DNA from: Paecilomyces variotii
Lineage: Eukaryota
Assembly: GCA_004022145.1 (NCBI GenBank)
Contig: RCNU01000018.1
DNA: 64,000 bases
Direction: 5' to 3' (one strand)
In this document: piece by piece, positions 1 through 64,000 of the stretch
Layout: the number at the start of each line of letters is the position of its first letter
How positions within the stretch are numbered: the stretch's first letter is position 1
Position numbers and translations under genes: made by a program
Notes under the pieces: model-generated
What the model was told of the DNA's origin: nothing
Databases searched by the model: none
Seen by the model: the letters and a program-made list of their open reading frames with translations, nothing else

Positions 1-1685
1 CGTTTGTCGATGTCATGACATCCGTGGGGAAGAACCCCGACTCGCTTGGTTGTGAATTGTGCAAGCCTGCAATCGCCTCCATTTTGTCCAGTCTCTACAA
101 TCCACATCTCATGGATAAGCCTGTCCATGACCTACAGGAAACCAATGATCGGTTCCTGGCAAATATCCAGCGCAACGGCACGTTCTCTGTTGTTCCTCGC
201 GTGGCTGGTGGAGAGATTACCCCGGACAAGCTCATTGCCATCGGTCAGGTGGCCAAAAAATACAATCTATATTGTAAGATCACAGGTGCTCAGCGTATCG
301 ATCTGTTTGGCGCCAAGAAACAGGATCTGCTCGGTATATGGGAAGCGCTGGTGGATGCGGGAATGGAGAGCGGTCACGCCTATGCTAAGGGACTGCGGGC
401 GATCAAGGTCTATTTCCTATTCTCTATGATAGCCTGTAGTTCTACAATAACTGACATATTTTCAGAGCTGCGTTGGAACGACCTGGTGTCGCTTCGGAAT
501 CGGCGACAGTGTTGGCATGGCCATCCGACTGGAGGAGCGCTATAAGAGCATTCGGGCTCCGCACAAGTTCAAAGGTGCTGTATCAGGGTGCGTCCGAGAA
601 TGTGCTGAGGCGCAGAACAAAGAGTACGTCAGAGAACATTTGCTGTCGTCAGTAATTGGCATGCTAATACTACGGATAGCTTTGGTCTGATTGCAACCGA
701 AAAAGGTTTCAACATTTTTGTTGGCGGAAATGGGGGTGCCAAACCTCGGCATGCCGAGCTCCTGGCCAAAGATGTCCCTCCTGAAGAAATTATCCCGCTG
801 ATCGACCGATACCTGATCTTCTACATCCGGACCGCGGACAAATTGCAGCGGACTGCTCGATGGATAGAGAACATGCCAGGCGGCATCAGTTACCTGCGGG
901 AGGTGATTATCGACGACAAGCTAGGCATCTGTGCCGATCTAGAGCGCCAAATGCAGGAGCTCGTGGGCTCATACTACTGTGAGTGGAAGGAGACGATTAA
1001 CAACCCCGAACGACGCAAGTTCTTCCAGCAGTTCGACAACACATCCGAAACGGTGGAGACAGTCGAGATTATTAAGGAGCGGGATCAGCAGCGGCCGACA
1101 TACTGGCCCAAAGAATCCGCCACGGAAGACTTCCGTGGTCATCAGTGGTCGACTGTATCCTGGCAGCCCATCATCCGGGCGGATCACTTCTCTGATGAGA
1201 AGCCACAGATCTCTTCGGCCAATATCAAACGGGGTGACACGCAACTTGCAGTATTTAAGATCAAGGGAAAGTACTACTCGACACAGCAGATGTGTCCTCA
1301 CAAGCGAGCCTTTGTCCTCTCGGACGGGCTCATCGGAGATGACGATGCAGGCAAATACTGGGTCTCGTGTCCGTACCACAAGCGCAACTATGAGCTTAAC
1401 GGAGAACAGGCAGGACGCTGTTCAAACGATGAGGCGTTGAACATCGCAACCTTTCCTGCGGAGGAGCGAGACGATGGCTGGGTGTACCTCAAGCTACCGC
1501 CTGTGGAGGAGCTGGATGCAGTTCTGGGAACAGAAAAGTGGAAGGTCCGCAAGGGTGAGGCAGAAGATCCGTTCGTGAAGGTGGATCAGAAATATAACAA
1601 GAAGGGGATCCGGGGCAAGAAGGTTGGGCATGTCGACGTACAGGTACGCGAGGTGCACTCCACGGCCAACGGGATCGACTGGTAG
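1..1685 (+). CDS. niiA: Assimilatory NAD(P)H nitrite reductase, 3' part (5' end outside window); introns at ~408-465 and ~622-679
   Basis: BFD-like CELCKP motif, NIQRNGTFSVVPR..GGEITP, siroheme/4Fe-4S motifs (KSCVGTTWCRFG after splicing; SGCVRECAEA), C-terminal Rieske/NirD domain CPHK...CPYH; GT-AG introns join the ORF pieces. Confidence 0.97.
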
Positions 1686-2347
1686 AATATGCATTTGCTG
1701 GATTTGAACATTAGGGCCTACGATGGTGTCGGTGTTTGTGTTTGTTCGGGTGATGACCTTGGTTTTTTCGTATACATCAGCATTGGTTGAGTATGGCGTT
1801 TGTATGAATACCTGAATATGTCAAGACTCTGATGACGCTGCTTATGGGATTACTGCTAGACATGAATACATTTATGACTTATGAATATCACTCTCATCAT
1901 TTAACATTCATTCATAGGTTCTCAGAGATTCACTACCTAAGTGACGGAGTTCTTCCCAACAAGCTCCACCCATGGGGATAGATAGCCTGGGCTTGCTAGA
2001 GAATCCAAACACCAGGCAACTTCAGCCCTGCAAGATAGTTCCCATGGGAAGGCCATTTATAAAATTATTGTAATACCCGGCAAGCATTCAGAGCCAGGTA
2101 TCTGCCTCGTTCGCTAAACCAGCCGGAATTTGCCACTGGTCCAGCGCAGGAAGGTTATTGAATCGAGGATAAACTAGGTAGTAAGTAGTAGCAGTGTAGT
2201 TGGTATATTATCTATTGATATTAATAATATACTCTGCCGTAATAAGGATATTCAGTATACCATCCGATGCTCTGGAATCCCTCGAGTACATACCTAGTCA
2301 TACTCATCTCCCTAGGGCAAGACGCTTCACGTGATCGAATCCAATAA

Positions 2348-2355
2348 CTCCGCGG
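2348..2355 (+). promoter_or_regulatory. NirA-binding consensus CTCCGHGG (CTCCGCGG)
   Basis: Exact match to the Aspergillus NirA consensus between niiA and crnA. Confidence 0.6.
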
Positions 2356-2368
2356 AAATCCCCCATTA

Positions 2369-2796
2369 ACGTAATTCCCTACCGACCTGATCACCCGCCC
2401 GACCTGATCAGTGTTGTATTACATACAAAATGGCCAAATTTCAAACACGAATATCTCAACAACGAAGCAGTTTAATGGTGTTTAGAAGATAGATATCTAA
2501 AATATAGATTATTAGAAATATTTAAGCTGAGTTTTAGATATTTAAATCCTGGTTTTCTGCAGATATTAAAGATGTAAGATAATTACTAGAATTACACTTG
2601 TAATTTATATTACCTAGATAAAAAGCAATTTCTAGAACTAAAGTCTTAAGTATATATAAATTTATGACTATAAAACACTATAAATTAACTCTTATACGTG
2701 TTAAACAATTGGTTGTTGAGATATCTAGGGGCTATTTTATATGTAATACGGCACTGATCAGGTCGGGCGGGTGATCAGGTCGGTAGGGAATTACGT
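2369..2796. mobile_element. Non-autonomous Tc1/mariner (Fot1/pogo-type) MITE, Vader-like architecture
   Basis: 45-bp perfect TIR ACGTAATTCCCTACCGACCTGATCACCCGCCCGACCTGATCAGTG, extending imperfectly to ~67 bp; TA at 2367-2368 and 2797-2798 (target duplication); internal direct sub-repeat CCGACCTGATCA x2 per TIR; AT-rich non-coding interior; 428 bp. Confidence 0.95.
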
Positions 2797-2997
2797 TACT
2801 TCCAAGTTAACTTAGCATTACCGCAGTGATTTCGATCTATTCTGGGCTTATCAGTTGTTTCATCCGCATATCTTGGAATGAGAACGCCACATAAGAACAA
2901 CAGCAGTTCTGGATGGACCTAGAATGACATACCATATCCCATCCCATCGCATCTATACTGATTATTACTCTAAACAATGGACAATAGATTCAAAGCG

Positions 2998-3005
2998 CCG
3001 CGGAG
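2998..3005 (-). promoter_or_regulatory. NirA-binding consensus CTCCGCGG
   Basis: CCGCGGAG on + strand upstream of crnA. Confidence 0.7.
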
Positions 3006-3147
3006 ATGGACAGGTGCATCTCTCGCAGGTCAATCGTCCAGCTTGAGGTGGAGAGAATCAGGGACTAACGCTTGCCCAGGTCCGCCATCCGCAACCGCGG
3101 ACCCAATCGGGAGCGCGAGAGTTATCAGCGTCCGAGTACTTCTGTGC

Positions 3148-3155
3148 CCGCGGAG
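3148..3155 (-). promoter_or_regulatory. NirA-binding consensus CTCCGCGG
   Basis: CCGCGGAG on + strand, flanked by GATA sites at 3121 and 3186. Confidence 0.7.
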
Positions 3156-3942
3156 TTATTTCTCCTGAGTCCTGACATTCCGTTGCTTATCGGGATGAGC
3201 AGACACGTTTGAGATCGACTCGATGCCAAGGATCATAGCCTATTCTGCGTGATCCCCCAGAAAGAAGAGGCGTCAATCGGGTGGCCAGGCAAACGATGGC
3301 ATCGGAATCCCAATACCTTGGCTCCTTACCAATTCTAACCCGGAGTAAATCTATCCGATCGGCTTGATTCGACCATGGGCCAACCGGACTACAGTCTCAC
3401 AACTCCGTGTACTCAGCAGGAACTAGCCTCGTGAATCCGGCGGCGAGTCTGCGTGCATGTTCACTGCCAATACTAGCCCAAGCATTGGCGATAAGTTCCT
3501 GTCCGCTCTTTTGATATTGGGACAAGACCGTTGTGCAGACCGCATTAGGGAGGCCTGTGGGTCGATATGCCTACTCTAACATGAGATCAAGGGTCGATTG
3601 GGAAGCTGGGCAGTTCCAGGTTTCGGACTCGTGCATCAGTCCTCAGGGCGATAGGGCTAGTGTGAAAGCATCCTTACGTCGTGGTATACTACTAATCGGT
3701 CGAGATATCGATATCTATAAGTCTTTGTTATATAGAAGCTGGCAGTCGCCTCGGTCGATGTTGATACTTCGCCTTTCCTCAACAGGTATTGCCGTCAATA
3801 ATCGATCAACTGACGGTGGTTCGACATTACTCCTCACCGGTGATTACATGCTGGTATACATCCAGGTCGTGGTATACTAGGAAGGAAAAGATCGAACGAG
3901 AGGACTGAATCGCTGCCACTGGCTGGAGTTTCTTGCTTCATC

Positions 3943-5735
3943 ATGGGTCGAAATATGTTGAAGCTGCTCTTTGTAGCACCAGAAGTGAACCCGATCAATC
4001 AAAAAGCCTTGTCAATACCTGTACTCAATCCATTCAATCGATATGGACGGGCATTCTTCTTCTCGTGGCTGGGTTTCATGACGGCGTTCCTATCATGGTA
4101 TGCCTTTCCGCCATTGGTAAGTCTTGATCGTTATACTATATCGAAGTCAGGTAGATCTGGGGACAAAATTCTGACAAGGGAATATTATAGTTGACCGACA
4201 CGATCAAAGGGGATCTACACATGAGCCAGAACCAGGTTGCAAACTCGAACATCATCGCACTGCTTGCCACGTAAGAACTCATGGCCTCGGGGAAATCCAG
4301 TAGATGTGTACTTATCGCTCTCTAGTTTGATCGTACGATTCATATCCGGTCCTTTATGTGACCGTTTCGGTCCTCGACTCGTGTTCATCGGGTTGCTGCT
4401 CGCTGGTGCCATCCCGACTGCCATGGCTGGTTTGGTCACGAACCCTAACGGTCTCATCGCGCTGCGCTTCTTCGTCGGTATTCTCGGGGGTACTTTTGTT
4501 CCTTGCCAAGTGTGGACAACCGGATTCTTCGACAAGAGTATCGTCGGTTTTGCTAACTCCCTTGCGGGTGGTCTTGGAAACGCTGGTGGTGGTATAACCT
4601 AGTAAGTGCTACCTTTGACATACTCGATGGAGTACTTTTGCCATAGATCTGACCTGCTATCAGCTTCGTCATGCCTGCCGTATTCGACTCCCTAGTGCAC
4701 CAGCGAGGCCTCGCTCCTCACAAGGCCTGGCGCGTTGCTTACATCGTTCCTTTCATCATTATCACCGCCATTGCCCTATGCATGCTATTCCTCTGCGAGG
4801 ACACTCCGACGGGCAAGTGGTCAGAACGTCACAAATGGATGGAGCAGCAGCACCCCGACAACACTCCCGCAGAGCAGGAAATTGTCGACACCAAGTCCGG
4901 AGTGCGCTCGAACGACCTCTCTTCTCCTGCGTCCGAATCCTCCTCCGTGATCGAGAAAAAGTCACCTCGCCCACAGGACGCGATGGCAGACCAGGAGGCT
5001 CAGACCGCTGAGGGTGACTCCACATATGCTGAAGTAGTTGTCGCACCTACTACGAAGGAGGCATTGCGAGTGATCTTCAGTCTGGCAACCCTGTCGGTAG
5101 CTACCGCATACGCCTGCTCTTTTGGCGCCGAACTCGCTATCGAGTCCATCCTGGGATCTTACTATGGGCACAACTTCCCTCACCTTGGCCAGACGGAAAC
5201 CGGCCGCTGGGCAGCTATGTTCGGCCTTCTCAACGTCGTCTTCCGTCCTATTGGCGGCTACATCTCCGACCTGATCTACCGCTCCACCAACAACGTCTGG
5301 GGAAAGAAGATGTGGCTGACCTTCCTGGGCGTTATCATGGGTGCGTTCCAACTTGCCATCGGCCTGACGAATCCCCGCTCCCAGTCCACCATGTTTGGAC
5401 TTTCTGCCGGTCTGGCTTTCTTCCTGGAGGCGTGTAACGGCGCCAACTTTGCCCTAGTACCTCATGTCCATCCCTATGCTAATGGTAAGTTTATCTTAAC
5501 CTTCTCCTTCATGCCTCCCTCAAAGACAACGTCACTAACCTCCCCTCCAGGAATCGTCTCCGGAATAGTCGGTGCCACAGGAAATCTCGGCGGTATCATT
5601 TTCGCCATTATATTCCGCTATAACGGCGTACAATATGGCCGCTCTATCTGGATCATCGGCGCCATTTCCATCGGCATCTTCGTCACTCTCAGTTGGGTCC
5701 GACCAGTCCCGAAGGGACAGAGTAGTCATCGGTGA
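3943..5735 (+). CDS. crnA: High-affinity nitrate transporter (NNP/NRT2 family MFS), 4 introns
   Basis: [28 protein letters not shown], nitrate signature [38 protein letters not shown]; directly downstream of niiA. Confidence 0.96.
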
Positions 5736-6431
5736 TTCAGATAACGTATTTCTCGTTTCTTATCTTTTTGGGGTCCTGTTATGATATTTATTTATAAAGT
5801 TCTGGGATGATACGATACCATGGTCTTGAGCTGGGCTTGGAATGGATGGGTCGGGATGGCGTTTTTACTTTTTACTGCTACTTCTTCTTCCATGTTTGAT
5901 GTTACTACGATGACTCTCGAAAGGGCTGGATGATATATGGGAGAGCATGGGAATAGAATACAGATCAATTAGTTCATTATTCTTCCTTTGTTTTTCCATG
6001 AAGTATAAATAACCTGTCACGCCTAATCTCAGATTTTTCCATAGAATTCTTATATGAGGATTGTGATGAAATAATCTAGGTTCTCTAGACAGACGAGCGT
6101 ATCCAGCAAAGAATTGGAGTTGGGGATATTGTGTTGGGATTTATTCAAAAGGAACGACTTGCACCCTTATATATTGGATTCAACTTTGCCCCGTTATAAA
6201 AAAAAAAGACATTGTTCCGTGGTATGTAGAGATCTCTTCTTCTCTCAATATCTTCTTGTGCATAATTATTAGAGTTAAGAATAAAGGAATGAATGAATGG
6301 AAAAAGGAAAACACTTATTAGAGGCTATATCCGGCCATTGGATCCTAGTCATAGAACCGCAGATCCCCCCTACAATACCTTCTGGCCATGACAGATTGAG
6401 CCATGGTATTCGTCCAAGTCCGACCAGCACT

Positions 6432-7497
6432 TTACTCAGACGCCTCGCCCAGAATACCACGGGCAAAGTGCCTCTTGCGCATTCTGTACTCGATGGATCG
6501 TTTAGTTGCTGCGGCGGACTGCGTGAATGCTGCTGAACCACCGAACGGTCCTGCCAGCGCGTTATTGTTTACGCGGACGATGCACACGTTCTTTACACCA
6601 CCGACAGTTCCACTGCAGGTCATTCCTGCTGGCATTTGCACTTGGATCGGGAAATCAGTCTTCGTGACGCCGTCGAGTGACAGCTTGTTGTCGCCGGGGA
6701 TGTCCTGAGTGACTGTAGCTTGTTGGAAGGCGTTAGGGTCTGTTCCACCTGATGTCGGATCGATCATGGCGGTTAATGGACCAGCGCCGTCTTGGTTGAC
6801 CTGGTGGAAGTGGAATTGTCAGTGGGGAGTAAAAGATCCTGGATTTGATAGCTGAGACAATTAGTTACTCACCTGATGGTAAGTCATGGAGATAGTCCCG
6901 TTGTCAGAGCATGTTGGAAGACCGGACGTGGCTCCAGTACCAGCTGCGGCTTTGACGCCTTCTTCGACTGTTCCATCGGCCGTCTTAGTTCCTTCAGATG
7001 TGTTGGCATCGTTCTGATCATCTGTAACAACTCCAATTAGTAACAGAACTCTTTTCTCTCTTGAGAGCCAGGTCTTCTAACCCTTTCCACCTCCCAGGAG
7101 ATCACTAAGCAGTCCTCTCCTTCTCTTGGTAGCTGCATTGGCCGTCGAGTTGCCCATGAAGGTCGCAATCGCAGACGCAGCATCGACGGGACCATTGCCC
7201 TTGGTACGACCCAGTGCAGAGGCTTTGTCAGTGCCCAGTTCCTTGTCTCTGATGATGGAAGTATCGTCTTCCGCACCACATAAAGGTGATGAGCAATCAC
7301 GAGGGGTGCCATCGATCACTGAAGCCATAATATATATTGTAAGTACACCTAGTCGAGTCTGCAACGAATGGGACAGAGAGCACACCTGAGAGGCCTGGCA
7401 TGTTCACTCCATTGGCACCCTGGATTTGCGTGACGACTCCATGAGCGGAGACGTGGGCGGAACAGACCGCGAGGACAACAGCGATAGAGTAATGCAT
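6432..7497 (-). CDS. Secreted Egh16/GAS1/CAS1-like (DUF3129) protein, 3 introns
   Basis: Signal peptide MHYSIAVVLAVCSAHVSA followed by H; VIDGTPRDC...DTSIIRD; YHQVNQDGAGP; MPAGMTCSG...CIVRVNNNALAGPFGG. Confidence 0.85.
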
Positions 7498-9161
7498 GGT
7501 AGATAATCCCAAATATGAATCGACAAGACAAAAGTAAACCACAGAGAAAAAGGCAGTGTGGTATATCAAATACCTTCTTTGGACAAATAAAAAGAAAAGA
7601 ACTGTACTAAAATATGGCTGCGTCCTGCGCGGAAAGAGAACAGAATAAGATATGAAAGATGCGGCTGCGGACTGAGGCGTGAATTCCCAAATAGAAATAC
7701 TTACTTCACAGGAGGACCTTGTCTTATATATATGCTATCTCTCTGGGAATCTACCTTCCGGAAACAGACACAAGAAGCAGTCCTCTTGGTTCGGGCATAT
7801 AGTCCATATCCAGCATCGCTCTCGCAACTAGCGTGTCTAGAATCCATTCCAATCCATCACCTTCTCTATCAGTATTTCTTGAGAAGGTATAAGAAAGAAG
7901 ATCCTTGATTGGATAGACAGGACAGACGGCGTTGGATCAAGGAATCGAACAGGATACCCTCGGTTATGCTAATCACAGCCACTTGCATCAACCAATCTGG
8001 TCACCAAAAGGACAATAAGAATGAGGCTATGCTACTCCAGCTAAGACAGTTCCCGACGAGGGATGTGTGAGAGAGCAAGTTGGGCCGTTTCAATCGTGCA
8101 GAAAAGAGGAAGGTCGATTTTGTAGCATGTTGTTGTCACGGGCACCGGAGTGGTGAAACGGTTCTAGATAGCTCCCATACCCAAGATTGTGAATTGCAGA
8201 AAGTATCCACATAGCTTAACTATCGATGGAGGCATTCGCTTGATCTATTAGTGTCTGTTATCAGTCAAGTCAAGCAACAAACTCGTGACATTCATTGTGG
8301 ACATCATCAAGAGGCCTAGAATTGAACATGGTAGTATCAATATTTGTAGATACACTTCCGCCAAGTAGTTTGAGAATTGAGAATAGAAAAATACTAGTAG
8401 TTTGAGTAGACCTGGAACATGCTGGAGGCTCACCGGGACCGTATTGCAAAACAGGACGGATCTAGAAACGGAGCATAGAGCTTATTTGGGACAAGACACA
8501 GCTAGGAATCTCTTGCAGATCCATGCTACCAGGGATGGCTTGTATAGAACAGACAGACGTTGGTTGTACGGAGCAGGGAGTTGTAGAACAAGCAGCCAGC
8601 CCCCACGTTTAGATTTACGCACGTTAGCTAGATATGTTCGCCTATTAACATGCATCCTTGACATCTTCAAAGAAACTTATGTATCAAATCCGCAGGGACT
8701 ACCGCGCAGACGATCAAGTAGAAGTTAGCTACGTCGCTACTGGAATAAAAGATAAGGCAAATCTAGCTTCCTTCGGCTCTATGACCGTGGAAGGATCCCT
8801 GCTCAGATCTCTCCTGTTTCAGATTAAGCTCGAGAGTACAAGAACCCAAAGAGGCACTGTTTCATCCCTGTCAAGTTACAGAAATGGAAGCTTTGGACCA
8901 ATTACAACAAGTAGAGCGTATTCTCTGCCTCGGCTAGAAAGAAATTCGCCAAGCCAAGAAGCCAGACACACTCGAGGATGGACCCCCGTGTTGGCCGCTC
9001 TCTGCGGACATACAACCAAATCGTCGCAGTTTAGGGTATCTTTCCCAAAGAATACAGATTTAGAATCAGACCCCAAAACGCCATGCCCAGAAGGGAAAAA
9101 CAAGACTTTGCCATCGAACTCCAGAATTCCTCACACGATTGGAGGAAGTGCATTATCCATT

Positions 9162-10542
9162 TTAGTCGACGCCAGGAGGGGCATCCTTGAGGATTTCCCA
9201 TCCATACTCCTCCTCAGGCTTTTCGGGTTCCATGCCCAAGGCGTTACGGTAGGCACGGACCTCGTTCTGAAGTCCAGCCACAATGCGGATAGGTAGCTCT
9301 TCCTCCTCGCAGCGGAGACGATAGGCGGTCCGAATCATCTCGGCACATTTCATGGTCATAGCGTGCCAGTGGTCGCGATCGAGACGGCTCTCGAGGTGGG
9401 CGTCACGCTCAGCTTGGAGGAGGTTGTTGTAGTGACGCTTCTGAGCAAGGAAGTGCATGGTGTTGTTGTGGCAGTAGTTACGGATCTGCTCAACCATGGT
9501 GCCGACAGCGGTCTCGTATTCTCCAATGAGTCTAGTATTCTCAACCTGCTCACGTTTCAAGACCTCAACGAGACGCTTTTCTTTAACGAGGGCCCGCTCA
9601 AGTTCCGCAATGCGCGCAGCTATCTTTGATTTTAGCGTGGAAAACGTGGAAACACTCTGAATGAACCTTACCACTTATTTCTCCATTGACCTGCTGCAGA
9701 TTAGGGCTGGCGCCTTCAGAGCTCGCACGTCTCTGGAGTTTACAAGTCAGCTCATCATATTTCAACCCATCAACCCCAAAGACTTGTCAGGGTACACGAA
9801 GAAGGCCCAGATATTGACGTACCATGATTTCCTCCGCGCTGTTGATGATGCCCTTGGTCATCTCGCGATTGTTCTTGAGCACCTCGCTCAATTCGAGGAC
9901 CATTTCATACAGATGGTTGAGGTCCATCTGATGGCCCGCATTCATGGGCATTCCACCATTGATCCCCGCCATTCCGCCACCGTTGACCTGGGCTGATGCG
10001 TGCGGAGGGGAAGGAGACGGAGTCTGACGTGGGATACCAGCGAGATTGGGGTTGTTGTCGATGTAATTGGTGAACATGCCACCTCCCGGAGAACTGTTGG
10101 GCAGGCCAGAACCGTTGCTGAGGGACATCCTCGCGCGGTTGAAGGCGCGGTTGAGCTCTCCAAAGACTGGATGCAATTCAGAGTTGGTGTCGAGCGGTTG
10201 GCGTAGGTGTGGTGGTGGAGTAGGACGAGTGGCAGCTTCGAGACCGCTGCGATCAGGACCGGGGTACTTCGCGTAGCTGAAGGTCGCGAGGAAGTTGTCG
10301 AGCTCTTCGCGGTTCAAAAAGCCCGACGCACGACGATGACGACGGAAACCCTGCTGAGGGACTCCAGGAGTCTGAGAAGATTGGAGGGGAGTATTATTAT
10401 TGGCGTCGCTATGCGGCAGGTTTATTGTCATGTTCCTCTGGTCCAGCTGCATTGGCGCCTGCTGGCTGCCGTATCCCGCGCCATCACTGAAAGGGTTAGG
10501 CGCGGAAGGGCCAGGCGGTTCGCTGCGACTTCTAGCGTGCAT
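9162..10542 (-). CDS. sipB: Coiled-coil protein, probable SIKE-like STRIPAK subunit (exons 10542-9823, 9732-9672, 9619-9162; ~412 aa)
   Basis: Spliced ORF stays in frame; low-complexity N-terminus, MDLNHLYEMVLELSEVLKNNRE segment, long C-terminal coiled coil; position two genes from crnA matches my recollection of A. nidulans sipB. Confidence 0.6.
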
Positions 10543-11071
10543 CTGGAGTGATCATGTATTCTTAGTAGTTCTCCAGCATTAATATTGATGCTCACAGAGC
10601 AGCAGTCAGGCTCTGTCTGGACGTGAGACCGTGGACGGTCAAGAGGTCTTCAGTTGCCTGAGGAGTGAGGGCAAGGTGAATATGACAACTCGCAGACTGG
10701 CCTAGTTAGTCCCTTTGCTTTCGTCAAGGTCCTACACAAATAGTCCCGCTTCCGGCTACAGGCGTGTATTTTGCAGTCCATCAAGTAATCTTCATGATCA
10801 TCTATCATGTCTTAGTGTCACTGCAGATATGATGTTTATACCTTAAGGTTGAAACAAGACTTTGTGTCCTCTATAATAAAACAATTGATGGATGCCTACA
10901 TGTGCAGCATGGGGATCTAGGGCAATAATAGCGCCGACAATCATTAATGAAAGGACAGGATACTTAGATATGGCGAATCATTATCGCTTCAAAGAAAGGA
11001 GGTCTTCTTTGCCAAGCATAGTGGGTTTAAAAATAGCAAACCCGGAAAGTCCGGCAACGCATTGATCCATG

Positions 11072-11950
11072 TCAAGTCATATCCAGAAGCGCTGACAGCT
11101 TCTGCTCAGTATCTAGATAGGTAGCATTGCCCGTGTCCTCCTGACGGAGACTTTTACTTTGACTGACACGACCGGCAACTCGAGCTACCAACATCCTCAT
11201 CCTGTCGAGCTCCTTTCCAAGCTCGCCATCTCTGGTTACCAAGTTCGGTTGGATGTTGCTTTGCGGGTCCTTGAACGGCTCAAGGAGCGCCTGCAGCCTT
11301 TTGTACTCCGCAAGCCGCCGTTGCTGTTGCTGACGCTGTTCGTCTAGCTCGACGAGGCGAGTGCGTAGCTGCTGGTATCTCGGGGGATATCAATAACTGG
11401 ACCATCAAGCACCATCTGCAATACGGCTGACTCCTTACCTCTGTCTTCCCTCTTCATCAGCAGATTCACTCTCCCACTCGAGTGGGAGCTTCGATATATT
11501 CCTGAAAAGTGTCAGCCTGCACCTGGTAGGAGTGCTTAAATAAGATCAAGACCTACAAATGGTTTGAGAGATCAGTTCCCTGCTCGACCCCTTTCCCATG
11601 ATAGCCTAGACCATGCAGATCCTCATGAACCGAGTTCCAGTAGAGGCTTTCAATCTGTCGCGCAACATGGTGGATGGCTTGAGATGAGTAGACTACGCGA
11701 TTATGTTGTTTCAAAACAGAATGCACTGGATTTTGTCAGACGCGAACGAGGAAACCTCAATGAATAATCAGGTGCTGTCCATACATTTCTGCAATGCTTC
11801 CTCGACCGCTTTGTCACTCAGATCACCTTCATCTGATGGGACTCCATAGGCTCTCCAGCCTTCTTGAGGTTCAAGCGCGGCCGATAGTATCCGTACCTGA
11901 GTTCGTACGAAGGAGGATTTCAGCTCTGAAATTGTCCGAGAAGTGTCCAT
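11072..11950 (-). CDS. Kinetochore Sim4-complex subunit Fta4-like, multi-exon
   Basis: N-term RTISELKSSFVRTQVRILS, HNRVVYS..A..HVAR.IE.LYW, C-term LLEPFKDPQSNIQPNLVTRDGELGKELDRMRMLVARV. Confidence 0.75.
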
Positions 11951-12470
11951 GGTTCATCAAGAACCACGTCCCATTGTTGCGCCTCGTGGGACGAATGTCA
12001 GATTAATTATAACGTTGATAATAAATTGATGTCGCGTTCTTGTCGCGAAACTGTTATCGATAACGGGTGTCCACGTGACCTTCCCCGCGAATCGAAATCA
12101 CCGCGGTTGATCTTAAGCCACTACTGTATCATCGACTCTACAAGTACATGTCCATTGTCCACCCGGTCGGTTAGAACGGCCGCTAATAGACAGGAATTCC
12201 GTGAATGGGCTATATCTATCGGGATACCGATCACATCGATCATAGTAACGAGGTCTCTAGCCGCTAGTCGCAGATGTAATCGTGTTGTCCTCGGTCTAAG
12301 CGATGCGACAGGGCTCCTTCGCGCGGAGCCTCGGTAATTCGCCGACTAGCATTACGATCAGTCAGGAACGTCCGCTTCTGCACGCGGTTTAGCTATCTCC
12401 ATACGCTTCTATATCAGACAGTTTCACATATGATATCTGTCTAGAAGACGTCTTTTTATTTAATATCAAC

Positions 12471-13327
12471 ATGGCTGAAAATAGGCGCCCTGTGGCCTTG
12501 TTGTTTGACATTGGGGGAGTCTGCGTAAGACCATCAATCAGGAGTCGAGACACCCAAAACGCTGGACACTAATAATCTCCCAGGTAGCATCACCCTTCCA
12601 AGCTATTCTAGACTATGAGCGCGCCAACAATATTCCACTCGGGTGGGTGAATTTCAGTATCTCGCGAACTGCCCCCAATGGAAGCTGGCACAAGCTGGAG
12701 CGAGGCGAGATCAAATTGGACGCGGACTTCTTCGCGGCATTCAATCGGGATCTACGAAATCCAACACTCTGGCAGCAATTCCATGAAAGACTTCAAAAGC
12801 GAAAACAGACCGACAATAAATCGACATCGGTCCCGCCACTACCAGAGATCGATGCAGAATGGCTATTCTGGGAGATGATGCGAGTATCGCAGACACCTGA
12901 TCTCTACATTTTTCCAGCCCTGAAAAAACTCAAGGCATCCGGGCAGTTTTTGATCGGTGCACTATCGAACACGGTTATCTTTCCCGATGGCCATCCCTAT
13001 AATAACGAAAATGATCCGAATGGACTCAAAGCGCAGTTTGATTTCTTCATCTCATCCGCCCACTCTGGCCTTAGGAAGCCGGATCCCAAGATCTACGCAT
13101 TTTCATTGAAGGAGATAAACCGGGTGGCGAAGACACGCGGGATCCAGGAGGTTGCACCCGCGGATGTCGTTTTCCTGGACGATATCGGGGAGAATTTGAA
13201 GGCGGCCAAGAAGGCAGGAATAAGAACGCTGAAAGTCGTTCTGGGTAAGACTCAGGATGCGGTCAGAGAATTGGAGCAGATTACCGGTTTGAGTCTTCTA
13301 GAAAGCGAAGAGAAAGCTCGACTGTAG
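12471..13327 (+). CDS. HAD-superfamily hydrolase (epoxide hydrolase N-terminal phosphatase-like), 1 intron
   Basis: LLFDIGGVC (motif I), LSNT, SAHSGLRKPDPKIY, VFLDDIGENLKAAKKAG. Confidence 0.88.
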
Positions 13328-13696
13328 ACGAATGGGTTACAGCTTTTTACCGCAGTTATTGTAGAGATATGCGTTCATCCCCGCAGTCTTATGATTGTTC
13401 AAGCTCTCAATGCATATCTGCCATGTTCTGATGATTAGCAAAATCCATGTAATATTATTTATCTGACCTCCTGTTCTGATGAAAGTATCTCAGGAGTAGA
13501 AGTGCATTTCGGCTTACTGTACTTCCCGTGAGGCTCGTCGTCGCCGACCCCAAAGCCAGCGCAACTTTTGGATGCAGTCACGCACGCTAAGCGAATCCCG
13601 CCCACAAATTTGAACCCACGAAATTTCCCACCGTCACTTTTTCTTCAAGCAGCCAACGTCGACAATACAGGGCCGTCAACCTCGACAACCGACAAG

Positions 13697-14833
13697 ATGG
13701 TGAGTTTCACTGCCATTGTGCATCGCCAGAGTGCGATTGCAACCTCCTGAAAACCTCCTCCTCGTTGCAGGCGATGGCCTGTGGGAAAATAGATATGGGT
13801 CTCTGCAAGATGCTTCGGAGAGGGGGCTTCTGAAGCGCAAATTGCTGACTCGGATGGATTTTCTGTAGCCTTTCACCAAGCTTGTCAAGAACAGCGCGTA
13901 CTACAGGTGAGTGTCAGATCCTCGAAAAACAATTTATTTTTTGTTTCCAGCGCATTTTGCTGACTTGCCCCAAGTCGCTACCAGACCAAGTACAAGCGCC
14001 GTCGCGAGGGTAAGACCGACTACTACGCCCGTAAGCGCCTCGTCACCCAGGCCAAGAACAAGTACACCTCTCCCAAGTACCGTCTGGTCGTCCGCTTCAC
14101 CAACCGCGACATCATCACCCAGATCGTCTGGTCCGAGATCACCGGTGACAAGATCCTCGCTGCCGCCTACTCCCACGAGCTCAAGCGCTATGGTATCACC
14201 CAGGGTCTGACCAACTGGGCCGCTGCCTACGCCACTGGTCTCCTGCTCGCTCGCCGCACCCTGAAGAAGCTCAACCTCGATGAGCAGTTCACCGGTGTCG
14301 AGGAGGCTGACGGAGAGTACACTCTCACTGAGGCCATCGAGACCGACGATGGCACTCGCCGCCCCTTCAAGGCTTTCCTTGACGTTGGTCTGGCCCGTAC
14401 CTCCACTGGTGCCCGTGTCTTCGCTGCCATGAAGGGTGCCTCCGACGGTGGTATCTTCATCCCCCACTCCGAGTCCCGCTTCCCCGGTTTCGACATTGAG
14501 ACCGAGGAGCTCGACGCCGAGACCCTCCGCAAGTACATCTTCGGTGGTCACGTCGCTGAGTACATGGAGGGTCTCGCCGACGACGACGAGGAGCGCTTCA
14601 ACTCCCAGTTCGTCAAGTACATCGAGAACGACATCGATGCCGACTCCCTCGAGGAGATCTACGCCAACGCCCACAAGGCCATCCGCGAGGACCCCTTCAA
14701 GAAGGATGAGGAGGCCGGCGAGAAGAAGTCCAAGGAGGAGTGGAAGGCCGAGAGCAAGAAGTACCGCAGCGCCAAGCTGTCCCGCGAGGAGCGCAAGGCC
14801 CGCATCGAGGCCAAGATCCGCTCGCTCGCGTAA
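13697..14833 (+). CDS. rpl5: 60S ribosomal protein L5 (uL18); ATG-only first exon, 2 introns
   Basis: [35 protein letters not shown]...[14 protein letters not shown]; extreme codon bias. Confidence 0.98.
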
Positions 14834-15323
14834 ATGTGAGCTTAGGACGACAACAAAAATGTACTCACAGTTATGCTGCTGTGTCGAAAATAAATAAAAA
14901 AAGTATTCTTCAGAGATACCTGTATGCCTACGGGCAGATTTTTTCTCGTTTGGTCAAGGGTTTACGGGTTACGGGAATCAGCGTCACATTGTTTTCGGAG
15001 CATCTTAGTTCGGTTTACCAAGGGAAAGTCATTCAAACAGTTCTACCTGCTCCGAGACGGTCCATTGCAGTCTCCTTACGCATCATCCGCAGTAACGTCG
15101 TAACGCAGTACTATATCTGCCATCCAACCACACTTGTAGCAATACTCCCTCCATTTACCTACTCCGTAGTGTGCTACATAGATACTTAGCGCATGTCTCT
15201 CACCGCCCTTGCGAAGGTTGCGTTCTTTCGCACCTGGATCTCAGACCTCCTGACTTGCTATTGTTCTTAAACATCCTCTGATCTCGACCTTAAATTCATA
15301 AAATACATTGCAGAGCTTCAAGA

Positions 15324-16685
15324 ATGTATCCCGATGATGAAGCTTGCAAAAGAGCGAACACCTTGTACATTTTATGGACAAGGAACCTGCGACAGTGTTC
15401 AGCTGATCATATAGCAGCAAAGCTCGCCGCACAACATCGACAGGAGATCCCAACGAAGGCCATTCATTGCAGGGACGGAGCCTATAATCGCTGTTACAGA
15501 ATAACATTTCAAAAAGGACCAGATGCAATCGTACGGTTTCCCATCATGGGAAGAGTTGCATTGAGGAAAGAAAAGATCAACGACGAAGTGGCCGTGATGG
15601 CGTACATCGCCCAATCAACTTCTATACCCATTCCTGCAGTTCGCGGGAATGGTGTTAGTGGCTCGGGACCTTATATCGTGATGGACTTTGTTAGCGGAAA
15701 TCTGCTCAGTGATCATCTACAAGCTCCTCTTCGAGACAATCGAGAACCAGCGATCCTGGACCCTGGCATCAGTGAGCACAAGTTACGAGCTGCCTATCGT
15801 CAAATGGCATACATAATTCTAAAATTACATCGGTGTCAATTCTCTCATATTGGGTCCCTGGTTAAAGACGACCGTGGAGGCTGGTCTATTGGAACACGAC
15901 CGTTTACGCATAACATCAACGAGCTTCTTACTTATGCCAATTTCCCCCCATCGGCTATGCCCCAAGGAACGTTCTCAACTGCTACTGAATATTTTCTGTC
16001 ACTTTCTGAGATTCATATGCAACATCTGAAGACACAAAGAAACAATGCAGTTTACAATGAGGCAGACTGCAGAAGAAAGTACGTGGCGCGCTGTCTTTTC
16101 AGGAGAATTGCGCGCAATTTCTCTACTAGCTACAACAATGGTCCTTTTAGCTTATTTTGTGATGATCTACGTCCTTCTAATGTGATTGTGGACTCCAATC
16201 TTGATATCAAAGCAGTTATCGATTGGGAGTTTTGTTATGCAGCGCCAGCAGAATTTACCCATTGCTCACCGTGGTGGCTCCTCCTTGCAAATCCCGATGA
16301 CTGGCCAGGTGGTTTAAACGACTTTGCGACGCAATATATGCCACGCCACAATGTCTTTCTTGATGTTTTGCGGGAATGTGAGAGAGAATTGGCATATGAT
16401 ATTACAATCGACCATACCCTCTCAGAACGTATGCAGCAGTCGATGGATAATGGAGATTTCTGGGTTTGCCTCGCCGCAAGGTCTAGCTTTGCCTTTGATG
16501 ATATTTACTGGAATTTTATCGATCAGAGGTATTATGGGGAATTTACCACACTGGAGGATCGCGTTGAACTCCTGGAGAAAAGTGAACGGGCTGAGCTTGA
16601 TAGATTTTTCAAACAGAAAACAGAGCAAGCTGCAGAACGCAAGTTGGATCCCTATTGGACAGTGGATGAAATCATTGCCTCCTAG
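15324..16685 (+). CDS. Aminoglycoside phosphotransferase/choline kinase-like (APH family) protein, intronless
   Basis: GAYNRCYRI, AIVRFP, EVAVMAYI..TSIPIP, catalytic CDDLRPSNVIV, metal-binding VIDWEF. Confidence 0.85.
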   Translation: MYPDDEACKRANTLYILWTRNLRQCSADHIAAKLAAQHRQEIPTKAIHCRDGAYNRCYRITFQKGPDAIVRFPIMGRVALRKEKINDEVAVMAYIAQSTSIPIPAVRGNGVSGSGPYIVMDFVSGNLLSDHLQAPLRDNREPAILDPGISEHKLRAAYRQMAYIILKLHRCQFSHIGSLVKDDRGGWSIGTRPFTHNINELLTYANFPPSAMPQGTFSTATEYFLSLSEIHMQHLKTQRNNAVYNEADCRRKYVARCLFRRIARNFSTSYNNGPFSLFCDDLRPSNVIVDSNLDIKAVIDWEFCYAAPAEFTHCSPWWLLLANPDDWPGGLNDFATQYMPRHNVFLDVLRECERELAYDITIDHTLSERMQQSMDNGDFWVCLAARSSFAFDDIYWNFIDQRYYGEFTTLEDRVELLEKSERAELDRFFKQKTEQAAERKLDPYWTVDEIIAS

Positions 16686-18669
16686 GCTATTTTGTGTCTA
16701 GTTGACGTGAGAACTTTGGCCTTGAGAGGTTTGCTCTTAATTCAATATAGCTTTGCTGGTTGCTTATACTTAATTCCTTATGGGTTTGCTGCAGAAATCC
16801 CCCCCCTTTTTTTTGGCCGACCACATTGACACGACCCTACCAATGACTACTTGTATACTTCATATTTAGCTGTATCCAGTGACTATCTCTATCATGAGGA
16901 TGCGCCCCTTTCCTTGCCGCTGCTTCAAAGCTGCCGGAAGCTCCTAGAAATGGAATTAGATGGACCGCTGATGTAGATGCATAAGAAAAGCACGCAGCTA
17001 ATAATTACCGTTCAGGGGTTTATACCTGTGTATCTATAAGAGCATCATGTCTCAGATCTATATTTGATATCATCTGATGTGATTAGGCCACTGCAATAGG
17101 GTTAGTATAGGGGGGCAATAATAATAGGAGAAGATGGTTCCCTGTACCATAAGCAGAAGTATGGTATAGGGGTCAGCAGTAGCGGGGCCAGTCGACGGCA
17201 GTTAAGGCGGCAAACCGATTCGCGGGGGCAGTTAGTATTTTAGCGGAATGATAGAGGCAAAAGGTCTCGACCGAAGCCTCACTTTGCCATCCCATCCCGT
17301 GGGCCCTTTTTGCTCTATGGTATGATAGTAATGGTACATACTGTACTTCTGAGGACAGGAGGAATAATAATAACTAGTTAATAGTCGAATATTTAATTGA
17401 TCCTTCTAACTTGTTCTGTAATGCTCGATCACGCATTGGTAGTTATACTGTTTTTGAGTAACTTAGCATTTGTGTAACTTCCAAGGCGTACCCGAGGCGC
17501 ACTGAGGCTCACTGGTTCAGATATTTGGCTCAACTCAACAGGTGGTCCAAGAGTGGTTCGCTTGCAGATCCGTGGCGAGGAGGAGAATCACTCGATATTA
17601 TTATTCAGACCAGATCGATGTTAAGTTACGACCATCAGCTGACTTATGGAATTTACGGTACTGCCAGCTTCTTTCCACTCTTTCCACTCTTTCCACCACA
17701 CAGAATGACGCTGGGAACCACAGGTAAACGTCATGCTTCGCCCATCGGCGGCAACGTCGGGCCCGCAAAAGTGCAGACTAGGCAGGCGGTGTGGTGCGTG
17801 GCCTGTAAGCCAAGAGATAGCGCCCTGTAAGGGACGGTATCGGCATGGTATCGACACCGTATCGAAACGAGGCCGTTACACAGTCTCGTGCGTTCTCTTC
17901 GAGACTTTCGAGCATGCGAGATGGTCCAGTGGAAAGGAAGATAATAGAATGTGTTACTCGTATTCAGGCCTTCTAGTGCAGATCGCAGTCATGCCAGTGA
18001 CGATTCATAGGTAGGGGTAGTTAGACTACGCAAGATATCAGCATCCACGTCGTAAACGGTCTCTTCCTTGACTCTGGGCCAACACGGCCTTCCCGGCGAA
18101 TCTTGTTGCTTCTCGATCCCCGGGCGCGCCGTCTCTCGACCCGGCTGCATATACCACCTCATCGCCCTCGTCCAGCTGTCCGTAATCGTCTATCCCTAAT
18201 CATATTATTATTACAGCTTCCAACCAACTAACTAGTTCTTGTCTGCTTCTCACCGGTCTCCTACCACCATATATCCCTCCCCCACTCCACTCGCCTCCAG
18301 TCTTGAACTATGTCCGCTCTGTTCCGCCGCGCTCCGATGACGGACATGGTCATGAATCTCCGCTTGTGACGCTGCAAAAAAAAAAGAACGCTCCGCGATT
18401 CTAGCACACAGACCAATTCTTCCCTTCCCTCTTGTCTGGAGAGTGTTGCAGCAGGCATCTCACTGACTCGCACGACCTCCCACTGCACCATTTCCCTCGT
18501 CGCGTGACCTCAACCTTCACTGAGAATGCGCCTGACTGTATAGTTGAGGGCTCATTGCTCACCGCATTCCAGACACCGCATTTATATATACCCATATATA
18601 TATATACTCTCCAGACGAGGCTGTGGCCAGCTCTTCTTCTTGGCTAATACAGTCGCTTTGGACGCCAAG

Positions 18670-21600
18670 ATGGACAGTGTCGAGACGGTGGATGTGAGCT
18701 GGCTTCATCATTCGCGAAAAGGTACGGAGCTGGCTGAGTCGACGAGGCCCCGCTCCATACAGTTGGAGGCGATTCGTCCATCTTAGTTGATTGTGGTCAA
18801 TTGCTGATGCTCCTTTCATGCAGATACCCTGTCCAGAACCAAGTCAACATCGTCAGCCATTAGCGATAAATCGGGATCGAGTGTAGAGACTACGGAGACA
18901 CAGACCGCCGCGAAACCGCTTTCCTCAAATGTAAACCATCTCACGTCAGCCACCAGGAAATCATCACCGGATCAGCAATCACAGACGGTCTCTAGGTCGC
19001 AGGACGACCTGAAGGCTGGGTCCGTTGGTCAGACAGCAGGAGAGAATAAAGGCTCTACGCAGACGCCGGGTTCACAAAATGCCACTCCAAAGCCCGCTGG
19101 CAGTACGGCGCCAGTACGGCAACCCAGTAGACGCCCTTCGTGGATCTCGAATCTGAGCTCCAAGTTCTCCTCCTCTGCATCTAGCCCCCCTGCGCAGAAC
19201 AATCAAAAGGAAAACTCAACTCCTCCGAGACCTATTCCACCTACTTCGAGACTGGACTTGCCCAACCCGTTTGGTGCAGCCTATTCCCCGAAAGACAAAG
19301 AGGAGAAGAATGGAGATGGGCCAAACCCCTTTATCTCGAGCTCCCCGCGAAGCGGGTTTCTCCACAATGCTCTCCGGAAATTGTCCTCGTCAAGCACAAA
19401 CGGGTCCGGTAAGATGGCCACAAACGGTGTGGTGTGCCAGCGTCGTGTGATGAATGTGAACCAGAATCGCGACAGGTGCAGAGTTCCAGACCTGAACCAA
19501 TCGAAACTGAAGCGTGTCGCATTCTGTGTCGATGTGGAAATTGCGGGCATTTCTCGTCGAGACTCGGACGATGAGAAAGCAGACTCCCGCCCGAAGAAGG
19601 CCGACGTGAGGTCTAAGGAGAAGGGCGAGGGAGAGGCGCTGAAACACCCTCAGGCTGTTCTGCCTGAGAAAGAGAATAAGGCCGTCGCCACAGGCTCGGG
19701 GAAGGGGCCAACGCAGGAGAATGGAAGCCAGGGCGACGCTAAAACAGATGTCCCGACCAAGGAGCCGACGAGAAAACAAGAGAAGAAGAAGCGGTCAGAA
19801 GAAGAGCGCAAGGAACGTAAAGAAAGAAAACGACGACTGGCGGAGGCAAACGGCTCGATTCCCATGCAGTTGATATGGGGAGAAGACGATGATGAGAGCT
19901 CGAGTGCGCCTACGTCTGGCACCGGCCGCTCCAGAACGCAGAGTCAGCCGACTACCGATCCCGTGAGAATATATCGGCGGTGTTGTCAGCTTCGTGAAAC
20001 CCCGGTCTTGAAGAAGCTTGTTGAGCAGATTTCATCTCCTTCGTCTACCCTTGCGGAGTCTCCAGGGACCGTTGCCGTGCTAGATCTCACCGATTTCCCC
20101 ATGAGCCTCGAAGACATCATCACGTTTAGCGACTGGCTTGCAGTGGTACCGGTAAGAAAACTCATACTGGAGAATTGCGCGCTCACGGACGAAGGCGTCC
20201 GCTCGATCCTTGCCGGTCTGTTGGCCACCAAGACCGCAGAACAAGCTAGGTATCGTCGGAGGAGATCACGGAAACCCAATCTTCAGACCGATCCCAAGGA
20301 AGAGAGCTTCGGTGTGGTTGAGAAGCTGTCCTTGAAGAAGAACCCCAAGATCGGCCCAGAGGGCTGGCGGCACATCTGTCTCTTCGTACACCTGTCAAAG
20401 TCTCTCAAGGCAATTGATCTCTCCGGCATTCCGTTCCCAAGGCCCCCTGCTGCCGCTAATGGCCCGGGATCGTTGAACCGGACCGAGTACCCTGGCGCAG
20501 ATATTGGTGCCGTTTTCTCAACTGCTTTGGAGAAGCGGTTCGGGGGTAGTCATCTGGAGGAGTTGTTGCTGAGCGAATGTCGACCAGCAACTGGTGACGT
20601 TGGAAAGATCTGTGATGCTGCCGTTGCATTCGGTCTGAGGAGACTTGGTCTTGCGAATAACGAGCTGACCAGGGAAGGCCTCCAGCATGTGGTCCGCTAT
20701 CTACAGTCTGGAAAATGCGAAGGTCTCGACCTTGGTGGAAATCCTCTGGAAGATCATCTTGACCTCTTGCCATCTGCTTTCGATAGCAAACACCCTCTCT
20801 ACGCCCTCAGCTTGGCCGACTGTTCGCTCACACCACCAACTCTTGCGCCGTTGCTCCAAGCTTTTGTTCGCTTACCTAACTTCCGGTTCGTCGACCTGTC
20901 GCACAACCGTGGTCTCTTCTCGTCGCAGCCAGATGCCCTTATCATGCTGAGGCGATACTTGCCCAAGATGCCGTTGCTCAAGCGCATTCACTTGGCTGAT
21001 GTGGATCTATCTCCCGACCATGCCATCGCACTGGCTGAGATTCTGCCAGAATGCCCGAGTCTTTGCCATCTGAATATAATGGAAAACTCGCAGATCAGAA
21101 GACTTGCAGAGGCGGCCGATCCTGCCAGCCAAGAGGAGGCGTGTGCTGTGTATGCCTCGCTGATGGCTGCAGTACGTGTCTCCCGCACCATCATCGCAGT
21201 CGATATTGAAGTTCCCACTGCGGAGAGTAACGAGTTCGTCAAGGCTCTGGCGTCCCAGATCGTGGCGTACTCACTCCGGAATTTGGAACGCAGCTCTATG
21301 GAGGAGGACCTTTCTGGTTCTACGGATGCCGGGACGGAAGGCGACGTCCCTATACCAGAGATCCTGCAACATGTCGTCGGTCACCTTGATGGAGAAGAAC
21401 TGGGAGAAGAAGATGACGATCCTGCACCAGATGAGGATTATGTCATTGGAGGCACTGGTGTCGCGAAAGCTCTTGGAGTCTGTCTGGGTAACGCAGACCA
21501 TCACCATTCCGACAGTTTGGACTTTTCCGCTCCCCCCAGCGGCACCACCACGCCGAGACATCGGAAGAGCCGGTCCCGACCTCCCAAGAGGCCTCGTGAT

Positions 21601-22341
21601 ATGTCTAAGAATTTGTTGGTAGCTGCCCGCAAGATTCGTTTGCGGATCCAGTCAGCTCTGGTCCGTGAAGACCGAGCTGGTAACGACACGAACTACCGGC
21701 GTCTACAATTCCTTGATTACACATTGCAGAAAATGATCCAGCGCTTTGAATATGAATACCCTGAGACACGCGTTGCCGCGCCGCCGCCACCACCAGCTCC
21801 TCGTGAGGACACATCTTCCCAGCATTCTGACGAAATCAATGATCAAGGAATCTCTGGCGGAAGTCCTCCGTCTGGAACCAACTTCGATGACGAAACCGCC
21901 ATTGACGACGAAGATACTGAACACTACGTTATTGGAATATCACGTAGCAGCTCAAATACTTCCCTCCACTCGCGTGCCCTGACATCTGAGGAAGGTCATA
22001 TCCATCGCCTTGGCCAGAGTATCCGCCGTGACTTCCTCAAGGACTACCCTGCCGCCAACCTATCTTCGTCTCCACTCGATGATTCCCACATTGCCTCCCT
22101 GCGGGAGAAGCTTGAGCGTTTGCGTGGTGAACAGATACGCTCTCGCGTTGAAAGCGTAGGTCCGGACAAGGCTCTCGAGGAGCTGGGCTGTACCATGGAG
22201 GAGCTCTGGTTGATCCAGAAGCAGGACGCGGAGGCGTTCCAGAAATTTAAAGAGAGCCAAATCGCTGCTCAGATCAACGCCGGCATGAGGCCAAGCCCTT
22301 CTGTCGACGAAGAGGCAGTGGATAACAGCGCCATCGAGTAA
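18670..22341 (+). CDS. Mhp1/Gip3-like leucine-rich-repeat (RNI-like) protein; short first exon 18670-18721
   Basis: MDSVETVDVSWLHHS first exon, PP1-docking KRVAF motif, IYRRCCQLRETPVL, multiple LxxLxLxxNxL repeats. Confidence 0.8.
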
Positions 22342-23127
22342 CCGTGACCGTGTTGTCGTCATCGAGTTATCCACTAGCGTCGTGCCAGATCCTTCCCGAA
22401 GGCTTCTTGACATGCTCTATATACTTTCCGGTTACAACATCTCACCAGTCCATCTCGGATGGGACGCCTTTTGTACATAGTTTCCACTCCGTGTGACATG
22501 ATTTGTTTTATCTTATTTAATCTACTGGCTCTTTGCCATTGGTGTATTCTATCTGGGCGATGCCGTTACTATTTGGGCGAATCTCAATGCAAGCGATTGT
22601 GTGATACCAGACGGCAGTGGTGTGGAAGGACCATGTCGTCCCAATTTATTTTGATTAGTGCTTATTTATCTTATACAAAGTTAAGTTAGCTGACATGGTT
22701 AACTGACTAATATCTGCGCTGCTTCTTAGGTGAGCGGTTAGGGGTCTTTGGGTTGTTTTTTTCCTACCATGTATTATGCCTGTGGAAGCACAGGAAAGGC
22801 GGTAATTGTGTGTGTATTTTGGTTTAACTGGCATGTCACCGTCGCGGTGGTGTTACATATTATGTTAATGTGGAATGTAGATACGTATCTAGATATGATA
22901 TGTATACATTTGACAGGCGGGTCGCTTATGTCATAATCCGGGGTGAAACCCGGAGAAAGCAGATCGAGATAGTTAACTTGTCTGCGGGCAGAGAGAGATT
23001 CTATAGTTAATTAGTTATTACTTATGAATTATTAATGGATGTGATCTTCGCAGCGACTGGGGAATTATCATGACAACAATGTAAATTATCTCTTTATCCC
23101 TTGGCTGAGCAGACGTTCTCTCCTCAT

Positions 23128-23133
23128 CCTCGG
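23128..23133 (+). promoter_or_regulatory. FarA/FarB fatty-acid response element CCTCGG
   Basis: Exact hexamer ~180 bp upstream of a peroxisomal fatty-acid transporter ATG; short motif, could be chance. Confidence 0.4.
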
Positions 23134-23313
23134 CAGTGACTTTCTGCCTGTCGTTCACATGCCCGACAGAGACACCGCCAACCGTCTCGAACTCCCCTCC
23201 ATCTCCGAGCTGATCTCACTCAAGTCTTTCGACTGCTTACATCAAAGAATGCTCTGTGCCTTTTCTTCTGACTGGACTATCCATCACCGTCGATACGGCA
23301 CCAGCTTTCGGCC

Positions 23314-25614
23314 ATGGCAGCACAGTCCAAGCTGCTGCCCCCTGAGCGGTCCCTCCGGCACCTTCTCCGCACCGTCACGGACCTGTATCTGAAGCACCGC
23401 ACCCGGGTCTCGCGGGGACTTTATCTGGCCTTGGCACTTGCTCTTGCGAAGCGCATCCATAATGCTGTCGCAGAGCAGAAAGCCGCCTCGCAGCGTCAGG
23501 CCGAGAGGCGGGGACGACCTGGCACCAGCAGCTTGGGCGGCGATGCAGGCACCTCCAGGAAGAAGGTCGAGCTGAACCGCGAGTTTCTGCGGAACCTGCT
23601 GCGCTTATTGAAGATTGTGATACCGGGATGGAAGAGCAAAGAGCTGCGGTTGCTGGTCAGCCATAGTGTGTTCTTGGTGTTGCGGACGATGCTTAGTTTG
23701 TATGTTGCGGAGCTGGATGGACGCCTCGTCAGTAACTTGGTGCGTGGGAAAGGGAAGGATTTCCTCTTTGGTCTGGTTTGGTGGATGATGGTGGCTGTTC
23801 CTGCTACGTTTACGAACTCGATGGTAAGTCGTTGCTTGAGTCGTGGTAGTGGGTGGTGAATCGCTGACGGGGCGTGTTTTGTTTCCCTAGCTCTCGTATC
23901 ACCAATGTCGGCTGGCCCTGCAGTACAGGAAACGTCTGACTGAACATGTCCACGACAAATACCTTTCCAATATGACTTTTTACGCGATATCTGCGCTCGA
24001 TGATAGGATCAAGAATCCCGATCAGCTGATCACTGTCGATATCGCGCGCTTTTCGAACAGCTTGGCCGAGCTGTATTCCAACCTGGCCAAACCGATCTTG
24101 GACATGGTCATCTACAACTACTCTCTATCGAAGACTGTTGGTGGAGAAGGCCTCTTCCTGATGAGCTTGCTGGTGCAGGTGTCGGCTAATGTCATGCGCA
24201 TGCTGACGCCGCCGTTCGGCAAATATGTGGCAGACGAGGCACGGTTGGAGGGCGAGTTCCGCTTCCAGCATACGAGATTAATCGACTACAGCGAAGAGAT
24301 CGCGCTGTACCACGGCCACGAGGCTGAAAAGGATAACTTGGATAAGGGCTATTTCACGTTGATTAAACATGTAAACCGCATCCTACGCCGGCGGTTATAT
24401 CACGGCTTTATGGAGGACTTTGTCGTGAAATACTTCTGGGGCGCTCTGGGCCTGATTCTTTGCAGTTTCCCTGTGTTTTTCAGGATCCCTGGCCAGGTGA
24501 CTCAGACAATGGGCGATCGGACAGAAAGTAAGTGCCGCGTACTTTGCAGATCCTCGACGCAGTATCTAATGCTTGACAGGCTTCGTCACAAACCGACGCA
24601 TGCTGCTCTCCTCGTCAGACGCCTTTGGCCGTGTGATGTTCTCCTACAAGGAGATTTCGGAGCTGGCGGGACACACCGCTCGTGTCTCCTCGTTGCTGGA
24701 TGTGATGGATGATCTCACGGCCGGTCATTTCGCGAAGAAGTTGGTTTCTTCTGCATCCACAGAAGAGAATGCAGCTGTGCTGGCGGGCCGTGGAACCGTC
24801 GTCGAGAGCGACTATATCGAATTTACGGATGTCCCGATCGTCTCACCTAACGGTGATGTATTGGTGAGAAAGCTGTCTTTCACTGTCTTCCCAGGTGATC
24901 ATCTTCTTATCGTCGGACCGAACGGCTGTGGAAAATCATCCCTCTTCCGGATCCTTGGTGGCCTGTGGCCGGTCTATGGAGGCACTGTCAAGAAACCCAG
25001 CTTCGAAAACATCTTCTACATCCCTCAGCGACCCTACCTCTCGCGGGGAACTCTCCGACAGCAGGTTATCTACCCGGACACCGTGCGGGACATGCGTTCC
25101 AAGGGGGTCACCGATGCAGACCTCTTCGACATCCTGGCAACTGTCGAAATCGCTTCCGTTGTGGACCGCCCTGGTGGTTGGGAAGCCGAGGAGGAGTGGC
25201 GTGATGTTCTGTCGGGGGGACTTCAGCAGCGGATTGCCATGGCCCGGTTATTCTACCACCGACCAAAATTCGCCATCCTCGACGAGTGTACATCTTCGGT
25301 GACTCTAGAGATCGAGAAGGTGATGTATGAGACAGCCAAGAAGTTGGGCATTACCCTGATGACTGTGTCCCACCGACGGAGCCTCTGGCAGTACCACAAG
25401 AAGATCCTCCAGTTTGACGGCCAAGGAAACTATGTCTTCACCGGACTGGACTGGGAGCGCAGATTGAAGCTTGAAGAGTAGGTTTTCCCCTTTGGTCGAA
25501 AGCTATAACTAAACCTGTTACTGATTGTTTTACAGTGAGAAAGAGGAGATTGACCTGCAACTTCGAGCGGTGCCTGAATTGCAGCGACGCGTTGCCGAGC
25601 TCACTGCCGCCTGA
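23314..25614 (+). CDS. pxa2: Peroxisomal ABCD-family half transporter, 3 introns
   Basis: [16 protein letters not shown] (EAA motif), Walker [38 protein letters not shown]; pxa2 rather than pxa1 is a judgement from N-terminus and synteny. Confidence 0.85.
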
Positions 25615-26580
25615 GCTGCTACCACTCCGCAGTCTCGCTGCACCTTTTAGATGTCAACTCGCTCACACACACAAGTTCCTATAGAACACTTCTCCATGGA
25701 ATCTCATATTCCGTCTTGCTCAACAGAGCAAGACCCCAATTCGGAAATAGCCGATTGAAAATACACGACTTTCCAACCACGTCTCAACCATACACCACGC
25801 TCAACGAGGCTTATATCAGAACCGATTCGCTTCCCACACGCAAAGGGTATCGAGTCCTGGATCTATTCTTCGTCAAATCCCACGTCGAAGCATATGAAAC
25901 CAGCTTCATCAACTCCCCGGATCCTTCATCAACACGATCAATGTGTCAATGGGGAGACACAAATGTGAGAAAGAGAAACGGCCCGTTAGATCCTCTCATG
26001 AACATCTTCGCCAACGGGTCCAAACCGCCGACCACCTTTCTTCTTCAATAACAACTGTGTGGCTTTGCCGTCCAGTGTCCCGCATATAGGCACAACATCG
26101 ACCTACTAGCTACCTAGGTACCAGGATATCTTGCTGACGATATATACACCCCAAGTCTGGGAACGTCAGTATGTGTGTGATCCAACACTGAATGAAAATA
26201 TGAAAGTCATATCATCATGAACATCTATAAACGATCTACCCATGTGTCATCTATCATTCCTATACAGTTTTTACTTTTTTTGGAAATTAATGTCTTTTTA
26301 CATTCATACATCATGTATCATGTATTATGGTATCACATAGAAATGATATGATAGATGGGAACTCTTATGCTGCTTCTTTTGACTTGTTATTACTCGTGTA
26401 CTGTGTCAGAGTAAATGGAAAATTAGCAGGAAAAAAAAAAAACACTGATCCACAAGATAAACCATAAGATAAACGCTCGTAAATTATGATAAAGTAGGTA
26501 ATGTTTGGTTACTTAATAACTAACAATTCCATAAAATTCTCCCTCTGCTACCCGCTCAGGCATACCATACCAATGACGAT

Positions 26581-29500
26581 TTAACCAGTCACATCCAACG
26601 GCTCCACGTTCCAAATACTATCAGCATACTCATTAATAACCCGATCAGAAGTAAAGAACCCCATACGAGCCACGCTCGTAATACTCTTCGTAACCCACTC
26701 ATCCTGATCCTTGAACGCTTCATCTACGACGCTCTGCGCCGTGATATATGAGTGGAAATCGTCCGAGACGAGGTAATAATCGCCGTGTTCGGCGATCGAG
26801 GAGAGTAGGGCGGAGAAGTCGTTGACGTCGCCGAAGGTGCCGGAGCGGATGGCGTCGAAGACTTTGGTGAGGTCGGGGTCGAGTTTGAGATCGTTTGCGT
26901 AGAGGTGTTTGTGACGGAGTTCTTCGATGTCTTCGGCTAGGTTGCCGAATAGGAAGATGTTTTGTTCGCTGATTTCGCGGGTTATTTCGATCTGGATTAT
27001 TTTGTTAGTGGTTTAGGTTTAGGTCTATATGTATGTATACACGAGCTGTTGTTGTAAGTCACGAGATAGGGGAGGGAGGAATGCTTACATTCGCTCCATC
27101 ACATGTTCCGATAATGAGGCCTCCGTTTAGGACAAATTTCATATTGCTTGTACCGCTGGCTTCGGTCCCGGCTGTGGAGATGTGCTCGCTGATATCAGAG
27201 GCTGGGATGATAATCTCTGCTTTGCTGACGTTGTAGTCTTCAACAAAGATAACCTTGAGGAGATCGCCGACGTCGGGGTCTTTGTTGACTACCGAAGCGA
27301 CGTTATTGATCAGATGGATGACCGTCTTGGCCATCCAGTATCCGGGGGCTGCTTTACCGCCGAAGATGGATACTCGGGGCACGAGCTTCTTGCGTTCGTC
27401 GGGCGTCATGGATTTGATAGTCAGATAGCGGTGGATAACTCCAAATATGTTGAGCTGCTGTCGCTTGTACTCGTGGATACGCTTCACTTGGATATCAAAT
27501 AGAGAGCTCGGGTTCACGCTGTAACCGGTTGTGTTCTTGATATGCGTGGCAAGACGGACTTTGTTCGCGTGCTTGACGGCAGCCCAGTCGCTTCTGAATG
27601 TCTTGTCCTCTGCATGTGCTTCCAATCCGTCGAGGAGAGTGAGGTCTTTCAGGAAATCGTAACTACCCAGCTTGGTCGCGATAAGGTCCGCAAGTCGTGG
27701 GTTTGCTTGATGAAGCCAGCGTCTCGGGGTGATGCCGTTGGTCACGTTGGTGAATTTGTCCGAACCGTATATTTCGACAAAGTCCTTGAAGATAGTTGTT
27801 CTGATGAGGTCCGAGTGCAGTTCCGCGACTCCGTTGACCTTGTGAGAGCCGATGATTGCCAGATGGGCCATGCGGACCATTTTCGGATGGCTTTCTTCAA
27901 TGACCGATACTCTTGCCAGCAAGTCCCGATCTGTCGAGAACTTCTTCTCAACCGACTGTAGGAAGAACAGATTAATGTCGTAGATAATCTGCAGATGACG
28001 TGGGAGCAGATTCTGGAACAGAGGTACGGACCACTTCTCGAGGGCCTCTGGTAAGACTGTATGGTTTGTGTATCCAAAGGTGTTTACCACAATGTGCCAT
28101 GCCTGATCCCAGTCAAGGCCTTCGACATCAACTAGCAGGCGCTGCAGTTCGACTATGGCCAGCGTCGGATGGGTGTCATTGAGCTGGATGGCGATCTGGT
28201 CTGGGAACTCGCTCCAGGCTCGCTTGGTCTTCTTGAATCGTCGAACAATATCATACAACGAGGCAGCGCACCAGAAATACTGCTGCTTCAAGCGTAGCTC
28301 TTTACCTCGATCCAGGTTATCGTTGGGGTACAGAACAGCAGAGATGGTCTCTGCTCGCTGCTGGTCGGCGACGGCACTTTCGTACTCTCCCGAGTTGAAC
28401 TTCTGAAAGTCGAATTCGCCGCTGGAGGCCTTGCTGGACCACAATCGGAGGTTGTTTGTCGTCGACGTCCCATAACCGGGGATGGGAACATCGTACGCGA
28501 CAGCTTGGACGATCTCGCCGCCGTCCCACTCATTGATGACCTTACCATCATCATCGTGATATCTTCTTACTGAACCATAGAACTGGACATCCACGGTGAT
28601 TTCGTGCCTGGGGAACTCCCATGGATTGAAGTCCAGCCAGTAGTCTGGGACTTCGACCTGGTAGCCGTTCACGATCTCCTGCTTGAAGATACCGTAGCGA
28701 TAGCGCAATCCATAGCCCCATGCGGGATAATTCAAGGTTGCCATGCTGTCGAGAAGACAAGCGGCCAATCTACCTAGACCGCCGTTTCCTAGCGCAGCAT
28801 CATGTTCCTGGCTGATCACATCCTCAATGCGAAATCCAAGTTCTCCCAAGCCATCTGTTGTGATTCAGTATTCAGTGACGATCATAGATCTGGTGCTTAT
28901 AGCGCACCTTTAGCGACATCCTTTAGTCCTACATTAAGCATAGCGTTATCCAGTGCTCTTCCCATCAGAAATTCGAGAGAAAGATCTACTGAGAGTCAGA
29001 CCCGACACATGCAAACCCCAAAAGACCTGGTGGCATACAGTATACGCGTTTCTTGTCTGCGAAGGTCTGGCGCTGCTGGGTCTTGTTCCATTCGATTATC
29101 AGCCTATCTCTGAAGGCCAGAGCCGTCCCCGAATATGCTGCTCTACTCGAGTGAGCAAGTAGTCCTAGCGAATACGAGTGCTGTCAAAACTCACAATTCA
29201 TCACAGTTGAACAGAGAGCGCGCCAGGGTAGTTTCAACATGGCGAACCAGTTCTTTCTGTTCGATTGTCAGGGACTCCAATACGAATACCACAGGCATTG
29301 GTGCGAAATACCTCGAAATCATCCTTGTTTGTGAACCCTTTCGGGGACTAGAATTGATAATCAACATCAATCTCAAACCCCCAAGCTGCAAGGGTGTCGA
29401 CGAAAATGCACCTACATATTTCTTCCATCTACACCGCGATCAGTGAGTCAGCTCTGCTCTCCCTGTTTCATGCATTGTATGTACATCAATGGATGGTACT

Positions 29501-29694
29501 TACGCCTCCCTCAACGGCTCCGGAATGCTCGCCTCGACACTCTTGATTTCCGACGGTCCAAAGCCCGTAAAGGTGCGTCTATGCTTGGGACGACTGAACC
29601 CCGGACCCACGGGACCTTGTAAGTCGGAGATGGGTGCTCCGACCGAAGGTCTCCGTTCGTGGTGGGATGAGGTAGTTGTTGATGATGATGCCAT
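26581..29694 (-). CDS. gph1: Glycogen phosphorylase, multi-exon
   Basis: DAALGNGGLGRLAAC, QLNDTHP, TNGITPRRW, VKRIHEYKRQ, PLP-site EASGTSNMKFVLNG. Confidence 0.97.
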
Positions 29695-32600
29695 GGTTGC
29701 CTTTGTGTTGGAAACAACGGAATTCGGTTTGTTGTCTCACTGTCGATCTTATGAGTATCAGAAAGGGTTTCACGAGTGAGAAACCAGCTTAATTGCAGTA
29801 GACAGGAGCAACAGAACCACAATGTGAGGTGGAAATGAGATAAAACTTCGGATACCGCACGGTGGTATCTCCTCACCTCTTCACCCGAGAAGACCAAAAG
29901 CAAGAGGATGGAACAGTATGAAAAAGCAGGTAGGTATAGATAGGTAAGCAAAGCAATGCGGAATATCCCAATCGGGATAAACCGGTTTCAGTTCACTTGT
30001 CAGGTGAGACGAGAGTGAAGAAAAGCAAGAAGGAAACGTGATGATTGACAGGGAATTGCTCGTTGCTGGATAGAAAATGGTATGCGAGGCTCCCCAGGGT
30101 GACTTACGGAGGAACGAGTCGAGTCGACTGGATCTAGCTAGCTATTCACGCCCCGCTTGCTTGCTGAGCTCCAGCTTCTCACCCGAAGGCTGCGGAATTG
30201 AGAAAGAAACGAAGAAAATAGAATGAAGTGACAAAAAGAGAAAAAAGAGAAACAAGAGGGGTCGAGGATAGAAATGTCAGACACAGAGACAGAAGAGGGA
30301 GGGGTATTTTGCTCGTCGTGTCCACCAGGTGTAGCTAAGGTAGGTGAAGCTAGCTAGGTTCTGGCCGGGAATAGAGGCCCTTGCGAGAGGCGATGGAAGA
30401 TGGGGAATCCCGCTTTGTGGCTTGATGGCGAATGTGAACCTTTCCTTTCTTTACTACATGAACAATATGGTCCGGGGTTTGGAATATTCCCTGTCGACCG
30501 TTACTAGTAGGGAAGCAAGAAGTACAGTACAATGTCTGTGTGTATACCTGATATTGAGATATCCACGAATTCAGTTCTCTAACAAGTACCTCGACTAACT
30601 AGACTGTCATGTTCTTCCATATTGCCCTGAACTGATAACCGAAAGCTACAAATCTAGTCGTCCTCACACGGGGAAGAAGATGGGGCCAGAGAAACATGGA
30701 TAAGTAACTACTGTACAATGTACTAAGTTAAGCTACATAGAACACGTTCCAAAACCGAGTCTACAACAAGAACATCATCCAGAACCTCGAAATACAACCA
30801 GGAGTACAAATTCCCCAAAAATCCCCCACACGAGTTTACGTTGCTCAATCTGGGGTTCTCGCTGCATATCCATACATTAGCGCAGCATTTTCTCCCTGCT
30901 CTTTAGTCCCCCTTTCCCCCGCACGGCTGTCGGTGGCATGATCTGATGATCTTGAAAATTTCCTTCCGTCTGGGCCTAGACCTGTACCATACATTTCATG
31001 TCTCTTACGCGGATGACTGAAGAACTCAATTGAGCCAGTTCAGTGAGAATAAAGACCAGGATCCCGTTCATAGGTGATAGGTACCTAATTAATTCCCTTG
31101 GCCGCAGACGGGAAGACGTAAATACTAACATCCTTCCGTTAATCTCATCTCGTCTCCTCAATGATCTCTCTGCCATCACCACAATAAAAAAACCCTATCC
31201 TCGATCGCTATGCGATCGTCTACCTTTCTGCATTATTCCTCCCCATACCACGATACGGAGGAGTACTGTACCTAGTGAGCATCATACGACATCCACACCT
31301 TATCTTATCTACCTAACTACTTACCTAGTTCCAGATGAAGCGAACTAACTGATTCCGGAACCCACGACGAACACTCAACCTATCTATCCAAATTCAAATT
31401 CAATTTTCCGTGAACAGAACTCCAGCTAACATATATTATTACCCGTCCCGATGGTATCTACCATACTGTAATGGTTGTACGGCGGTCTCTAGACCACTAA
31501 ATGGAAGATTGGTCGCATGCGGAGAGAGAGAGCCGATGGGTCCGAACAGGAAGATCCCGTCTATGGTGCAGGCTGTGGACTAAGTATAGTATGATAGTAT
31601 AGTATCGTATAGTACGGATATCTAGATGACGGATCTCGCATGCGATGCGAACAGGCTGGATGGGAGATAGAGATATTATCGAAATATCCTACCGAGGCAC
31701 TAGGGAGGTTAAGTAGTGCTCGATCCAAAGAGCAGTAAGTTAAGTAGCCAATCAATCTGCTTCATCTAGATATCTAGCCAAGAACAAGAAAAATCCATAC
31801 CCCGATCCGTCCAGTTCCTACTCGATTTCGATAGTTCAGATCGAGAGACGGTCCGTGCTAATTACCTACGGACCGAAGGGGCTCGTCGGGCAGAACGGCA
31901 ACGTCCGAACATGTGTTTTTCTAGCGTCCACCCATGCCCATGAAGGCTATCTAATGGATGACGTCTTTTCTGTACTCGCTGGACTGGGGCATCCCACAGT
32001 GCCGATCTAGCGTGAATCGTGCCAGACATGATTCAGATCGAGTGATGTTTGGGCAGGTTGAATCAGATGGTACTCATATTGGATGGGAATAACGAGATGT
32101 AGACCCCCATACTTAATTAAGGATGGGGGAGCTAGGTTGTCTACAGTAGAATAGACAGAATAGGAAGTCTTCGCCTACTATAGATCAGGAGTAAATACTT
32201 CAGATCGTTACAGTACCTAACTGTCTGCATGAAACTGCGATACTTTCACGCAACGACAACAGAGTGCGCAAAGTACGCCGTATAGATAGAGACTATTCGC
32301 GCAATTATCACCCCGCCAGCCGACGGTACCGACCTCATACGCTTTCTAACCGTCGCTGCCAAGGTCACGAGGGTTACATGGACGACGCAAAACCTGCCCT
32401 GACAGCCTCAAATGGGGGCCGATCGCAATTCGGATATCGATCGCCCCCAATCCGACACAGCCCGGGCCACCGTGTCAGTGCAACTTGCCGACCGCGTCCG
32501 CTCCAGCATAGACGTTTTGATCCCTGCAGAGCAAGACACAAGAGGCCCTAGGACAGTCAGGCAAGAGAAAAGTGGGATAAAACCAAGTTAAAGGCCAGAG

Positions 32601-33319
32601 AATTGAGATGGGATTAAGGATAAGAATATATTAGGCCTATATAGCAGATGTCGTGACGGTAAACAGCTCACACTGCGAGATCAATAATAATAAGGGAAGA
32701 ATAGCGCATAACTAAAGGAAAGCACAACAGCCATACGCTGCACAGCCGCAAGACCACCGGCAGATAAGGAACATCCCAACACTGCAGTCGTCTAAAAATA
32801 GTCTGGACGAGAACAGGGTGCCGGTATGGGTCGCCATAAACCCCGGGCAGGACAGATGTAGGAAAGTCAGCTAAAGACCTGCTCGTGGACCAAAAAAACC
32901 TCATCACTAAACAAAGGAAAAGCATCACATGGTCCGGAAATGCAGCAAAAAGACAAACTTTTGGCTAAAAGCAATGCGTCATTAAGCTGCAACAGATATC
33001 AATGCTGGGTAAAATCAGTCGTCCTACGACAACATCTTGGAGCGGTAGATGATGTACGGATCGCCAAAACAAAAAAAAGAAAATGGCTCATATCAAGCAT
33101 GCCCATAAATAACCAAACGCATTCCACCTCGGGGCGCCGAAGTATAAACCCAAAAGATGAGACCCCAGTTTAACGCCGTGTCATGTACAACAGAAAATGA
33201 CCTGTTCGACCGCCCTGCCATAGGAAAGGCATCAAGAGACGATCAAAGATTAGATGTGCTCCAAGAATGACGAATATTAGGGTATATTCCTCATCTCAGC
33301 GAGAGCCTTGGGACGGTCG

Positions 33320-34684
33320 CTATAGAACGCCTGAATCTTTCAGGGCATTTTGTAGAATCGTCTCCTTCACGGCGGCAAAGACGAGGCGGATATTGGTGGT
33401 ATCGGTCGCCTGAGTAAGACTGCGGTCACGCCACGTTAACATGCTGCTGAGTGCAGGTGCAGGGAACGGTTGGGTGACTTACTGCGGATAGAGATTCAGA
33501 TGTGCACGGTTGACTTGATTGAACCGCCATAGGAGGTACTTGGCGGCCCGGTTGACATCGTTGCCGCCGGAATAATCGGGGAAGTAATTGCTTAGGGGCG
33601 AACGGGCCAGCTTCGCCCGGAATAGGTCGACCTTGTTGAGGAACAGAATGACGCTTGTCCGCATAAACCATCGAGAATTAACAACCGAATCGAAGAGCAC
33701 CAGGCTCTCCATCATTCGATTCTGCCAAAAAAAATACTTAGTTTCTCTTCCGGGACAACCTGCGTATGAGGGGGGCCGAACGTACCTGATTACTTTCTTC
33801 CAACAACACCTGGTCGTATTCGCTCAACGCGACGCAGAAAATGATGGACGTGACATTCTCGAAGCAATGGATCCACTTCTTCCGTTCACTCCGCTGTCCG
33901 CCCACGTCGAACATGCTAATATCTCATGAGCCGAGTTATACATGTCTAACGGGGAGAAGCCCTTACTGAATACTAAGCTGGCCCATCGTGAATCTTGTCT
34001 CGTATATACCTGTAGTCTTCGTTCGCGCACGGAGAACGTCCGCTTCGTTGGGGATATAGTCTGGCGATGCTATTCGCTTCGATTCCTCGAAGAAACTGAC
34101 TAGGTGGTGAGCAAAATGGCAGCGCGCCGCATGAATCGTCGAGCTACTTACTATGGGGCGGAATCCATCATGTAGAATTCGCTCTGATGCTCTAGGACGG
34201 TGGACGTACAGGGATCATTCCACAGATACGTGACCGCATCACCGACCTTGGGGTCCAGGGGTATATTGGGATCGGGGTCTATGTTATATTCCGAGAGATA
34301 TGTCATATAATCGCGGACCTTTTGACTGGAAGGCTCCAGATTAAACTGTTGGTAAGCTCCGATGAGGGATTTCACGCAATCCATGAGGTTCTTGTAGACT
34401 GTCAACCGGCACATGGAAAGCTCTTCCACGGTGTAGCCATTTTGATGGATGATCTTCATCTGTTTGACAATGGTGGATTTTCCACTCTCTCCGGAACCTG
34501 CCCCCACCAACGCTCAGTTAGGCGTTTGCTCCTATACAGGCGCACGGGACCACTGACCAAGTAATAGAATCTTGCATTCTTTCTTTAGCCGCCTGGAATC
34601 CTCCTCGATCTTCTTGTCAATCATCTGACTTCTCTTCTTCTGCTCTGCATCGTCCGTATTCTCACTGCTGAAACAGACACCCAT
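33320..34684 (-). CDS. ganB: Heterotrimeric G-protein alpha subunit, group III (cAMP pathway)
   Basis: MGVC N-terminus (myristoyl/palmitoyl), [34 protein letters not shown]-term LKDSGVL. Confidence 0.93.
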
Positions 34685-37600
34685 CTTGTCCAGCTTGGCG
34701 AGTCGCGCTCGATGAGCGGCTAGTTTCCTGTCGATATCGGTTCACGCGCACTCGAGCTCCTCCCTAGGAACGGTGGTCGGCACCAGCTCCGTGATCCGGA
34801 GAGGGGTGTGGCACCTCGGAGAGGAGATGTCGATATGGACAGGGTCGGCCACCAGGGCTCAAGGCCGCAGGAGAAGGGCCGCCTGAACAGTTCCCGTATC
34901 GATCGATGGTGACGGTGTTCGATTGCAGACCGCTACTGCACGTTGCGAATAGCTATGCCACCAGCAGTCTCGCAGAGGTGACTTTTGGCGGACAGAGACT
35001 GGATTCCCGACCACGGCGAATGCCCGAAGACCGGAAAGGAAGACAGTTTCAGTTCGCGGGGGAAATTCGAAGGAATCGATCAATCGTGAATTGCAGGCGC
35101 CAGAGAGCCAACAGGGACGGTAGGGCGGGATTGCGGTCGGCACCTCGAATACGGAGGGATGATGGTCGACGATGGGAGGGGAGCTCTGTTGGGGGTCTGT
35201 GTGTAGTGAGGAACGAGATCACTGCGGAGAGGAGAGTTGCTCTTTCGTGGTAATCCAGCAGCAGTAAGTAGTAGTATTATGTAGTTAGTTAGTGGTTAGT
35301 AGTTAGGTTGACGGCGGGATTATTGGGTGGGTAGGGCGAAACGTGGTGTTGACGACGGAGAGCACCCTAAAGGGCATCCGGCGGTCCTGGGGGGGGGGTA
35401 GCGCACGATGCTTTCAGGCGCTAAGTGAGTGGCCTTTGCTCGATTCTGATTCTGATGATGATGGTTTGTGGGGGGGTTCCCTTCTGCCCTGCGCCCGCGG
35501 GATCATGACAGTGACGGGCGCAAGCGCATGGCTTGGTGGCTCCCTGGACAACCTTGAACCACTAAGTATTACTTAGCTAGCTGGGCTGGAGCTCTCGAAC
35601 CTACGGGGGAATGAATGAACTGTGAATCGTCCGCTCTGGGATAATAACACGGGAAGCTAACTCTAGTCTACTGTGCGAGACCCTGGGATTATTATTCTGC
35701 GTCGAATGGAATTTCTAAATACAGAACAGGACAGCTGATCTCTTTCTCTCTTCTTCTCTCGTTGCTGACAGGGCTGACGATGCCTCAGGGTGATGCTGGA
35801 TCATCGCGGAGAGGAGTTCGGCTCACGTGCCCGACGGGTCAACCTCATTCGGGCGGAGCTGGGGAGTCGACGCCGGGCTCTCGGGGCTGCCGTGCTATGG
35901 TACTATACTTGCAACGACCAATGCACGATCTTGCTGGCGACTCACGGGTTGAGGTATATTAGCAGGCATTATTATTATTAGTAGAGTGCCGTAAATGCTC
36001 CGATAGTCAGGTCCCAAGACCTCTCTCCTCTTCTCCTCTCTCTTCTCCGCACGCAATGGTGTTTCGTCAGGCGACCGTTACTTATCAAGGGCCAAATTAA
36101 ACATGTGGCATACGGCATGGTACTCCATAGCGTTCACAGTCATCTTCTTCACCGTTGTAGTATAACTATATCCTGGAGGACGTCGTTCGAATCCTGGAGC
36201 GGATCTGTATTGTATTGGCAGTAGTTCCCCTCCCTGGCAGCCCCTGTATCGTGCCTGCTAGACGACCAGAGCCCAGCTGAACGCACACCCGAGCTCCAGC
36301 TGAATTCAGGTCCAGTACTGGGGAAGTCGGCTTTATATATAACTATATGGCGGTCGGACCAAGATGCCATCACCATTTACAGCTGATGAGGGCGGCAGTC
36401 AAGCCAGTCGTCATCCCGGAAATTGATCAAAGCCACAAGTCTTAATTCCTTGGAGTTGCCCGGAACATCCCGCGCAGCAGTGATCACATTCACCAGCAAC
36501 ATGGGGGCATCCACCAAGCACCCGAAGTCTTTTTTTTTTCTGTTTATCAGGCGCTCGTGTCGTGTAGCTGGCTTCCAAGGCTGACACGCATCGCATCTGT
36601 TGCAGTCAAACCGGTTTGACGCAAAGCCCGAAACGCCATCCAATGAGACGGTCCCGACGGAGAGGAAACGAACAGAGCTCTCTATGGCATTGCAGCGAAT
36701 GCCAACAGAAACCCTTCCTCTTTTCCGTGAGAGAACCACCAGCAAGACGCTCACGACGAGTAGTTTTTGAGTCTGTTTAAGTTCTTCGACTGGCCGGATG
36801 ACTTTCCAAGGTCATCTCTCTGATCGAGTTGCGGTTGCTCTATCAGATCTCTTCTCTAGGGGCGCCGCATCCAGTGTACGGAGTAGGGGGAACACAGACG
36901 CCGGTAAGTGCCCGCTCGCGGTCCAGCCCAAATTAGGTCCCGATGATACCAATGGTGGTATCATTCTTATCGTTGTTCTTGCTCGGGATGGCAAGGATGC
37001 CAGAATGGTTCCTTGAGATAGGAGAAACTACTGGCAAAACGAGAAGGGGAGTTGCGTGCAACGATCATGAATGATGGATGTGCTTTCTGGTCCATCATTT
37101 AACGACTTCTTCAGAACAGTGCAAGCAATGCTGTTGGCGGTACAACTTGGGGATTGGCAAGAGAACGAGACGAAGACGAAAATGATGACTGCCCCATGGA
37201 ACGCCCGTGGCCGGATGAGCAAGCCAGCAAGACATTTCCAGCCAATGTGCTCGGCCAGCGGGGGCAGCCCCGCCAGGCCAGTCTCCATCCGGAGGGCCAG
37301 AGTAAACCTCTCTGCTCTATCTAGAGTTGTCGCTGCGCCCCTCGGCCCAGAACCAACTTGTTGGTCTGAATTAGTTAACCAGTTAACTAGTTAACTTAAC
37401 TAGTCAACCTGCCCAGTTTCCCCCCCCCCCAAAAGGCACTGAAATTATACCATACCATAATAATAATAATAACCCCTCGCGGGAGATCCCATCGTGTACG
37501 TCATTGCCTGCTGGCCTGGCGGGCAAAAAGGCACGAACCAGACCGCACCTCCACACACACGCCACTCTCGTCTTCTACCCTCGACAAGACGCCCATTCCG

Positions 37601-37760
37601 ACCCTGACCCGCCAACCAGCTTTCCTTCTCCCAACGTCCGCCACTTCTTCCCCACAACCAACTCGACTCCCTGTTCAACTCTCTCAGCTGTGAAAAAAAA
37701 GGGAAAACAGAGAGACAGAGAAGAGAGAAGGAGAGAAAGAAGAGAGAGAAAGGTCGGAAG

Positions 37761-37783
37761 GCAAGCAAGCAAGCAAGCAAGCA
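37761..37783 (+). repeat. (GCAA)5 microsatellite in sakA 5' region
   Basis: gcaagcaagcaagcaagcaagca. Confidence 0.8.
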
Positions 37784-37868
37784 GTAGGAGACGGGAATCT
37801 CCACGGACGATCGTCTTGTGTCACCTCGACTTCATCTCCAGCGTGGCCCCAGGTCGCGATCCTTCACC

Positions 37869-39473
37869 ATGGCGGAATTCGTGCGGGCCCAGATCTTTGG
37901 GACGACCTTCGAGATCACTAGCAGGTATGGCGGATGAGCGCGCGGCAGGAAATTCACCTGGATGAGGAACTGGAGGAGTCTGACTGTGTGTTCAGGTATA
38001 CGGACCTGCAGCCGGTGGGCATGGGAGCTTTCGGTCTCGTCTGGTATGCTCAACTTCCATCCTGAGGAGGGAACAGCCGGGGAATCGCCAGAGATACATG
38101 TGGCTGACAACGACACGGCGAACAGTTCAGCCAGAGACCAATTGACCCAGCAGCCCGTGGCCGTCAAGAAGATCATGAAGCCGTTCAGCACACCGGTTCT
38201 TTCGAAGCGGACATATCGAGAACTCAAACTATTGAAACATCTGCGACATGAAAATGTCAGTCGTGCAATCTCCGCGCAAACGGTGGCCTGTCACTGACAA
38301 CGAACAGGTTATCAGCTTGAGCGATATCTTCATCTCCCCTCTCGAGGACATGTAAGTTTCCCCGATCGGTTCCTGCCCTGGGTGTGTTTGAATCCCCGAT
38401 TGACGGATGATAGTTACTTCGTTACGGAGCTCCTGGGCACCGACCTTCATAGACTTCTCACATCGAGACCGCTCGAGAAACAGTTTATCCAGTACTTCCT
38501 GTACCAGATCCTGGTATGTCGATCATCCATGTATTTCGAAACCTGTCTTTGGCACGTCTTCTGACGCGGCGACAGCGAGGTTTGAAATACGTCCATTCCG
38601 CCGGTGTGGTGCACCGTGACCTCAAACCCAGCAACATCCTCATCAACGAGAACTGTGATCTCAAGATCTGCGATTTTGGTCTGGCGCGGATCCAAGATCC
38701 GCAGATGACCGGCTACGTTTCCACGCGATACTACCGTGCCCCGGAGATCATGCTCACGTGGCAGAAGTACGACGTCGAAGTCGACATCTGGAGTGCGGGC
38801 TGCATCTTCGCAGAGATGCTCGATGGCAAGCCCCTCTTCCCCGGAAAGGACCATGTCAACCAGTTCTCCATCATCACCGAGCTTCTCGGTACCCCACCTG
38901 ACGATGTGATCAAGACGATCTGCAGTGAGAATGTGCGTATTGGTCGACGTCTTTGCCTTCGACTTTTCAAGCAGCTAACGTCAATTTCTTTTCCTGTAGA
39001 CTCTGCGATTCGTCCAGTCCCTGCCCAAGCGGGAACGACAGCCGCTGGCCAACAAGTTCAAGAACGCTGACCCATCAGGTATGCATATCCTTGGCAATCA
39101 GTCGAGCGGTTTTACTCACGTTTCCCTAGCCGTCGACCTCCTGGAGAGGATGCTGGTCTTCGACCCCAAGAAGCGAGTGAGCGCGACGGATGCTCTTGCA
39201 CACGAATATCTAGCCCCCTACCACGATCCTACCGACGAGCCTGTCGCCGAAGAGAAATTCGACTGGTCTTTCAACGATGCTGATCTGCCAGTTGACACAT
39301 GGAAGATCATGATGTATGTTTAGTGGAAACCAAAATTATTTAACTTTTCGTTCAGGCTGACCCGCTATGACAGGTACTCGGAGATCCTCGACTACCACAA
39401 CATTGACCAGACCGGCCTCGACGCAGGCCAAGTTCCACCCGAACCTGTGGACCCCACCGCCCCAGTGGTATAG
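37869..39473 (+). CDS. sakA: HOG-pathway stress-activated MAP kinase, many introns
   Basis: [61 protein letters not shown] (TGY loop), YHDPTDEP docking site. Confidence 0.98.
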
Positions 39474-40469
39474 CTTGCGAATGGGATTTCTGCAGATACG
39501 GTGGGTTGAAGGCAGTTGTTGGTGTTGATGGATAACGATTCCCGTTGTATACACGGGATCCTGCTTCTCTTGTCCATGTAGCGTCTAACATCTACAGTGG
39601 GCACGGGGACTTTTGACGAGTTCTTTCCCGCCTCCACATGTTGGTCTTCGGTGGTCGCTTCATTTTTTACGGCGTGTTCAGACTCAGGCGGCGATGCGGG
39701 TTATCTACTTCTCAGATCCTTCAACGTCGATACACGTACACGGTATATGGATCTCCTTCGTTTCTTTTTTTGGTCGCGGAAAAGCGGGATGAATAGGATC
39801 AAGCTTCGTCGGAATCTACAGTTTACGTGGCACGTTTCGAATTTCAAGACTGATGCAGTAGACGATGTTAGAGCAGAAGAGAGAAATGTGTAACTTTAAT
39901 AATTCCATTTCCTCAATGGCCAGGGCCAGCGCACCAAGATAGAGCACGCATCTCCAGATCTCGAATACCATGTCGGGAAATGGCCTATTTTTGACTATGA
40001 GACCCGATGACGTTCCTTGGCGGTGGACCGCGCTGATTGACATGATGCAAGCCATGCCAAGATGGCGGCGATCAGGATGGAGTTTTACCAGTAGATACCT
40101 AGCTCATATGGGGAAGGTGGTCAATAATAATATGGCAGTATCCGTGGCTAGGGGGCTCTGCCGCAACAGATACATCTCCCCCCCAGTAAATCTATCTCCT
40201 GGGCATTTCTTGCTTTTCTCTTCAGCTGTGAATTTTCCAAACCGCCTAGATAGCTAGGTAGATAGATGGACACTGCCACTGAGGGTCTCATTCACGGGGT
40301 TTCTGCCATATAAGTAGTCACCGCCTGCCATAGAAGTCCTCGGAAGTCAACCGATACTCGGATCTTTCCTTCAGTTAATTGTTTCTTCACTTAATTGCTT
40401 CCATTGCTTCCTCAGTTAGTTAATTGCTACGAAAACTTCCCTTTTATTAAAGATAGATATCCTCTCAAT

Positions 40470-41498
40470 ATGACTGTCAACGTACCATCCTCTCCAGACT
40501 CGAATGGCTCCGCCCAGACTTGGTTCTCTCAAATCAAAAGGGATATACAAGCAGCAACTGAATATATGGAGCTGAGATATGATAATATCTCAGTAGAAAA
40601 GGGAGCGTTATTGGTAGAATCACTTTCGGAAGATCCTGACATTGAGAGACGCAATACGCGGTAATGATACCAGCAGAAATCTCCGAAAGATGTATCGTTT
40701 ATTATTATTATCTAAATTTAACTGATAATACTTATCAGATTCAGTTATAACTCGTTAATCAAAGTGCTCAACATTTTAATCATGCCTACAGAAGTCCATG
40801 ATGTTCATCAACATTGGATCGGCGAAGAAAAACTGGATATGGTACTTGCCGGATTCTTAACTCCCGCAGAAGGTTATGTGTTGACACTTGGAGTTGGCAC
40901 AAGTAGGCTATTTATATCTCTCTGATTCGATACGTATATTAACTGATATTGGATACCTAGTTATTGATCATTTCAGGGGACAGTATACCGGTTCCTTCAA
41001 GGCACCTGATATGCTTATACGTTATGAGCTTCAACCACTACCTAGTATCGCGGTAGAATCCGGATGGGCAGAATCACTGCCTCGTCTCCACGCAGACATA
41101 CGTCTGTGGCTTGAGGGTGGACAGCCAGATGTTTAACTTGTCATTGTCCTCTGTTGGACTAAGATGTCTGGAGCGCCCCTGCAACGCATAAAAGGGATCT
41201 TCGAAATATGGGAACGAGATGCTGGTAACTCTCCGTATCTTAAGTAAAATGGGGTAAGTTAAGAACCACCACACAACTGAGTAAGGAATTGATGATAACA
41301 ATAATATATTGATAGGATATCTTCCTAACGCTGGCAAATGCAGCTACCCAGGTAATACCTGTAACTCGCGCCCAGCTCTTCGGGCCGGTATATGTATTAC
41401 CTGGGAGGAATGGCACAGATGTATGGAATCTCTGCGTTGACATATTGCGGACTTGGGCGAGGAAGGCCATCGTTAAAATGGGTTATGTACCGGCGTGA
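40470..41498 (+). pseudogene. Disrupted copy of putative PD-(D/E)XK nuclease gene (exons 40470-40660, 40739-40902, 40961-41253, 41316-41498)
   Basis: Clear paralog of 54898-55909 with identical intron positions; in-frame TAA at 41134-41136 and 41245-41247. Confidence 0.85.
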
Positions 41499-41664
41499 CT
41501 ATCCTCCCTTCAACTGCGTATTTGTGTGATTGGACCATAATTTTCTTCATCTTCTCGATGTCTTGCCAAAAGTTTCCATCGACATGATGTATGTTGGAAT
41601 GGCGAGGGGAGCGCCCGGACTACATGATAATTTGAAATGGTAACGCCGTACTTTGGGTTATCTT

Positions 41665-41890
41665 TACCACTTTGGCCTGAGAACAAGTTTGTTTTTATAT
41701 TAGCTCTCATTGCCAAATTGAAATTTGACTAGATAGACTCTTCCAACAATCTACCTACTCTTGATTGATTATGAGATAGATAGATACCTAAGATACCTAG
41801 AATAGCCAATTGTCTTGTTCTTCTCTGCCCAATCAGCGCTATCGGATCCCTCCCTAAAGACACCTCACCGCCTAGAAGGTACCACCAATG
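41665..41890 (+). repeat. Conserved 3' non-coding block shared with 54697-54890 (inverted)
   Basis: GCCAAATTGAAATTTGACTAG and ATAGCCAATTGTCTTGTTCTTC...AATCAGCG.TATCGGATCCCTCC..AAGACACCTCACCGCCTAGAAG...CCACCAATG present downstream of both gene copies. Confidence 0.9.
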
Positions 41891-42120
41891 GTAAGCTCCC
41901 ATTTTCCGAACTGCCAGCCGGTCACGACTGAGTGTAGCCCGCATTGATGCTTTGTCCAACAACTAAGGGAAAAGGACCAAAAAAAAGGAGGTCATTGTCA
42001 AGGTGGACTGGATTTGCAGAAAACAGGGTTCCAGGTCCCCTCCAAAGACAAGGGAATAAAGCTGGATGTCAGTCTTTCTTTGATTGTTCTACATACATTC
42101 TTGGGTGAAGGGCCTCGACC

Positions 42121-45100
42121 ATGGCAACCGGCCGCGCCCACCAGAATCCTATCGTTTTGGTTATAGATTTCCACCATGCCAGGTGAGTGCGGGCGGAACC
42201 AGCATTTTCAGGAGAGAGAGGGAGATGTGATGTCGACTGTATCTCATCATGGAGACGGAGACTTTGTGGTCAATGAGGTTATCTATTCCGTGAAACAGGA
42301 CAATGGCTGATCAACCGGGCGCTGCTCGTATATAGAGGTCCTGAGATCGAGCACTGTTTCGGCGACGATGGGACGAATCCCGCGGTTGAGAACGACTGGT
42401 CCTTGCTGCCGTTCATGGCACTGTCCGATGGAGCGCATGCGTATGATCCCCTTTTCATTGCGTTCGATCCCAACCTCTTCCTCGAGGAGAGACGATCGAC
42501 AAAGGTCAATCGCTGACTTCTTCTCCGATGTTGCGTTTCAGATCCACGGAGGACTTCTCGTACTTCACCCTCCGACGCAATGCGACCGATGCAGAGCCCG
42601 CGACGTCGCTTTTTGGAATATCGTGCACGAGACAGCTCGATTCGAATTCGCTGATTAATCGACCCCCGGATGTGACGCGCTCTACGGTCCAGAAGGCGGT
42701 CGTGGTCGTGACGGATAGCCCGCAGTACTTTGGACAGCTAAGGGAGAAATTGTCCATCGTCACTTCCGCCTGGTTTGCGCAGCGGTAGGTGAATTGGGAT
42801 TTTGTTCCTGTGTGCTTGGTGGGAACGACAGCGCTGATGTGCTCTCGTCGATAGCGATTTTACCGACACAGATATCTTGAAGGTTGGTCTCGACAGTGGG
42901 TTCACACTTTATTGAGACTGACTGGTTTGCGATTCAGAAATTCCGAGAGGGTCTGATAATCAGTCTGAACAACGAGGGAGCCCAGAAGGACCAACAGCAG
43001 CTGGGTGAGTCCGGTTACTCCCCGAATCAGAATGACGCGAAAAGATAGCTGACCCGTCCAGAAGGCCTTTCCTTACGAGAAATGATCCATGAGTTCAGAC
43101 ATCAAACATTGGTTCTCTTCAAATGTCTATTATTACAGCCAAAGGTTTGAATGTCTGTACGAAACAGCATGACCCGTACTGATCTGTGCACCCCCAGATG
43201 CTCTTCTTCGGCTCGCGATGCGAGCGACTTTGCATGATACAATTTTCACTAATCTCTTTGATACCCGGACTTATTCATAATCTTCAAGACTGCGCGGATC
43301 CCTCTTTCGACACATACTCCCAGACGGTTGAGAAGCCAACCTCCCTAAAGACGAGTGAGAGGAGTTCACGTACGGTTGCCCTGCACTACAATCGAAGCTT
43401 CTCTGCTGACAGCTTTCAGTGCTTGCTTATATGGGCCTTCCTCTGCAGATCTTCGGCAAAGTAGGTCATCCTCTGCCCACGATCAATTGTTCGTTGCTAA
43501 TTCTGCCAGGGGAGCATGTTCGGACCCTATACGCCGCTGCAGCAGCTGGATCTGTTGGCAGACCATGGAACGAAATCTTACGTGGTTGGCTCAACCAATT
43601 CGTTACTTCTTCAGCAGAAGGACCGCTACAGTGATGTGATCATTAATGTGAGCAATTAGTCGCCGCGGGATCTTGTCACTCGTTCTAACCGTGTGGACAG
43701 CTCGACGAAGACACAATCAACATCTCGTCCCCATCACTACGCAACGCCTTGTCGCTTTCTGCGGCTGACAGACGATGGATCGACTTCCTTACGCAGACCA
43801 TCAACGAGACCTGGGACGAGGCGCATCCACAGCAACCAAAGACCCACGGCTACATGGGATCCGAAGAGTTCATTCGTTTGCAGTTCGAAGAATATCTGCT
43901 GGCTCTGCTTTCGAGTATGAAATACCATGAAGAGTTGAATTCGTATACACCCGGCTCAGGCAACGATTCGGGACGCAGAAACCGTATGCAGCTGCAGGCG
44001 TTGAATATCGAGGGCGACCCGGCGCTCGAGTTTAATGCCGACTTTCTGGCACAATGGCAGACAACACCGAACTATGCTCTCTTCAAGCGACTGACATCGG
44101 ATGCGCTGCTGTTCTCCATCGTCGAGCCCCGTCATCCTTGCGCGGGCGGTCTAACGATTGATGATATCCAGCGACGTCTGTCCCAGCAGGTCGCTGAATT
44201 GCACCTGGATGAACGGGTCCGCGAAGGCCGGGAGGCACTCAACAAACACCTTGCTACTGGCTCGAAGAAGGTCTCTGCAGCGTTCAACAGCTTCTGGGCA
44301 GACATCGAATCGATGCGGGAAGCTCAGCGGAAGAAGAACGAGGAGAAGGCTGGCCAGTCTGGAAATCGATTGTCAATAGACACTTCCGTACCGCCAACAC
44401 CCACCTCACCCCGAGTACCTTCATCAGCAGCCTCTGAGACCAGACCGTCATCATGGTTCTCCCGGAGGCCGCCGTCGGTTGACCTCACGCAGGCCCAGGC
44501 ATCTGTCGGTGTGGTGAGCCAGAAAGCAGGAGCGTACTTCAGTTCCTGGAGTTCATGGGCCAGCGAGCGCCGCAAAGAATGGCAAGATAAGCGGGCATCT
44601 GCAACATCTCCGCCTCCGATCGCGTCCCCATCTACCACAACCCTTGCCAGCGTTGTCGAGAAGCCCGAGGATGAGCGTGGAAGACAGGAGGCCGTGCCTC
44701 GCACCAGTGAGGACTCGATAGCTTTGTCACGAAGCGGCAGTATGAGTCTGTCGAGGAGCGGGAGCAGGAGAAAGAGATGGAGCCAGATGCTCCGACGGAA
44801 AAGCAACGATTCGGACTCTGCGTCTATGAAGGATGATGGCAGTCTTGAGCCTGGCAGCAACGACGTTCCATTGCCAAAGTCACCTCTGTCGCAGACGATG
44901 CCTGTTTTCCCAGACAGCACGGGATCGGAGGAATCGTCGTTAAAAGAGCCATCTGCAAAAGAAGCTGATCGCGCTGCAGCTGAAGCTAAACTCACCGCAT
45001 CCAGCCCCAGCACAGAGAACAAGGCTTCGGAGTCGATCCCTAACGAAGCCCCATCGTCCGCAAAGGCCCCCACGGAACCACCATCTACCACTTCAGCTCC

Positions 45101-45182
45101 AGCCTCATCAGAAACAGAGCTCCAAACCACAACACAACCCACGCAGAACGAATCCTCAACCTCAACAGAAACCACATCATGA
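42121..45182 (+). CDS. avl9: Avl9 family (DENN-like) late secretory pathway protein, many introns
   Basis: IDFHHARGPEIE, LPFMALSDGAH..TEDFSYFTL, LFGISCTRQ, VTRSTVQKAVVV, PYTPLQQL, LSAADRRWID, GSEEFIRLQFEEYL. Confidence 0.92.
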
Positions 45183-46440
45183 ACAGAAAGGAGAATGCCT
45201 CAATTTTGGAAACACAACCTTCCACGAGGTTCATAGTAATGCATTATTTCGATTTTCTCTTCTTTCTCACTTTTTCTTTACGCTCCTCCTGAGGCGTGTG
45301 TGTATGCTTTCATACAAGATATTATTCATAATTATATCCCCCTTGACAATTCACAGTAATTTATTCATAACCTTTTTTTTCTATTTTCTCCCCCCCCCCT
45401 TTCATTCTTCTTGTTAATGTTAATGTTGATGTTGATGCTGATCTAGATCTGACTTTCTTTTTTTGTACATTGTACCATACATTAGATACTTTGTCCCCTG
45501 CACTTGACTCTATTTAGTCCCAGCAGGAACTATCCATACATATTATATAACCTACCTCATCTACCTTGTTCAGTTTATATATCATATCATTACTATACCA
45601 TACACTCATCAACATTCTGATCGAAGAAAGCTAGCTTCTGTTACTGTAATGCGATCGACCTCCCCCTAGCCAGTAGGATTCACCAACGATACGACACGAT
45701 ACGATACAGATAGATAAGCTGGACTATGTTCTAATGGGATGCTGTTACGGCTGCTTTGCAGGATTGGTGCGCGCGTGGATGACTAGTATATACGTTAATA
45801 TTATATTATAGGCAAGGAGGGCCAGGGTCAAGATCAGAATACGGGGCCTAGATAGTTTGAATGGAATCAATGGATAGTTTAGACTACCTTGTTGCCGTGG
45901 TACTGTGCATACTTTTATGCTCGATACTGGGGAACGAGAAGAAAAGAAAAGAAAAAGGGTTTAGATATAAAATCTCCCTTTCGTGATCCCATAACAAAAA
46001 TATGAATCTGAGATGGCATATTTCTTTTTCTTCTTTTTTAAAAACCCACAACCTAATGTTACGTGATAAGTAGTACTATAGTAAATATGTATGATGGATT
46101 GATTGGGCTTCGGTTTGGATAGGCAAACCGACCCCAACAACCGACACGAACCGATCCGTTCTTGCCTTGCCTTGCTTTGCTTTAGCATGTCTTGTCCAAT
46201 GAGTTAAAGAGAAACCTTGGAGAGAGAAAAAAAGGAAGCCATCTGGGCTAATTCGCCGGGAATGTCATTTCAGCGCTTGGAAAAGAAAAGGAGAAACAGA
46301 GCAAAACCAGCAAGGGAATAAGCGACATTAGCAAACAAAAGGAGATCCGTTTCATCCGCCCTGCCGATGTGGCCTACAACAGGCGTATGGGACTATCACC
46401 AACGCTAAGAGAAAAACCAGCAGAAAAGAGTAAAAGTGAA

Positions 46441-49063
46441 TCAGGCAATGTAGGCCAGCTCATCCCCATCCAATCGCTCAATGTAGTCTTTCTCCATGAG
46501 TGCCTCGATGTTCTTCTTGATATCGGGCACCTTTGGTGGGAAACGGGCCTTGACCTGCTGGATGACCTCCTGGACCAGTTGGACATGCTTCATCTTCTTT
46601 CGGGACTTCATAATACGCACGATTGCGGACTGCCACTGGTTAGCGACTTGGAAGGATTAACGGTCGTAATATAAGTGGCTACATACCTGAAGCAACAACT
46701 TGCGGTCCTCCTCTATCGTCTTGTGGGTATCGTCTGACTCATGCTTCTGCTCGGACTTGATCTGAATGTTCAGATTGACCTTGATCTTCTTGTTCTTAAA
46801 GTTGTAGTTCAGGGAGAACGAGGTGCCTGGCCCAGGCTTTGCGCCTTCAGGAGATGGTAGGAGCACCTTGGCCTTGAGCAGAATGCTCAGGTTAGGTTCC
46901 AGAATCTCATTAGACAGGGCAGTCGCCTTCTGGATCTCCGAGAACTCCAGGGTGTCGTGCTCGTTGTAGAGAAGAAGGATACCCATCTGGAAGGTGGAAA
47001 CCTGGAAGGTGTATGGCACCTTGGTGTTCTTGATATAGTTTGCCTTAATCTCACCCTTGCACAGCTGCCACAGCCAGGTCAGCTTACGACCGCTGTGCTT
47101 ATCGAAATAGAAGCTCTGGAACCGTTCTGCCGTCTTGACAATTTCGGGTGGTGCCATAAAGTCGGTAGAAGGGGGATTCAGAGGCCAGAAACCAGTACCA
47201 AGAATCTGGAAATGGGGATCGATTGACTTCTTCCGGTCCTCTTCATCCAGGACCTTATCCTGCCAGTCCCTGTAGCTGGCGTTCAGATCCTTGGAGATCT
47301 GAATATCCTGGAACATACGCTGCAGCTTGTTCGTGTATTCGAAACCGCATGCTTCCTTCAGTTTGCTGATCATGCTCGTCTCCGCATCGTCTGACACAGA
47401 GCTCACGTGAACCAGACGCTTGGCCAGCATCTTCGAGTAGAATTTCTGAAAGACATCCTTGTCCTCGATGTACTTGAAGACAGTCATAATCTGGACCAGC
47501 ATTTCTTCCAGTTCCGACTCCTCGACAGCCTTGCTACCCTTCTTGAGAAGCGAGTCTGTGTAACGAGCCAGTAGCTCGGGGGACTTTGTCGAGCTCGACT
47601 TGCAGATCTTGTTGCGGTTGACGAACTCGCGGCAGGCATTGTCCAGGGATCGTACGAACTCGGACTCGCCTGCGAAGGCCGCAGCGACCAGGTTGGAGTA
47701 ACGGGTGTGGACCTGCAGGAGCGCATCCACATACATCTTGGGCTCGAAGTTCTCTCCCTCCGATGCAACCTTCTCCACAGCCGCCAAACCGGCCTTGCGG
47801 ACATGCGTTTCAAACTTGGTCCGCAGAGGGTCCAGACCATCCTTTATCCGCGACAGCAGCCTGTACATCCGAGCGAGATCATCCTGTCGTTCATTATCCA
47901 GCAGAACCTGGAACTCATCCCGCAGCAACCCCGAGTGAGCCGTCACCAAAACATCCAAGCAGGTATCCGTCAGGCGCTTGGTAATATCTGGGTGCAAGTA
48001 TAGTCCGACACGGGCCTTCTCTTCCTCCAGGCGAGCTTCTGCCTTCTTCATGTATTCCACCACGCTGTTCTCCGCCACAAAACGCCGCGACTCGTTCTCG
48101 TAGTACACCCGGGTGGCCGCGATGAAGGGTCTCTCGAAGTAGTACCTGTAGACTTCCAGCGTCGACTTGGAACTATCGTTTTCGTCCAGACCCAGCGATA
48201 CAAAGGAATCGACAATGTTCTTGATCTGAGATTGCTCAATCGTTTCGCCATTACGCTGCCTCTCGATCAGATTCAAAACAGCCTCCATCACCTTCTCCTG
48301 CACCTTCTTGAAGAAGTCCTCCTTCCACTTGACCAGGTGTAACGTGTAGACATCGTAGATGTTCTTCTTTCCCTCATCGATCTCCCGTTTTACCCAGTGC
48401 CGGTTGAGATACTTGAAAATGTGGTTGATGTACTTGGCTGCCGTCGTATATCGGGCCCATTCCCGAATGTAGAAGCCCAGAAGAGCCTCTTCCGCATGCG
48501 TCTCGGAGGCCTTGAACACGGTATCGAGATGGCGCGTCAGATACTGGCCTAGAAGGTTATACAATTCTTCACCGAGCAGATGCGCTGGGGGACTGTCAGT
48601 AAATTGCACGATCGATCGAGATAGCGAATTCACACACCCCCTCTATGTGCCTGCAGACCTTGGCTGCTGCCTACAGCCTTTTGTGATGTGCAGAAATTGT
48701 GGACGGCACTGTATCCTCGGTCAGCCTGGCGCTCTTCCATCTCCAAATTTCCAACAAGCGCGGTTCACGAACGTGTAAAGAGCCATATACTGTTATGAAG
48801 GCCATGTCAGTATGCCAACCAAACCCTGAGTGGGAGACCACATACCGTCTTCATATCGATGCCATCCTCCAGTTTCAGCATGACGCTGTCGATCCCTCTC
48901 TCCAAGAATGTCCACCTGGGCGCGAGAAAAAGCTCCAGTCAGCATCCATACTGCCTTCTTCCTTCTTTCCTCCATACGGCATGCGAGCAGGTTCTGCTCC
49001 GCGTGAGACTTACGTTTCCTCGAGGTCATCCTTGTGAGGGGTCGGGGGCATCACCGGCGGCAT
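46441..49063 (-). CDS. culA: Cullin-1 (SCF scaffold); includes a 17-nt microexon at 48773-48789
   Basis: YMALYTAVHNFCT, FKYLNRHWVKRE, PELLARYTDSLL, FKYIEDKDVFQKFY, HSGRKLTWL, neddylation region SAIVRIMKSRK. Confidence 0.96.
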
Positions 49064-50308
49064 GATCGCTTTTCCTCGACCACGGTGTGACAAGCGGGCA
49101 ATGAAGGAGGCTGTCGAGCGTGAGCTGGTTAGTTTCTTCATGGACAAACAGACAAAAAGCGGTAAGCGACATGCTTCAGCGGTGCTTTTTGACAAACAGA
49201 GCGGTCATATCGGCAGGGATTGTCCTTGTCGAGAACAGGCAACAGCAAGGTGAGACAGAAGGGCAGAAACGCAGTCGGTACCAAGGTAACCCGCCGATAG
49301 AGTTGTGCTCGATGTCTGGGTGCAGCAACGGGCGGTCATGGTCCGCGATATACCTAGGTAATTACACGATGCCGCACCCCGGAAGATCAAGCATAGCTAG
49401 GAGGAGTTGAGATGCGTAGGGGAGGCGAAGGAGCACGACTTACCGTCCGACTTGAGGCCTGAATCCACCAGGTGTCCCAACGATACCCCAAGGCCGTCAG
49501 TGGGGGCTCTAGAAGCAAGAGAAAGAAAATAAATAAAATTAGAAAATGAGAGCCCAAGAGAGCCGAAATGGGGTATGGGGGGGAGTCGGGGTTGGGATGC
49601 AGATGCAGGAAGAGATAGAGATGGTGCTGAGCTGTGTTCGGGGGTAATAATTAGTGAGCAGTGGAGAGGGTGTGGCGTGGCGGTCTTTTTCGGGTTGCCG
49701 CCAGCGATCGACGCGATCTGAGGCTGGGGGATCACTTCATGCCCGCGACAGCTGCTCTTCAGTTATTCTTAGTTATTCTTAGTTAAACATCCGGGGAAGA
49801 TTTCTACCCCAAAGCACTCACTAGTAGTTATGCCTATATGTAGAACAGTAGTTCCTTCAACTAGTTCTCGTCGCTAGATAAGCGCTGACAGCCCAGTCCC
49901 TGGCCACATGCCATCCCCGCGTCTGTGAGCTGGGGAGGCAATAATTATTATTGGAATTGTGATGGCGTTCGTCTATGTATCTATCTACGTTGAAAGACAC
50001 AGGTTCAACTGGATGTTAGTCAACACCAGTTCACTCAGATAGCATACCCTTTCATACATACTCCTAGCAACAAAAAATCCTTAAAGAAGAAGAATATTCT
50101 CTTCTTAACTAATGAACTAATACACTGGAGGACACAGAGTACATCTTGAAACATGACGTCATTGCTTGCTATTGGGCTTTTCTTCAATTTCTCTGCATAT
50201 GTTAGTTACCAGTTCTTCATACACTACTACTACTATAGCGACGCAAGTATTATACAAAGGGCATCATCAAACAGAGTGATAAAGAGAGAGACATACACAA
50301 AAAAAATC

Positions 50309-50833
50309 ATGACCATAAATCCAGCATCCGAAATCCGCATCACCCAACGTCTCATCCCCGCCTGGAAAGGCATCCCCAACACCTCGATCCAATCCAAACC
50401 ACTCCTGATCTACCACAACGCCTTCCAAGCCTCTGCATCTGAACTTTCGTCCCGTTTACAGAAGATCGGTGCAGTCGTCCCGCAGTGGCAATACAGCATG
50501 TATCCCACGACGCATTTCCATTCCACCACCCATGAGGTCCTGGGGGTCGTGTCCGGGCGAGCACGGCTGTGTTTCGGAGGTGAGGGTTATCCAGAGCGGT
50601 TCGAGCCAACGGTACAGAAGGGCGATTTGATGATCGTGCCTGCGGGGGTAGGCCATCGTTTGTTGGAGGATCTGGATGGCGGCTTCAAGATGGTCGGGTC
50701 ATATCCTCCAGGGAAGCAGTGGGATATGTGTTATGGGCAAGAGGGGGAGGATAAGGTTAAGAGTATTGAGAAGTCGGGTTGGTTCGAGAAGGATCCGCTC
50801 TACGGCGATGAGGGGCCAGCCTTGGAGGTTTAG
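50309..50833 (+). CDS. Cupin-domain protein (YjlB-like)
   Basis: IPNT...PLLIYH, HFHSTTHEVLGV..G, GDLMIVPAGVGHR, MVGSYP, DPLYG..GP; start could be upstream at 50153. Confidence 0.85.
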   Translation: MTINPASEIRITQRLIPAWKGIPNTSIQSKPLLIYHNAFQASASELSSRLQKIGAVVPQWQYSMYPTTHFHSTTHEVLGVVSGRARLCFGGEGYPERFEPTVQKGDLMIVPAGVGHRLLEDLDGGFKMVGSYPPGKQWDMCYGQEGEDKVKSIEKSGWFEKDPLYGDEGPALEV

Positions 50834-51238
50834 GAGGAGATGAATGGCATCAAATTGCTCGCAATGGGCAGACAGTCCGCCCAGAGTGGCATTGACTCGG
50901 TACGATTTCGAATGAATAATAGTAACTAATATCAATAATGAAATATCTAGTATACTCGCCGACCACAATTCTTGATTGCAACAAAAGTACCTGCCCTTTT
51001 GGCCTTCCCCTAGGCCTACCTATCCATGCCGCGAAACGCCGCCAAATGACAAAAGAGATCACTAGTGGTCGAAAAAAAAAAGAAAGATTAAGAAGACGCG
51101 AAGAGCCTCCGACGGGGAGGCGCCAAACAGCATCCTCGCCGCAGTACGTTGAATGCAACATAATATATACCTAAGAAGGAGCAAGATGTAGAAGATGGCC
51201 GGAATGGCAGGAGATGGACATGGCCTGGCCATATATGA

Positions 51239-52531
51239 TCACTGAGCAACCCGTTCGACAACCCTAATGTCGGAACTCTGTCAGAACATCTTCACCAGGG
51301 TCATGGGAAAGGAAAGCCAAAGTACATACCTTAACACACTAACCGCAAATGTCATTAACCACGCAATTAAGGCGATCAGCAAGACCGAGGCGAGAGCCTT
51401 TTGGCGATCGCAGATCTTGTCATTCCGCCCGTCCCAAATATCGTTGACCTGCGCCTCCGTACAGGAACCGGTCACATCGGACAGGGCTTCGAAAGCCAGG
51501 CTGAGGTTGGCAGAATCGAAAACAATAAAGAAAAGATCCAGGAAGATAAGCCTCATTTTCGATCGAGCTTTCCGGAGACCCAATGGTTTCCCGGTATATT
51601 CGTCCCACGTAACATAAACAATGTAGACGAGAGCCACCGCATCGACGACAATGGCCATAATGCCAGAGGGCCCTTGGGGATGTCTATACGTTTCTGCAAG
51701 ATGCTGGATAGTGCCACCCAGCGCGAGAGCAGTCAAAGAAAACACCCAGACAGTGAGTCGAAAGACCAGGGGCACAATTGGACTCCTGATGAGAGTAGTC
51801 TGAAGCCGCTTGTACCATATCTGGCGCTTTTTCTTCGGAGGCAGTGCTTTCTCAAGATCCTCGTCGTGTTGAGTCCCTGCCAGCCACGGCTGGGAATAGT
51901 CACCCAGGTTCTGATTCAGCCATTCTGGTGTCACGACTTGATCCTCAAGTGAGCGCTCGAGGGGATACGCAATAGGTCTGGCAAAGGTCCACCAACGCGA
52001 CTGACGTTCGCCTTGGTTCGCGTCGCCATTGAGGCCATTCTCTCTGGAGCCATTGATGTCCACTCCCTGTTTCGAGTGCGGGGAGAAGTTGTGCTGAGCC
52101 ACTACGGCCTCACCTGGTGGGAGGAGACGAGTTGTCGCATCGGTATCATCCTCGCGAAGATCAACTGACTGTATCCATGCTGGACGATGTTAGCCTGACC
52201 ACTGGCAAGCATCCCCCGGGTATAGAGAATAATACTCACCAGGCAGAGTCCGTACGTCGGGAGTCGTAGGTCGCTCCCGGTCATTGCCTTGTGAACGAAC
52301 GTCGTCACCGGAACGTACAGCAGACAGTGAAGGACCAGCGGAAGACTCCAGAGTAGCAGTGCGAGGGCGTCCAACGGAATGCGGTTCACTTCCCGACCCA
52401 TTGGGTGTGCCCAGCCGGTTCTGTGTTCTATCTATACTTGGGGGTTCCAGCAGCGTGATCTGCGACCTGCTAGCTGCCGGTACGTCTGAGGTGTCTGTGA
52501 TCGGGGATAATGCAGATGCATTTTCGGCCAT
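51239..52531 (-). CDS. Regulator of phospholipase D Srf1-like membrane protein
   Basis: DYSQPW, SPIVPLVFRL, YVTWDEYTGKPLGLR, LDLFFIVFDSANLSLAF, ICDRQKALASVL, spliced end LRVVERVAQ. Confidence 0.82.
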
Positions 52532-53075
52532 TGCCTTTGCTCAATGGCCCGGTGAAAGGGCTTGCGGCGAAGTCTCGTCACGGCGGGTATGCTCGAGGGC
52601 TCTGATCGACATGACCCGATGATCGCCTGGTAAGAGTCGAGATTCTAGGCCTTTGGAGGAGCAAAACCCATTAAAAAAGAATGGAAGCAGGACGAAGCCT
52701 GCAAAGTAGACTGAGGAAGTCAGAAAAGAAAAGAAAACGAGTGGAACGGGAGGGGCGGAAAGGTCCCCAGATAGACCTGAAGCTTGATTGCCTGGAAACG
52801 GGAGGTTGGTGTTTGCGTTTCCGGTCGTCTTTTTGTCCTCGGCTGCGGATGACGTCTGAACACCAAACAGCTGCGAGCTTGGGCCTTTCAACATCAGGAG
52901 AAGAAGAAAAAGACCGAGTGAGTCTCCCAGACTGGATACGAAGCGATGACCTGAGGAGACGCACGCTGTCTCGGCCGCTCTTTTCTGCTTTCTTCTTTTC
53001 TCGCGACGCTGCAGTAGTCGTTAACTCACCACCTGACCCCCCTGAACCGGCCCTATCACGTCGTATATCGTTGCC

Positions 53076-54048
53076 ATGCGCCTCTTCCTCTTGCCAGTCT
53101 CGACGAGACGAGCGCTCATATACGGCCAGCCCCTCACAAAGCAAGTCGCCAACAAGCTTTCCTACACAGACAGAGTGACGCTGAAGGTTGCTGAGACATG
53201 GTCGAAGTGGGAGGAAGCCGAAAAAGGGTGGAAGAAATCGCTGGTCACCTGGGGCAATACTGTTCAGCAGCGGATCCCCTATGAAGAATGGGGCCTGAAG
53301 AGCATCCCTCCTTTGAACGAGCGGCGACGCATCGAAGAGACGACTCAGGGTAAAAAGATCGATCTGTTGTTTCCAGGAAATGCGATCAAGCCCGATAAGG
53401 TCATAGCAGCTGTGAGAAAGCTGGCCACGGAGAGACAGGATCTCCATCGGAAGAGGATGTGGTGGAGTTTGATAATCGCGCCCTTCACAGCGCCAATTGC
53501 GTTGATCCCAGTGTAAGACTGAATCTGTTGCTCGCTATTTACTATGGCTGAAGCCTCGACCTAACCCCAACCTGCTACAGAGTACCCAATATACCCTTTT
53601 TCTACCTGGCGTACCGCGGCTGGTCGCACTGGCGAGGTCAGTCGTGCTCTGTTACCTGGTTTGTACCACACTGACTGTCATCCCAGCGTTGAGCGGATCG
53701 AAGCATCTACAGTTCTTAGTGGAAAACAATCTACTAAATCCAATACCTTCGCCGGAAATCGAGCGCGTCTACGAAGGAGCTGTTGCCACCTTTGGTGCGA
53801 AAGCGGATCTGGAGAAGACAACATCCTCGACAGCATCCGTCGAAGAGATCGAGGAAAAGGACGAGAAGATCTTGCTCAATCTCTGCGACGGCAAGGAACT
53901 GGCAAAAATACTGAATGCCCCAGAACTCGTCGTGGAAGTCGAGCGTGCAGTGACGCAGATCAGTAAAAAGTTGAAACAGGAACACGCGCTAGTCGAGGAC
54001 GGCAAGAAATTGGAATCTTCGAAGAACAAGAACAAAGAAACGAAATAA
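53076..54048 (+). CDS. Mitochondrial K+/H+ exchange-related protein (YDL183C-like), 2 introns
   Basis: MRLFLLPVSTRRALIY, RIPYEEWGLKSIP, APFTAPIALIP.VPNIPFFYLAYRGWSHWRALSGSKHL, EVERAV.Q. Confidence 0.82.
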
Positions 54049-54696
54049 CGGCAGTATCTGAATGATTACCAGACCTGTGAATGCGTGCAATGATATGTTG
54101 ACTGGACGTGCAATTCTCAACAAAGTGTCCATTTGAAGACCATGAGTTCATTTTTTACAATTTTCCGTTCTTAGGAAGTTTCTGGTGTATGTGTCATATG
54201 TCCATGAGGGTTGTGTAAATTATAGAGCAACATAGAACTTCTCTTGATGTACGATAGGTTTGCTTTTCCATGTGGGCTTAAGTATGCCTGTTGAAAACGA
54301 TACTCTTTGTCAGATGAGAACTAAATAATGAAATCCTATTGGATACTCTGATGATTAATTGATATTATAACAGTATTCACGAGAATGCACTTGCAGAGAC
54401 CTCTACTCAGCTGGAAGTCTCCAGTCCTAGATCTTGATATAGTTCTCTTTTAGCCTATTCAGAATGACTGAAAGAAATGGCAAGGGCTTAATTCCCCCGC
54501 CATCGCTACCACGGACAGACAATACACAAGCTGGTTCTCTTTTTCAGGACGTTGGCAGGTTACACTATGTATGGGATGCATGTGTATGTACACTACTGTT
54601 TTCGCTATTTGCGTGAGGTCATTCGCGCCAGAAAAGCAGGCTGGTTATTGTTCTAGTTGAAGTAGAAATCTCAATTTTGCTCAAAGATGACAAGTT

Positions 54697-54890
54697 CATT
54701 GGTGGCTTCTTCTAGGCGGTGAGGTGTCTTCGGGAGGGATCCGATATCGCTGATTGGCCAAGGAAGAACAAGACAATTGGCTATCTCATACTGTAGAGCA
54801 GATTGTGAAAAGGGTCTGTTACTAGTCAAATTTCAATTTGGCGGCAGCTAATAATAATACACAAACTATCTTCAGGCAAAAAGTGAAAAG
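54697..54890 (-). repeat. Conserved 3' non-coding block, second copy
   Basis: Reverse complement matches 41665-41890. Confidence 0.9.
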
Positions 54891-54897
54891 ATGACAG

Positions 54898-55909
54898 TCA
54901 CGCCGGTATGTAACCCATTCGATTGATGGCCTTGCTGGCCCAAGTCCTCAGTAGGTCAACGCGGAGATTCCATATATCCGTGCCATTCTGCCCAGGAAAT
55001 ATATGCGCCGGTCCGAAGAGTTGGGCGCGAGTAATGGGTATTACTTGGGGACCGAGATTCGCCGGTGGAGGAGGAAAGATAGCCTATGATTATTTCTTTA
55101 CTTAGTTTTCTGGTTCTTAAGTATCCACTGGAATAATAACTTACCCCACTATCCTTGCAATATGGCGTATTAGCGGTATCTCGCTCCCAAATCTCATATT
55201 TTCCTTTGACGCGTTGGATGGGTGTGCCTGAGATCTTGGACCAGCGGAGGATGATGACAAGCTGGACATCTGGCTCTCCGCCCACAAGCCACAGCCGCAT
55301 ATCCGCGTGGAGGCGGGGCAGTGATTCTGCCCACCCGGACTCTATCGCGATGCTTGGCAGTGGTTCAAGTTCATGCCGTATGAGCATGTCGGGATCCTTA
55401 CGTGAACCGGTGTATGGTCCATTGAGATGGTTGATGGCTATCCACTATTAGCAAATATACGTATCAAATCAAGGGGATATTAGCCTACTTGTACCAACTC
55501 CGAGTGTTAAAGCGTGACCCTCTGCGGCAGTCAAGAAACCGCCAAGAACCATATCCAGTTTTTCTGAAGAGATCCAGTGTTGGTGCACATCGTGCACCTC
55601 AGTCGGCATTACTAACACGTTCAGAGCCTTTACAAACGAGTTGTAACTGAATCTAATAAGCAACATTAGTTAAGTTAAACAAGGTATATATCTTTCCTGT
55701 TTCTGGTTGTAATCTTACCGCGGGCGGTATCTTTCAACGTCTGAGTCCTCTGAGAGCGAATCAACTAGTAAGGCTCCCTTGTCTTCTGAGATATTCTCGT
55801 ATCTCAACTCCACCGATTCACTTGCTGCCCGTATATCGCTCTTAATTTGATAGAACCAAGTCTGGGCAGAGTTATTCAACTCTGCAACGGGTGGTGTGCC
55901 AACAGTCAT
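54898..55909 (-). CDS. Putative PD-(D/E)XK (Uma2-like) nuclease, intact, 277 aa (exons 55909-55719, 55652-55489, 55437-55145, 55083-54898)
   Basis: Exon lengths 191+164+293+186=834 nt, no internal stop, GT-AG introns; motifs MPTEVH, K-x-PD, PSIAIESGWAES..RL..D..LWL resemble the Uma2-like restriction-endonuclease fold. Confidence 0.7.
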
Positions 55910-55916
55910 GATACAA

Positions 55917-56033
55917 GATGTTGAAGGTGAGGGATGTCCAAGGCGCCGGATGTTTAAGGTGACAGATATTCAAGGTGAGAGAGAGATGTTTGATGTGAGA
56001 GATGTTCAAGGCGACGGATGTTCAAGGTGACAG
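55917..56033. repeat. ~17-bp tandem repeat x7 (GATGTTCAAGGTGACAG-like)
   Basis: Degenerate copies directly upstream of the nuclease ATG; period not a multiple of 3. Confidence 0.8.
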
Positions 56034-56074
56034 CGCTTCTTCGTATTGATTATGTAATCCAGGTGTTTTTTGGG

Positions 56075-56450
56075 GAGCCGCCTCTCTGAGGCTGGCTAAT
56101 ACCAGCTCAGGAACAGCAACGGAAGATCGTGCAGTCAATGAGAGGGTTTGAGGAGCCGCCTCTCCGAGGCTGGCTAATACCAGCTCAGGAAAAGCAACGG
56201 AAGATCGTGCAGTCAATGAGAGGGTTTGAGGAGCCGCCTCTCCGAGGCTGGCTAATACCAGCTCAGGAAAAGCAACGGAAGATCGTGCAGTCAATGAGAG
56301 GGGTTGAGGAGCCGCCTCTCCGAGGCTGGCTAATACCAGCTCAGGAACAGCAACGGAAGATCTCGCAGTCAATAAGAGGGGGTAGAGGAGCCACCTCGCT
56401 GAGGCTGGCTGATACCAGCTAAGGAACATCAGTGGACGGTCTTGCAGTGG
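56075..56450. repeat. 78-bp tandem repeat, 4 near-identical units plus 1 diverged
   Basis: GAGCCGCCTC starts at 56075, 56153, 56231, 56309, diverged unit at 56388; partial degenerate copies at ~56619 and ~56723. Confidence 0.95.
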
Positions 56451-56612
56451 ATGAAGGTGACTCAGTGGACGAAGGTGATTCAGTCGATGAAGGGTCATTC
56501 GATGAAGGGTCACTCGATGAAGGGGACTCAGTGGATGAAGGGGACTTACTCGATGAAGCAGACTCAGTTGATGAAATGGGACTCAGTTGATGAAGGGACT
56601 CGGTTGATGAAG
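56450..56612. repeat. 15-18-bp tandem repeat (GATGAAGG(T/G)GACTCAGT(G/T)), ~9 copies
   Basis: Repeated GATGAAG..GACTCAG units. Confidence 0.85.
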
Positions 56613-57345
56613 GGAAGCGAGCTGCCTCACTGAGGCTAGCTGCCAAAACAAAGAGCAGCCACAGACACTCACAACTGAGACCAGCCAGAGAGGAGAGAGA
56701 AGAGGATGGATGAGAGGGGTTGGAGCTGCCTCTCAGAGGCCAGCTGCTGGCTCTCTTGGATGTGGGTAGATGAGAAGACTGATGAGCTGGGGAGAAAAGA
56801 GGAGGAAAAAGAAAGAGGAGAAGAGGGGGGGAGGAGGAGTCTTAAGTAGTGATTGGGCTCAGTCACCCCGGTGAGAGCATTGGTGAATATCAACAGTGAA
56901 AATGGAAGGTGCGCAGGCTGCCCGCCTTTGCCGCAGTTGAGTCACATAGTAAAGATACTCCTCATTCGTATACGAAAGCCTTTAATAATTTTTGCACATG
57001 TATATAGTCTTACTTGAATATTGAGGAGGGTATTTACAAAAGGACCCAGCAATAGGAACAAAGGCTGCCATTTCCGCCAAACTCAGCATCGTCACGAAGA
57101 CAATTCCGCCGACAATCGCGTACGCAGTCAGCATCGACGCCGGTCCTCCTGTAGCCAAGGACTTTCATTGCGCCGTGAGCACCTCGCCAATGAGATGGCT
57201 TGCAAACAGGGGTAGTTAGAATGTAAGGAAAAGAGATAGGAAAAGAGACCCGTAAAGAACAGATGCCCGCCAAACAGTCAAGGTGAACAGGAGATGTAGG
57301 ATAAGAACATGGAGGGACACTGAATTTACATTTCACGCTTGCACG

Positions 57346-58716
57346 CTATCGGTTGACTTTCTCCTCCTCGATCTGTCTTCGGAGATCTGCCAGAACATCG
57401 TTGCGCCGGGCAAGGTGAGCTTTGAGTCCGTCGACCTGTTCACCGACGGTCTTGACATCCTCCCGGAGCCGTTCGAGATCCTGTCCTTCTTTGAGAGAAC
57501 TACCGCCTTCCCTCAGTTCCCGGAGTTGACGCTCTTTATATTCCAGAAGCTGCAGCGCCTCTTTCTTGATCAGTACCCAGTTGGGCCTGCCGTCGTTTCT
57601 GGGGCGGCTGCGGTCTCGTCTCTCATCGGCTGCTTTATTGGCTGCCTCGAGCTTGGATTCCAACTCTGCCAGCTCTCGTCGCAGACGGACCTTCTCCCAT
57701 TCCTCGTCCTGGATGGTGTCACTAAAATCTGTTCCCTTAGGCTGGTAGGTTGTTCTGCCGCCGACACCTAGCCGGCTAAGATATGTATCGCCGAACTTGG
57801 TTTTGCGTCCAGTACTCGTTTCAACATCGCCATCTGTGCCCCATCTCTGCGCTGGGCGAATGTTGTCGAGCTGATAGTCGATCTTGTTGGACTCGAATGA
57901 CGAGCGGAGAGATGCGGGGATGGTGCGCGGGATGCGGTAGCCCTCATGTCTGTTGTTGAGAATATGCAGAAACGCAAGTGTGGCGTCCTTGTTGATAGAA
58001 GGTAGAGCAGAGGGGTTGACAAGGTTCCATGCTGAACGGACATCGGTGTCTGGAACATCGAGGGAATCGTAGAGGGGCTGTAGGGACTCGACTATGGAGG
58101 ATCAGCATTCTAATTCTCAGGGGAAACGACGCCTCTGATCGCAACGTACAGGTTATCTCTCCACGGTGGTTCTTGTTGGCAGAATAGATCTCTTCATATT
58201 TCGCCTTATCTGGCGGACTCATATACCAATCGAAGCCATCTTTCAGTCCGGCGGTTTCGTCCTCATCTTCTATCCGCTCGAACTGCTCCTGACCTCCGGA
58301 CAATACGCGGTTGGCCTGGGCAAGGTGTGCTTTCGATTCCGGAACAAGCCAGTCTGGCAGTGTATGTGGCACTTCTTGATATTCCTGTTCAATGCCGATA
58401 GTTAGCGACGCCGTTCCGCATTTATTATCCACCCCGCGACGGAACGTCTTAGGAGAACCCCCCGATGACAGCATACCCCATTGACCAGATCGAAGATCAG
58501 TCTCATGGCGACACAGAACTCTTCAAAATCCAGCTCGCCATCTCCGTCCAAATCTGCCAGATCCCACACCTTCTCCAGCTGGTCATCGCGAAGCCGACTG
58601 TTCCTCAGCACGGAGGCGGCCTGCGAGTTGTTCAGATGCGGCTGGCCATTGGAGAGCGACGAGAAGATCTCCCAGTACCGCTCGACCTCCCACTGCTCGA
58701 TCCTTTTGTTTGACAT
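57346..58716 (-). CDS. end3: EH-domain endocytosis/actin regulatory protein End3/SagA, 2 introns
   Basis: [66 protein letters not shown]-terminal coiled coil. Confidence 0.93.
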
Positions 58717-59413
58717 AGTACGGCTTCCAGAATACGACAAGCCTTCCAAAAGATAAGAGAAGTGAAAAGAGCGTTGTCGCATCAGTTGGAAGCTGCTTCA
58801 CTTGGACTGTCTGAGAGCAGCTTGCCTCCGGAGTTCCCCATCTGGCCTGCGGAACAACATACTTCCGACTTTCCATAGGCAAGACATTCAGTCAAGCATG
58901 TTTACCTAGATCTTTACTTGTGGAAAAAAAGGTGGCGGTCTCTATTGTGGATCACTGGCGAAACACCAGCGAAAACAAGTAAGCCGTCTTACATAGGTCG
59001 AGTTTGCTCGACTAACCCGGTTATCTCTATCTGGGATGGAGGGCTTCAATAGTATCATCAATGCGGCGCACTATCTCTGGAGTAACTGGAAGCTGAACCC
59101 GTATACCGTCAGAGCTTACGAGTATAACTTATGATGAAATAGTTGGACGTTAGTAGGAGTGAATTCAGCTAGATTTTCCGTCGCAAAATATAGCTAATGC
59201 TGTTGCTGACAGTTAACTTCAGACGGTGGACACCGTAATCCAATTCCAGGGACACGAGCTAAGTGAGACGGTGCGTCGGAGAGACTGCACTCTCTCTTTT
59301 ATCTTCTTGGAGGGACGGTGGATGTTCCTGGCGCAGGAGAATCTATCTCCAGGAAGGAGGCGAACAGTTCCGCAGTGCGGCAGACGCAGCCGAATTTTTA
59401 TTGTTCTAATATA

Positions 59414-59440
59414 CATTACCTCCATTACCTCCATTACCTC
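59414..59440 (+). repeat. (CATTACCTC)3 minisatellite
   Basis: Three exact 9-bp copies. Confidence 0.85.
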
Positions 59441-59786
59441 CCGGCTGCTACCAGTTAGATGTAGCCTCTATTGCTATTATGTTTCGTAGACAGCTTGTTA
59501 CGGATGGCTCGCTAGTACAAATATGATATAAAGCACTTTATTTAATTGTCTGAGAGAGAGGCCTTTTGGGCATTCTTATAACTTGCGCGATATGGATGCT
59601 CGAAATGTCGAAATGCGGATGCCTCCTCTTCACGGGTGAGTTAGGCACAATACTATTATTTCATCATCACTATTGTCATCATTATTAGAAGGGAGCATAT
59701 TGCGAGCAGACCCGAGAGACCTTCCTTACTTGAACTACTAAAGCTCACCATGCCGGCTGAACGCGCTGCTTCAATGTTAACAACAA

Positions 59787-59840
59787 TACAATATTACGTT
59801 CATAATGTGAAGCTACAATATTACGTTCATAATGTGAAGC
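59787..59840 (+). repeat. Perfect 27-bp tandem duplication
   Basis: TACAATATTACGTTCATAATGTGAAGC x2. Confidence 0.95.
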
Positions 59841-60280
59841 CCAGCTCAATATTTTTATAATGATATGCACGGCCCTACATATAATTCTTCTTCCCTTCAG
59901 TTCGTTTCTCGAATAATGGACCTAGTTTTATTTGAGTTGATGGGGGTTTTGTGGAGGTAATAGAAAGAATTCTGGATAACACGCGTGTATTGGTACAGCT
60001 GTATATACAGAAAGCTAACCTGGCAAAGGACAACTATGTTGATATAACAGAATGCTGTTAGATTTTATACATAGTCTAGCAGACTAGGATGGATACTGGG
60101 GCTGAGAATCATACGACAGTTCTTCGATTATACGCTCACTACATGGCGCAAATTGTTCCGATTCATGATAATATTTAAGAAACATGGTTGAACTTGACTG
60201 CCATTGTTCTAACCTTTTCTAAAATCCATTCTGTCGCACCTTCCTCTCTCTAGTTTCTCGCATAAGAATGATGGAACAGA

Positions 60281-60322
60281 CCCGAAAGCTGAAACCCGAA
60301 AGCTGAAACCCGAAAGCCGAAA
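60281..60322 (+). repeat. 14-bp tandem repeat x3
   Basis: CCCGAAAGCTGAAA x2 + CCCGAAAGCCGAAA, ~110 bp past the helicase stop. Confidence 0.9.
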
Positions 60323-60431
60323 ACCAAGTCCTTTCCCTCATCTCCCCATTTTGGATTTTTTTTTTCTTTTTCTTTTTTCATTTTTTCCCCCTTTCTTTCG
60401 GGCGGAATAACTCACCCCAGTACACTAGCAG

Positions 60432-63400
60432 TTATGTAGGAACCCGGGAGATCGCATGATCATAGTCATCATTTGGGACGCCAAGGTTCTGTTCGACCAA
60501 AGTGCTACTTCCCATGACTTTGATAAGTCGTCCACTCTGGCGGTGGTAATCGACAACATTTCTCCATGCCAAAAAGCCCTGTCCAGCACCCGGCTTGCCT
60601 GTTTCATGCATCCTCTCATCACCAACCACGATCAGACCATTGCGTGCACGACTGAGCGCGACACACTGCCGTTGGCGGTCCTGGACGAACCCCAGCCCGT
60701 AACGGCCTCCAGGCCGAGTTGTGGATAGAATTACTATCTCTGACTCATCCCCTTGGGAGGCGTCAACACTGCTGATTTTGACATCCTTGAAGCCCAGTTT
60801 GCGCATCAGGTCTGCCAATATGCGCCGTTCATCGCTGTAAAATGATAATATTAGGATGTACTGTTGCGGACAACCTAACCCACAGAACCAAGCGACCCAT
60901 TCTCCGATGAAACTCACATATTCAGGATTGAAGAGAGATGTTCCATTTCGTCTTCTGAAGACTGTTGAATTCTCAACCGAAACGAAGAACGAAGCACCGG
61001 CATAACAATGATAGCGTTGTACCATGTAGTTCGAGAATGTGTCGGACAGCTTGCCCTGCTTGTAGGAAGGGTTGTTGACCAGTTTCTGTTCATAATACTC
61101 CGCACTGACGAAGTCTGCAATATGGGGATGCATGCGATACTGGACTGCCAATTGAACGTCAGGTACCCCCGACTGAAGCATCCTTTGGAATAACGACACC
61201 TTCTCGGAAGAGTAGGCTTCGTTCATGTGCAAGGATGTGACAGTCGGCGGCAATTGCGCGATGTCACCGCTCAGGATAACTTTTTTGAGGTTTGAAATAT
61301 AACGCGAGATGGCGTTGAGGCAGGTGCTCTCTGGCATCTGTGATGCCTCTTCAACGAGAACAAATTCCGGCCTGAAGCCACGTAGCGACTTGCGGCTAGC
61401 GGTTGACGCCGTGCATAGAATTATCTTCGCATGCCCAAGGTAGAATTCTTGGAGGTCTGTCCAAGCTCGCCGAAGCTGCTGCACGAAACTCGCGTGGAGA
61501 GGCTGGACATCCTCTTCTGACCTATCTGTACCAGCACCTGCCCTTATCGGGTCTGCCTCGCCACTGGCACTCACCGGCTCAGCGAACGCTATGCCCTCTC
61601 TCAACAGACATTTCTGCCATGTGAAGTAGTTCCAGATTAATGTCATCTCATCACGTTCTTCATTCGTTGTCTGTGGCCAATTGGAGCCGAGTTGTGCCGC
61701 CCGTTCCATTCTGGAGATGATTCTCGAACCGAGTGAAAAGTCGCTAGACGCACTGACCATATCCTGTACTGACTGCTTGATAACCTTAAGTAGCTCTGGC
61801 TGGATGCCGAGCTGGAGTAATTCCATATGCGCAGCATCGAACTCTGCGCTTCCAAGGGACGATTGATTCAGTGCTCCTGGCGCCATCTGCATTTCGCTCG
61901 TTTCGTGAAAATCGGTACCCAGCCTATAGATACGCGATGTTTCGAGCGGCGGCTGGCTGTTTGGAAATCTGAGGGTAATTCGTCTGGCTATGACATCTAA
62001 CCCGAAGTTTGAGCCACAGACGATAAGAAGAGGATGTCCTTTTTGGTAGCAGTACCGAGCGATCCCCTCTGATACTGTTGTCTTTCCGGTCCCAGGAGGA
62101 CCGGTGATCAGTGTCATGAAACTGCGATAGGAATCCCCTATGGTGAGAGCTGAGCGAATTGCGTCGACTTGTTGAGGATTCCATTTCCGAGTAATTTCGT
62201 GCAAGACAGCGTCGGCCGACTGGTCAAGATGTCCCTCACGTGGATAAAGCTTGATAACTTTATTATCATGACCGAGTAGCAACCTCTTGAGTTTGTTGTC
62301 CCTGGGTATATTGTAATCACGGTTGCCATACATAGCATAGCGGATTGCAGTACGAATCTGCTTGTATACCGGATTTGGATTCCCAAAAGTCGCCCAACCA
62401 GCCAGTTTGAGGATACGCCCCGCAGATTCCAGACGCTGAGGCTGTCTTATTCTGATACATATCATATTCGCTGGTAGCTTTATATCATCCGGAACCTTCG
62501 GGGATGCTACCACGACTCCAGTCCACCTGTTCTTATCGCTCACTTGAACATTTGATAAGCTGGGTTTCTGAAGTTGGGATGCACGTCTTCCTTCTGCGAT
62601 AACAACCGGGGTCCCTGGTTCCGGGAGAGGAAGCACCTGTTCATCATCCGCAGAGTCACTGGTGACATTAACTCCCAGAACTCCATAGAAATATTCATCT
62701 ATGGCAGGCGTTTGGGTTCCGTGGACCAAGGAAACTGGCCATAGATCGAATTCGTAATAACGATTGAATGTTTTGACGTAGTTTCGTTGTTGACAGTTAG
62801 CCTCTCGAAGAAGGCCGATTGTTTTGATAGCTTCATACTCCCTCTCGTTGATGAATGTAAGAGGAGCCTGCGGTGTAAAACTGAGTATCTGTTGTGGAGT
62901 ATCGAATTTAGGTGGTTGGTTTGGCCAGCCAATTTGTCGCCTGCGATGGTGGAGTTGGATGTTATTATCTGCCAACGTGGGGATGTCTCGGATCACTCCA
63001 AATTCCCCCGTGTGCACCTCGTACGTGCAGTCGTAGAGAGGATACGGGGGCGGCGTCCTCTGGGGCATTGCAGACATCAATCTCCAATTGTCGTACAACC
63101 CAGCACGACCTCGTGTCCTCACATGGACAGATCTCTCGCTTCGAGTAAGATCTCTCAGGCGGTTCAGAGCTCCTATTTGGCTTTCGTGAAATCCAGATAG
63201 TGCCGTCTCTGGCACGTCGAAACCGTAGCATATGGGAGGGGCGTAATGGAACCAGCGGATCTGATGGCAATCCCCATTTATTTGCGCTTGACATGCTTGG
63301 GCACTTTGAGCTATGTGCTGTACGGACTCAAAGGTCACACTGGTCAGCCTTGAAGAAAATGAAATTGACGGGTTGGGTGATTCCTTCGTAGCTGGGTTTC

Positions 63401-63791
63401 TCTTGTTATCAAAGCCCTGAGGATTCCAAGCTGTCCAAACCAAGGAGAAAGAGAGATTACGCCTTTCGTCATTCGGGTGTTTCAGTTGAAATGATAAGTG
63501 AAAATGAGGAATCTCGGTCCCGCCGCGGATTGAGAATCTCAAAGTAGCATCCGGGGTAGAAGGAATGAGTAGCCTTCCAGAAAGGTCTGGACCCCCGTAA
63601 GTGATCCCACAGACCATCTCTTCACTGAAAGCTTGGAAGCCGTGGAGGGTGGGTCTTCCACCTCGATGTTGTTGAAGACGTTTCCTGTTTTTCGTGAAGA
63701 GATCTGGAGGAACATTCCATTGCATGTTGTACCAGTTTAGGTTATGTCTGAGTTCTTGGGAAAAATCGATCACCGCAGGTGGTTTGTCCAT
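60432..63791 (-). CDS. Upf1/DNA2-Nam7-like superfamily 1 helicase (AAA_11/AAA_12), intronless, 1119 aa, unrecognised N-terminal ~500 aa
   Basis: Q-motif WNPQQVDAI, Walker A GPPGTGKT, CGSN, ILCTAST, VEEASQ (II), GDIAQLPPT (III), QYRMHP (IV), SVDASQGDE (V), VALSRAR (VI). Confidence 0.88.
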   Translation of the reverse strand: MDKPPAVIDFSQELRHNLNWYNMQWNVPPDLFTKNRKRLQQHRGGRPTLHGFQAFSEEMVCGITYGGPDLSGRLLIPSTPDATLRFSIRGGTEIPHFHLSFQLKHPNDERRNLSFSLVWTAWNPQGFDNKRNPATKESPNPSISFSSRLTSVTFESVQHIAQSAQACQAQINGDCHQIRWFHYAPPICYGFDVPETALSGFHESQIGALNRLRDLTRSERSVHVRTRGRAGLYDNWRLMSAMPQRTPPPYPLYDCTYEVHTGEFGVIRDIPTLADNNIQLHHRRRQIGWPNQPPKFDTPQQILSFTPQAPLTFINEREYEAIKTIGLLREANCQQRNYVKTFNRYYEFDLWPVSLVHGTQTPAIDEYFYGVLGVNVTSDSADDEQVLPLPEPGTPVVIAEGRRASQLQKPSLSNVQVSDKNRWTGVVVASPKVPDDIKLPANMICIRIRQPQRLESAGRILKLAGWATFGNPNPVYKQIRTAIRYAMYGNRDYNIPRDNKLKRLLLGHDNKVIKLYPREGHLDQSADAVLHEITRKWNPQQVDAIRSALTIGDSYRSFMTLITGPPGTGKTTVSEGIARYCYQKGHPLLIVCGSNFGLDVIARRITLRFPNSQPPLETSRIYRLGTDFHETSEMQMAPGALNQSSLGSAEFDAAHMELLQLGIQPELLKVIKQSVQDMVSASSDFSLGSRIISRMERAAQLGSNWPQTTNEERDEMTLIWNYFTWQKCLLREGIAFAEPVSASGEADPIRAGAGTDRSEEDVQPLHASFVQQLRRAWTDLQEFYLGHAKIILCTASTASRKSLRGFRPEFVLVEEASQMPESTCLNAISRYISNLKKVILSGDIAQLPPTVTSLHMNEAYSSEKVSLFQRMLQSGVPDVQLAVQYRMHPHIADFVSAEYYEQKLVNNPSYKQGKLSDTFSNYMVQRYHCYAGASFFVSVENSTVFRRRNGTSLFNPEYVSFIGEWVAWFCGLGCPQQYILILSFYSDERRILADLMRKLGFKDVKISSVDASQGDESEIVILSTTRPGGRYGLGFVQDRQRQCVALSRARNGLIVVGDERMHETGKPGAGQGFLAWRNVVDYHRQSGRLIKVMGSSTLVEQNLGVPNDDYDHAISRVPT

Positions 63792-64000
63792 TATGTTGAT
63801 GTGGAAGTGGGGAGTTCACGGTCCATAAGATAGGAGAGGGGAGGAATGGGAAGAGAGAGGGAGGGGTCGAGCAAAGGTTTTAAAGCAACGGCTTTGGATA
63901 ATGAAGCGAGGAAGAAGGGAACAAGAGAAAGTGAAGTATTGGAAGGGGAAAGAGATGGCAATTCCCTACAGTTGGGATTTCAGGGAATCAGAGGTAAGTG

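Follow-up and report, generated by a model that had tools for sequence, protein, structure and literature searches.

A conserved non-coding block with three CCAAT boxes behind paralogous Uma2/DUF820-like genes of Paecilomyces variotii, possibly linked to a convergent antisense transcript

A stretch of 64,000 nucleotides of the Paecilomyces variotii genome (GCA_004022145.1, RCNU01000018.1), hereafter the window, contains two inverted copies of a gene for a nuclease-like protein, each followed by a conserved non-coding block of about 90 nt. This block may be a selected promoter-type CCAAT module linked to a spliced antisense transcript that converges on the gene; this is the explanation we favour, tentatively and at slightly less than an even chance. 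The sharp end of the similarity between the two copies is the junction of a 2,464-bp insert, present in the window's strain and located between End3 and Mit_KHE1. What looks at first sight like a eukaryotic guide-RNA scaffold is not one.

The two paralogous units lie in inverted orientation at 40470-41890 on the plus strand (copy A) and 55909-54697 on the minus strand (copy B). Four public runs (X7, X12, X13 and X15), in every case in the form of contigs, were compared with the window over 40000-55980. Run X7 is RNA of the window's strain: of the 15 joints listed, 14 fall at gene introns and are bounded by GT..AG or CT..AC, and a loose end with poly(A) and adapter is found at 45572. The gene of copy B (54898..55909, minus strand; exons 55909-55721, 55651-55490, 55435-55145 and 55083-54898) is intact, and its spliced minus-strand product is identical to a 277-aa hypothetical protein of P. 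variotii (P0001). All three of its introns are spliced in X7, in a contig with a depth of 1897.5. The gene of copy A (40470..41498, plus strand; exons 40470-40658, 40740-40901, 40963-41253 and 41316-41498), of which introns 2 and 3 are spliced in an X7 contig, carries on translation two in-frame TAA codons in exon 3, at 41134-41136 and 41245-41247. It is annotated as a truncated protein of 176 aa (P0278) in the window's strain and as proteins of 276 and 281 aa in two other strains; because of these premature stops and longer versions, copy A is a pseudogene in the window's strain that is still segregating within the species. An A-type protein of 281 aa (P0284, strain DTO169E5) has a five-residue tandem duplication, VESGW VESGW, at the conserved ESGW motif, a putative active site.

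The family as a whole is multi-copy, varies between strains and includes segregating pseudogenes. Strain DTO166G4 carries an A-type gene (P0279, tag _2756) and a third paralog type (P0003, tag _2763, 71% identical) seven locus tags apart, a spacing that resembles that of A and B in the window. The neighbourhood of End3 may hold different family members in different strains.

In a global alignment, the similarity of the two units starts at the ATG (40470 / 55909) and stops at ...CCACCAATG (41890 / 54697); nothing upstream of the ATG is common to both copies. The exons are identical in 622 of 828 columns (75%), with 122 transitions and 81 transversions between them, and the identity at codon positions 1, 2 and 3 is 80.4, 86.9 and 58.9%, respectively. 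Identity in the three introns, counted over alignment columns, is 44-72%, so that the poorly aligning introns and heavily diverged synonymous sites of a preliminary description of this DNA are both borne out. Repeat-induced point mutation (RIP) was rejected as a source of the exon divergence, since neither unit departs from the window average in its RIP dinucleotide indices. A gap in the alignment of the 3' region corresponds to a 156-nt segment specific to copy A (41515..41670) and missing from copy B. This segment has no second copy inside the window; in runs X12 and X15, contigs of other loci resemble it at about 88%, and it probably stems from the insertion of a small dispersed repeat in the 3' flank of copy A.

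The encoded protein had been described as a nuclease, a label that is justified by its predicted fold only. The copy B protein has no match in Pfam; among 51 members searched at E<=0.01 no nuclease family was found, and the two families that did appear are unrelated, each hit by one member of the 51. A sequence profile search of PDB (E<=10) gave a single match, to an unrelated protein G chain (E=0.27). Relatives are nonetheless numerous, as a profile search of 1.84 billion representatives returned 729 at E<=1e-3, mostly of 270-290 aa. The AlphaFold2 model, built from a 51-sequence alignment, has a pLDDT of 95.2 and a pTM of 0.91. With this model, the eight top-ranked Foldseek matches are all Uma2/DUF820 or restriction endonuclease-like chains (1wdj A/B, 6okh A/B, 9y1l A/B, 3ot2 and 3ijm), with TM scores to the target of 0.47-0.62. 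Just one match falls at E<=0.001; 1wdj_A gives E=2.4e-4 and a TM to target of 0.62, and 3ot2_A a TM to target of 0.60. No RuvC/TnpB chain occurs among the Foldseek matches listed. Candidates for catalytic acidic and lysine residues are E108, K132, D135 and E151, each of them conserved in 90% or more of the 51 sequences. The model thus predicts a restriction endonuclease-like fold of the Uma2/DUF820 type, not that of RuvC, TnpB or Fanzor. In the Uma2/DUF820 literature, no fungal family appears in the titles and abstract openings of the matches listed, and the family may still be described elsewhere.

Block A (41802..41890, plus strand) and the reverse complement of block B (54697..54784, minus strand) are identical in 80 of 89 columns, with eight substitutions and one 1-nt indel, close to the roughly ten differences in about 90 nt reported earlier. 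Block B lies 114-201 nt past the first base of the stop codon. A 21-nt island, GCCAAATTGAAATTTGACTAG, is indeed identical in both copies, at 41712..41732 (plus strand) and 54822..54842 (minus strand). The identity of the block lies above that of introns and third codon positions and exceeds even that of second codon positions; the best 89-nt exon window reaches 76/89, and the binomial probability of at least 80/89 at the exon rate is 4e-4, uncorrected for window choice. The 3' flank is heterogeneous (P ~9e-8), consisting of two islands, 21/21 and 80/88, with a diverged spacer of 18/35 between them. The block and the 21-mer therefore appear as two discrete footprints, unlike one conversion tract. 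These figures, which come from the comparison of two copies, together with the lack of a RIP signature, uphold the proposal that the block is under its own selection; it is a real conserved non-coding module, whose role is most likely regulatory.

A coding role of the block was rejected on account of the 1-nt indel, the lack of an ATG on the antisense strand and, on the sense strand, the presence of a terminal ATG alone. A 77-aa open frame spanning block A had one match in a protein search, namely the orthologous A locus of another strain, in which the block is translated identically and the spacer carries a 9-nt indel, a weak observation that hinges on chance ORF calls. Solo copies of the block, which the preliminary description had envisaged, did not turn up: no other copy is present in the window, and an exact 20-mer of the block has 0 matches in metagenome contigs. 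A protein-guided search of metagenomes confirmed 11 of 126 candidates as related loci, and neither the block nor the 21-mer occurs in any of the 11 (blastn, word 7, E<=10; chance-level matches of at most 36 nt). The only close one among the 11 loci with a 3' flank (L001, 63% aa identity) contains no block, no 21-mer and no CCAAT in that flank (520-1120); the block is therefore not family-wide.

Three CCAAT pentamers are found in each block, all on the sense strand of the gene and kept in both copies, as had been described. They start at 41806, 41829 and 41885 in copy A, and in copy B they read as ATTGG on the plus strand at 54698, 54753 and 54776. Three same-strand CCAAT within 89 nt occur at three places in the window, the two blocks and an unrelated one at 10380-10455. 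Pyrimidines make up 56-60% of the block's sense strand. CSAAT is given as the consensus of the fungal CCAAT-binding complex (CBC) in PMC7144946, where the composite CBC:HapX site is CSAAT-N12-RWT with exact spacing. The blocks differ from this composite as it is worded there: behind box 2, GAT comes after 11 nt and ATC stands at N12, and behind box 1, CTC or CCT stands at N12. The pentamers are short, and the block might be bound by the CBC (HapB/C/E). The third CCAAT of copy B overlaps the repeat at the insert junction (see below) and may be partly target-derived. The titles and abstract openings of the literature on CCAAT in P. variotii do not treat this locus.

At copy A, an antisense intron of 82 nt (41677..41758, minus strand; GTAGGT...GCTAAT...CAG) contains the 21-mer. 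In X7 it shows up as the joint 41675->41758, bounded by CT..AC; the contig concerned has a depth of 133.9 and at least 255 letters on each side of the joint. The runs consist of contigs, which merge overlapping transcripts, and the antisense strand is read from the ends of the splice joint; the same contig also holds the spliced exons 2-4 of copy A. This contig (record 22) further covers block A and continues into Avl9, a gene identified by Pfam PF09794 whose start codon (42121) lies 231 nt downstream of the 3' end of block A. The mean X7 depth in the bin 41599-42131, 116.3, is that of the 133.9 contig minus the 82-nt intron, plus a repeat contig with a depth of 22.4; RNA therefore covers block A. 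Antisense splicing at copy A and RNA cover of block A are thus shown. The GT, the CAG and an AGCTAAT branch site are all retained in copy B, and these conserved signals predict a putative antisense intron of 83 nt (54793..54875, plus strand; GTAGAG...GCTAAT...TTCAG), as against 82 nt in copy A; the same antisense RNA may be made there. The high-depth mRNA contig of copy B seems, from depth arithmetic, to end at about 54813, past the 21-mer and before the block, although the end of a contig is no evidence for the end of the RNA.

In X12, X13 and X15, the three P. variotii-type runs of other strains, the contigs that reach 54701 from the left depart from the window there, always with an identical 30-nt continuation. 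This 30-mer equals window positions 57171-57200 with 0 mismatches (0 of 100 shuffles match), and therefore the three other strains join 54701 directly to 57171. The 2,464 bp missing from them (54702..57165, minus strand) lie between two copies of a 5-bp direct repeat, CATTG, the left one at 54697..54701, where the contigs exit, and the right one at 57166..57170, followed by the 3' side of End3 (PF12761); the left flank is intergenic and faces the convergent Mit_KHE1. In the sense direction of copy B, the insert comprises an amino-acid-permease fragment, about 1.1 kb with 78-nt and 18-nt repeats, copy B, the 21-mer and block B. The permease fragment of 42 aa (57039..57164, minus strand) starts 1 nt from the insert boundary, matches Pfam PF00324 (E=4.8e-7, 29.3 bits against a cut-off of 24.6, profile positions 22-62 of 470) and shares 95% identity with P0171, a P. 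variotii permease, over a segment too conserved to date or locate the donor. Upstream of copy B, the insert carries a tandem array of four to five 78-nt units (55991..56454); over 55991-56576, 78-nt units with 82-100% identity are followed by the 18-nt repeats. This stretch may contribute promoter or 5'UTR sequence to copy B. Another part of the window, 59787-59840, is a perfect tandem duplication of a 27-nt unit. Contig 19 of X15 covers 41829-45677 and, some 190 nt further on, contains a piece 88% similar to 54422-54556, which is either a dispersed repeat at the contig end or a rearrangement in that strain.

Since the breakpoints coincide with the end of the A/B similarity and the start of the permease similarity, the difference appears far better explained by an insertion than by loss of the segment from the other strains, and the insert would have been copied from a donor locus outside the window. 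Because copy B and its 3' flank sit at one end of the insert, the similarity must stop at 54697-54701. The preliminary description was right that it ends abruptly at the same base in both copies, but with the base of copy B being the insert junction, this coincidence is uninformative on the extent of the conserved element: it marks the limit of the copied segment, not that of the element in copy A or in the donor. The suggestion of an element terminus fares likewise, in that the end is indeed the junction of a strain-specific insert, but one that has no transposon-like ends and tells nothing about the block. Cut-and-paste or rolling-circle transposons have defined termini, either inverted repeats or 5'-TC...CTRR-3'. 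Across the six registers that CATTG permits, no terminal inverted repeat was found at the insert (0-1 nt of terminal inverted identity), its ends give a local inverted score of 8 against a null of 7.5 +/- 1.6, and a repeat search found no inverted pair there; Helitron-like 5'-TC/3'-CTRR ends and an A-rich tail were also not found. Copy A reads CAATG at the matching point, right after ...CCAC, and because of this the simplest account of the CATTG repeat is a 5-bp microhomology between donor and target. A true target-site duplication is possible, and the repeat is as well explained by microhomology.

Under the favoured explanation, the block would act at the DNA level as a CCAAT-box promoter module for the CBC/Hap complex, selectively kept since an old duplication of the Uma2/DUF820-like gene. 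Its task would be to initiate or control a spliced antisense transcript that enters the nuclease-like gene convergently from the 3' end, with the block located just upstream of the first 5' splice site of this transcript or inside its first exon, and with the 21-mer placed inside the antisense intron, near the expected processing point of the sense mRNA. Transcription may thus start at the block, and the antisense RNA might regulate the gene. Block A could possibly also serve as a bidirectional promoter for Avl9. The earlier proposal of a cis-regulatory module is in this way retained on the grounds of the CCAAT boxes and the antisense splice, but not in the form of a CBC:HapX composite site. 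Several points speak against the favoured explanation: the comparison covers two copies, the pentamers are short and deviate from the CBC:HapX composite, the third box of copy B may come in part from the target site, the antisense joint appears, among the joints listed, at copy A only, and L001 is devoid of block, 21-mer and CCAAT in its flank. In addition, the block lies no more than 201 nt from the stop codon, which is an ordinary 3'UTR distance.

This last point introduces an unlikely alternative, namely that the block is the distal 3'UTR of the nuclease-like mRNA, containing an RNA-level element for protein binding, stability or localisation, with the antisense transcript as a mere by-product. 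In copy B, all of the 3' flank that can be aligned amounts to 201 nt directly after the stop codon, a usual length for a fungal 3'UTR, the RNA contig of copy A is unbroken from exon 4 through the block, and the flat folding scores reported below are compatible with it, as linear protein-binding elements need no secondary structure. However, the dominant assembled path over 41677-41758 at copy A is spliced in antisense and is not unspliced sense RNA, a trio of CCAAT boxes in one orientation is characteristic of DNA-level elements, and copy B preserves the antisense splice signals. The orientation of the boxes might instead mean that the block, unrelated to the nuclease-like gene, is a proximal promoter for whichever gene follows in the sense direction, which is Avl9 in the case of copy A and another gene at the donor of copy B. 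Every CCAAT faces Avl9 at a short distance from its ATG, and RNA is found over the interval from block to Avl9; yet the old duplication must then have kept a promoter beside two different downstream genes, and the 21-mer and antisense splice signals, nearer to the nuclease-like gene, also belong to the conserved flank. We give this reading a slim chance. An absence of function, with the identity being a gene-conversion patch or a mutational cold spot, is very improbable: paralogs can exchange short tracts and only two sequences are compared, but the identity is heterogeneous over 140 nt in a manner unlike a single tract, and the copies, which show no RIP bias, are otherwise 75% identical with saturated third positions.

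The gene and its 3' block might also travel together as a mobile cassette, in which the block is the terminal recognition sequence and integration takes place at CAATG with a 5-bp duplication, perhaps through the Uma2-like nuclease. The presence/absence polymorphism of copy B, its end exactly after the block, the 5-bp direct repeat and the CAATG right after ...CCAC in copy A agree with this proposal, as do a multi-copy, strain-variable family with segregating pseudogenes and the A-B-like spacing of P0003 and the A-type gene in DTO166G4. What makes it rather doubtful is that none of the expected termini (inverted repeats in six registers, 5'-TC/3'-CTRR ends, A-rich tail) is found at the insert, that the insert breaks off on its other side at an arbitrary position within a permease exon, that copies A and B are unlike upstream of the ATG, and that the block has no further copy in the window, 0 metagenome matches and no counterpart in the 11 related loci; the CATTG microhomology, moreover, accounts for the repeat without a transposase. 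A broader version, with little probability in its favour, would place Uma2-like genes of Eurotiales on small mobile cassettes in which the CCAAT block serves both as terminus and as outward or antisense promoter, with CAATG integration, a 5-bp duplication and the End3/Mit_KHE1 interval as a recurrent landing site. If it were true, this interval would have at least three states: empty, B-type and possibly P0003-type.

The last alternative, that the block is an omega-RNA-like guide scaffold for the adjacent nuclease, has a negligible probability. The TnpB/Fanzor omega-RNA system has an adjacent nuclease of RuvC fold, and it is the layout alone, a conserved 3' block and then a variable flank beside a nuclease-like gene, that had led the preliminary description to this speculation and, more generally, to a non-coding RNA scaffold. 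Neither is sustained. The protein is predicted to have a Uma2/DUF820 fold, and the block shows no structure signal, as its folding z-scores on both strands of both copies (+0.67, -0.08, +0.69 and -0.73) are no better than those of shuffled sequences. Rfam gave no match over 40000-56500 (E<=1) apart from a weak SNORD29 elsewhere, and ARAGORN found no tRNA-like gene. The 'variable flank' of copy B is ordinary, pre-existing target-site DNA, present in the strains without the insert, and the idea that the nucleotides just beyond the block might match other loci found no support either, the 20 nt after block A having no other match in the window with up to three mismatches. The omega-RNA scaffold was rejected on these grounds. 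The SNORD29-like C/D-box match (49111-49146; 23.5 bits, E=0.9, below the gathering score) is located inside an unusually long intron of 333 nt (49111-49443, minus strand), which is spliced in RNA (joint 49110->49444), and it is possible that it represents an intronic snoRNA.

The locus thus offers a strong non-coding footprint, the CCAAT block with the 21-mer, behind an uncharacterised gene and tied to spliced antisense RNA, in a tractable mould. It also illustrates how similarity between paralogs can break off sharply simply because a strain-specific insertion ends there, as can be demonstrated from public read sets. Of more interest are two by-products, namely that a Uma2-like gene was inserted in a strain-specific manner and that the unannotated family is so large. 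This is a large fungal family with a confidently predicted Uma2/DUF820 nuclease-like fold and without a Pfam model, whose members are gained, lost and decayed between strains of one species, a behaviour typical of selfish or conflict-related genes.

Among known systems, TnpB/Fanzor with its omega-RNA has a superficial likeness of layout only, a nuclease-like gene followed by a conserved 3' block, and differs in that the present protein has a different predicted fold and 277 aa, with no RNA structure, no guide-like flank and no transposon ends at the locus. The 2,464-bp insert, being strain-polymorphic and flanked by a 5-bp repeat, resembles a microhomology-mediated templated insertion or a transposon with a 5-bp duplication; unlike a transposon insertion, it is without inverted repeats, LTRs, poly(A) or a known transposase and has one end inside a permease exon fragment. 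The model of the fungal protein is similar in fold to the Uma2/DUF820 proteins TT1808 (PDB 1wdj) and Ava_3926 (3ot2), from which the fungal proteins differ by the lack of membership at the sequence level (Pfam, PDB profile) and by an extra N-terminal region of about 80 aa. The block may also be likened to the CBC (HapB/HapC/HapE) promoter modules of Aspergillus: it has three CSAAT matches, kept between old paralogs and beside transcribed DNA, although it sits 3' of a gene and not in an annotated promoter. Finally, compared with known convergent natural antisense transcripts, the present one comes from assembled contigs of one run and its regulatory effect is putative; like them, copy A has a spliced minus-strand RNA over its 3' region, and the splice signals of this RNA are kept in copy B.

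Follow-up and report, generated by a model that had tools for sequence, protein, structure and literature searches.

The genome of Paecilomyces variotii contains a dispersed family of intron-bearing genes whose protein has a predicted Uma2-like nuclease fold, and one copy lies in an insertion that is absent from other strains. We propose that the family consists of dispersed, stand-alone conflict (killer-type) nucleases spread by host break repair, a reading to which, taken as a whole, we give a probability of roughly 0.45. Its mobility part, in which copies would spread as passengers of host break repair, appears probable to us.

Two copies of a four-exon gene in one 64-kb window

The window, the whole 64,000-nucleotide stretch of P. 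variotii DNA that was analyzed, carries two copies of the gene in inverted orientation, as a preliminary description of this DNA had reported, and these align at 73% DNA identity (1,049 columns, E 2e-168). Copy A lies on the + strand at 40470-41498, with exons at 40470-40660, 40739-40902, 40961-41253, and 41316-41498. Copy B lies on the - strand and is read from exon 1 (55719-55909, aa 1-64) through exon 2 (55489-55652), which encodes H84 and a swappable segment of aa 89-118, and exon 3 (55145-55437), which encodes K132, P134-D135, E151, E156, and D164, to exon 4 (54898-55083), which includes the stop. Exons 1-3 have the same lengths in both copies (191, 164, and 293 nt), the last exon measures 183 nt in copy A and 186 nt in copy B, every intron runs from GT to AG, and the introns of the two copies are 77-84% alike. 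Exon 1 is identical at 41 of 64 amino acids, and the earlier impression that later exons are closer held up (43/54 in exon 2, 69/98 in exon 3). Both copies had been described as genes of ~277 aa; four exons are found in each and copy B is intact at 277 aa, but copy A is broken by two in-frame TAA stops in exon 3 (41134-41136 and 41245-41247) and carries RIP-like C>T changes. Intact alleles of copy A are present in other strains.

The spliced product of copy B equals, when compared by inspection, the database protein P0003, annotated as a hypothetical protein of P. variotii. All three copy B introns are seen as joints in X7, an RNA-like sequencing run whose RNA status is a guess of the software. 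A contig of the same run spans the window from the last sakA exon to the exact donor of copy A intron 1 (39374-40660), which can be read either as read-through or as merged transcripts. The genes beside A and B are conserved housekeeping genes: Pfam hits to Avl9, Mit_KHE1, and End3 agree with the neighbors named earlier (avl9, a K+/H+ gene, and end3), and further hits are to Cullin and to a kinase domain at the position of the gene that had been called sakA, which we take to be the correct name.

Copy B lies in a 2,469-bp insertion

The unit carrying copy B had been placed at 54697-56900. Copy B is indeed inside this interval, but the ends were wrong: the insertion occupies 54695-57163 (- strand, 2,469 bp), and a 7-bp direct repeat at its edges had been overlooked. 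We compared four of 24 listed runs, the RNA-like X7 and three DNA-type runs (X12, X13, and X14) that were picked for their low word share (40% of words) and of which two come from one study. In each of the three DNA-type runs, one contig has 54694 directly next to 57164, with zero letters between, giving a clean empty site for one insertion event, that of copy B. These runs also have 43 letters of the window (45780-45823) swapped for 11 others.

The direct repeat reads CAATGAA. Its target copy (57164-57170, - strand) ends in three letters that are also matched by the donor of the adjoining permease piece, and its second copy (54695-54701, - strand) begins with the five letters that end a 3′ tail shared by A and B. 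Random breakpoint pairs share at least 7 letters in 0.04% of cases (0.0004).

From its 5′ end, the insertion is made up of a permease piece, a 68-bp piece, decayed coding-like repeats, the nuclease gene, and the tail. The first of these is a captured amino-acid permease exon piece (57031-57163, - strand; PF00324, E 4.8e-7, passing the cut-off) that is 55% identical to permeases of the same genome, in which a DNA search found no donor for it. In X13 and X14, DNA matching the piece is found in inverted orientation ~4.4 kb beyond 58878 on the right side. The window itself has a 1,127-codon AAA_11/AAA_12 helicase ORF to the right of end3 (60435-63815, - strand), and since X13 and X14 seem to have a permease at about the distance of this ORF, the region may be a variable island. 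The captured 68-bp piece (56876-56943, - strand) matches, with 91% identity, an ORF end at C10:252306-252373, ~9.4 kb away, which adjoins a solo-LTR-like repeat. A weak search for full-length forms of the captured upstream gene piece found none, and an Atlas lead for it was to C2H2 with a score under 0.9. The degenerate coding-like tandem repeats (56069-56615, - strand) consist of a 78-bp unit present 4.6 times together with 18- and 15-bp units, and for 56303-56550 within them, X13 and X14 have matches on other contigs as well. Consistent with the earlier account, we found no transposase, TIR, LTR, or poly(A) within the insertion; its longest open frames reach at most 186 aa, and a tyrosine recombinase, the trait of Starships and Cryptons, is absent from it.

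An ordinary old duplication, with the empty-site strains having lost copy B by deletion between the 7-bp repeats, would account for part of this structure, as microhomology-mediated deletion also leaves a 7-bp repeat and a dS of 0.88 marks A and B as old paralogues. However, insertion is strongly favored over deletion by the start of the permease match, which falls three letters into the upstream repeat: a 5′ boundary within three letters of the start of that match would be rare for a random deletion. In addition, among protein records copy B is found on 3 contigs against 25 for copy A types. We therefore regard old duplication as highly improbable.

The copies lack ends of their own

The 3′ block common to A and B that had been noted earlier is identical at 80 of 88 positions and contains three CCAAT motifs. 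The B copy lies at 54697-54784 (- strand) and the A copy at 41802-41890 (+ strand), ~290-375 bp upstream of the likely avl9 start, which likely places it in the avl9 promoter region. The tail is 91% identical, against ~74% in exons 1-3. This conservation and the 7-bp direct repeat at a clean empty site are what would be expected if a genuine minimal transposon kept its 3′ terminus constant and duplicated 7 bp of its target, or if a tyrosine recombinase of the Crypton or Starship type, for which crossover cores of 6-8 bp are typical, moved a passenger in trans. We consider such an element improbable: a profile of the tail matched A and B only, both among 22 family loci and genome-wide, there is no TIR, and the 5′ end of the insertion is permease coding sequence. 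The introns are also similar between the two copies, the copy A tail carries five small deletions (41783-41820) in X13 and X14, and the tail would be bound to end at the junction anyway if B was cut there. We rejected the tail as a family-wide terminus, as it is not common to the other family loci, and likewise a transposon with fixed ends, given a patchwork insertion that has no TIR, LTR, or transposase and a tail that is not family-wide.

Other known classes of element fit no better. A TIR DNA transposon or MITE would have terminal inverted repeats, which the insertion lacks; the direct repeat at the empty site is a trait of such transposons but can also be explained as microhomology. Helitrons begin with TC, end with CTRR after a hairpin, insert at AT, and make no duplication, whereas the insertion ends in AG and AA with a 7-bp repeat and its tail folds like shuffled sequences. 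A structured RNA or DNA tail is similarly unsupported (folding against shuffles, z 0.84 and 0.56). Retrocopying, including LINE or SINE activity, does not agree with introns at aa 64, 119, and 216 that are kept across loci or with the absence of poly(A). The idea of a unit with defined ends and its own mechanism of movement thus did not stand, as the tail is limited to A and B and the 5′ end is host-gene DNA. Together, the restricted tail, the borrowed 5′ end, and junctions that can be read as microhomologies point to host break repair.

Break repair could also be provoked by the nuclease itself, if it cut at or near a CAATG-like site and repair then copied the gene in, as with a homing endonuclease that has no host intron. 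CAATG is found at the target, at the tail end, and at the end of the captured 68-bp piece, and the flanks bear repair-like scars. The 3′ flank of copy A holds a captured 156-bp piece (41515-41670, + strand; 87% identical to C1:3445119-3445276) that is absent from B, and copy A may have an old pair of CAATGG motifs, with the one at 39914-39919 (+ strand) as a possible but weak upstream partner of 41886-41891, as 0.26 such motifs are expected by chance. Against self-copying, no empty site for copy A was found: it is filled in X12, X13, and X14, and the empty site had 0 matches in metagenome contigs, among which near genomes may be missing. Moreover, it is not evident how a protein translated in the cytoplasm could favor its own gene, and landing at fragile sites would by itself be expected to leave such scars. 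We view self-copying as unlikely.

At least 22 loci in the genome and relatives across fungi

A genome search gave 44 exon-level matches, from which 20 loci beyond A and B were fetched and modeled. The family, described as present twice, is so within the window, but the genome holds at least 22 modeled loci; about six further remnants make this number a floor. By our own classing, the 22 loci comprise 7 clean ones, 4 whose breaks are perhaps splice-site modeling errors, and 11 broken ones, the last being about half. The three intron positions are common across loci, with some loci lacking the first or third intron, and this supports the earlier view of a dispersed family copied at the DNA level with introns kept. 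A pair of copies at fixed positions, which would have reduced the case to ordinary duplication, is contradicted by this count and by the empty site of copy B in three runs.

The copies fall in several old lineages, and A and B group in a clade to which this genome contributes six copies (SH-aLRT 99 in a quick tree with no bootstrap). A profile search yielded 877 representatives at 50% identity (E up to 0.001), and among 20 relatives that were looked up, the named ones are fungal: Eurotiales, Onygenales, and one lichen fungus. No shared neighbor gene was seen in the flanking ORFs of family loci, and no antidote domain was found. In metagenome contigs, 117 candidate stretches contained 10 relatives, of which one is close (L107:91-600) and has introns at the same two positions; by eye, it is cut near its end by LINE ORF1-like sequence. 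No shared tail was seen by eye in the metagenome relatives (1,800 of 4,205 bases). The portions of the literature consulted describe the fungal family no further than one Uma2 Pfam hit in Trichophyton (PMC4102429), and the family may already be listed among CR-REases in an earlier survey.

Family loci have disturbed flanks

Self-repeats within 1.5 kb were observed at 11 of 22 family loci compared with 3 of 30 controls (p 0.003), an excess that may partly reflect intergenic space since the controls are richer in genes and GC. Two solo-LTR-like repeats lie near 7/22 family loci and 2/30 controls (p 0.027), a test that is biased in that these two repeat families were discovered from family flanks; in the reverse direction, 40 repeat-centered loci contained 3 family matches against 0.2-0.4 expected. 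Captured gene pieces adjoin A, B, and a third locus, L050, where 395 bp downstream (+80 to +470) reproduce, at 90% identity, the 3′ half of the gene at C10:61444; a control for such pieces is weak, with 1 of 2 candidates scored. At locus L044, a fold-back copy of the last exon begins 46 bp past the stop (140 columns at 73%). Taken together, the self-repeats, solo-LTR-like repeats, captured pieces, and fold-back copy indicate that, judged from sequence, family copies sit at break-prone sites.

The two repeats were characterized separately. The first, a 130-bp repeat (TGTCGG...CCAGA), lies at L042:2568-2697 and in at least 40 other places in G000, with a partial copy in the window at 1964-2008. 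It gave 41 matches from 80 candidates, most copies that were read have 5-bp target duplications, and 4 loci gave no Rfam match; it is like a solo LTR with a non-canonical 3′ end. We rejected it as an end of the family given its own target duplications and variable position. The second, of ~207 bp (TGTCG...CGACA), lies at L066:1331-1500 (C10:252135-252305) and ~40 other places. Direct copies of it stand to either side of loci L056 and L061, and it cuts short an ORF for which there is a C2H2-like lead. The direct repeats at these two loci were rejected as marks of an element, being copies of a common repeat, and movement of A or B by flanking LTRs was rejected because neither repeat is near them.

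Direct repeats other than these two are found on both sides of L049 (-230 and +279, 49 bp), L060 (-95 and +283, 39 bp), and L042 (-3079 and +304, 233 bp), and could be old long target duplications. We also observed a short repeat of 30-50 bp at L044 (+180 to +255), L042 (-1327), L058 (+46), and two other places, a RIP-like, AT-rich element bearing long inverted repeats on the upstream side of L050 (-1617 to -258), and, in the window, a 69-bp inverted repeat of 94% identity (2367-2435 and 2730-2798).

The protein has a predicted Uma2-like fold

Sequence searches of Pfam, NCBIfam, and PDB gave the protein no name, and the Uma2 HMM (PF05685) matched 0 of 94 family members at E up to 1. An AlphaFold model built from 94 homologues reached a pLDDT of 95.8, and three structure searches with it put Uma2/DUF820 first, in support of the Uma2-like PD-(D/E)XK fold suggested earlier from motifs and against the alternative that no restriction-endonuclease fold would appear. 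Among 48,161 chains searched, the best match was 1wdj (Z 14.0, rmsd 2.9, 169 residues aligned) and the second 3ot2 (Z 13.2), with rmsd values of 2.8-2.9 for Uma2 matches; the first named restriction enzyme followed at Z 8.4. The Foldseek search among the three matched Uma2 at E 1.8e-4, and the Atlas gave a TM of 0.56 to a bacterial Uma2 cluster, while one look-alike cluster carries PF05685 on 23% of its members. Besides the Uma2 fold, the 277-aa model consists of a small additional alpha/beta module at its N-terminus (aa 10-80). This module resembles R3H, Smr, and SirA folds with Z up to 6.8, which serves as a lead only.

The residues expected of the fold are largely retained. H84, K132, D135, E151, E156, and D164 are conserved in 83-96% of covering rows of the homologue alignment (H84 70/79, K132 83/93, D135 84/93, E151 90/94, D164 89/94), and the PD...E motif that had been pointed out earlier is thus confirmed at D135 and E151. 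The usual lysine two places after E151 is absent, with S, G, or W there (G153 in 88/93), and K132 might stand in for it. On the predicted model, we infer that the protein would cut DNA.

Selection, segment exchange, and RIP-like changes

The protein is under purifying selection, with dN/dS values of 0.20 for A-B, 0.19 for A-L042, and 0.09 for B-L042 (dS saturated for the last). Transposases that act in trans usually drift within a genome; low dN/dS between paralogues therefore argues for selection on each locus and requires a benefit tied to each locus. In the species, copy A is annotated on 25 contigs and the L042 copy on 24, and on these records both loci look fixed, which also suits a host function. 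A host-beneficial nuclease family for defense or stress, acting against transposons, viruses, or foreign DNA and undergoing birth and death in fragile intergenic sites, would explain the selection and apparent fixation, the splicing of copy B with no evident antidote, and the age and breadth of the family; the insertion of copy B would then be a one-off repair accident. However, half of the 22 loci are broken, the six-copy clade of A and B is a lineage-specific expansion in a species reported, in the part of the source consulted, to have few expanded families (PMC6300479), and paralogues swap one segment. Host defense is in our view a possible explanation, though a doubtful one. As the copies have no ends to recognize, both killing and host defense fit better than self-copying or a true transposon.

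The swapped segment was recognized in two comparisons. Two A-type alleles, P0033 and P0008, are A-like elsewhere while their aa 89-118 match protein P0005 at 26 of 30 positions and A at 16 of 30. Conversely, copy B matches P0005 in exon 1 (52/64) and A in aa 89-118 (26/30). Together these matches, read from proteins rather than DNA, show exchange of aa 89-118 between paralogues. Accession numbers hint that P0005 is encoded at another site near end3, as it lies seven, not six, numbers from A.

RIP usually hits both partners of a repeat; copy B has no RIP signal. Copy A differs from its intact allele P0013 at 17 residues, 11 of which can be explained by a single C>T or G>A change, 8 of them at CpA/TpG, with both stops included. 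RIP at CpA has been demonstrated in P. variotii (PMC6300479). Three records exist for the truncated A protein (P0012) and three for the B protein (P0003), their accession numbers differing by six, and this co-occurrence fits a scenario in which B exposed A to RIP; the three records that carry B may come from a single clonal lineage.

Relation to known systems

Poison and antidote isoforms of wtf are proteins of membranes, whereas the present family has a nuclease fold. The wtf genes form ~25 dispersed multi-exon copies in fission yeasts that are associated with solo LTRs, undergo non-allelic gene conversion, and possibly spread by circles (PMC9562144, PMC5478263). The present family likewise has dispersed copies with non-allelic exchange, on a protein-level reading, but most wtf copies are flanked by solo LTRs or 5S rDNA, compared with solo-LTR-like repeats at 7/22 loci here. 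In Podospora, the Spok genes have a PD-(D/E)XK domain needed for killing and show gene conversion between homologues, pseudogenes, and changing locations (PMC6660238, PMC9972908). The present protein is set apart by its description: it has 277 aa and has no kinase resistance domain, cysteine cluster, or large block, and none of 10 long homologues has the kinase that follows the nuclease at the C-terminus of Spok.

The same predicted fold is shared over ~165 residues with Uma2/DUF820/COG4636 (PF05685; 1wdj, 3ot2). Bacterial Uma2 proteins are described as stand-alone, expanded, rarely paired with antitoxins, and likely solo toxins (PMC2701414), and Uma2 is listed as bacterial (PMC3424549); the present family, in contrast, is eukaryotic, has four exons, and carries the extra N-terminal module. 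The CR (Crinkler-RHS) effectors of eukaryotes have REase-fold toxin domains of prokaryotic, transposon-linked origin (PMC5289972), but no header, NTPase, or kinase was among the Pfam matches of our family. Templated insertions by microhomology-mediated end joining contain pieces copied from nearby DNA at short homologies (PMC9779921), whereas the insertion here reaches 2.5 kb and unites multiple pieces with a complete spliced gene.

The family recalls wtf and Spok in its many dead copies, its polymorphic sites, and its swappable segment, and by analogy it would spread as these do while belonging to neither. Its behavior is much like that of selfish killer genes, which makes killing a candidate role; the poison or driver gene suggested earlier is consistent with the data.

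A model for spread and function

In the model that we favor, selection would keep a Uma2-fold nuclease at each locus as a conflict toxin, and the copies, having no ends of their own, would be carried when break repair copies or re-integrates patchwork segments at short microhomologies. The tail end CAATG and the permease start GAA together spell the 7-mer, so that the structure is possible without a transposase. Copy B may have arrived by microhomology-guided repair or as a circle. By the circle route, CAATG and GAA would overlap at one G, and one crossover with the 7-mer at the target would give the observed structure; alternatively, both ends of the insert could have annealed at a staggered break. 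The landing of copy B 14 kb away would then have drawn RIP onto copy A.

By analogy with known killers, the most likely role of the toxin would be the killing of spores or nuclei that lack the gene, with killing as the payoff and aa 89-118 setting specificity. Since copy B is spliced in an RNA-like run, its product would be no unconditional poison. We know of few fungal killer-gene families. A more specific version, which we hold to be speculative and unlikely, is that the family adds a third type to the fungal spore killers with multiple copies, a lone 277-aa nuclease with specificity in the helix at aa 89-118. The long isoform with the N-terminal module would then confer resistance and a short isoform starting at the conserved M79 would be the poison, with new sites reached across Eurotiomycetes via microhomology-joined patchwork segments.

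With diverged relatives in the hundreds, no fewer than 22 loci in a RIP-active genome, and a natural pair of carrier and empty-site strains, the family is open to direct tests of drive, toxicity, and mobility, and P. variotii can be crossed and transformed (PMC6300479). The family also illustrates a way for gene families to expand despite RIP: members that share ~73% identity or less survive, and the arrival of a new copy in linkage may be costly to its neighbor. If true, a role in conflict would be the first function for the Uma2 fold in eukaryotes.
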